Below are positions 1 to 39,881 of a stretch of DNA of 39,881 nucleotides, piece after piece. Every line of letters begins with the position of its first letter. Position 1 is the first letter of the stretch. A program made the position numbers and the translations under genes. The stretch lies in the IMG/VR virus record IMGVR_UViG_3300043448_000119, positions 1 to 39,881 of that record. One strand, given 5' to 3'. The notes under the pieces are model-generated. The model worked only from the letters and a program-made list of their open reading frames with translations, was not told where the DNA came from and did not search any database. Origin of the DNA: a virus (lineage: Duplodnaviria; Caudoviricetes).

Positions 1-824
1 TCATCGATACCGACGTTTGATGTTGTTGCATCTCCATCGACGACTAATGTCATACCCAATGTTCCTGGGTCTGTAATACCAGCAGTTCCAAAAGTTACGT
101 ATGCTTTATCGGTATATCCACTATTGTCTGCTACTACTGCTTCATCTGTTCTTATAATTGCCTGTGTTTCAGTATAAATTAAAGATGTAACGAGAGTAGA
201 ATCGAATGTAATTTGTTGAGAAGTTAAACTGTTAAGTAGAATGAATGTGGTTCCATTCGCAAACCCATGTGGACCGTTTGTGGTAACTGTAATAGTAGAG
301 GGATTTGCTCCATCAGTAGCAATAGCGCCAAGAGATTCTAATTTAAATTCAGTCCCTTGATATAAAGATGCAAGATAAATTTCAGTAGCATCTTCTCTTA
401 AAGAACCTGTTATTGGAGATGTTCTTCTTGCTCTATATGTAAATGATGTTGTTGTTGGTGTAGTAAGGACAACATATGTACCATCAGCAAACTGTAAATT
501 AGCACCCTTAACAATAATAGAGTTACCGACGACCAATCCATGATCTTCGGAAGTTGTTACTGATATTGTGTTGCTACCAGAAACTGCAGTCATAGTAATA
601 ATACTTAAACTTAAAGAACCATCTCGAGCAAAGAAAGTAGGAATATTATTGATGAGCTCTAAGGTTTCCCACTTTGAAGATTGCAAACCGTATTCGAAGT
701 CAGTATCAATTAAGTTAGATGGCTCAGAGACACGCATCTTAGACACTGGGTCATAGATGGTCTCATTAGGTTCGATAGTTACTGAACCAGCGATTCTGTT
801 TGCTTTTAATACGTCAAGAGACAT
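1..824 (-). CDS. Large tail-fibre/virion protein, 3'-truncated by the window edge; paralogue of the 3464-aa protein (absent from ORF track)
   Basis: ATG at 824-822 is preceded by a GGAGA RBS, and the frame appears open to the window edge. It translates MSLDVLKANRIAGSVTIEPNETIYDPVSKMRVSEPSNLIDTDFEYGLQSSKWETLELINNIPTFFARDG...IATDGANPSTITVTTNGPHGF, which aligns by eye to DPVSKIRISQPENLIDTDFEYGLQTTKWETLKLVNNVPSFYSRNG...IETNGLNPSHLIVKTKFPHGF in 6349..16743. Confidence 0.9.
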   Translation of the reverse strand, partial: MSLDVLKANRIAGSVTIEPNETIYDPVSKMRVSEPSNLIDTDFEYGLQSSKWETLELINNIPTFFARDGSLSLSIITMTAVSGSNTISVTTSEDHGLVVGNSIIVKGANLQFADGTYVVLTTPTTTSFTYRARRTSPITGSLREDATEIYLASLYQGTEFKLESLGAIATDGANPSTITVTTNGPHGFANGTTFILLNSLTSQQITFDSTLVTSLIYTETQAIIRTDEAVVADNSGYTDKAYVTFGTAGITDPGTLGMTLVVDGDATTSNVGID

Positions 825-852
825 TTTTTCTCCAATTTTCCAATAAGTTTAT

Positions 853-859
853 TATTTAT
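853..859 (-). promoter_or_regulatory. T4-type late promoter core ATAAATA
   Basis: Plus-strand tatttat at 853-859 overlaps the TAA stop of the 563-aa gene and lies about 30 nt upstream of the ATG at 824. Confidence 0.6.
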
Positions 860-2547
860 GATCCACCACGAACTTTATATACATTGTAGCGTATAACAAT
901 CCTATCATCTGGATTCGGCGCTTCTGTAAAGATTAAAGTGCTACCAGAAGTGTAATAGGAATAAGATGATCCTGGGGTTTGAGGAACACCACCAACAGTA
1001 ACAAATATCTCATCTTCAGCCATAGCTGCGGATAATGAATAGTTAGTAGTAGTTCCATCGCCAGTGTATATTGTTCGATTATATTTAGGCGTAAACTCTA
1101 GTGCAGATCCAGAAGAATTTAACAGTGGAGTTGCTGCGCTTAATCTTAAAGATGTTGCGTTAATCGTTCCAACAACATCTAATGGAAAAACTGCTGTAGT
1201 GTTTAAAGTTCTTGGTGTGCTAGCTGTTCCACTAGAAGTTCCATTTACTGGGCTTAGAGCAACTGACAGATAGTAATAATAAGTAAAAATTTGCGCATAA
1301 GCACCACCAGAGGCATTAGCTGTTGCTAGAGAGGTTGTTCTAGCAGTAGTAAATGTTGAGCTGTGAGTTCTTGTGTTAGCTGAAGGTACAGTCTCAACCA
1401 AAAACCATGATGTGCTAAATGAAGTTTTTCTATAAACTTTATACGATGTTGCGCCAGTAACAGCACTCCAAGTTATTGTTGCTGTGTGGCTAGTTGGTGA
1501 TGCACCAGCGGAATAATAGCGAGATGAGGTTGCGGTTCCTATGGTTTCTCCATATGCATTAACTGCTGTAACTGCAAAGGAAACCGAAAACGCTCCAGTA
1601 GATACAGAAGAAGAACCAGTCGCATATGTTATAGATGTTTCGCTTAATGCTGTAACTGCGCTACTACCAGTAATGTGTAAATTACCACCTCTAATACCAC
1701 CTGCAACTTTTAATGCACCAGCAGAAGATGTTGCAGGTGTCGTGCTACCTAGAGTTATGTCTCCAGTTGGACCATCAATACTAAATTTTGTTGTTAGAAT
1801 ATCTACATCAACTAGAGTACCAGTTGTTTCACTAACAAGAAGCGGATATACTGTTCCAGTAGCATTTGTAGTATCAGTAATTGCAATAGCGTCAGAAGAT
1901 TGAACCCACTGAACTCCTGTCCCTGTTGATTTAAGAACATAATTATTCGTTCCAGCGCTACCATCAGCAGTAAGTGTTCCAGTTAGGATTAAATTGTTTA
2001 TTGTTTTACCACTTAGACTTTGCGTGGAGTCAGTGTCTACAATTGTTTTTCTACCAGTAGCGGTGCCAATGGTTAGAATATTATCATCTGTATCCCAGAA
2101 GATAGAACCTTCTGCAGTTTGTGCAGCGGCAGCGCCTTGAGGTAAAACAAGAGAACCTGCTGCTGCATCAATTGTTGGGTTGTTGATTGTTGGGGATGTT
2201 AAAGTTTTGTTTGTTAAAGTTTGTGTATGATCTTTAAAAACAAACTCGTCATTACCTGAAAGAATAGGCAATGTTATTGTTCTTGTTCCATCCAACTCTC
2301 CGACTGCAAACTGATAGAAATGATCTCCAGTAGTATCCCCAATTTTAGGGAGAGTCAGTACTTTATTGGATAGAGTTTGTGAGGTATTTGTGCCAACTAA
2401 TGTAGTTGTTACCTGTGGGAGTGATAAAACTTTATCACTATCAACAATAATCCCATTACCTGTTAGGTCTAGATTATCGCCAGAAGAGAGTTCTTCTATT
2501 GTGTTAGTTTGTCCAGATTTGACTATTAGAGGAAAACGATTAGCCAT
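856..2547 (-). CDS. Tail fibre protein (563 aa) with TQTLxNK shaft repeats, an FN3-like segment and a C-terminal small beta-sandwich domain
   Basis: MANRFPLI N-terminus; three xQ[TS]L[ST][NG]K repeats; FN3-like VTAVNAYGET...ITWSAVTGATSYKVYR; C-terminal YTGDGTTTNYSL...VTVGGVPQTP...LIFTEAP domain. The start overlaps the upstream stop (TAATG). Confidence 0.75.
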   Translation of the reverse strand: MANRFPLIVKSGQTNTIEELSSGDNLDLTGNGIIVDSDKVLSLPQVTTTLVGTNTSQTLSNKVLTLPKIGDTTGDHFYQFAVGELDGTRTITLPILSGNDEFVFKDHTQTLTNKTLTSPTINNPTIDAAAGSLVLPQGAAAAQTAEGSIFWDTDDNILTIGTATGRKTIVDTDSTQSLSGKTINNLILTGTLTADGSAGTNNYVLKSTGTGVQWVQSSDAIAITDTTNATGTVYPLLVSETTGTLVDVDILTTKFSIDGPTGDITLGSTTPATSSAGALKVAGGIRGGNLHITGSSAVTALSETSITYATGSSSVSTGAFSVSFAVTAVNAYGETIGTATSSRYYSAGASPTSHTATITWSAVTGATSYKVYRKTSFSTSWFLVETVPSANTRTHSSTFTTARTTSLATANASGGAYAQIFTYYYYLSVALSPVNGTSSGTASTPRTLNTTAVFPLDVVGTINATSLRLSAATPLLNSSGSALEFTPKYNRTIYTGDGTTTNYSLSAAMAEDEIFVTVGGVPQTPGSSYSYYTSGSTLIFTEAPNPDDRIVIRYNVYKVRGGS

Positions 2548-2849
2548 TATACTGCCACTCCTATAACTCCTGTTGGGTTAGTAGATGTTCTTACAAGAAC
2601 ACCCAAAATTCCAGAGGTTACGGAAACTACTACTGCGTCTTCTTGTAATACGTCTCCTCTTTGATAGATACGTAATAATCCACCACCACCGCCAGCACCA
2701 CCGCCAATAATCCCAACTGTATTATTTTGATTTTTATAATACAGTTTTCCATCTGCATAATTAAGTGCTAGTTCTCCATACTCTAAATCTGTTGTGAGCG
2801 GAATCTTTCCAGCCAAACTAGACTTTTTGAGAATAATTTTATTTGACAT
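2547..2849 (-). CDS. Small fibre adaptor (100 aa) with an Mtd-N/hyaluronidase-N-like N-terminal domain
   Basis: IILKKSSLAGKIPLTTDLEYGELALNYADGKLYYK matches the IxxKRS...P..L..GEL.....D.kLY fibre N-terminal motif. A poly-Gly hinge follows; AAGGA RBS. Confidence 0.7.
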   Translation of the reverse strand: MSNKIILKKSSLAGKIPLTTDLEYGELALNYADGKLYYKNQNNTVGIIGGGAGGGGGLLRIYQRGDVLQEDAVVVSVTSGILGVLVRTSTNPTGVIGVAV

Positions 2850-2878
2850 TATATTCCTTAAAAAAGGGACTCACTGAG

Positions 2879-2896
2879 ATAGAGTAAAAACTCTAT
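2879..2896 (-). other. 7-bp stem / 4-nt loop hairpin in a late-transcript leader
   Basis: The mRNA strand reads ATAGAGT-TTTT-ACTCTAT, a perfect inverted repeat between CTAAATA (2905-2911) and the ATG at 2849. Confidence 0.45.
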
Positions 2897-2904
2897 GTTA
2901 CTTC

Positions 2905-2911
2905 TATTTAG
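2905..2911 (-). promoter_or_regulatory. T4-type late promoter core CTAAATA
   Basis: Plus-strand tatttag at 2905-2911 overlaps the stop of the 722-aa gene and lies upstream of the 100-aa gene. Confidence 0.55.
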
Positions 2912-5076
2912 TATGTTCCACCATCAATATTAAATCCATCGATATCAGATGTTGCTGCACCAGCACCGATAATATCAGCTGCAGTTCTAATGTTCTTTAG
3001 AATACCCAAACCACCAGCAATAACAACAGAGGCAGCTGTAGTAGTTGTAGCTTCAGTAGTATCAGCAATCGCTAATTTACCGAATCTTAAGTTACCAAAT
3101 ACGCCAGATACACGAGGATCAAATGTAGAACCAGTTTCAGTTGCATCAGCAATAAATACAAACTCTGAGCCAGAATCATCGTATCCGAAGAAACCATGTT
3201 TAGCCATTCCAGCACCAGAAGAATCATACCAGTGGAACTTAATACCACGATCCAGGTTATCGTCTGATACTGCATCCAACTCACCACCCAAAGTGAAGAT
3301 TGGGTCATCAATAGCGATCTGTGTAGAATTAATGGTAGTAGTTGTACCATCAACTTGTAAGTTACCTTTAATGATAACAGTACCACCGTTATCATTTACT
3401 GGAGCAGGATCAATGTAAAGGATATTACTATTATCTGTTGTAGAAATAGTATTACCATCAATACGAATATTATCTACGTTTAACTGCCCAGTCAAAGTGG
3501 CAGTCATATCATTACCAGCACCAGATGTTCCTTGTAGTGTTAATGTGTTTGCATTAACAGTGGCTGCTGTTGTAGTTGCAATAATACTGTTACCAACACC
3601 AGAAGTGTCAAGGGTTATGTTTGTTGCGTTTACATCTAGAGTAGTTACATCTATTTGCACCTCATTAGATGCAATTGTTGTTTGTCCAGTAGAACCATTA
3701 GATGTAATATTTACTTTGTCAGTTAATGAAGAACCAACAGAGATAATCGCTTCACCAGCTCCTGTGTTTACAGAATCAATAGTTAGAGTTTTATTTGATG
3801 CACTATTAGTTGTAATCGTCAGATTTGAATTATCAGTCGCATCAATAGAAACTGAAGTTGCATCTAATGTATAGCTGTTCTTTACATTAACGTCCATGTT
3901 GGCATCGCCAACAGAGTTGTCTGCTTTTAACTCATAGGTGATTGCTGTGCCAGTAGCAGCATCAACACCCATAGTTGTTGTATTGCTACCAGTAATAGAA
4001 ACTGTAGTGCCATAAACTGTTGTTGCAACGCGAGCAAGAGCAGCGCCGATAGTTGTCGCACTATCAATTTGTACTGTTCCGTCAACTTCTAAATTACCAA
4101 GAACGTGACCGTTGTGGTTAATTGTTGTTGTTCCAGAGTTTGAACCGATACTAACAACAGTAGCCCCAAGGAATGCATTAACTGTAGATGGACCATCATT
4201 AGTTAAAGAAGCATCCGAGTCTTTATTTAAAAGATTAAATGTTCCTTGGTTAGAATATAAGTCTCCACCATTAATCGCGAAATCACCACTAATGGTTTGA
4301 GCGCCAGATACTGAGAAATCTCCTTGGACATTCAAATTACCTGCGATACCAACACCGCCATCAACAACTAAAGCTCCAGTTGTGTGGCTTGTTGATGCTG
4401 TTGTTGCATTAATATTGACAGTAATAATTTTAGATTCAATGTCTAATGAGTTTGTATCAATAGACATTGCAAGAGTGCTATCAGTATAGAATCTTAATGT
4501 ATCATCAGATCCTGCTGGTGTGCTCTCTGCGGTAATATATGTTAAACCATCAACTGAGCGAACACCACCAAGCGATGACCAGTTAGAACCAGAATAACCC
4601 TCGAACTGTGAGATATCAGAATTGTAACGAATAGCTCCCTGAACTAATGGACCTTGTTGCGCAGTAGTTCCTACTGGGATGACCAATCCATTGGTTCCAA
4701 CAATATGGACATAACCTGTTCCTGCTGGGTCTAGTTCAATATTACCATTAGTGTCCGTTGAAGAGATCTTATTTCCATTGATGGTAATGTTATCAACATT
4801 TAGTTCATCAATTTTCTTGTTATCATCAACGATAATTGCTGAATTTGCTGTTAGCGTTCCGTGAACATGATCCAACATATCGGTGAAGTATTTACCACCG
4901 ATAACATATGTGTTAGCAGCATTACCTGCTGTTTCTGGACCGAAACCTATGTATAATCTGTCACCACCGTTTGCTTGCGTACCGCCAGCAGCAGAATATG
5001 CCAATTCACCATTTGCTAATGGCGTTGGCGCAGAAGCTAATGTGCCAGAACGCTTAATACGAATAATTGATGCCAT
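2908..5076 (-). CDS. Tail fibre protein (722 aa) with an Mtd-N-like N-terminus and C-terminal DGGTY
   Basis: MASIIRIKRSG...LANGELAYS...DRLYIG N-terminal domain; PVGTTAQQ...GAIRYNS...FEGY module; two LNVDNI.I.GN.IS.TD repeats; GALVVDGGVGIAGNLNV and GNLQVDGTTTTINST shaft motifs typical of T4-like cyanophage-type fibres. Confidence 0.8.
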   Translation of the reverse strand: MASIIRIKRSGTLASAPTPLANGELAYSAAGGTQANGGDRLYIGFGPETAGNAANTYVIGGKYFTDMLDHVHGTLTANSAIIVDDNKKIDELNVDNITINGNKISSTDTNGNIELDPAGTGYVHIVGTNGLVIPVGTTAQQGPLVQGAIRYNSDISQFEGYSGSNWSSLGGVRSVDGLTYITAESTPAGSDDTLRFYTDSTLAMSIDTNSLDIESKIITVNINATTASTSHTTGALVVDGGVGIAGNLNVQGDFSVSGAQTISGDFAINGGDLYSNQGTFNLLNKDSDASLTNDGPSTVNAFLGATVVSIGSNSGTTTINHNGHVLGNLEVDGTVQIDSATTIGAALARVATTVYGTTVSITGSNTTTMGVDAATGTAITYELKADNSVGDANMDVNVKNSYTLDATSVSIDATDNSNLTITTNSASNKTLTIDSVNTGAGEAIISVGSSLTDKVNITSNGSTGQTTIASNEVQIDVTTLDVNATNITLDTSGVGNSIIATTTAATVNANTLTLQGTSGAGNDMTATLTGQLNVDNIRIDGNTISTTDNSNILYIDPAPVNDNGGTVIIKGNLQVDGTTTTINSTQIAIDDPIFTLGGELDAVSDDNLDRGIKFHWYDSSGAGMAKHGFFGYDDSGSEFVFIADATETGSTFDPRVSGVFGNLRFGKLAIADTTEATTTTAASVVIAGGLGILKNIRTAADIIGAGAATSDIDGFNIDGGTY

Positions 5077-5090
5077 CTACTTATCTCCGA

Positions 5091-5351
5091 TTAAAAATTT
5101 CCACCATCCATATCTTGGGCAACAAGATTTCTAGATGCAATCCATTTGGTTGCTAGTACATTATAAATTAGTAGAGATCCTGTCTCTAAATTTGATGCGT
5201 CTACGTTAGACGCAGACTCTAATGTAAAACTCTCTGCGTTACCTGTAACACCTTGTATACCAACTGCTGGGACTTGAACCTGAGCACCAATAGTGCTTAC
5301 TGTTGCTGGTATATTCTGGACTTGAGAGACTTTTGCTTTTATGTTGCTCAT
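5091..5351 (-). CDS. Small virion/fibre adaptor protein (86 aa) ending in DGGNF
   Basis: NVDASNLETGSLLIYN...KW fibre-type motif and C-terminal DMDGGNF; ATGA overlap with the upstream 112-aa gene. Confidence 0.65.
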   Translation of the reverse strand: MSNIKAKVSQVQNIPATVSTIGAQVQVPAVGIQGVTGNAESFTLESASNVDASNLETGSLLIYNVLATKWIASRNLVAQDMDGGNF

Positions 5352-5686
5352 CTTGTTATCTCTGGTGATAATACTACTATGCCTTCTAGAACTCTAAATT
5401 TATCTTGAGTTGTTGAATTGGTTATTTCTACATCATAAAGATATCTTCCTGCTCTCATAGAGGAAGATGTAGTTGGTGATAATTGCAATCTAATCTGACC
5501 TCCTAGTGGATCCCCATAAACTGAAGCTGTAAAACTCCAAGAGTTTGACGACTGATAAGACTTTCTAATTTGAGCCTGAATCGTATATGTTGACAGATTC
5601 ATCGGGCTTCCGTCTTGATTTGTTAAATCAATAACTGTACTAAAAGTCGTGCCTTGGTCGATGTAAAGATTAGAAATTGTAGCCAC
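5348..5686 (-). CDS. BppU-N/LtfC-like beta-sandwich virion protein (112 aa)
   Basis: LYIDQGTTF...YTIQAQIRKSY...GQIRLQL...AGRYLYDVEI...RVLEG.V...PEITR pattern, common in T4-like phage fibre regions. GTG start with GGAGAG RBS. Confidence 0.7.
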   Translation of the reverse strand: MATISNLYIDQGTTFSTVIDLTNQDGSPMNLSTYTIQAQIRKSYQSSNSWSFTASVYGDPLGGQIRLQLSPTTSSSMRAGRYLYDVEITNSTTQDKFRVLEGIVVLSPEITR

Positions 5687-5703
5687 TTAACTCTCCACTC
5701 TCT

Positions 5704-5710
5704 TATTTAT
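5704..5710 (-). promoter_or_regulatory. T4-type late promoter core ATAAATA
   Basis: Intergenic tatttat at 5704-5710, about 18 nt upstream of the GTG at 5686. Confidence 0.6.
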
Positions 5711-5712
5711 TA

Positions 5713-6339
5713 TTATGCAAAGTTGTGGTTTTCAGCATAGACCCAACCTCTTGCTTCATTATAATAAACAAAAACTCTAGCCTCTCTAGAGTCGTTTAGA
5801 ACAGGATTGTCTGTTGAACCAGCTAGTTTTTTACCATTTAAATTGATAGTGCAGTTGTTAGTTGCAAAGGTTCCAGCAGCATCAACTATTCTTATGGTGT
5901 CACCCATTGAAGCTGTTGCTGGAAATGTAGCCTCAACTGCGCCAGCTGTGGTATTAACGAAATAATATCCACCAGCGACAGCTGTAAAGTTTGCAGTTTT
6001 TTCTTCCCATTGACCAACACTAGATCTAGAAATAGATTGTGTTAGTTTTTCTCTTGTAATCACACCATCCGCTACGGTTGGCACAAGGAACTGTTTGCCG
6101 AGGAAAACAATAAAAACATTACCATTATTTACTGGAGGAGTCGTAAAGACGATTTGACTACCACCAGATGTAATGTTAAAGTCTCTTCCTGGTTTCTGAA
6201 CTTGCCCATTTCTTACAACAAGCAAAGAAGCAGAATTGGAAACTTTATAATCTAAATCAAAAGTCGTGGCTGAACCATCGACTGGAGGTGTTTGAACCTC
6301 AAAAATTCCATAAGTTGGTTCTCTTCCTAGATATGCCAT
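5713..6339 (-). CDS. Fibre connector (208 aa): small beta-sandwich domain plus a T4 gp9/gp10/gp34-like domain
   Basis: MAYLG start; DGSATTFDL...VVRNGQVQKPGRDF...IVFTTPP domain; C-terminal WEEKTANFTAVAGGYYFVNTTAGAV...PATASMGDTIRIVD...FATNNCTINLNG...GW resembles the gp9/10-type domain. Confidence 0.7.
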   Translation of the reverse strand: MAYLGREPTYGIFEVQTPPVDGSATTFDLDYKVSNSASLLVVRNGQVQKPGRDFNITSGGSQIVFTTPPVNNGNVFIVFLGKQFLVPTVADGVITREKLTQSISRSSVGQWEEKTANFTAVAGGYYFVNTTAGAVEATFPATASMGDTIRIVDAAGTFATNNCTINLNGKKLAGSTDNPVLNDSREARVFVYYNEARGWVYAENHNFA

Positions 6340-6348
6340 TCTGACCTC

Positions 6349-9300
6349 TTATGCCTGTGATTCTGACCAAGTAATACGAGCCGATGCTTGGAACGGAGCA
6401 GAACCATTGATAGTTGAAGTGTCAATTGGTGTCGCTGTAATTGTCAAGATATCTGGACCGTTAGGGAATGTTTCGTCGCCACCTAAGATCGAGTTACCTA
6501 GCTGAGCAACTTCACCAAGCTCTGCTGTTGTCTGAATTAAACTACGCTGACCAGTTGTTGCGCTAATAATAGAACCACCAGAAGCACGGAACGAGAATAA
6601 CTGAATACCGTTCTTAATGGTTTCTCCTGGTGAATGTCTATAGATTTGCGACAATGAAGGAGCAGTATTATTAACGAAGTTACTGTCTGACAAATCAGAG
6701 TTCAAGAATAGTTTAATCTCAGATTCATGTGTCAATAGAACACCGCAAGAGTTTAGGGTCAGTTGCATTCTATTAATGACATCTCGGAAACCAAGACCAC
6801 CAGTTAATCCGTTATCTACAGAAGGAGCAAGACGGATAGAAACTAGAGGAACTGGAGCAAGAGCAGAAATTGACTGATTGCTTGTTCCACCACCAACAAT
6901 AAAGTTTTGACCATTAGCGCCAATTCCAGTGATAGCGTTTCTAAATCTTTGTGTCAATATGACTCTACTATTTGTGGTTCCTGCAACAATAGAAACAGAT
7001 TTAACTAAAGTGTTTGCTGGTAAATAGAAGTTATTAAAATCATTCTGAACAGAAACACTAGAACCAACAATAAACTTAGATGAGTTAGCGTTAGTTACAA
7101 GTATGAAGTCGTCTCCTCTGTTGATGTTAGTGCTTGCTAATGATGCAACAATCTGAGTGCCACCATTCGTTAGAGTAATAACATTAGAGTCAGCAGTAAA
7201 CAAGTATGCTTTATCGTCATCAAAACGACCATCCATAATAACAGAAGTACCCCAGTGGAATAGTTGTGGAGAGAATGTTGGTTCGCCGAATGTTACAACT
7301 TCGTAACGTGCTGGGATATTACCAGAGCGCATGTATGCTTCAACGAATTCATTGTTGTGGATAAACTCATGGAAGTAGCGAACTTCACCACGCTGGTCTT
7401 TAACACCAAAGCGAATCTTACCAGCACCATACCAAGAGTAGTCAATGTATACCATCTGAATCTTATTAAGGTCTAGGACATAACCGCTTCTTCCGTTTCC
7501 GTCTGCCTTATCAAGAGTCCATTGATTTTGCGGTACTTTTGTATCAATTGTTTTGGTTCCAATAATATTGGTTAGAGTTGATCCACGATACTCTGGTTGA
7601 ATATACATTTGAGTATCACTATCAATTCCAATAACTTTGTAAGACATACCACGAATTACAACATACTCACCAACATTTAATTGAGTTGTAAATTTAGTTT
7701 TTTCTCCAGTAATTAGAGAAGAGCGATATGTTGCATTAATTCTTCCAGAAATCTGCTGGATAGAACTTCTTCTCACACAATATAGCTGCTGTCCATCATA
7801 CTCAAAGAACATACCGTTTTGAGTATCAAATAAACCACAGCGAACCGCAGCATCTTTCCAAGAGACTAAGTTAAACTTAGGGAATCCATAAGCAACAGAA
7901 GATCCATTTTGTCTATAGATCGGTAGTCTTATTTGTTTAATTACAGTTCCAGTATTTTCTGTTGTGTTTATACCAGCTTGAGTATATGTAAATGATGTTG
8001 TATCAACAACTGTTACTGGTGCAGAGAATCCGTTAAAGTTTGCGCCAACCCCAGTGCCTGAGATAGAAATATAATCTCCTGTTACAAGACCATGATTAGA
8101 TGAAGTAACAACTGTTACAGTATCATTCAATCTTGTAATAGAAGAAATTGCAACCGTTGGTGAGCTTCCTGTAATAGAATTAGACAGTGTCAAAACCTTA
8201 GTGTTTGTATTAACATCTGTAATAATTGTATTTGCAGGAATAGTAATTCCGCTGTATGTTCCAGCTTTAATTGTCTTACCTACTGCAACACCATTTAAAT
8301 TCCAAACTGAACCGATAGTATTAGTTCCATTTGTTACTGTTCCAAACAATGGTGTGTCTTCATAAACATATGTAAATGTATACTCGTCAACAACCTCTAA
8401 GATATCAAATTGACCATTATAGCCATTATGACCAGAAGCGACTGTTGCTTCTGTAATTCTTATCTTGTTTGTTGTTCCTGGTTTAAATCCATGAGGAGAG
8501 TCAACCTTAATCTTAGCAATGTTTTCATTAGATGTAAGCTCTTCGCAATCTGTTGGTGGGTTAAAGTTAATCGCAATAGAAACTTGGATACCTTTACCAG
8601 ATTGATAACGGAAGTACTTACGAGTCTGACGAACTACACTAGAGTCAGGAACTAGACCAGTAGTCATAGTAACTCCACCGTCGAATGGACGATGAGCAGT
8701 TGTAGCATTAGATTTAACGTAAATATTTGTATTAATGAAGTATTCAAAAACTGGTTGGATAGAAATTGCATTACCAGCAGCGAAACTTGAATTTAAATAT
8801 TCACTAATTGTTAATATATTACCATTAATTGCAGTAATTCTAGTGTTCGCTTTAAATCTTCCATTACTATCAAATAAGTAGTAGCCAACAGCTAGATCAG
8901 CAGCATTGTTTACTGTTATAGTTTGAGATCCAGTTGTTACTGCTGCACCAGATGATACTGTTCTGTCAATAATTAAATTAACCTTAACAATTGCATCAGG
9001 AGTAATAGGAGATCTCAATTTAATCGAAGTATCTGATTTTACAGAAGAGATAGTATAGTTAAAAATTTTACCTGGGTTAGCTGCAGTATAGAAACGTAGA
9101 ACGTCGCCACCCTTAAAGTTTGTTAAGAACTTAGTTCCGATACCTGTAATAATGTCTGATTCTTCAGTAACAACTACTGTACCTAGTCCTTTGGTTAAAC
9201 CAACAATAGAGTAAGTATCAAAGCTCTGCGATCCGTTAGTTCCAGCAGTCAAATCAATTGTTGTTGGAGTTGGAGAAACAGCCTCATCAAATGTTGGTGC

Positions 9301-12300
9301 CAACTTAACAAAGTTAGGGTCAACAACAACAGCGTAATAAGTTTGTCCAGAAACAAGAGCAGTCTGCGTCACTCCATCTTTATCAACATAAGATGCAGTT
9401 GCGATTGGTGTAGCTGATCCAGGTCTGTAGATCAGAGAAGTGCCATCTCTAAACTTATGGTTCTGAATTCTAATATAGTCTTGTGTTGTATTTACTTCAG
9501 TATTAGTGAACGACTTGGTATTAAATGGAATATTTGAACTTGTAGCAACAACAAAAGTTGTTGGGTCAGGAATATCCTCAATGATATAAACTCCGTCAGC
9601 ATCTGAAGCTCTAGTAAATACGTGAGTTCCATAAGACTTAAATGACACGTTGTCGCCAAGATTCTTATTAGAACCAGTAAAGACTAATGGTCTTGATTCG
9701 GCTGTATAAGCGACAGGTAACGGTGTACTAAAGTCTAATCTTAAAGCCCAGTTAGACGCAACGTATGGTGGGATAGAACCCAAGAATGTTCTTGGTGGTA
9801 GTCTATTAAAGTTAATGAATGTTCCACCGAACATACCAGCATGTGTTTGATTAAGAGTAACAGTAATATTAGGTGCGGTTCCGCTAAACGCTGTAACATA
9901 TGCGCCAACTGGGAACGGACTAAATGTAACTCTCTGCCCAGCAGTAACACCACCGTGTATATCACTGATAGTAACTGTTGTTCCACTAACTGCGGTTACT
10001 GTCACATTCTCTGGGAAGTTAGCTTCTGGCGAACTTACGTATAGACCAGGAATAACAGCACCAGCAATAGTACCAGTAATAGATGCATTAGATAGAGCAA
10101 CAGTTGGTGATGCACCAACAGTAAAGGTATTAAGAATTGGGTCAATGTCAGTAATTAACAAACCTGTTGCTGCTAGAGTACCAGTGCCAGCAGTAACAGC
10201 AACGGTCATACCAGTATTCAAACCTACGGTTGAAGGAACACGGATAATAGATGTTGTTGGTGTGCTAGAACCAATACCTGCTGCAATAACAGTACCAGCA
10301 AGTCTAGTTGCTGGGGTATTACCAGCAGTAATTACACCAGTTGTTGCGTTTGCAGTACCAGTAATTAGAGTTGGCTTTAGTGGGTTAGTTGTTACGATAG
10401 ACTGAATAACTGTTTGTGTTGCATAAGTTGTTGCAGTCGCAAACGCACCCTGACCACCAGTAGCTGTTGAGATTAGAGTTAGTAGTTGACCAACTTTAAA
10501 TCCTGTTGCGCTTGGAACATAGATATCGTTAGTCAATCCAGTGCCTGTTCCGCTTGAAACACCAGCAATAAATCTAGCGCCAGATAGAGCAGTAGAAGGT
10601 GCGTCAGTAAGAACAAATCTATTACTATCAATAATAGCAGCAACACGAGTATTATTACTCATAGCTCCAGCACTACTAATACCGCCTGTAGTAATAGCAC
10701 CAGTAGCTGTTACTTCAATAGCCATACCTTGAACTAAACCAGCAGTGCTACTTGTGTAAACCATGTTACTGTTTAATGTCATTGTACCAGTAGCAGTTGT
10801 TAATGTCTTAACAGTTCCAGCAACACCACCAGAAATAGTTTCTGATACGGTGAAGGTGGTTGCGCTTAGGATCTGCTTAACATAGTAAACAGTATTAGTT
10901 AAAATTGTACCGAATGTAGTTCCAGTAAACACTACTGGATTATTAACTTCAATATTTCCAGTATTTCCAGAAGTTGTAATAGCATTTGTTACTGAAGAAG
11001 TTGCAGTACACGCTAAAGTAACAACTACGCTACCTGCGCCAGCAATAATTCTTTGCCCAAATAATGCCGTTGATGGCGCTTGATTAACAGTAAACGATTT
11101 CCCATCAACTGCAACAGATGTAACAAAGGTGGCTACTGGAGTTGTAACTAAAGCGCCAGCAGATCCAGCTACGTTAGTTGCAAGAACTGGAACCATACCA
11201 ACTTGAAGACCAGTTGTGCTATCGCAGAAAATACGATTACCAACAGAACCAAAACCACCTCTAATAATTGAGGTATTAATTACTGGTTCATCTCCAGTTG
11301 TTGATCCAATACTACCAACACGATATGTGTCTGATGCGAAAACAGTTTCGTCTAAGTTGTTGTTAGCGTCTTTATAACCAACAACGAATGCCACAGAACG
11401 ATATGCCGATGGGCTGTCTGGAACAGTTCTCTTAGAAACAACGACAGAACCTTGTGGTAATGCAGTAGTAAATCCAGCAGTTGTAGCATTAACATGATGA
11501 CCTTCGGTTAGAGTGCCACCACCAGTAAAGCTGTTACCCCAGAAAATATTACCACGAATATATTGCTGAGAACCAGAACCATATGTCGTTAATGGAATAA
11601 ATGTATTACTTTGAGCATCAGCTAAAGATGATGCTAGTTGAATGTAGTTTGCATTAACTTTAATGATATAATATAGATTACCGTTTGTTAATCCACCAAT
11701 ATCATTACCGCCATTACTGAAATAGCGAACTGGATCACCAGTTAGATACGGGTGCTGTGGCAGACGAATAGAACTTAGAATAGCTGAAGGTCTACCATCA
11801 GTGCTTGTATAAACATCATTACCAGAGTCAGCTTTAAATCCTCTGATGTTAGAAAATCCGCTAGTCCCAGCAACGGCACCAGTAGCAAGAAATACTGCGC
11901 TACTATTAAATGGTACTGCTGAGGTTACAGCAGCTGCAGTTTGAACTCTGTTTTCTGTATAGATATTAGCTGTTGAACTTACCTCAAAGGTGTTACCCTC
12001 ACCAGCAGTAGCAGCAAAAGTTGTGGTTGATCTATTACCGTCAACGTACATATTAACTGCTAGTCCAGTATTTGACTTAACAGTAAATGTATTTGTGTTT
12101 GCAGTAGCAGTAGCTGCCGCAACAGTTGAGAGGTTAGGTGTCGCTTGGGTTACTTCTTGACCTGCTTGAATCTTGAAGAAGGTATAAGTTCCAGCGGTAG
12201 TAGTTGCTGTATGAGGTGCTGTCAACTCAATCTGAGTTGGTGATAGAATTCTTAAAATTCTAGCATCTGTGTTAATCCCAGTACCAACAACTGGCATACC

Positions 12301-15300
12301 TGGCTTCAAGTCTAATGTGTCAGGAACAATCAAAGTATATTGATTGATTAGACCTGCGTTTGCAGCTAAACTCTTAGTAACATTAGAAATTTGAGTTGCT
12401 GTTGCGACTGTTGCAGTTGTTGAAACAGCGCTAACTACTCCAGCTGCAACAGCTACGTTATTTGCTCCACTATTAGCATCATGACCGACTGAAGAAAGCA
12501 ACGCAGCTTGAGTAGGAGTTAAAGCCATAACAACAATAGAATCTACGTCTACTGTTGCAGTCTCATCCGATCCAGTTTGAGCAAAAGTAAATGTATTAGT
12601 TCCAGTTGTTGTAATTGTTACAGGGGATGCAGTATTAAACGAAGTCGTTGGCAATCCTTGAATCGTTACAGTTTGTAAGTTTTCATAACCATGCGCTTCA
12701 GTTGTTGTAATTGTTACAACATTAGATGCTCTTACAGCACTTGCGATATCTCTTGGTTTAAACAGAATTCTTGCTGTTCTAATGTTACTTCCTGTTACCG
12801 CAGAAACTTTCGATTCAAATGGAAGAACATCACTAGACTTAACTAAGTGATTTGTAACAATACCGCCACCATTAGCAGAAGGAGTCTTCTTATCTAAGAG
12901 ACCATCAATCGCTTTCAAGGTAGTGAATGTTTTTCCAGCAGGAACTGGAGTGATAATTGCACGTCTAGCCGTTACATTAGCAAAGTCAACATATTTGTAA
13001 GCAATACCATATGTCACACCAGTAGCAGCATTTTGTGTTACTGCTGGGGCAGGGTTAGTGAATACTGGGATGCTAACTGTAATTGTAGAAGGGGCAGCAT
13101 TAATTACTGGAGTTGCTGGTACAGTAGCAACAGTCCAAAACCCATTCATATATGAATTTGGATTATCGCGAATAATAATAGAATCACCAACAGATAAACT
13201 ATGATTCACGTTAAATGTAATAGTCATTGTTGACGTATTAGCTGCTTTGCTTACTGCAGTAATCGCTAACTCTTGAGTTGTTGTTGAAACTCTAAAGTTA
13301 TCAGTGTTAACTGCTTTAACAAAATACTCAAATGTATTTCTTAAACCGTCAACGATTGGAGCGCCAGCTGAGTCATAGATAACTGTTTGGTTTGCTAAGA
13401 ATCCATGATTAGGTTTATAGACAGTATTGGCTATCGTTGAATACTTAACGCCAGTAAATTTGTGAGATCCAGTGCCAAATCCTCTCAAATCAATTAGAGC
13501 TCCTGTTGCTCTGTCTTTTAATTTAAAACGATCATCAGAAACTTTTTCAACTAGATAACCGTTAGAACCAGCTGCAGCTAAACTTGTTGCGCTTGGGCTT
13601 TGAATAGCAGTATCTGTTGCTGTGTATAAGATATAATCATTGTTTAAGAATCCATGACTAGGGATATAGATAGAATCCGATTCTGCTAGAAGAACAATAG
13701 GTGTGATAAAAACCTCACCATTAGTTCTAGCTCCAGGTGTAACAAGAGGGTTTGCTGGACCTGTTGAGAATGTCAAATCAAACCCAGAGTTTGTTACAGT
13801 TCTAACATAGTAAACTGTATGAGCAGTATTGTTGGTTGTTGCATCAACAGCATTTGTTATTGTAGTATTTGCAAGAGCTCCGTTGGCTGTATTATTTGTT
13901 ACAATAAACGCATCTCCTGCAGCAAGACCATATGAAACCCCACTAACTGATGCATTCAAAGTTATAACACTACTAGAAGAACTAACAAATCTGAAAGATC
14001 TTGTTGCTACAAACTTTCTACCCTCAAGGATAGTGCCAGTATTTAAAACAACTCTAGCATTAGAGTTCGTCTGACTGTATACTGTAGGTAGAGCTGTTGC
14101 TAATAAAGCAAAATTATCATCGTCAATTGGGTAAACGAAATAATTTCTAGATGCTGTTAACGCAGCTGGGAATGTGTTTCCAGGTGGATTATAAAACCAT
14201 AAAGCATCACCTAGTGCATATCCGTGATTTGGTACATTAAAGCAAGAAACTCTAATATTTGGCTGTAGGTTTGCTGCTGTTCCAGGATTATCAGAGAATG
14301 TTATTTTCTGACCGTGAGTAATAGCAGCATTAATATTGGCGCTAATCTGAACAGTAACAAAATTATTTACATCTGGGGCGCCAACTGTGTTGACTGTTGC
14401 ATTTGTTGGAATACCAGTTCCACTAACAACCATTCCAGGATAAATTTGTTTATCGTATAGAGTAGCTTTAAATGTCAACTGGTTTGTTGAACCGCTTGCT
14501 CTTGTGCCGCCAGAAAAACCAGAAAGATCAAGAGCTCTTGTTTCTTGGTACGCGAGAGCACTAATAGATGAATTTCTATCATATGCCCAACCAGCATCAA
14601 CAACAGAAATTGAGGATACGCTAGAACCTGTTACTGTTGTTGAGAACACTGCTGGGGCTGCTGAAAATCTTTGAGCAGTTCCACTACCACCAGCAGTGTA
14701 TGTAATTACGTTGGTGTTATTTAATGCGTCATTTCTAGTTGGGTGTAACTGAATTGTCGTTGCTGATAGATTTCTAACATATAAACTTAAACTGCTTGCG
14801 ATAAATACATTTCCTGGCAAAAATCTACCAGTAGCGTTGTTAAAACAGCCAGAACCAATATTAGTAAACTTGATAAAGTTTCCACGTAGAGCATCTGAGT
14901 ATGTAGCAGCAAGTCTAAAATTATCTGCATCAATTCTAATCACAAAATATGGAGTAGAATCAGTTAGACCACCAATAACTGCTAGTGCTGGAGAGTTAGC
15001 ATTAACTGTTCCAGAAGCAGTTACAACTCTTCTGTAATAAACTCTGTCACCAGTAACAAACCCGTGATCATCAGTTCTGATGATGCTTGTCTGAGAAGAG
15101 ATAGAAGCTGCGTACCAAGCAGTGGTAGCATTAAAGTTAATACCTGTAGCTAGGTTATATGGGAATTCAATAACAATTGTTAAGATGTTGTTTTGGATTT
15201 CATAAGAAGAAATCTTAGTTCCTTCTGGTGTTAGTAGTGTAGGTGCTGTTGTAGTTGTAGCGCTAATAGACCACAATCTTAATTCTTGACCAATCTCAAT

Positions 15301-16743
15301 TTTACCATAGTAGGATAAAGGATCGGCTGTGATTAATGCTGTTTTTGCGCCAACGCTTGCTCCACCGAAACTAGCACCAGTACCAAATGCAGCTGGAGAG
15401 TAACCAACTTGACCATCAACAACGCTTGCTTCACCCATGAAGCGACCATTAGATGCCCAGTTGTATGGATCTCTAATTACAGCTGTGCTACCGATAACTG
15501 GGTTAATACTCGCGCCTTCCATGTGATACTCAACACGATCACCAGTATTAAATGTGTGAGTAGATGTAGTAATTCTACCAGCATTAGCGCCAGTTCCAAT
15601 AGTAACACCACCTGCAGTGAATGTAATAGAGTTTACGTTTGCTGTTGTGCTTCCGCTAAAAAATGGGACAGCAATAGGAGCGCTAACATAACCTGCGCCA
15701 CCATTCACAACTCTTGCTGAAGATATTGGAGCATTTAATACAGTATTAATATTACTATTATCAAAATATAATGTTCCCTTACCAACAAATCTATATGGAG
15801 TTACTGATGTGATTCTATAATCTAATACAGATTCACCAATAGAAGTTGATGTTGTTGTTTTCTCAGTAGTTACTGTATCGTCAGAATTAAAGTTTGCAAT
15901 AGGAATATCTTGACGATAGATAGCAACAGTGTTAAGGAAATAAAACGGTGTATTTAAAGAGAAACCGTGTGGAAACTTAGTCTTAACAATTAGATGTGAT
16001 GGATTTAATCCATTGGTTTCAATATCAGCGACAGTAATCTGAGAACCAAAATAGAAAGCACCTGGAATAACAGCAGTGTAAACGGTAGATAATTCTAATG
16101 TTGTTTGTGGTGAGAATGTTAACTGATATGTAAACTGACTTGCGCTAATAACTGCGGTAACAATATAACCACCCTCAAACTGAGAGTTGGCAAGACCAGT
16201 AATTTCAAATGGAGAACCAGCAGTTAAACCGTGACCTGGAGCAGTAACTAGAACTGTTGATGAACCTTGAGTTGATTGAACAGATGACACTGAGATCGCA
16301 TTCGCACCATTTCTTGAATAAAATGATGGTACGTTATTAACAAGTTTTAGCGTTTCCCATTTTGTGGTTTGTAAACCATATTCAAAGTCAGTATCGATAA
16401 GGTTTTCTGGCTGAGAAATACGTATCTTAGAAACTGGGTCAATAAATGGATCTTCAGGGCGAATTTCTGTCGATTCATTCTCAACTAGAACCTGAAGTGT
16501 ATCAGTATTTACAACATTAAGTGCGGCTAGAGACTGCCTAAAGACAAACTTAGTTTCATGTGTATCTAAATTATATTCTCTAGTAAGAACGCCAGACCCT
16601 TCGTCCGCGAAGTTGTAAATAATTCTATTTGTAGTTACATCAGTAATAAGCAATAATCTTTGCAAGAGAATATTGCCATTAATGTAAATAGCATTATTAT
16701 CTCTATCAATTCTATATCCTGTTGCTAATAGTTTCTTAGCCAT
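6349..16743 (-). CDS. Giant multidomain tail fibre/virion protein (3464 aa)
   Basis: 10.4-kb Thr/Gly/Ala/Ser-rich ORF with a GAGGA RBS. N-terminal LLLITDVTTNRIIYNFAD domain; many H[GP]x..GD.V.Y...Y[FY]V and STxGLxxGM beta modules; C-terminal RQTRKYFRYQSGKG...GLFDTQNGMFFEYDG...QW..D..DG.G.SG...IDYSWYGAG.IRFG putative lectin-like domain. Confidence 0.85.
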   Translation of the reverse strand: MAKKLLATGYRIDRDNNAIYINGNILLQRLLLITDVTTNRIIYNFADEGSGVLTREYNLDTHETKFVFRQSLAALNVVNTDTLQVLVENESTEIRPEDPFIDPVSKIRISQPENLIDTDFEYGLQTTKWETLKLVNNVPSFYSRNGANAISVSSVQSTQGSSTVLVTAPGHGLTAGSPFEITGLANSQFEGGYIVTAVISASQFTYQLTFSPQTTLELSTVYTAVIPGAFYFGSQITVADIETNGLNPSHLIVKTKFPHGFSLNTPFYFLNTVAIYRQDIPIANFNSDDTVTTEKTTTSTSIGESVLDYRITSVTPYRFVGKGTLYFDNSNINTVLNAPISSARVVNGGAGYVSAPIAVPFFSGSTTANVNSITFTAGGVTIGTGANAGRITTSTHTFNTGDRVEYHMEGASINPVIGSTAVIRDPYNWASNGRFMGEASVVDGQVGYSPAAFGTGASFGGASVGAKTALITADPLSYYGKIEIGQELRLWSISATTTTAPTLLTPEGTKISSYEIQNNILTIVIEFPYNLATGINFNATTAWYAASISSQTSIIRTDDHGFVTGDRVYYRRVVTASGTVNANSPALAVIGGLTDSTPYFVIRIDADNFRLAATYSDALRGNFIKFTNIGSGCFNNATGRFLPGNVFIASSLSLYVRNLSATTIQLHPTRNDALNNTNVITYTAGGSGTAQRFSAAPAVFSTTVTGSSVSSISVVDAGWAYDRNSSISALAYQETRALDLSGFSGGTRASGSTNQLTFKATLYDKQIYPGMVVSGTGIPTNATVNTVGAPDVNNFVTVQISANINAAITHGQKITFSDNPGTAANLQPNIRVSCFNVPNHGYALGDALWFYNPPGNTFPAALTASRNYFVYPIDDDNFALLATALPTVYSQTNSNARVVLNTGTILEGRKFVATRSFRFVSSSSSVITLNASVSGVSYGLAAGDAFIVTNNTANGALANTTITNAVDATTNNTAHTVYYVRTVTNSGFDLTFSTGPANPLVTPGARTNGEVFITPIVLLAESDSIYIPSHGFLNNDYILYTATDTAIQSPSATSLAAAGSNGYLVEKVSDDRFKLKDRATGALIDLRGFGTGSHKFTGVKYSTIANTVYKPNHGFLANQTVIYDSAGAPIVDGLRNTFEYFVKAVNTDNFRVSTTTQELAITAVSKAANTSTMTITFNVNHSLSVGDSIIIRDNPNSYMNGFWTVATVPATPVINAAPSTITVSIPVFTNPAPAVTQNAATGVTYGIAYKYVDFANVTARRAIITPVPAGKTFTTLKAIDGLLDKKTPSANGGGIVTNHLVKSSDVLPFESKVSAVTGSNIRTARILFKPRDIASAVRASNVVTITTTEAHGYENLQTVTIQGLPTTSFNTASPVTITTTGTNTFTFAQTGSDETATVDVDSIVVMALTPTQAALLSSVGHDANSGANNVAVAAGVVSAVSTTATVATATQISNVTKSLAANAGLINQYTLIVPDTLDLKPGMPVVGTGINTDARILRILSPTQIELTAPHTATTTAGTYTFFKIQAGQEVTQATPNLSTVAAATATANTNTFTVKSNTGLAVNMYVDGNRSTTTFAATAGEGNTFEVSSTANIYTENRVQTAAAVTSAVPFNSSAVFLATGAVAGTSGFSNIRGFKADSGNDVYTSTDGRPSAILSSIRLPQHPYLTGDPVRYFSNGGNDIGGLTNGNLYYIIKVNANYIQLASSLADAQSNTFIPLTTYGSGSQQYIRGNIFWGNSFTGGGTLTEGHHVNATTAGFTTALPQGSVVVSKRTVPDSPSAYRSVAFVVGYKDANNNLDETVFASDTYRVGSIGSTTGDEPVINTSIIRGGFGSVGNRIFCDSTTGLQVGMVPVLATNVAGSAGALVTTPVATFVTSVAVDGKSFTVNQAPSTALFGQRIIAGAGSVVVTLACTATSSVTNAITTSGNTGNIEVNNPVVFTGTTFGTILTNTVYYVKQILSATTFTVSETISGGVAGTVKTLTTATGTMTLNSNMVYTSSTAGLVQGMAIEVTATGAITTGGISSAGAMSNNTRVAAIIDSNRFVLTDAPSTALSGARFIAGVSSGTGTGLTNDIYVPSATGFKVGQLLTLISTATGGQGAFATATTYATQTVIQSIVTTNPLKPTLITGTANATTGVITAGNTPATRLAGTVIAAGIGSSTPTTSIIRVPSTVGLNTGMTVAVTAGTGTLAATGLLITDIDPILNTFTVGASPTVALSNASITGTIAGAVIPGLYVSSPEANFPENVTVTAVSGTTVTISDIHGGVTAGQRVTFSPFPVGAYVTAFSGTAPNITVTLNQTHAGMFGGTFINFNRLPPRTFLGSIPPYVASNWALRLDFSTPLPVAYTAESRPLVFTGSNKNLGDNVSFKSYGTHVFTRASDADGVYIIEDIPDPTTFVVATSSNIPFNTKSFTNTEVNTTQDYIRIQNHKFRDGTSLIYRPGSATPIATASYVDKDGVTQTALVSGQTYYAVVVDPNFVKLAPTFDEAVSPTPTTIDLTAGTNGSQSFDTYSIVGLTKGLGTVVVTEESDIITGIGTKFLTNFKGGDVLRFYTAANPGKIFNYTISSVKSDTSIKLRSPITPDAIVKVNLIIDRTVSSGAAVTTGSQTITVNNAADLAVGYYLFDSNGRFKANTRITAINGNILTISEYLNSSFAAGNAISIQPVFEYFINTNIYVKSNATTAHRPFDGGVTMTTGLVPDSSVVRQTRKYFRYQSGKGIQVSIAINFNPPTDCEELTSNENIAKIKVDSPHGFKPGTTNKIRITEATVASGHNGYNGQFDILEVVDEYTFTYVYEDTPLFGTVTNGTNTIGSVWNLNGVAVGKTIKAGTYSGITIPANTIITDVNTNTKVLTLSNSITGSSPTVAISSITRLNDTVTVVTSSNHGLVTGDYISISGTGVGANFNGFSAPVTVVDTTSFTYTQAGINTTENTGTVIKQIRLPIYRQNGSSVAYGFPKFNLVSWKDAAVRCGLFDTQNGMFFEYDGQQLYCVRRSSIQQISGRINATYRSSLITGEKTKFTTQLNVGEYVVIRGMSYKVIGIDSDTQMYIQPEYRGSTLTNIIGTKTIDTKVPQNQWTLDKADGNGRSGYVLDLNKIQMVYIDYSWYGAGKIRFGVKDQRGEVRYFHEFIHNNEFVEAYMRSGNIPARYEVVTFGEPTFSPQLFHWGTSVIMDGRFDDDKAYLFTADSNVITLTNGGTQIVASLASTNINRGDDFILVTNANSSKFIVGSSVSVQNDFNNFYLPANTLVKSVSIVAGTTNSRVILTQRFRNAITGIGANGQNFIVGGGTSNQSISALAPVPLVSIRLAPSVDNGLTGGLGFRDVINRMQLTLNSCGVLLTHESEIKLFLNSDLSDSNFVNNTAPSLSQIYRHSPGETIKNGIQLFSFRASGGSIISATTGQRSLIQTTAELGEVAQLGNSILGGDETFPNGPDILTITATPIDTSTINGSAPFQASARITWSESQA
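10075..11240 (-). repeat. Four degenerate protein repeats (SxxG[LF]xxG[MQ]...PxxxL) in the 3464-aa protein
   Basis: NRIFCDSTTGLQVGM..APSTALFGQRIIAG; NMVYTSSTAGLVQGM..APSTALSGARFIAG; NDIYVPSATGFKVGQ..TPATRLAGTVIAAG; SIIRVPSTVGLNTGM..SPTVALSNASITG. Boundaries are approximate. Confidence 0.7.
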
Positions 16744-16765
16744 TTAGTTCCTCTGTTCCAAAAAG

Positions 16766-16993
16766 TTATGCTAGTGCAACTGCAAGCGCAATTTGTAGTG
16801 ATTGTGGGTTAACTGAATCCCAGCCCGATCCATTATATACTTCCAATTTTCTTACAGTTTCATTATAGCGAACCTGACCAGCTTCTGGGCTTCCAGTTCT
16901 TTGTGCTGTAGTTCCTCCTGGCATATCAACAACATCACCTTGAAGTTTGATGTTTGATTGCAGAGAACCTGATTTGATTTTACTGATCGCCAT
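16766..16993 (-). CDS. Small fibre adaptor (75 aa) ending in IALAVALA
   Basis: MAISKIK start; PGGTTAQR...GQVRYNE...LEVYNGSGW module, also present in the 722-aa fibre; hydrophobic C-terminal IALAVALA; AGGGG RBS. Confidence 0.75.
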   Translation of the reverse strand: MAISKIKSGSLQSNIKLQGDVVDMPGGTTAQRTGSPEAGQVRYNETVRKLEVYNGSGWDSVNPQSLQIALAVALA

Positions 16994-17013
16994 GTTTTCC
17001 CCTGAAGATAGTA

Positions 17014-20000
17014 TTATTTAGCGGACATATAAGTGAAACTTAGATTCATAAACGCTGAATTTGTAAGAGAAGTATGGGTTAGTGGGATCCATCTTCCTGT
17101 TAGCAAGTTGGTGTATCCTAGTCTTATGATGTTTGAAGATTGTGGAATAACAGCCATTGCTGGTCCAAATTGTTCTGTTGATTCATCAAAATTAAATCCA
17201 AAAGATTGCTGAGTAACACCATATGATTGATACGGTAGACCAATAATAGTCAACTCACCAAGAGAAGTTCCAAATTGAATTAAACGAATTTGGATATTTA
17301 CTGTAACAATTCTTCCAGTTTTAACATATTGACCAATATTATTTAGGTAGATTAACCCAACAGAATTTCCACCAATTCTTAATTGTGGAGTAAACGAACC
17401 AACTTCTTCATTTACGTTTCTACTTACTGTACTAAAACCAAGATGTTGAATAGTAACTTTTTCCCCAGTAGATCTTGGTGTAACAAACTCGATAGAATCC
17501 GAGCTACCAAGAACAGCAACAGCTGTCGCTGCGACTAGAGGAACATCTCCAGACTGCGGTGTTACCACGACAGTTGGGGTATTTTCGTAACCTGAACCCT
17601 GATTCGTTACTGCTATACTTGCAACCCCATATCCCAGTCTTGCAGTAGCAGTTGCTCCGCTACCGCCACCACCAGAGAATGATACTGATGGAATGCTTGT
17701 GTAAGAAGATCCAGGACTAATAACTGTAACAGCAACAACCGATCTAGCAAGTGTTACTGTTGCAGTTGCTGTTGTTGTATTAGTGTCGCCAACTTGTGGT
17801 GTAATTGTAACTTGAGTGCTTAAATTATATCCAGAACCTGCGGTGTTAACTCCAATGCTTGCGATTCCATACCCAAGAACAGCAGTAGCAGCAGCGCCAG
17901 AACCATCACCAGTAAATGAAACTGTTGGGGCAGAAGTATATCCTGAACCTCCAGAAAGAACAGTTAGATTCTTAATAGAACCTGTTGATGCTAGGTTTGC
18001 TGTAGCAGTTACGCCAGTTCCTGACCCACCAGAGAAAGAAACAGTAGGAGCAGCAGTATATCCAGATCCGCCAGCGGTGATTGTGATAGAAGCAACAGCA
18101 AAACCTAGCACAGCAGTAGCAGCTGCGCCAGAACCATCTCCAGTAAATGAAACTGTTGGAGCAGAAGTATAACCAGAACCATTATTGGTAATTGTTAATG
18201 ATGCTACAGCAAAACCTAGTACAGCAGTAGCAGCTGCCCCCGATCCACTTCCCGTAAATGAAATTGTTGGCGCTGAAGTATAACCAGAACCACCAGCAGT
18301 AATTGTAATTGAAGCAACAGCAAAACCTAGTGTTGATGTAGCAACTGCACTTGTCGTTGCTGCTTGTGCGCCAGTGTCAGTAATGACAACTGTAGGCGCT
18401 GAAGTATATCCAGATCCGCCAGAAGTAACATTTAAACTCGCAAGGGTATAACCAAGAACCGCTGTTGCAGAAGCACCATTACCGTCACCAGTAATTGTAA
18501 TTGTTGGAGCTGACGTGTAACCAGTGCCATTATTTGAAAGTGAAATAGAAGCAATAGCATAACCAATTACTGCATCTGCAGTAGCTGGGTTTGTAATCGT
18601 GTCGCCTGGATCAGCAGTAATAACAACAGTTGCTGTGGTGTAACCAGAACCAGCATTAGTGACTGTAATTCCTGTAATTGTTCCACCAGAAACTGTTGCA
18701 GTAGCAGTAGCACCAGAACCATCACCGCCAAATGTAATTGTTGGGGCAACAGTATAACCAGCGCCACCGTTGGTAATATTTACTTGTTTAATTCCACCTG
18801 TTGATGCTAGAGTCGCAGTAGCAACTGCGCCAGAACCACCACCCCCAGAGAAAGAAACAGTAGGAGCATTTTGATAGTTAGATCCACCGTTGTTTAACGC
18901 AATTCTTTTTACGTTAGCAGTAGCAGATAATGTTGCGGTAGCAGTAGCACCAATACCAGAACCACCACTGAAAGAGATAGTAGGGGTAGCTTCGTAACCT
19001 GCTCCAACATTACTAAGAGTTAATGATTTAATTACACCACTAGAAGCAAGAACAGCATCTGCAGTAGCGCCACTACCGTTACCGCCAGTAAATGTTACAG
19101 CAGGTGCTTCTTCGTACAATGTCCCACCTGAAGTAACAGAAGCAGAAACAACGCTACCTGATGTTGCTAAAGTTGCAGTAGCAGCAGCATCGTTTCCATC
19201 ACCAGTAAATGAGACTGTTGGTGCTGTAGTATAACCAGAACCACCATTGCTTAGTGTTAAAGTTTTAAGAGCACCAGCAGTAGCTAGTGTTGATGTTGCG
19301 GTTGCTCCAGTTCCATTACCACCAGTAAGGGTAACTGTAGGTGCTGATGTATAACCAGAACCACCATTATCAACTGTTGCAGTATTAACTGCAAATCCTA
19401 AAACTGCAACTGCGGCTGCGCCAGTTCCGTCACCACCTGTAAAATCTACGGTGGGGGCGCTGCTATATCCAGAACCAGCATTGTCTAGAGTTAGAGATTT
19501 TAAAGAACCAGTTGTTGTTAGAGTTGCTGTTGCTGTTGCGCTTGATCCACCACCACCTGTAAAAGTAATAGATGGTGCTGAAGTGTAGTTTGCTCCTGGA
19601 TTTGTTACAGTAACAGAAGCAATTTTACCAGTAGATGCTAGAGAAGCCTCAGCTACTGCTCCCTCTCCAGCACCACCTGAGAAAGAAACTGATGGTGGTG
19701 TTGTGTAATCATCCCCACCATTATTTACGGTTACACCCTTAACAATACCAGTTGTTCCTAGAGTTGCTACTGCTGTTGCTCCAGAACCATCACCAGTGAA
19801 GGAAATTGATGGAGTCTGCTCGTAACCTGTTCCGTTATTTGTTATAGAAACAAGTTTTACAGATCCAGTAGTCGCTAGTGTAAAATCTTCAACAGGAGTT
19901 TGAACTTGCCCATCAACAGAAACCAAAAGTGTATTGATGTAATTTTCTGGTTGCGACAAAGAAAAAGAAACTTGATTATTAGTTGCGGTATACTTATCAA

Positions 20001-20565
20001 TAACAAAATTTCTTAGATTCTCTGATAGAGTCTCTGGTGTCACAGATCCAGCTGCAGGAACTAGATTATAAGTTGCGCCACCATTGTTTATTGCATAAAT
20101 TACTGCGCCAACATCTGGAACGCTAGTAAACTGCAAACCATAGTCGTATAATTCTTGGATCTCTGATACTAAACCAGAAGCAAGAAGAATAGCATTTTGA
20201 GATTCTACTCTAATGCTACTTGCTTGGAAATCAGCAGAAGATGTTTGAAGAACATCAACATAACCGCTGTTCTGAACGTAGTTAATGACAATACCAGAAG
20301 CAGCAGTTGCTGATTGGTTAATTGTTCTGTTAACTTCAAAATCATTAATCTGACCAGTTAGTCTTAAACGCTTTAATGTGACAACTTTATACGCATCATC
20401 AGGTTGCTGTGGTACGTTCTCTACAAAAACTGTTAGATTACCTGGGTATCCACCTGGAACTGGATTGGATAGCAAAAATGTTTGCTGTACGCCATCTCCC
20501 CTAAATTCGTCTTTAGGTCTTGTTCCAGTAGAAACGTCAGCTACTGTATTTCCGATATATGCCAT
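17014..20565 (-). CDS. Repeat-rich virion/fibre protein (1183 aa) with 20 GxGY..AP repeats
   Basis: MAYIGN start; two interrupted small beta-sandwich domains; a ~789-aa block of ~39-aa repeats; C-terminal EVGSFTPQL...GQYVKTGRIVTVNIQI...IIGLPY receptor-binding-like head. TAATG overlap with the upstream gene. Confidence 0.85.
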   Translation of the reverse strand: MAYIGNTVADVSTGTRPKDEFRGDGVQQTFLLSNPVPGGYPGNLTVFVENVPQQPDDAYKVVTLKRLRLTGQINDFEVNRTINQSATAASGIVINYVQNSGYVDVLQTSSADFQASSIRVESQNAILLASGLVSEIQELYDYGLQFTSVPDVGAVIYAINNGGATYNLVPAAGSVTPETLSENLRNFVIDKYTATNNQVSFSLSQPENYINTLLVSVDGQVQTPVEDFTLATTGSVKLVSITNNGTGYEQTPSISFTGDGSGATAVATLGTTGIVKGVTVNNGGDDYTTPPSVSFSGGAGEGAVAEASLASTGKIASVTVTNPGANYTSAPSITFTGGGGSSATATATLTTTGSLKSLTLDNAGSGYSSAPTVDFTGGDGTGAAAVAVLGFAVNTATVDNGGSGYTSAPTVTLTGGNGTGATATSTLATAGALKTLTLSNGGSGYTTAPTVSFTGDGNDAAATATLATSGSVVSASVTSGGTLYEEAPAVTFTGGNGSGATADAVLASSGVIKSLTLSNVGAGYEATPTISFSGGSGIGATATATLSATANVKRIALNNGGSNYQNAPTVSFSGGGGSGAVATATLASTGGIKQVNITNGGAGYTVAPTITFGGDGSGATATATVSGGTITGITVTNAGSGYTTATVVITADPGDTITNPATADAVIGYAIASISLSNNGTGYTSAPTITITGDGNGASATAVLGYTLASLNVTSGGSGYTSAPTVVITDTGAQAATTSAVATSTLGFAVASITITAGGSGYTSAPTISFTGSGSGAAATAVLGFAVASLTITNNGSGYTSAPTVSFTGDGSGAAATAVLGFAVASITITAGGSGYTAAPTVSFSGGSGTGVTATANLASTGSIKNLTVLSGGSGYTSAPTVSFTGDGSGAAATAVLGYGIASIGVNTAGSGYNLSTQVTITPQVGDTNTTTATATVTLARSVVAVTVISPGSSYTSIPSVSFSGGGGSGATATARLGYGVASIAVTNQGSGYENTPTVVVTPQSGDVPLVAATAVAVLGSSDSIEFVTPRSTGEKVTIQHLGFSTVSRNVNEEVGSFTPQLRIGGNSVGLIYLNNIGQYVKTGRIVTVNIQIRLIQFGTSLGELTIIGLPYQSYGVTQQSFGFNFDESTEQFGPAMAVIPQSSNIIRLGYTNLLTGRWIPLTHTSLTNSAFMNLSFTYMSAK
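17015..17021 (-). promoter_or_regulatory. T4-type late promoter core CTAAATA
   Basis: Plus-strand tatttag at 17015-17021 overlaps the end of the 1183-aa gene, about 22 nt upstream of the ATG at 16993. Confidence 0.55.
17509..19875 (-). repeat. Array of 20 degenerate ~39-aa repeats (h..h.h.NxGxGYTxAPTVxFxGxGxGAxAxAxL)
   Basis: Counted directly in the translation from LATTGSVK to VAVLGSSD; 2367 nt / 20 is about 118 nt per unit. Confidence 0.9.
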
Positions 20566-20888
20566 TATACATCCTCTAGGATTGATGCGATCGCGTCGAT
20601 AGAAGATGCTACACTAGATTTAATTTTTAAAGCATCTCCAGCTTCAAGAACGATCTTTTGCCCTGAAATAACCTGCAGTGATCCACCAACTGGAACTGGA
20701 GCAGCCTTAACAACATAATAATCTAAAGCAGATTTTGTGATATAAACATCACAAGTTACTGCTCCATTTGTTGTGTTACAAATGTCAAGTTCAATGATAA
20801 TAGACTTTAGCCCAGTAGGAACAGTATAAACTGTTTCGGCTGATGATCCTACATTTCTTCTTAGTTCGTTTTTAAATACGTTTGCCAT
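20565..20888 (-). CDS. Conserved small virion protein (107 aa), predicted beta-sandwich
   Basis: MANVFKN...TVYTVP...IIIELDICN...VKAAPVPVGGSLQVI..QKIVLEAGDALKI...DAIASILE, a pattern I recognise from marine/freshwater phage fibre modules; function unknown. Confidence 0.7.
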   Translation of the reverse strand: MANVFKNELRRNVGSSAETVYTVPTGLKSIIIELDICNTTNGAVTCDVYITKSALDYYVVKAAPVPVGGSLQVISGQKIVLEAGDALKIKSSVASSIDAIASILEDV

Positions 20889-20894
20889 GTTTAA

Positions 20895-21113
20895 TTATCC
20901 TAGAGCAAGTGTGATTGCGATTGAAAACTGACGACCAGAATTAACAGCAGCTACTAGGCTTTCTTGAGGATCCAGAAGCGTATTTAGATCGCCGATCTTA
21001 ACCTCTTGATTATTCGTTCTCTCAATCGTTTCGTTTGTCTTAACACGCCACTGATCAAAGTTATCAGTTTGCGGTACGGTAGGGATTGGAGTAGACTGAT
21101 ATGGTAGAGCCAT
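20895..21113 (-). CDS. Small fibre anchor/adaptor (72 aa) ending in IAITLALG
   Basis: DNFDQWRVKTN N-terminal motif, IGDLNTL...SLVAAVN coiled-coil motif and C-terminal IAITLALG; TAATG overlap with the upstream gene. Confidence 0.7.
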   Translation of the reverse strand: MALPYQSTPIPTVPQTDNFDQWRVKTNETIERTNNQEVKIGDLNTLLDPQESLVAAVNSGRQFSIAITLALG

Positions 21114-21364
21114 TATTCTTTCCTATCTATGAGAATTTGTAACATCTGTTTGATACTGTCAACATCATTCTTAAGATTATTTATTTCGGAATTTAAAGAA
21201 GAAATTGAAATAGACATAGCCTGTTTTTCCATTTCATTCTTTCGCGAAATCGCCATTATCTTTTTGTGTTCAAGATATCTTTTAGTATCAATGTTGACAA
21301 CCGACCCAGTTCTTAAATCTTTAACTAGGTCGGGTCTTTTGTCAATTTTAGCAAGTTTTTCCAT
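21113..21364 (-). CDS. Conserved coiled-coil hypothetical protein (83 aa) following the VrlC-like gene
   Basis: LVKDLRTGSVVNID followed by heptad-like INNLKNDVDSIKQMLQILI; TAATG overlaps on both sides. Confidence 0.7.
   Translation of the reverse strand: MEKLAKIDKRPDLVKDLRTGSVVNIDTKRYLEHKKIMAISRKNEMEKQAMSISISSLNSEINNLKNDVDSIKQMLQILIDRKE
21178..21184 (-). promoter_or_regulatory. Possible gene-internal late promoter ATAAATA
   Basis: tatttat inside the 83-aa gene, about 65 nt upstream of the 72-aa gene start; could be chance in AT-rich DNA. Confidence 0.35.
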
Positions 21365-24300
21365 TATGAGTGAGAAATTAGTCTTAGTTTCTTAATACGA
21401 GGAACTTTACTTGGGTCAGTTGATTTCATAACAATCTTAATAATTGCATTTGTGAACGGAGTAATATCCAAAACATCAATGGTTTGTTCAGAGAAAACGT
21501 CTAGAGCATCGTTAGATGCTGTTGTAAACCCAGTATCAATATAATTTAGGGTTGTTGGATCAGTCCCTGTTGTCCAAGTCTTATAGTAAACTCTTAGATC
21601 AGTAAACTGAGGAATATTACTCTCAAACAAAATCTTCAACGAGTCTGCTGGATTAGAAATAACCAGAGGACGTGTTATATAGTTTGCGTAGTTTGATGTT
21701 CCAGTAGGTGCCCAGTCTTCAACAAACTTATCTAACTGATCAATCTTCCAACTTGGAGTATTCTTTCTGATGTAGTATTCAGTAGAAGAAGTAATTGATG
21801 ATGTTGGGTTTGTTGTTAGAGTAATAGAAGTATCACTATTAACAGTAGAAACTGTTCCGATGGTAATACCTGTCTCACCATCTGTTCTTGCGTTTCCACC
21901 AAAACTTTGTTCAGTTAGGACATCACCAGCTGCAACTTGAGTTAAGAAAGTAGTTCCTGAACCAGTAACTGCTGTCGCTGCGCTACTTGTTGCAGTAATA
22001 AATCCTGAACCCTTAAAGTATAGGTAATCATTTATCATATCAATAGTTGCAGATGTAACGCCAGCTGGGAAAGTAAACGCTGGAGAAACTGTAATTGTAA
22101 TAACATCATCTTCAGCGTTACCTACATTAACAGTAGTGTCGCTTGATGTTACAACAGTTTCGACTAGATACTTTCCGTTGATACCAGCGATCATACCTGA
22201 TAGGTAGATATACTTACCTTGCTTAGCGAGAGATAGTAGGTTATCTGCAGTATCAATATTAGTTGAGATAATACCCTTAGTTCCAGAGTTAGAGAATGAA
22301 AGTTTAGCCTCTGGTGTACCGATAGTAAATGATGTTGCTGGATCTGTTGCAACATTAACTGTCGATGCTGTTGCTAGAGATTCTAACTCAAGCAAAGTGT
22401 TTCCAAGACTATAACCATTAGCAGTTCCAGAAACTTGAGCTACCTTACCAATTAGTTGGTTCTGTGTATTATACAACAGTGTTCCAACTGGAGTTTCTGT
22501 AGTGAACTGAGTTCCGATACCAAACACATATTTACTTCTAACTAGGAACTGGTCTCCAGCATTAGTTGTTGGAGATGTTGTGTTAATTTTTATAGAACCT
22601 GGATTAACTTCTGTGACTGCACCAATTAAAACTGGAGTTGCAGCCGTTGTATAGATCTCGTCGCCAACTCTTAGTCGTTTCCATGGCGCACCAGTTTGTG
22701 AAGTTCCAGAACCGTCAAACAAGTAAGCAGTTCCAGTAATTGTATATGTTCTAATTCCACCTGATGAAGTTGCAGCAGGTAATGTTAGGTTTGCGCCAAA
22801 CATATTAGTATAGTGGAAAGCACCAATTGTTCCTGTTGCTGGTTCTGCATCAATATCAGCTGCAGTTACATCATTTGCTTTCAATAGAGATCTATTATCA
22901 ACACCAATCACATTAGTAGTTGACTCTGTTGGGCTGTTGATTAGATTTCTAACTGCGAATATTGATAGTCTGCCCAAATCAATGATTGGAGATACATTAA
23001 CATTCGTTGATGACATCTTTGCTCTTAAGGAAACAGATGGGCGAACTAATCCTGTTGCAGTTGAAAGAATATCCTCGTTTTCATATGATCTAATGATCTT
23101 TCTTGAATTGAATGAGAAGTTTGTGTTTTCAGTAATAGACTGGTAACCACTTGGCGTGCCATCTGTATCAATTGCTTGTGTTTCAAACTTCATTTCAGTA
23201 TCAGCTGGAACTACGTTATCGCTCTTCAAGAATAGATAATCAACGATTAATTGTCTTGAGCACTTAATACCTGTACCGCCATAATCACCCTTAACAAATT
23301 GATCTAGAATTTGTTGGACAGTAGTTTCTGTTCCAGCTTCGCCAGTGATTAGAATATTTGGCTCAGATTCTCCTGTTGTTGGATTAATATATTCGTCTTG
23401 AGTTTGCAGCCTAAAGCAGAAAGAATCAAGATCAATACCTTCTTCCATAACAATCTGCCCACCATTTAGTAGACTTGCTGGAATACCAAAGGATTGTGAT
23501 TTAGTGCCGTAGTATCTTGTTTCTTCGAGTGTGTCTGCAATATATTCAGCAACACCATCAATCATTACAATATCACCAGGTCCAAATCCGTGACGTGGAG
23601 CTTTTACTCTAATGATATCTGATCCTGGAGTAATTTCAAATGGGTTATCTCTAAGATTCATCAACTTAGGTGGTAATGCTTTTAGTTCAACCTGAGCTGT
23701 TTGACTTATATCAAACTCAGCTTGATACATTCTAAACTTCATATCAAATAGTGGGTTAATCTCAAACTCTTTACTGTTCTGAGACAAATATAGAGAACCA
23801 GTCAATGGCTGATTGGTTACTACGTTACCTGTTAGAATATCTGTTTTTCCTAGTTCAGAAATAAAGACTTGACATCCAGGCTCGTCTGTTTTAACGATAA
23901 GAGCATAGTTCTCATTGTCAACCAAATAGATAGGTGATCTAAACTTAAAGTTTGTTGCAACGCTGCCACTATCAGAAACATTAATCTCTGATGGATTCTT
24001 TGTAACTTCTGAGAATGGAAGAACCTTAGTTGAAGGAACGCCATTATCAGTTGTTCTAATTTCAACAGTGACTGGTCTGTTACCTGCTTCAGAGAAGTAT
24101 AAATCAACTGAGGTAACAAACATACCACCAACAGATTGAACGACAAAAGTTTGAGCTAATGGGTCGTGACCACGTCTAACCTGTAAAACACGTTGAGACG
24201 TTGTAACTCGACGAACTGGGATAGACTCATAAACACGGTCTCTAACGAAGTTCGCTTGACGACTATTAACAACTGTTCTTTCTTTAGAGAGAGTAACGCC

Positions 24301-27300
24301 TGTTGAATAATAAGTTGCCTCACCTTTAGAATCAAAATCAGCGTTACTATTAGAAATATTGTCTGTAAGTTTAAATGCACGCTCACCAGTTCTAAATCTG
24401 ATTGTATCAGTATTAGGTAAGTTGAACACACCAGAGCATGCTCCAGTAGTATCTGTTCTAATAGCGTCGCCAAGTTTCTTCATAACTGGAACGGAACCAG
24501 CTGTAGTGTTTCCATTAATTCCAGTAACTGTAACTTGGTTTCTTGCTGAGTTAGCGAAAACAAGAGCACCTGTTAGGTTTTCACCAATAGCAAATCCATT
24601 CTTAATGTTTGCTACATGAATGTCTTGAACAATTGGACCATTAGAATCTGTAGAAGAAGCAACACCAGCATAGATAACAACACTAGTAGCTTGCAATCTT
24701 CTGATGTAACCACCATCAGCGCCAACATAAGCAGCTGCTCTATCATAAGTGCTGAAAGGTCTAATTCTTGAACCATCTAATGATGTTAGAGTAATTGTTG
24801 TTCCGCTAATCGCTGCAATCTTAAATACTCTGTTGTTAATTTCTCTAGAAGTCCCAACATTATATGTTCTAATAGTTGTTTGGTTGTTAATTCTTTCAGT
24901 AACAGTCCTTGTTAGGCTGAAGAGTCTTGATGGACCAAGATTATACAACTGAACATGGTGTCCAACTCTCAACCCTGTTACATTATTAACAGTAAGAGTA
25001 AACTGAGTTGAACCTTCTGGGTCAGTAATGTTGTTGATGGTTTGAATAACGACTGGAGTGTGAACATCATTACTCAGAATATCTCCAATCTGAAATGCTG
25101 GTTGAGCCTGACCTTGATATGTTCTTGCAACATCAGTAGCAACTACTCTGTCTTTGATATCTTCAGTGTCAAACCTCATGAATGTTGCGCCAGTAATTCT
25201 TGTTACTGTAAAGATGTCTGAAGGTTGACAGTAAGAAGAGACTGCTTCATTATCAAAGAATGAATAGAATTTTGTGCTTGGCTTTAAGTTCTTAGCAACA
25301 AACACAATAGGTCTAGCACGCATATACTCAGCGAAAGAAATATCAACAACTCTATCGCCATAATCTTGCTGGTTAACTGTGCTTGTTAGAGATGTTCTAA
25401 TACCATCTCTAGATTGAATGCCAGTGTCAACAGTTGTTACATTTTGTAACTGAGTTCTACCAGACCAGAATGCTGGACCAGCTTCACTGCTACTTCCTGT
25501 CCAAGTAGTTTGATATGCATTCCACTGAGTTCCTGTAACTCCAAGAGCTTCTGCCATAAAACGGATAGCATCAAAGTTATTATCATCTTGAACAAGTAGA
25601 TCTGGTCTACGATCAGTATCTTTCCAGTTATCGCCTTCTGGGTTTAGAGAAACTTCGCCTTTAAACGCACCAATCTTATATGGGTTTACATCAATTGTTC
25701 TTGTGCCATATGGATTAAAAATCGATAGTTGCTCTGTATATGGAAGAGTAATAATATCGCCTTCTTTTCTATAAGAAGATGCAAATCTTTGATCTGATGA
25801 AATAATATCTTCAACGATATCTACAGCATCAGTAAAGTGCATTGGACGAAGTTCTTGTTTCTGCGGGTCAACAGCAATTCTGTAGTCAATATTAACTACA
25901 TCACCAATTCCGTGACCAGTAAACTGATCAACGATAAATCCATTCTTGAAACGATCAAGACCAGTTACATTATCTTTGATTGATAACGATTCTGTTTCAG
26001 TTTCTAATAATGTTAGTGAAACGTAATATTCTAGATTTTGAATTCTTCTCTCAAGAGCAGCAATATCTTTCATAGTATAACGACGGTTGTCTCTCTGGAA
26101 AACACGAACGTCATTAGCATTCTTAGTATATGCTGGAATGTATAGAGATGCTAGAACCATTCCCTCAATTGGGTCTCTTGGCTCAACTGGATCTCTTGCT
26201 GGTGTTCCAGTAATAACTACGAAGCGACCAACTGAGTCTAGTACAAGTTTGTCCCATCTTGGTAGATAATAAGCTAGACTTGTGTTGAACCCCTCACCAA
26301 TTTTTGGCAGTTCTGGAGTAAATCCGTTAGATCCAGAAATGACTGGGCGATAGTCAATAACATCATGTAGGTAAACTGTCTCAGTTACACCATTAATATT
26401 TTTAACTGGGAATGAAGGGATATCTTCATAACCAAAGTCATTATCAGTATTAGCAATTGCTGCTGTATATGAGTCTACTGAAAAATAGTTACCAGTACCA
26501 GTATGGTTAAAATAATCATAAGTAATTTTAATTGCACCTGCTGGTGGTGCAGTGCTTGGCTTTAGTGTTACAGTAGCTTGTTGATAATGAGTAGGTCTTT
26601 GACCGTCATCAAACACATATTTTTCTAAAACGCTTACAGAGTTACCCTCAACGTAAGTATCATAATTGCCTGGATTAACTCTAATATCTTTAATCCTTAA
26701 CACATCAGCATGCGTTAATGTGATTGTCAATTCACTAACATTCTTTCTTCCAGTAATAATCTGACTTTGATTTGTTACAAGAGTTTTAGTTTTCTCACCT
26801 GCTGTAGCGCCAGTTTGCAAAATACTAGTAATAAGTTTGTATTCTCTGCCAGAAGTTAATGTTGGTGAAATTCCACTAATGGTGACAAGTTTCTGCGCAG
26901 CATCTAAAGAGATATTAGAAGATGTTAACGGAACAATTACATTAGTTGTTGAGTCAATTAGAGTATAGTTCTCTAAGTCTTGTGTTGATTGGAAGAATTC
27001 TGTTGGCGATGCAAGAGTAAACGCCCAAACAACATCAGACCCCTCAGTAGCAGCAGTAGCAGATATAATTCTTCTTACTGTATGCTGACTTGATTTAACT
27101 GTGTCATTTCCAGATTCATCTTGACCCCTTAGTGTTTTCAAAGTGTCAAATGCTGATTTAAATACAAGAGCATTATATTTTTGTTCTTGAATCACTGAGC
27201 GAGCAACTCCAACTACACCACTTCTTGCTCCAGATGCGCCAACAGAGTTTGTTAGAGTGATCGATGTATTACTTCCTACTGCTGAAACAACACCAACTTG

Positions 27301-29046
27301 CGCACCGTCAATGTATAGAATATCGCCAACTGAAACCTGTTCAGTAAATACGCTACCAACACCAGTAACAGCAGTGAAATTATTTGGGATACTTGCAGAA
27401 CCTACGATAACCAACTCAGTAGCTGAGGTATCTGCAGTAAAGATATTTGATGTGCCAGTTGCTAACGCAACAGACTTAACATCTTTCTCAAAGTCATATT
27501 TTGCGAATGTTGAAGGATTAGTATCCATTACAACTTCGAATAGACCTAATTTATATTGAGTTGAATCCCCAGCAGAGTAATCTCCAGAATGTAACTGAAA
27601 TGCTTTAACTCTTGCAGTACCAACTTTATATGTTGATGATGGTGGTGTACCATCGGTTAAGTTAGAACCATTTGGTGGTTTTCTCTTAACTGAATATAGA
27701 TTAATTAACGGGAATGCGGTTAGATCTGGGAATGAATGAACATTCTCAACTAGCACATAATTACCAACTGGCGTTGAAATTGGATAGTCATCTTCTCTAA
27801 CGATATGACCACCCTCATCTCCAGTTATTGTATTCTCTCTTGCTTTTCTAAAGTCGATGTATTGAGTTGAAGTAGCTTCTACCTCAAACCCTTGAATGTA
27901 TGCTTTACCTGGATCTACACCAATAACAAACTTGTCATCATCACCATAAGTCTGATCTTGAACTACATCACCAAACTGAGGTAGAGGAGGGTATACGCCA
28001 GTGCCATCTTTGTTTAGATGTTCTCTCGCAGACAACTTAAACTTCTTAACTTCATAGTTTCCTGACTCATCATAAGTTCTTCTCGCTAAAGTTTTCTCTA
28101 ATTCTGCATATGAAGACTTAGTAATGATGTTTTGAACTCTACCATTCTTAACACGTAGAAGTTCAATAAATTTAATTTCATCAGTAGAATCTAATGGAAG
28201 TTTTACTAATGTCAATTCAATTCTATATCGGTGTGCTCCAGGCGCAGCGAAATTAGTTGTCCCTTGAGCATTATCAGCAAGTAAAGGTTGTTCTTCTGGT
28301 GTAACAAGAGATTCTGTTACTTTAAAACCAACTCTATATGAAGGGTTTTGCGTAAAACGACCAACGTATAGGTGCATCTCTGGGTTTTTAATAAAGAAGC
28401 CATCAATATAGTAAACACCTTCTTTAACTTCAACAGCAAACCCATAACCAACAACGTCAGTCTGAGAATTGTTTGTATATGTTGTTGCAACAGTACCACC
28501 ATCACCAAAAGAGCGGACATTAACATAGATATCCGCTTGTTGGTTTGTAGTCAAACGATAGTTATTTGCAACTGTGTTATCAGCAGCATAAGCTACAAGA
28601 GTTTCACCTGGAACGAAACGCTTAGTTACTTCGTCCGTTCCAGTTTGCTCAATTTTATAGTAGAGAGTAGGAATGTCACGTTCTGTTGGGTCAATACATT
28701 CGCAATCAGAAGTGTCAATAACAAGAGCCTTAACACCAGAAGAAAGACCAGTGATAATTTTGTTTCTAAACTGGTTGATGTACGAACTAACAGTTTGGTT
28801 GATGTAAAGATTATCCAGTTTAGCGAAATGAATTAAGCTGTCATGGTTGACGCTACCTGGAATAACCTGTGATCCATTCTTGAACACATGATCGCCAAAT
28901 CTGGTGACCTGTCTTTGTAAAATGGTTTGAAGCTGAGTTAACTCTCGAGCCTGAACTGCATATCCAGGTCTGAAGAGTACTCTCAGGTAATTGTCATCAT
29001 CACTATAATCGTCATAATATGGTGCAACGTTGAAGTTAATAGCCAT
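21364..29046 (-). CDS. vrlC: VrlC-like / DUF4815 large baseplate-associated structural protein (2560 aa)
   Basis: NFNVAPYYDDY...RVLFRPGYAVQARELTQLQTILQ, DNAQGTTNFAAPGAHR, LARRTYDESGNY, DRFKNGFIVDQF and DPLAQTF motifs; located directly after gp8 as in cyanophage-like T4 relatives. Confidence 0.85.
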   Translation of the reverse strand: MAINFNVAPYYDDYSDDDNYLRVLFRPGYAVQARELTQLQTILQRQVTRFGDHVFKNGSQVIPGSVNHDSLIHFAKLDNLYINQTVSSYINQFRNKIITGLSSGVKALVIDTSDCECIDPTERDIPTLYYKIEQTGTDEVTKRFVPGETLVAYAADNTVANNYRLTTNQQADIYVNVRSFGDGGTVATTYTNNSQTDVVGYGFAVEVKEGVYYIDGFFIKNPEMHLYVGRFTQNPSYRVGFKVTESLVTPEEQPLLADNAQGTTNFAAPGAHRYRIELTLVKLPLDSTDEIKFIELLRVKNGRVQNIITKSSYAELEKTLARRTYDESGNYEVKKFKLSAREHLNKDGTGVYPPLPQFGDVVQDQTYGDDDKFVIGVDPGKAYIQGFEVEATSTQYIDFRKARENTITGDEGGHIVREDDYPISTPVGNYVLVENVHSFPDLTAFPLINLYSVKRKPPNGSNLTDGTPPSSTYKVGTARVKAFQLHSGDYSAGDSTQYKLGLFEVVMDTNPSTFAKYDFEKDVKSVALATGTSNIFTADTSATELVIVGSASIPNNFTAVTGVGSVFTEQVSVGDILYIDGAQVGVVSAVGSNTSITLTNSVGASGARSGVVGVARSVIQEQKYNALVFKSAFDTLKTLRGQDESGNDTVKSSQHTVRRIISATAATEGSDVVWAFTLASPTEFFQSTQDLENYTLIDSTTNVIVPLTSSNISLDAAQKLVTISGISPTLTSGREYKLITSILQTGATAGEKTKTLVTNQSQIITGRKNVSELTITLTHADVLRIKDIRVNPGNYDTYVEGNSVSVLEKYVFDDGQRPTHYQQATVTLKPSTAPPAGAIKITYDYFNHTGTGNYFSVDSYTAAIANTDNDFGYEDIPSFPVKNINGVTETVYLHDVIDYRPVISGSNGFTPELPKIGEGFNTSLAYYLPRWDKLVLDSVGRFVVITGTPARDPVEPRDPIEGMVLASLYIPAYTKNANDVRVFQRDNRRYTMKDIAALERRIQNLEYYVSLTLLETETESLSIKDNVTGLDRFKNGFIVDQFTGHGIGDVVNIDYRIAVDPQKQELRPMHFTDAVDIVEDIISSDQRFASSYRKEGDIITLPYTEQLSIFNPYGTRTIDVNPYKIGAFKGEVSLNPEGDNWKDTDRRPDLLVQDDNNFDAIRFMAEALGVTGTQWNAYQTTWTGSSSEAGPAFWSGRTQLQNVTTVDTGIQSRDGIRTSLTSTVNQQDYGDRVVDISFAEYMRARPIVFVAKNLKPSTKFYSFFDNEAVSSYCQPSDIFTVTRITGATFMRFDTEDIKDRVVATDVARTYQGQAQPAFQIGDILSNDVHTPVVIQTINNITDPEGSTQFTLTVNNVTGLRVGHHVQLYNLGPSRLFSLTRTVTERINNQTTIRTYNVGTSREINNRVFKIAAISGTTITLTSLDGSRIRPFSTYDRAAAYVGADGGYIRRLQATSVVIYAGVASSTDSNGPIVQDIHVANIKNGFAIGENLTGALVFANSARNQVTVTGINGNTTAGSVPVMKKLGDAIRTDTTGACSGVFNLPNTDTIRFRTGERAFKLTDNISNSNADFDSKGEATYYSTGVTLSKERTVVNSRQANFVRDRVYESIPVRRVTTSQRVLQVRRGHDPLAQTFVVQSVGGMFVTSVDLYFSEAGNRPVTVEIRTTDNGVPSTKVLPFSEVTKNPSEINVSDSGSVATNFKFRSPIYLVDNENYALIVKTDEPGCQVFISELGKTDILTGNVVTNQPLTGSLYLSQNSKEFEINPLFDMKFRMYQAEFDISQTAQVELKALPPKLMNLRDNPFEITPGSDIIRVKAPRHGFGPGDIVMIDGVAEYIADTLEETRYYGTKSQSFGIPASLLNGGQIVMEEGIDLDSFCFRLQTQDEYINPTTGESEPNILITGEAGTETTVQQILDQFVKGDYGGTGIKCSRQLIVDYLFLKSDNVVPADTEMKFETQAIDTDGTPSGYQSITENTNFSFNSRKIIRSYENEDILSTATGLVRPSVSLRAKMSSTNVNVSPIIDLGRLSIFAVRNLINSPTESTTNVIGVDNRSLLKANDVTAADIDAEPATGTIGAFHYTNMFGANLTLPAATSSGGIRTYTITGTAYLFDGSGTSQTGAPWKRLRVGDEIYTTAATPVLIGAVTEVNPGSIKINTTSPTTNAGDQFLVRSKYVFGIGTQFTTETPVGTLLYNTQNQLIGKVAQVSGTANGYSLGNTLLELESLATASTVNVATDPATSFTIGTPEAKLSFSNSGTKGIISTNIDTADNLLSLAKQGKYIYLSGMIAGINGKYLVETVVTSSDTTVNVGNAEDDVITITVSPAFTFPAGVTSATIDMINDYLYFKGSGFITATSSAATAVTGSGTTFLTQVAAGDVLTEQSFGGNARTDGETGITIGTVSTVNSDTSITLTTNPTSSITSSTEYYIRKNTPSWKIDQLDKFVEDWAPTGTSNYANYITRPLVISNPADSLKILFESNIPQFTDLRVYYKTWTTGTDPTTLNYIDTGFTTASNDALDVFSEQTIDVLDITPFTNAIIKIVMKSTDPSKVPRIKKLRLISHS

Positions 29047-29086
29047 TCTGTCTCTCTTTTAAAAGAAATTATACTCTATATTCTTT

Positions 29087-29093
29087 TATTTAT
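29087..29093 (-). promoter_or_regulatory. T4-type late promoter core ATAAATA
   Basis: Intergenic tatttat at 29087-29093, about 40 nt upstream of the VrlC-like ATG. Confidence 0.6.
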
Positions 29094-29094
29094 T

Positions 29095-30525
29095 TTACAT
29101 TTCAACAATGATTTTAATATCTTCGATCTGATCACCTGCGCGATTAATTGGGCGACGGTTTTCAACATAGATAATATCACCACTATCTGAGTTAACATCT
29201 GGATCTGCGATAGAAAGCACAGTTCCCTGAGCAGCAGATGTTGAACCAACAATAGTTTCACCTGCTTGGAATAACCTACCAGTTGTTGGATCTGGTGTTC
29301 CAAGAGCGGTACCATCTTCTTTAGTTTGAATATAACGAAGAGTCTTTGGGGTTGAACCAGTGTTTAGAGAAACGATTCTTCCTCTTGCTCCACTTGTTTG
29401 TCCTTTTACTTCTTCGTCAATTGCAAATGTTCCGCTAACAGCAGAATAAGAAATAGTTCTATTTGAAATTAAGGTAGCCTGAGTTGCTACGTTATTTGTA
29501 CCGAAGTTGGTTGGGTCGCGAACTAGGCAAATACGACGATAATCGTTGTCAACTGGGAAGTCGCCAGCACCATCATCATATTCTAGACGCACGTTCATCA
29601 TAACATAGAAACCACCAAGCTCTTCAACAGCATCAAAACCATGACCACCCTTCGGAGAAACCATAGCAGTAGCAGTAGCGTTGTCAGTGCCAGTAGCTGG
29701 AGCACCAATAGTAACACGTGCCCAAGTGTAACCAGATCCAGGATTAGTTATAGTGATTTCTCTAATGCTATTAGTTGCACCATCAACAACAGCTGTAGCT
29801 GCTGCGCCAGCACCATCACCAACGATAGTCACTGCTGGAATACCAACGTAGTTAGAACCAAATGCGGTTACTTTAATATGCTCAATACCACCGTCAACAG
29901 CTGCCTGTTCAACTAGATACTGTTTGTAGTAGGAATCTGTTGATCCTGGGTTTGATCCAAGAGTTTTAACTGGAACGAAATCTGTTGAAACAAATTTAAG
30001 AACATCTGATGGAGCAATGGTATACATATACTTCCAAACATAACCGTCTGGAGTTGTGATCTTAGTAGTTTCAGTTCCTGTTGGTTTAAATGTAGAAGGA
30101 ACTACAACACCATTGCTTGTGTTTTTAATGCACTTGTATACGTTATATTCGTCAGTGATTACATAGAAGTTTGCGTCATATAATGATGCAGGTAGAGTTG
30201 GTGCTCCTGAATCAATATTAACACCTGTAGTAGTTCCGTTATAATCATGACGATAGATGTCATAATACTTACCAGAAGTCCAGTTTCTACGCACGACTGA
30301 TAGCGATACGTCTGTTGCTTGAATACGCTTCAATGCAAGCATGTCGTCCCAATTATAAAACTCATCACCAACAGTATCGTATGGTGTATTTGGTACGTTA
30401 TCGTTTGCCCATGCTTGCGGTCTACCAATGCCTAGATACATGTTCGTAGGCGCAGACTCGTTGAAGCCCTCTTTGAATGATTGCGCATTGTGAATGCGAA
30501 ACTTGTTTGTAATAATTGCAGCCAC
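29095..30525 (-). CDS. gp8: Baseplate wedge protein gp8 (476 aa)
   Basis: MAAIITNKFR...YLGIGRPQAW...RRNWTSG..YD.Y...FYVIT.EY.VYKC...DGYVWKYMY...SGDIIYVENR.PI.R..DQ.EDIKIIVEM; synteny after gp6/gp7; GTG start with AGGAG RBS. Confidence 0.92.
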   Translation of the reverse strand: MAAIITNKFRIHNAQSFKEGFNESAPTNMYLGIGRPQAWANDNVPNTPYDTVGDEFYNWDDMLALKRIQATDVSLSVVRRNWTSGKYYDIYRHDYNGTTTGVNIDSGAPTLPASLYDANFYVITDEYNVYKCIKNTSNGVVVPSTFKPTGTETTKITTPDGYVWKYMYTIAPSDVLKFVSTDFVPVKTLGSNPGSTDSYYKQYLVEQAAVDGGIEHIKVTAFGSNYVGIPAVTIVGDGAGAAATAVVDGATNSIREITITNPGSGYTWARVTIGAPATGTDNATATAMVSPKGGHGFDAVEELGGFYVMMNVRLEYDDGAGDFPVDNDYRRICLVRDPTNFGTNNVATQATLISNRTISYSAVSGTFAIDEEVKGQTSGARGRIVSLNTGSTPKTLRYIQTKEDGTALGTPDPTTGRLFQAGETIVGSTSAAQGTVLSIADPDVNSDSGDIIYVENRRPINRAGDQIEDIKIIVEM

Positions 30526-30553
30526 TTAGATTCTCCTATTGTGTGCGTTAGAT

Positions 30554-33500
30554 TTATGCAGTCTTAAGTACCTCAACATATGCACCGACTGCAAAGTTTG
30601 ATCTCTTATGTTTTCTATTTATAATGTCGTATACAGTGACTCTAGCAAAATCTTTTATCTGAGTGTCTCCAGTTGACGACATAACTTCTAGTATATACTC
30701 ATCGCCACTTTCTTGAAGTAGACGATCTCCATTCTCCATCTCAAAATATTCACTGTTCCAGTAATACCTATTCGGTTCTGGATAAGTTTCGTACCAAGAA
30801 CCAGTAAATCCACCATCGGCAGTATCTGGTAGATATGTTCTATCTGGTTTAGTTGGTCCAATATATTTCAACTCTGCCGTTCCGTTAACCTGTGTTCCAG
30901 AAGTGTGGGTAGGCGCTGATGCTCCTGTTGTTCCAGCAACAACAACCTCATAAGCATTTCCACCAAAATTTACTACACCCTTTGTCAATACAGCTGTGCT
31001 TGCTTCCCAAGCAGTTCCAACATAAACTGTTCCTGGAATAACCTGTAACGATCCTTTGGCGCCAGATGTGTATGGTGGGAAGTTAAACTTTCTCTGTTCT
31101 AAGAAAGACAGCGAAGATCCAACTTGTCTGAACGAAGCTCTAGACTGAACTGTTGATTTTCCAAGAGAAACAGTTGTTTGATACGGAACGTCAATTGTGC
31201 TAAAGTTTGCACGATAAATGTACTGTTCGTTATCGTCTTTCTTAAACTTACTTGGCTGAATGTTATACGCCAAACTAATCAAAGGTGTTTCAGTTAAGAT
31301 AGCCTGAGAAAGAGGATTATTGAGTTTAATTGTGAAAGTAACTATTGACTGTCTGTAATCAACTGATTCAAAAACACCCTCTCCAAAGTTTACTCTCTGT
31401 GTAAACGGTAGAGCAAAACCTTCTCTAACTGCCATTCCAGTAATTGGCTCTGAAGACAGTGAAGTTTTTGGAACGCTTCCAGTCAAGAACATTGCTCCTT
31501 GCTGAGCAGCATTAATACTTGCAACATAAGTCGTTCCAGCTGGATATGCGTCTTCAGTCAACATAAAATAACCAGTTTCTAATAATAGGTTATCAAGTTC
31601 TGTATTAGTTGGAACGCACTCAATATAGAGATTTTGTTCAGATTGTTCTTTCGGTATTAATGGATACTTACTTGATACAGCAATATTTGATCCATCTTCA
31701 GATAACAATCTACCACTGCCATCTTCTAACAAGAAGAACTCAGTGTAGTAGTTCATTGAAACTTTTGTCTTAATACCAAAGACAAGTTCTTTGATAATCT
31801 GTGGTGACATCTCTAAGAGATGGACAACATTCAATGGGGTTTCTTCTATAATGACTGGAGGCAGCATCTCAGATTGTAAGATGCGCATGCTAGGTGCAGG
31901 TTTAGAAAGCTGGATCTGATTTAAGAATCTACCGCCATCTTCAAGTAGAAGGTCATTACCTTCATCTTCAACTATACCATCTCCATCTAATTTTGCAGTT
32001 TCAAGTTTTAGAGTATCAGAGTCGCTATACGATGGAACGAAGTCCTCATAGTATAGAGTCCACATCTCTTTTCTAACATCTGGATTTCTTGACTTAGCGT
32101 GAGTGTTGTCATTTTCTAATCTGAAGAATTGATCATATTCTTGTAATAAGTGCTCAGGGAAGAATACTGATTCATATTCTTCGTTGATAATTCTTTCTCC
32201 AGTTTCTAGCAGCATTAGTCTGCCATCTGGATTGGTTCTTTCTGAAATGATAATATTACCGTCTTCAAATACTAGAGGGAATCCATCTTCAGTTATAAAC
32301 GTATCTCTGAAACCCCCCTCCAATCCAATAGTTGGATATGTATCGCTGTTATCAACAAGTATACGATTTGTTGTTTGCTGCCAGTTACCAGCAGCAAGCA
32401 TCTTGACGCTTAATGGGTCAAGCTCTATCCTAGCAGTAAAGATAGAAGCATTGTTAACGATTCTAATTGTTGCTGCAATTAAATTGATAAGATTAACTTC
32501 ACCGAATAACGCAAGACCAACTGGATGTAGAAGTTTCTTAACAGCGTCACGATACTTGTTTACTGACTGACCAATTCTGATAACGTATGAGTAATCTTGA
32601 TAGTAGAAGCTGTCTTGGATTCGCTTAGATCCATCAGAAACTTTACCATCAGAGTTTAAGAACTCACCAGTTGTTAAACCAATAGCCCCGACATTTGCTC
32701 GTATTCCACCAACTGCAACATCGACAACTTTTGCTAGTGTTCCGCTAGATTTACCTCTGACAAAAGATCTATTGGTGAAAACAGCAGACTCTTCATGTGT
32801 TATAGGGTTTCCGTCCTCGGTTATCAGAGAGGAAAGCCCATCTTGTAACACTATTCCAGTTCTGTTTGATGCTGGGTTTAGTTTTAACAGTCCATTATCC
32901 GAATCGTAAGAAACTACAACACCTGAAGGGTTATTCTGACCTTCAATTAAAAACTTTTCTCCGCTTTCTAATAGAAGTTCATCAGCAGTCTTTTCTAAAC
33001 ATAGAGATTGAGGTAACAACTCAACTTCTTCATTATTTGTGAAAGCTCCATTTGTTCTGTTAACTTGCAAATAGACAGGAGCAGTCATTCTGGCTGTATT
33101 ATAACCATACCCAAAGTTTGGTAAGACTACACTTGAGATCGCACCGATCTGATTAGATGCTGGAAGCAATCTTGCATTACTATATGTTCTGATACTGTTT
33201 GGATTCGCAGATCTATCCGCATACATTACTTGCTTTAAGAATCTATCAGCAATACTACCAGCAACTTGATATGTTTTATCTGCCCTAAATGTAAACTTAA
33301 AAGGATCAATTATACTATTGACTGTCCACGTTCCGTCAACTTCTCTATTGAATGTTCCGCTGATGGTTACTTGCTGACCAAGAATTAACTCATGGAGTAG
33401 ATTAGTTTCTACTGTAATAATGTTTGAGTTTTCTGTAGTGCTGATAGAAGCAATAAAATCTGTTGAAACTACAACTTTTGGTAATCTGTTGTATGAAGAT

Positions 33501-34762
33501 CCTGAATTTAAAATTCTTACTTTTCTAATTGGACCAAAGCCATCGTTTTGAATAGCAATTAAACTAGAATCATAGTTTCCGTATTCATCTACTTTATAAA
33601 ATCTGTTTCTCTCTAGAGAAATCTCATTACTATTTTCATCTAATAATTTGCTAGAGGCACGACCAACATGTTTTAAGAATGTCGTTCCACTAGGTTGTGT
33701 GCCATAAATGTGAATAGGAGCAGTAGATCCTGTTGTTCCTGAAACAGTAACTTCATACTCATGCTGTTTGTAAATAAATCTCTCACCAGCATCGTAAAGA
33801 TAGTTTGGTTTAAATCTTTCAGCAGACTCTAATATAAATGAACCGAAATAAACTTCGGAAACTTCAGCTACTGCACCTTCAACTTGTGATGACAAACCAA
33901 AGCCAGCATCACTGTTATCAAATAAAACTGGTTGTCCCTCATAATGGTTATCGCCACCATCTGCAATTATAATATTATCAATTCCACCAACCTTTACAGT
34001 ATTAATCTCTGCACGAGCATCAACACCATCGCCTTCAGCGATGTTTATCAAGTCACCAGTAATATTATATCTACCACCAAGCGTAATATCTAAGTCATTA
34101 ATAAACGAAATGAGATTTACTGAGATTTCAGTTCCGTCAGTATTACTTACACCTTTAATTGGTTGATTTGGTTCAAATACACCAATGATGCTATTTGCAT
34201 TAAGTGTAATTTCAGTAATTGATTGAATGCCAACATTATACTTAACAACAGCTTCAACTCGAGCCTCTGCTGGACTATCAAAAACACTTGTTGGTGGCTG
34301 AGTGATTGTTTGTCCAATGAGCTCAAATGAATTGCCTGTTACGTCAACGCCACGAAGAATATAACTTTGACTCCATTTACCGTCAGAGACTCTAAGCATA
34401 TCTTGCTTAGGATAGTAAATCTGCTGTGGCTCCTCATTAAACATTAAGCGGAACAATAGATCATAAGATCTTGGTGTTCCTTTCGCTAGGTAGATTTCCT
34501 TTGCGTGTTTAATGACAATTCTCTTGTCAATAACCATCGCCTTCGGCAAAGTTGCAATAAATTGATCAGCGAAATACTCTACGAACTCATCAAGAGTAGA
34601 ATCAATATCACCAAGATTTTCTAGCTGTCTTGTTTTATAATTCTGATCTAACCACTCATAATATGCTTCTAAGAATTTAATAAACTGCGGGTGATCTTCT
34701 CTTACAAATTCTGGGACATTTCTATCTACAACGGCAGATGTCTTTAACTTAACTTTTGCCAT
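30554..34762 (-). CDS. gp7: Baseplate wedge initiator gp7-like protein, enlarged (1402 aa)
   Basis: VPEFVREDHPQFIKFLEAYYEWL, Y.AKGT..SY..LFR..FNE and IQDSFYYQDYSYVIR...YRDAVKKLLHPVGLALFGE motifs; lies between gp6 and gp8. Confidence 0.85.
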   Translation of the reverse strand: MAKVKLKTSAVVDRNVPEFVREDHPQFIKFLEAYYEWLDQNYKTRQLENLGDIDSTLDEFVEYFADQFIATLPKAMVIDKRIVIKHAKEIYLAKGTPRSYDLLFRLMFNEEPQQIYYPKQDMLRVSDGKWSQSYILRGVDVTGNSFELIGQTITQPPTSVFDSPAEARVEAVVKYNVGIQSITEITLNANSIIGVFEPNQPIKGVSNTDGTEISVNLISFINDLDITLGGRYNITGDLINIAEGDGVDARAEINTVKVGGIDNIIIADGGDNHYEGQPVLFDNSDAGFGLSSQVEGAVAEVSEVYFGSFILESAERFKPNYLYDAGERFIYKQHEYEVTVSGTTGSTAPIHIYGTQPSGTTFLKHVGRASSKLLDENSNEISLERNRFYKVDEYGNYDSSLIAIQNDGFGPIRKVRILNSGSSYNRLPKVVVSTDFIASISTTENSNIITVETNLLHELILGQQVTISGTFNREVDGTWTVNSIIDPFKFTFRADKTYQVAGSIADRFLKQVMYADRSANPNSIRTYSNARLLPASNQIGAISSVVLPNFGYGYNTARMTAPVYLQVNRTNGAFTNNEEVELLPQSLCLEKTADELLLESGEKFLIEGQNNPSGVVVSYDSDNGLLKLNPASNRTGIVLQDGLSSLITEDGNPITHEESAVFTNRSFVRGKSSGTLAKVVDVAVGGIRANVGAIGLTTGEFLNSDGKVSDGSKRIQDSFYYQDYSYVIRIGQSVNKYRDAVKKLLHPVGLALFGEVNLINLIAATIRIVNNASIFTARIELDPLSVKMLAAGNWQQTTNRILVDNSDTYPTIGLEGGFRDTFITEDGFPLVFEDGNIIISERTNPDGRLMLLETGERIINEEYESVFFPEHLLQEYDQFFRLENDNTHAKSRNPDVRKEMWTLYYEDFVPSYSDSDTLKLETAKLDGDGIVEDEGNDLLLEDGGRFLNQIQLSKPAPSMRILQSEMLPPVIIEETPLNVVHLLEMSPQIIKELVFGIKTKVSMNYYTEFFLLEDGSGRLLSEDGSNIAVSSKYPLIPKEQSEQNLYIECVPTNTELDNLLLETGYFMLTEDAYPAGTTYVASINAAQQGAMFLTGSVPKTSLSSEPITGMAVREGFALPFTQRVNFGEGVFESVDYRQSIVTFTIKLNNPLSQAILTETPLISLAYNIQPSKFKKDDNEQYIYRANFSTIDVPYQTTVSLGKSTVQSRASFRQVGSSLSFLEQRKFNFPPYTSGAKGSLQVIPGTVYVGTAWEASTAVLTKGVVNFGGNAYEVVVAGTTGASAPTHTSGTQVNGTAELKYIGPTKPDRTYLPDTADGGFTGSWYETYPEPNRYYWNSEYFEMENGDRLLQESGDEYILEVMSSTGDTQIKDFARVTVYDIINRKHKRSNFAVGAYVEVLKTA
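30616..30623 (-). promoter_or_regulatory. Perfect T4 late promoter TATAAATA inside the 3' end of gp7
   Basis: Plus-strand tatttata at 30616-30623, about 90 nt upstream of the gp8 start. Confidence 0.6.
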
Positions 34763-34764
34763 GA

Positions 34765-36618
34765 TTATCTGTTAGGAGTAAATACGTAGTTAGAGCCACT
34801 TACAAATTCGCCAGAGGCAACTTTGTCCGCAACAGCATTAATTAAAATTTGATCTTCTGAAATATTGATTAACTGATCACGAACTGAAACAACATCATAA
34901 GAAGAAGGTTCAACGGTAAATGTTACTACGTTGTTTGGAGCAGAAGCAATATTAATACTGTTAATTACGATCTTACCTGTTTGATAATCAACAGTACCAG
35001 CATTATTGTTTGTATAAACCTTTGTTCCTTCTTGAGAAAGATAGAATAATCTAATGTTTCCTTGAGTATCATCGTCCAAGAAGAACTGATTTGCGTTACC
35101 GCTTATAGTAAACGCTGAAGAAGTTATGTTACTTCCAGCTGTGTTACCTGGCTCATTATAAATTGGATTGTATAGATTAATTGTGTATGAAGATTCGAAT
35201 CCGAAGTTTGGTGTAATGTCTCTAGTAATCTTCAACTTAACAACGCTACTAACAATAGAATCATCAGTTGTGTCAATTAGTCTTTGTAATTGCGACATTC
35301 TAAACACAGTATCAAACTTAACTAAAGTAGTATTATACTCTGAAATGGTGTTCTTAACGAAATTCTTCAATGTCTCTTCTGGAAATCCTGACTTGACTGG
35401 GTTATAATAAAAAGAAACATCTAGAATTAAGTTTAAGTATGTTGGGTCGACAATTGTTGGAATAATAGAAACAACATTTCTATTTCTTAGAATTTCATCA
35501 ACAATAAATGTTTTAGCAGCAGTCGATAGAACAAGACCAGTCTTTGGTTTAATACAGATAAAAACTTTTCCAAAAACAGGTGGATCATTTTCCTCACCGC
35601 CCCAAACAGACATTGTGTCAATGTTAGGGTATAATCTAGGCAAAATTACTTTATAGTCTTCAGCTGTTACTGTTCTGTTTTGAGCAGCAAAAAATTTTGG
35701 AGCATTAAATCTAATACTATCGTTGGATTCGGCTTCAGATCCACCGCCAGCAATAGATGTTGTTTGAACTGTTGTTATACCATTACCCAAACTTGACCCA
35801 GTATAAGTAAAAATTCTTGCGCCGTTGGACGCTTCACCATCGCTCACGAAATATTCTAAAATTACAATATTTCCTGGAACTACTGCAGCAGAAACAACAC
35901 CATCGCCAAAAGTAATCTCATATTGTCCGTTTTCAATTTCTCTTAAATAATAAACTGCAGAATCTCTTGTGTTATTCACAAGAGATTCATTTTGGTTAAA
36001 AACAACAGAAGTGGCGTCAGATGCGCTTTGCTGCACTCTAACAGATAGTGTTGAAATATCTGCATTTTCATTTGGTATAATATATCTTCTATTTCCGTCT
36101 ACGATATATTTAAATACTTGTGGGCGACCTTGTGTTATTTCAACATTAGTAAATATGTATGTGTTATTCGATCCTCTAAGCGCAACATGCGAAGATCTAT
36201 TATAGAAAGTAAGATCAGAACCAAGACCTATGTTAACATTATTGGAAGCTGCAACAAAAGACTGAAACGAAGGTAAAGTTAACGAAGATGGGTTTCCAAC
36301 AACATTTGAAACAGTAACATTAACCATGGCTCTGGCTGATGTTCTACCTTTAGGGACATATCCCAAAACATTAGAAAGAGAGGCAAGACTAGATCTTTTT
36401 GCAGCAGAATCTAAAAACATCTCATTAATTGCTAAGTTAGTATACAAAGCATTATAGTGAGTGTTATAGGCAAGAACATCCAAAAGGATATTCATACCGC
36501 TACCTTCAAAATCGTAGTCTGTAAACTCGTCTTGAGCTTTTAGAAAGTTTTTTAAGTTATCCTTGATCGTATCGAAGTCTAACTCGCTGACTTTTATTCT
36601 TCTGTTATCAACAGCCAT
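34765..36618 (-). CDS. gp6: Baseplate wedge protein gp6 (617 aa)
   Basis: ELDFDTIKDNLKNFLKAQDEFTDYDFEGSGMNILLDVLAYNTHY and QNRTVTAEDY...VWGGEENDPPVFGKVFI motifs. Confidence 0.95.
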   Translation of the reverse strand: MAVDNRRIKVSELDFDTIKDNLKNFLKAQDEFTDYDFEGSGMNILLDVLAYNTHYNALYTNLAINEMFLDSAAKRSSLASLSNVLGYVPKGRTSARAMVNVTVSNVVGNPSSLTLPSFQSFVAASNNVNIGLGSDLTFYNRSSHVALRGSNNTYIFTNVEITQGRPQVFKYIVDGNRRYIIPNENADISTLSVRVQQSASDATSVVFNQNESLVNNTRDSAVYYLREIENGQYEITFGDGVVSAAVVPGNIVILEYFVSDGEASNGARIFTYTGSSLGNGITTVQTTSIAGGGSEAESNDSIRFNAPKFFAAQNRTVTAEDYKVILPRLYPNIDTMSVWGGEENDPPVFGKVFICIKPKTGLVLSTAAKTFIVDEILRNRNVVSIIPTIVDPTYLNLILDVSFYYNPVKSGFPEETLKNFVKNTISEYNTTLVKFDTVFRMSQLQRLIDTTDDSIVSSVVKLKITRDITPNFGFESSYTINLYNPIYNEPGNTAGSNITSSAFTISGNANQFFLDDDTQGNIRLFYLSQEGTKVYTNNNAGTVDYQTGKIVINSINIASAPNNVVTFTVEPSSYDVVSVRDQLINISEDQILINAVADKVASGEFVSGSNYVFTPNR

Positions 36619-36620
36619 GG

Positions 36621-37010
36621 TTATCTCGTTCTATCTAGTGTTAATTCTAGGATTGTTGTAGTAATAGAGTTCAGAACCTTGAACTCAATAAGAATATCAA
36701 CATTATTATTGTCTGGATCGTATTTAACATCTATTGTTATAATCTGAACACGTGGTTCAAAGTTTACAATCGTGTCTTCAATAGCACGTCTAATTATCTC
36801 TCTGTTCAAAGGTCCAGGAAGTTCAAACAATAACTGTCTTATTGGTGTTCCAATCTCACTATGAAACGGTCTCTCATAGTAAGAAGTTAGAAGCAGATTC
36901 TTTAGGGCTGTCTTCACAGCATTCTCATTAAATCTCTTTGCGATATCTTTAGAGATCGGATGAGGAGTGAAGTTTAAGTCTAAATCTGCGAATGTACGTG
37001 TAGTTGCCAT
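36621..37010 (-). CDS. gp25: Baseplate wedge subunit gp25 (129 aa)
   Basis: DLDLNF..HP...D...NENAVK.ALKNLLLT..YERPF..EIG......LFE...I...I.NFEPRV motif. Confidence 0.93.
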   Translation of the reverse strand: MATTRTFADLDLNFTPHPISKDIAKRFNENAVKTALKNLLLTSYYERPFHSEIGTPIRQLLFELPGPLNREIIRRAIEDTIVNFEPRVQIITIDVKYDPDNNNVDILIEFKVLNSITTTILELTLDRTR

Positions 37011-37015
37011 ATCTT

Positions 37016-37022
37016 TATTTAG
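37016..37022 (-). promoter_or_regulatory. T4-type late promoter core CTAAATA, possibly giving a leaderless gp25 mRNA
   Basis: tatttag in the 15-nt gap, only 5 nt before the gp25 ATG (37010), with no clear RBS in between. Confidence 0.5.
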
Positions 37023-37025
37023 GTG

Positions 37026-37322
37026 TTATGCAATAAAAGTATTAGAAGAACCCTTAGCAACACAGTCTCCGCATGCAATTCTATCACCAATTCTAGCTGC
37101 TGGGGCACCCTCAATTCTGGTTTTACTCGACCCAGAAGTAACCTTACCCATACCGTGAACCTTTTTACCACAGTTATGGATTGGTCCATAACCAGTTCTG
37201 CCAGTTAACTGGACAGCTCTTCCATTAACAAAAGTTTTAGTAGACCAAGGTCCAATGTCTGGTCTTGGCGGAAAACAACCATGCCCTGTTGATCTACCAC
37301 CCTGAATTGCTACTGCTGCCAT
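37026..37322 (-). CDS. gp5.4: PAAR-repeat spike tip protein (T4 gp5.4-like, 98 aa)
   Basis: TGHGCFPP...HNCG..VHG...EGAPAARIGD.IACGD.VAKGSSNTF, with His/Cys metal ligands; GGAG RBS. Confidence 0.93.
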   Translation of the reverse strand: MAAVAIQGGRSTGHGCFPPRPDIGPWSTKTFVNGRAVQLTGRTGYGPIHNCGKKVHGMGKVTSGSSKTRIEGAPAARIGDRIACGDCVAKGSSNTFIA

Positions 37323-37331
37323 GGTTTCTCC

Positions 37332-38123
37332 TTAATTCGCTACATTAGGATTAGTTTCAGTGACTCTCTCAATAGGAGCTGCTGGAACTGCATACGTTCT
37401 TGTGTTTGGTGGTGTTCCAGATGTCGTATCTGGAGCAGGAACAGCTGGATCGTCATAAAATTCATTTGGGCTGTTCGCTATACCATTATATTGATTTCTC
37501 TCAATCTGCTCACCTCTGTTTAGATTATCTCTAATTTGAAGTAACCTTCTTCTGTTTGCTTCCCAGTTATTTAAAACTGTATGTTGGCGATAAAATGTAA
37601 AGATTCCGTCTAAACCAGTTAACCCCTGATTTACTGATGGTGGAACCTCAACCTTTACTGTAAATCCGTTCTCAAGCCAAACTCTTCTATCTGGTATATA
37701 ATTGTACGGAGCGTAATACTTATCTCCAATCTTATCAATATCAGCATCTTCTAAAAGACTTTCATCAAGCATTCTAATATCATATTGCCTCTGATCAAAA
37801 ACTTTTGTGTAAGTTCCTTTGATTGTAACTTTAGCCTGTATAGGTTTATTGTCAATCATTATACTGATATTCCCAACTTCGGATAAGTCTGAAGCTGCGC
37901 TTAATATTGTAGTTTTAATATCTGGCTGATCAATCTCTTGACTTAATCCTGCTGAAGTAGCCATAAACTCTATGTCAATTTGCCAATTTACATCTAGAAT
38001 TTCATAGACTGATGGAAATCTACTTGTTGCAGCTACAGTCCCACCGAAGAATAAACCAGCACCTGCATATTCTGGATTATCCTGCGGATAATTTGTATAA
38101 GTTATAATCGAACGAATTCCCAT
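37332..38123 (-). CDS. Hypothetical protein in the T4 gp5.1 position (263 aa)
   Basis: Clean ORF between gp5 and PAAR. GTYTKVF and TVLNNW segments resemble, from memory, T4-like gp5.1; not verified. Confidence 0.55.
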   Translation of the reverse strand: MGIRSIITYTNYPQDNPEYAGAGLFFGGTVAATSRFPSVYEILDVNWQIDIEFMATSAGLSQEIDQPDIKTTILSAASDLSEVGNISIMIDNKPIQAKVTIKGTYTKVFDQRQYDIRMLDESLLEDADIDKIGDKYYAPYNYIPDRRVWLENGFTVKVEVPPSVNQGLTGLDGIFTFYRQHTVLNNWEANRRRLLQIRDNLNRGEQIERNQYNGIANSPNEFYDDPAVPAPDTTSGTPPNTRTYAVPAAPIERVTETNPNVAN

Positions 38124-38125
38124 AA

Positions 38126-39881
38126 TTACGAAGCAAATCCTAATGCTTTACGAGCAGCTAAGTGTTCTGGTGAACCTTTCGCTGGTGGGTTTTCTGGAAT
38201 ATAAAGGAAAGTTCCAATTGGAGAAATTCTTCCATGATAGTTCATAGTAAAGTGTTGCTTTCTGTTTCCAGTATATTTAAATGAAACATGAATCCAAACA
38301 GTAGTCTTACCGTCATACTCAAGAAGCAATTGATCGTAAGGAATTACCTTAGAAATAGCAACGCACGCTTCATACATCTGTTTTCTGTTAAATCCATTAA
38401 TTACAAAGTCTGCTGCTTGTCCAGATGTGTGTTGTGATTTTTCATTTTTATAATCAGGAGGCAAATCTCCTGGTCTTCTGAAACCGCTTGTAATGTTAAT
38501 TCCTGGATACAACTTACGGATTGGCTCTAGGCAGTTCTCAGCTAGACCTTTAAGATTACAAGCGATTTCTTGAATAGAAAGACCTTGTTGTGGCTGTAGT
38601 GGTCTTGTTCCATCTTTCGTTAAAACACCAAGCGTAAAGTTTGGAGAAAGTTTCATAGTAGCTGGGAAAGAACTCATTCCAAAAATAGCATCGCAATTAG
38701 CGCCTTTTGGTTGAACTTTATTTGGTTCAACTTTTTCTTCAGCTAGTGCTCCAGGATCTTTTTGTTGTTGTGTTGGATCGATAGCACCCTTATCAATCTC
38801 TTTCTGAATAAACGCTTCTCTTACTGCTGGATCATCATCTTCAGTTTCATAATAGATAGCAGCTCTACTTTGCCTTGTGTTAACTTGTAAAGAAGATAAC
38901 TCTGGTGCTTCCTGTGGGTCTTTATCGATAGACTCACCAACAGAAGCACCAGATGCGCCAGATGCGCCTTGACCGAAATTACCACGAGAGTAATCAACGT
39001 TCATCGTGCTACCAGATTTGATATTCATACCAGATCCAGATTGGATATTCATACCAGATCCAGATTTAATGTTGAAAGCGGAGGTAGCTTCTAAATTTAT
39101 ATTGCTTGCTTTTACATCAAAGTTTTGAGCAACATTAAGTTTCGCATTTCCGCCAACTGAAATACTAGCATCATTGTAAACTCTAATGTTCGTTGCGCCT
39201 TTTATATCAAGATTCGTAGCACCATCAACTAAGACATTGCTATCACCATTGACAGTTATGTTTAGAGAACCACCAAGATAAACATATCCATTACGCTCAT
39301 ATATCTCATACCCATCACCAATTATTCTATTTACTCGAGTTCCATTGTGATCTATCTCAGTAAATGTTCCTGATTTATGATATAAGTGTATACGTTCAGC
39401 TTTAGGTGTATCATCAAACTCTAAAATATGTCCAGATTCAGTTTCTAAAACTTTGTTAAATGGATAATCTGCATTGTATGGGCACTCAGATTGATCCCAA
39501 CTCTTACCACCACCTGTTTTGACATCTTTTAATCTTTGTGTTTCTTTAGTGAAGACAACAGTTTTTTCAATAAACTCATGACGTGCCAATCTATTGGTAT
39601 CTGGTTCATTAACATATAGTGGGTACTTCTTATTTGGGTCTCTAAATCCGTATTCTGTTGATGCTCCTGAATCAGAAGTTCCAGTTGAAGTTTGTCCACT
39701 ACTATTTTTCTCACCAACTGGTGGTGTTGGTTCAGCTTTAGCATCTCCGCTTTTTATAGCTTCTTCTTTAACGGTCTCTTCGTTTGGCGTAACAGACTTA
39801 CCTTTTCCTGGTATCCCATCTCTAAGGAATAACTCAGATTCTTCTCTTCTTCTTCTGGTTAACCCTGCAACTTCTTTTAAT
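38126..39881 (-). CDS. gp5: Baseplate hub/needle gp5, 5'-truncated: end of a GH24 lysozyme, linker, beta-helix and C-terminal M15 peptidase
   Basis: The frame stays open 97 codons upstream of the track's TTG at 39589: LKEVAGLTRRRREESELFLRDG...GFRDPNKKYP..VNEPDTNRLAR. Then YPFNKVLETESGHILEFDDTP..ERIHLYHKSGTFTEI (gp5), VxG octapeptide repeats and SGFR...SQH..GQAAD...WIHVS (M15). Confidence 0.92.
   Translation of the reverse strand, partial: LKEVAGLTRRRREESELFLRDGIPGKGKSVTPNEETVKEEAIKSGDAKAEPTPPVGEKNSSGQTSTGTSDSGASTEYGFRDPNKKYPLYVNEPDTNRLARHEFIEKTVVFTKETQRLKDVKTGGGKSWDQSECPYNADYPFNKVLETESGHILEFDDTPKAERIHLYHKSGTFTEIDHNGTRVNRIIGDGYEIYERNGYVYLGGSLNITVNGDSNVLVDGATNLDIKGATNIRVYNDASISVGGNAKLNVAQNFDVKASNINLEATSAFNIKSGSGMNIQSGSGMNIKSGSTMNVDYSRGNFGQGASGASGASVGESIDKDPQEAPELSSLQVNTRQSRAAIYYETEDDDPAVREAFIQKEIDKGAIDPTQQQKDPGALAEEKVEPNKVQPKGANCDAIFGMSSFPATMKLSPNFTLGVLTKDGTRPLQPQQGLSIQEIACNLKGLAENCLEPIRKLYPGINITSGFRRPGDLPPDYKNEKSQHTSGQAADFVINGFNRKQMYEACVAISKVIPYDQLLLEYDGKTTVWIHVSFKYTGNRKQHFTMNYHGRISPIGTFLYIPENPPAKGSPEHLAARKALGFAS
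39020..39066 (-). repeat. 24-nt-period tandem duplication encoding beta-helix octapeptides (NIKSGSGM NIQSGSGM NIKSGSTM)
   Basis: gatattcataccagatccagatt occurs at 39020-39042 and again at 39044-39066. Confidence 0.85.

Follow-up and report, generated by a model that had tools for sequence, protein, structure and literature searches.

Fold-back stalks, in which the chain runs out and back and brings distant segments together, are represented by the streptococcal antigen I/II and the needle of T4 gp37. In these proteins, dissimilar helical segments are paired or strands are bundled into a trimer; neither consists of a series of globular domains whose two halves are distant from each other. Tandem repeats are assumed to fold either like beads strung one after another or into a solenoid. 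Nesting of one domain within another has been described for the T4 sheath protein gp18, in which four unlike domains are nested as a "Russian doll" (PMC3004832; PMC6088184). Its domain I (PF22639; PDB 3foa, 3fo8) is the innermost insert, protrudes, and binds the baseplate and the retracted fibres (PMC3004832, section 12). Self-nesting has been described for Si3 of the cyanobacterial RNA polymerase RpoC2, where recursively inserted SBHM/HABAS domains reach six levels (PMC13114784, PMC10895346); a survey of 2.7 million classified domains takes a six-level nest as the extreme case (PMC13114784).

The window analyzed here is the whole of a virus record of 39.9 kb (39,881 nucleotides). It contains one long minus-strand gene cluster with a T4-type baseplate and fibre region, in the order gp5, PAAR, gp25, gp6, gp7, gp8, DUF4815, two small genes, the gene P0001, a 75-aa gene and the gene of a 3464-aa virion protein. 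P0001 (17014..20565; minus strand, as are all features of the gene given below) encodes 1183 aa and was assigned as a tail-fibre/spike-like protein by annotation searches and its orthologues. According to our analysis, its repeat array very probably forms ten nested domains, repeat i with repeat 21-i, in an out-and-back rod, a reading that is well supported, by computation only. This pairing had been put forward in the original prediction and is supported by array-less orthologues, by even counts and equal arms among relatives, by covariation confined to the mirror register and by a confident nested model of the inner six domains. The accompanying wording, that a domain consists of two distant half-repeats, has to be corrected: each repeat is a half-domain.

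Si3 resembles the P0001 array in that a small beta module is inserted in its own copies, the domains are discontinuous and an elongated arm arises from one loop. Si3 comprises eight domains on six levels, is branched and includes four domains that are continuous, whereas the P0001 array would be a strictly linear ten-level nest (eleven levels counting the host) built of a different module in a different host, with near-identical repeats and a linker-length code. Si3 sits in the trigger loop of RNA polymerase beta', whereas the host in our case is a phage fibre-like protein. The Si3 structure 8emb was the top row of a Foldseek PDB search with our model of the inner repeats (model 2, see below), without reaching significance (E 0.034, TM 0.11), and was absent from the 50 listed VIA rows.

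The host protein begins with a small beta domain (aa ~17-163; 20077..20517), whose approximate boundaries were read from the sequence. The N-terminal part of a second host domain follows (aa ~187-230; 19876..20007); alignment to the relatives P0123 and P0124 places its last strand directly before the insertion site. Beyond the array, comparison with array-less relatives identifies an exit linker and the final two strands of this second domain (aa 1020-1043; 17437..17508), which must rejoin aa ~187-230. The C-terminal domain (aa ~1052-1183; 17017..17412) resembles that of a solved tailspike: a profile of 10 array-less relatives matched residues 399-529 of the "Tailspike" PDB 6f7d/6f7k (E 6e-6). 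A weak match to the T7 tail-fibre N-terminal family PF03906 was obtained for the host domain in the relative P0124 (E 6e-4, below the cut-off). P0001 itself had no Pfam family above the cut-off (E 0.01), PF22639 included, and no PDB sequence match up to E 1; its repeats match many PHROG virion families. The C-terminal tailspike match and the weak T7 fibre likeness indicate that the host protein is likely part of a fibre or spike, and the fibre-type end domains and the position downstream of gp5, gp25, gp6, gp7, gp8 and DUF4815 are those of a tail fibre or tailspike.

The array itself consists of 20 direct repeats of 34-39 aa (~35), occupying aa 236-1019 (nt 19860-17509). Re-parsing of the open reading frame 17014-20565 (minus strand) reproduced the repeat number and the linker order AAABAAAAA-turn-BBBBBABBB of the original prediction. 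An A-type linker of five residues (19861..19875) leads from the host domain to repeat 1. The outgoing arm (repeats 1-10, aa 236-625; 18691..19860) has the linkers GTTGI, ASTGK, TTTGS, GFA, ATAGA, ATSGS, ASSGV (its boundaries read by eye), SATAN and ASTGG. A unique four-residue turn, SGGT (18679..18690), lies at the array midpoint between repeats 10 and 11, as had been predicted, and is the sole hairpin turn among the linkers of the structural model. The return arm (repeats 11-20, aa 630-1019; 17509..18678) then has GYA, GYT, GFA, GFA, GFA, ASTGS, GYG, ARS and GYG. The lengths, 5,5,5,3,5,5,5,5,5 / 4 / 3,3,3,3,3,5,3,3,3, thus sum to 8 (5+3) in all nine pairs counted outward from the turn, in agreement with the predicted A+B rule. 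The lone short linker of the outgoing arm (repeats 4/5; 19390..19398) faces the lone long linker of the return arm (repeats 16/17; 17977..17991), both located by the array parse and by comparison with an orthologue. Given the make-up of the arms, this match has a chance of 1/9; the probability is 0.011 if 9 A and 9 B linkers are ordered at random.

The motifs cited in the original prediction for the likeness of the outer repeats are present; compared with cross-arm pairs drawn at random, mirror pairs are only slightly closer to each other (54% vs 51%, p 0.023). The term "palindromic protein" does not hold, since every repeat is direct and there is neither a residue nor a DNA palindrome; an inverted-pair search of the DNA gave just four short pairs (20-23 nt, 74-80%). 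Similarity between the repeat copies at the DNA level is 44-81%. A 79% identical orthologue (L001/P0122; also L014 and L018) has the identical 20-repeat count and linker order, and this, together with the divergence of the DNA copies, rules out an assembly artefact. The amino acid identity of the two arrays (77%), with half of the conserved codons silently changed, shows the array to be real and conserved.

A homologue search with aa 1-236 of P0001 gave 190 proteins, of which the best 150 were examined. Two of these, P0123 (396 aa, 54%) and P0124, can be aligned with P0001 over the full length apart from the array: in place of the 790 additional residues of P0001, a hairpin loop of six residues joins two strands of a small beta domain. 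The loci L005, L006, L012, L013, L016 and L017 carry a syntenic array-less form of 392-397 aa, and a short hairpin is found at the insertion site in many more relatives among the matches listed. The whole nest thus corresponds to one insertion in one host loop, and the array is dispensable in these relatives. If the host domain still folds, the two ends of the array must meet, since the array-less orthologues have a plain hairpin at this place. Any repeat match was present in 2 of the 150 listed relatives, and no intermediate repeat number was found among these 150 representatives or in 22 loci. In a search for further array-bearing orthologues by way of the C-terminal domain, which had limited sensitivity, not one of 257 candidates (proteins of 650-2071 aa) gave a score. 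The first host domain is also interrupted at the equivalent hairpin, by an unrelated insert of ~80 aa (aa ~62-143; 20137..20382) in place of the short hairpin of P0144 and similar relatives, which points to the hairpin loop as an insertion hot spot. In the relative P0151, the first-host-domain insert holds four copies of the P0001-type repeat, an independent gain.

Two AlphaFold models of the array were compared. Model 1 covered aa 185-1045 (17431-20013) with 39 alignment rows, mostly out of register. It reached a pLDDT of 52.9 with no residue above 90, and had a beta-helix topology per VIA; a viral Foldseek search with it gave nothing informative. Taken at face value, this topology would make the array a parallel solenoid of the tailspike kind, with a rung for every three-stranded repeat, and VIA matches to beta-helices with Z up to 18 agree with it. 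We nevertheless attach next to no probability to a beta-helix: besides the low confidence and the misregistered rows, 20 rungs would keep the halves of the host hairpin a long way from each other, and even counts, equal arms, mirror covariation and lone two-repeat units would not be accounted for. Parallel stacking of successive repeats occurs in the model of pLDDT 53 only and is absent from that of pLDDT 94. For the P0001 array, a routine alignment would thus lead AlphaFold to the wrong fold, and public models of this repeat family may be wrong in the same way.

Model 2 was restricted to repeats 5-16, the inner six domains, with 24 rows. Its 22 homologue rows were picked for register from a larger trial; 16 were fully centre-registered, 2 mostly and 4 not. 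The best of five models had a pLDDT of 93.9 and a pTM of 0.63; the five pLDDT values were 93.9, 84.4, 60.8, 47.2 and 46.6, above 80 in 2/5. The topology was deduced from the ranges of the VIA matches. All 50 listed matches straddle the central turn and none is confined to one arm. Single-domain ranges (60-78 aligned residues) correspond to the pairs 5+16 (2-466), 6+15 (37-430), 7+14 (76-393), 9+12 (155-314, one row) and 10+11 (196-276), that is, to five of the six modelled domains, with 8+13 absent among the matches listed. In this model, strand C, the linker and the next strand A make continuous strands of 20-22 residues, the central linker alone is a turn, and the strand breaks come in mirror pairs (linkers 5/15 and 7/13); DSSP gave no alpha-helix. 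Discontinuous domains, each hosting the next, are seen in this predicted model and are in line with the covariation described below. The structure prediction proposed as a check therefore bore out the nested arrangement for repeats 5-16, at pLDDT 94, but not for the full array, where the misregistered alignment gave a low-confidence beta-helix. A confident model with sequential domains, which had been named as refuting evidence, did not appear.

Such a sequential arrangement would have neighbouring repeats (1+2, 3+4 or 2+3, 4+5) form successive barrels, with the linker pattern as a relic of separate duplications of an A-block and a B-block. Repeats 14, 15 and 17 indeed look recently duplicated (73-85% identity), and some relatives, such as P0071, have several turns. 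The central linker as the only turn of model 2 and the lack of any listed VIA range within one arm (0/50) speak against it, and the host domain would be split.

Covariation between repeats provides a further line of evidence. The data set comprised 61 even, isolated arrays of at least 8 repeats, with 13 split, degenerate or multi-array proteins excluded by hand; dereplication left 45 proteins with 304 pairs, and partners were shuffled within each protein for the null. Position 4, in strand A, covaried with position 4 of the mirror partner at z 8.8, the null maximum (95%) being 5.1. Further pairs in the mirror register were 6-4 (z 5.0), 1-33 (z 5.7) and 2-35 (z 5.5), against the same maximum. 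In the non-mirror registers (six shifted, two sequential, one parallel), z(4,4) ranged from -1.6 to 0.9; a single stray column pair at 5.0-5.5 appeared in each of three shifted registers. Total mutual information is raised in the mirror register (Z 7.8), but also in the sequential 1+2 register (7.2) and at shift -1 (5.4), so that only specific pairs discriminate. The value for the 1+2 register is of the kind that sequential barrels would give; in neither of the two sequential registers, however, did any column pair exceed the null maximum, and we consider barrels formed by neighbours barely credible. The position-specific signal is confined to the mirror register.

The residue at position 4 was identical in 127 of 229 mirror pairs, vs 0.40 expected by shuffle, in a test that was selected post hoc, after the data had been seen. 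With one protein per cluster and the query excluded, 34/63 pairs were identical (p 0.019); by cluster, p was below 0.05 in 4/14, and cluster 3 fell below its null. In the query, the three leucines at position 4 of the outgoing arm all face the three of the return arm (chance 1/84), and the orthologue retains two of these three Leu/Leu pairs. Across relatives, the identity of whole repeats is not raised in mirror pairs (0.509 vs 0.506), and the agreement at position 4 is therefore not a product of shared ancestry. The same figures rule out descent of whole repeats in mirror order.

The search with the repeat gave 5158 matches among 7994 scored proteins, and the best 120, together with P0001 and P0122, were analyzed. 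Among the isolated arrays with at least 6 repeats, 81 of 109 had an even repeat number (p 4e-7), as did 41 of 54 distinct cluster-count pairs (p 2e-4). The expectation of even counts in homologues was thus largely borne out, but a minority of arrays (28/109) are odd. Most of these can be explained: many either come from cluster 0, where a domain begun ahead of a long insert is completed by one additional repeat, or reflect faulty parsing. Among nine proteins inspected individually, P0090 (23 repeats) was left without an explanation. In cluster 0 (31 proteins), the arms were equal in all eight arrays read by eye (6+6 twice, 7+7 three times, 8+8 once, 9+9 twice), and both linker classes occur in reversed order, short out and long back. 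Other clusters have linker pairs of 4+4, 3+3 or 1+1. The expected complementarity of linkers around the turn therefore holds in cluster 0, but A+B is just one scheme. P0071 and P0059 have turns every 3-4 repeats, from which it follows that not all arrays form one hairpin. A sugar-binding domain occupies the stalk tip in some relatives, P0033 having an F5/8 type C domain in its tip unit, and P0040 has a 174-aa insert in the turn; the P0001 array is without a tip domain.

Stand-alone two-repeat units number 34 in the homologue set, and another is found in the phage of P0001, where the repeat parse and annotation place a minimal two-repeat unit with its turn in the baseplate protein gp8 (29659..29904, minus strand). 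One such unit also occurs in gp6 of L002/L003. Cluster 1 (24 proteins; P0006, P0011, P0032, P0039, P0083, P0085 and others) contains copper-oxidase-like cellular proteins with P0001-type arrays, mostly even, from sources that name Chlorohelix and Methanoperedens. In P0061, the 12-repeat array at aa 959-1436 consists of two direct copies of a six-repeat block, each with a 10-residue linker at its middle; only at this position does direct copying produce a mirror match as well. A block duplication of this type could give rise to both arms at once. A search of the ESM Atlas returned nothing beyond unnamed clusters or scores under 0.9, and a PDB search with profile A6 matched only flanking copper-oxidase domains and one repeat protein.

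Tailspikes are trimers. The C-terminal domain of P0001 resembles a tailspike domain, and the mirror register could in principle lie between chains of a fibre that is oligomeric (probably trimeric), so that one subunit would contribute the outgoing arm and another the return arm of each pairing. Neither parity nor linker sums nor covariation separates pairing within a chain from pairing between chains. We regard an inter-chain register as very improbable all the same, because in the single-chain model of repeats 5-16 (pLDDT 94) all pairs are closed and the central turn is tight, and the repeat also exists as lone two-repeat inserts.

Based on these results, we propose that pairing within one chain shapes the array as follows. 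The 20 repeats would form one block inserted in a beta-hairpin of the tail-fibre-like protein. In the model, each repeat gives three strands (A, B and C), and two repeats appear to close one six-stranded, pseudo-two-fold barrel like T4 gp18 domain I; the ends of the barrel are predicted to adjoin at its base, and the C-to-A hairpin at its top to accept the next barrel. Outgoing and returning linkers would run side by side as a two-stranded ribbon, and such pairing would tie their lengths to a constant sum, 5+3 in P0001 and, among relatives, 4+4 or 3+3. The short linker has an aromatic residue that probably makes the joint stiffer, and the swapped linker pair may alter the bend. Folding would begin at the central turn and zip back to the base. 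From strand lengths, the rod is estimated at roughly 30-35 nm, and it may stand out from the fibre and serve as an accessory arm for spacing or docking; the chances that spacing or adhesion is in fact its role seem to us evenly balanced.

The likeness to gp18 domain I is based on structure. The two-repeat barrel matched gp18 residues 98-187 with a VIA Z of 6.5, an rmsd of 2.5 A, 70 aligned residues and 21% identity. The best three VIA rows listed are T4-type sheath proteins (Z 6.5, 6.3 and 5.7; rmsd 2.5-2.8), and the next, unrelated row has 3.7. The barrel thus has the six-stranded fold of domain I, with a Z that is middling by the note of the tool, clear of the unrelated rows and obtained over the whole domain. 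In gp18, one copy of the barrel, with a helix, is part of a sheath protein, whereas P0001, a fibre-like protein, would have a helix-free barrel nested in itself to a depth of ten. In sequence, a two-repeat profile of the main repeat scored gp18 domain I no better than shuffles (86/1000 higher). A profile of a bridging subtype, which occurs at the tips of related arrays, was built from 17 stretches around a motif picked after seeing gp18; it gave gp18 domain I 25.3 bits (0/2000 shuffles) and repeats 10+11 25.5 bits. A sequence link to domain I via the tip subtype is therefore suggestive. The gp7-like baseplate protein at L002:3536-6124 seems to contain nested halves of a second module subtype, with a motif closer to gp18 domain I.

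The GSGY-type repeats of ~40 aa in virion proteins of T4-like cyanophages (PHROG 701, 460, 708, 438 and 19630) are the same repeat, with E down to 1e-114. Foldseek viral matches of model 2 are likewise cyanophage baseplate and virion proteins, one of them over 79 columns at 1.3 A. These GSGY-type proteins have generic annotations only, and our results would assign a fold to this repeat, which is very common in T4-like virion proteins but unannotated. In cultured-phage records, 0 of 58 matches cover 80% of the P0001 array. No paper was found on this repeat, its fold, ten-level depth or self-nested phage stalks in a literature search whose coverage largely excluded subscription papers and supplements. 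The original prediction, which knew of no such description for phage virion proteins, stands in this respect, but the nesting principle itself is known from the gp18 sheath, with unlike domains and four levels. The P0001 case adds an array-less orthologue, a residue signal confined to the mirror register, a nested model of high confidence and the fold of gp18 domain I.

We lean towards a broader reading, in which the widespread unnamed repeat family of the 5158 matches (phage, bacterial and archaeal) derives from the domain I fold of the T4 sheath and is a module that nests in itself. Its arrays would be bracket-like, with paired linker lengths and a core residue setting which repeat closes which, and would give length-tunable single-chain rods of 3-12 domains, deeper than any published nest, whose length changes only by matched gains at two distant gene sites. 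If this is true, a plain-looking array such as that of P0001 would be a nested rod. It would offer a clean system for a folding question, since in every domain one half has to wait hundreds of residues for the other, and for an evolutionary one, namely the way in which units are added to a gene at two mirrored sites. The rules are simple (a 35-residue half, paired linkers, insertion sites at tip and loop) and would suggest a programmable single-chain spacer.

In addition, the 3464-aa virion protein of the window contains at aa ~338-365 (~15650-15740, minus strand) a half unit of the P0001 repeat type, recognized by eye. The other strands of this half unit seem to lie a few hundred residues further on, around fibre-like modules, which is possibly more nesting.
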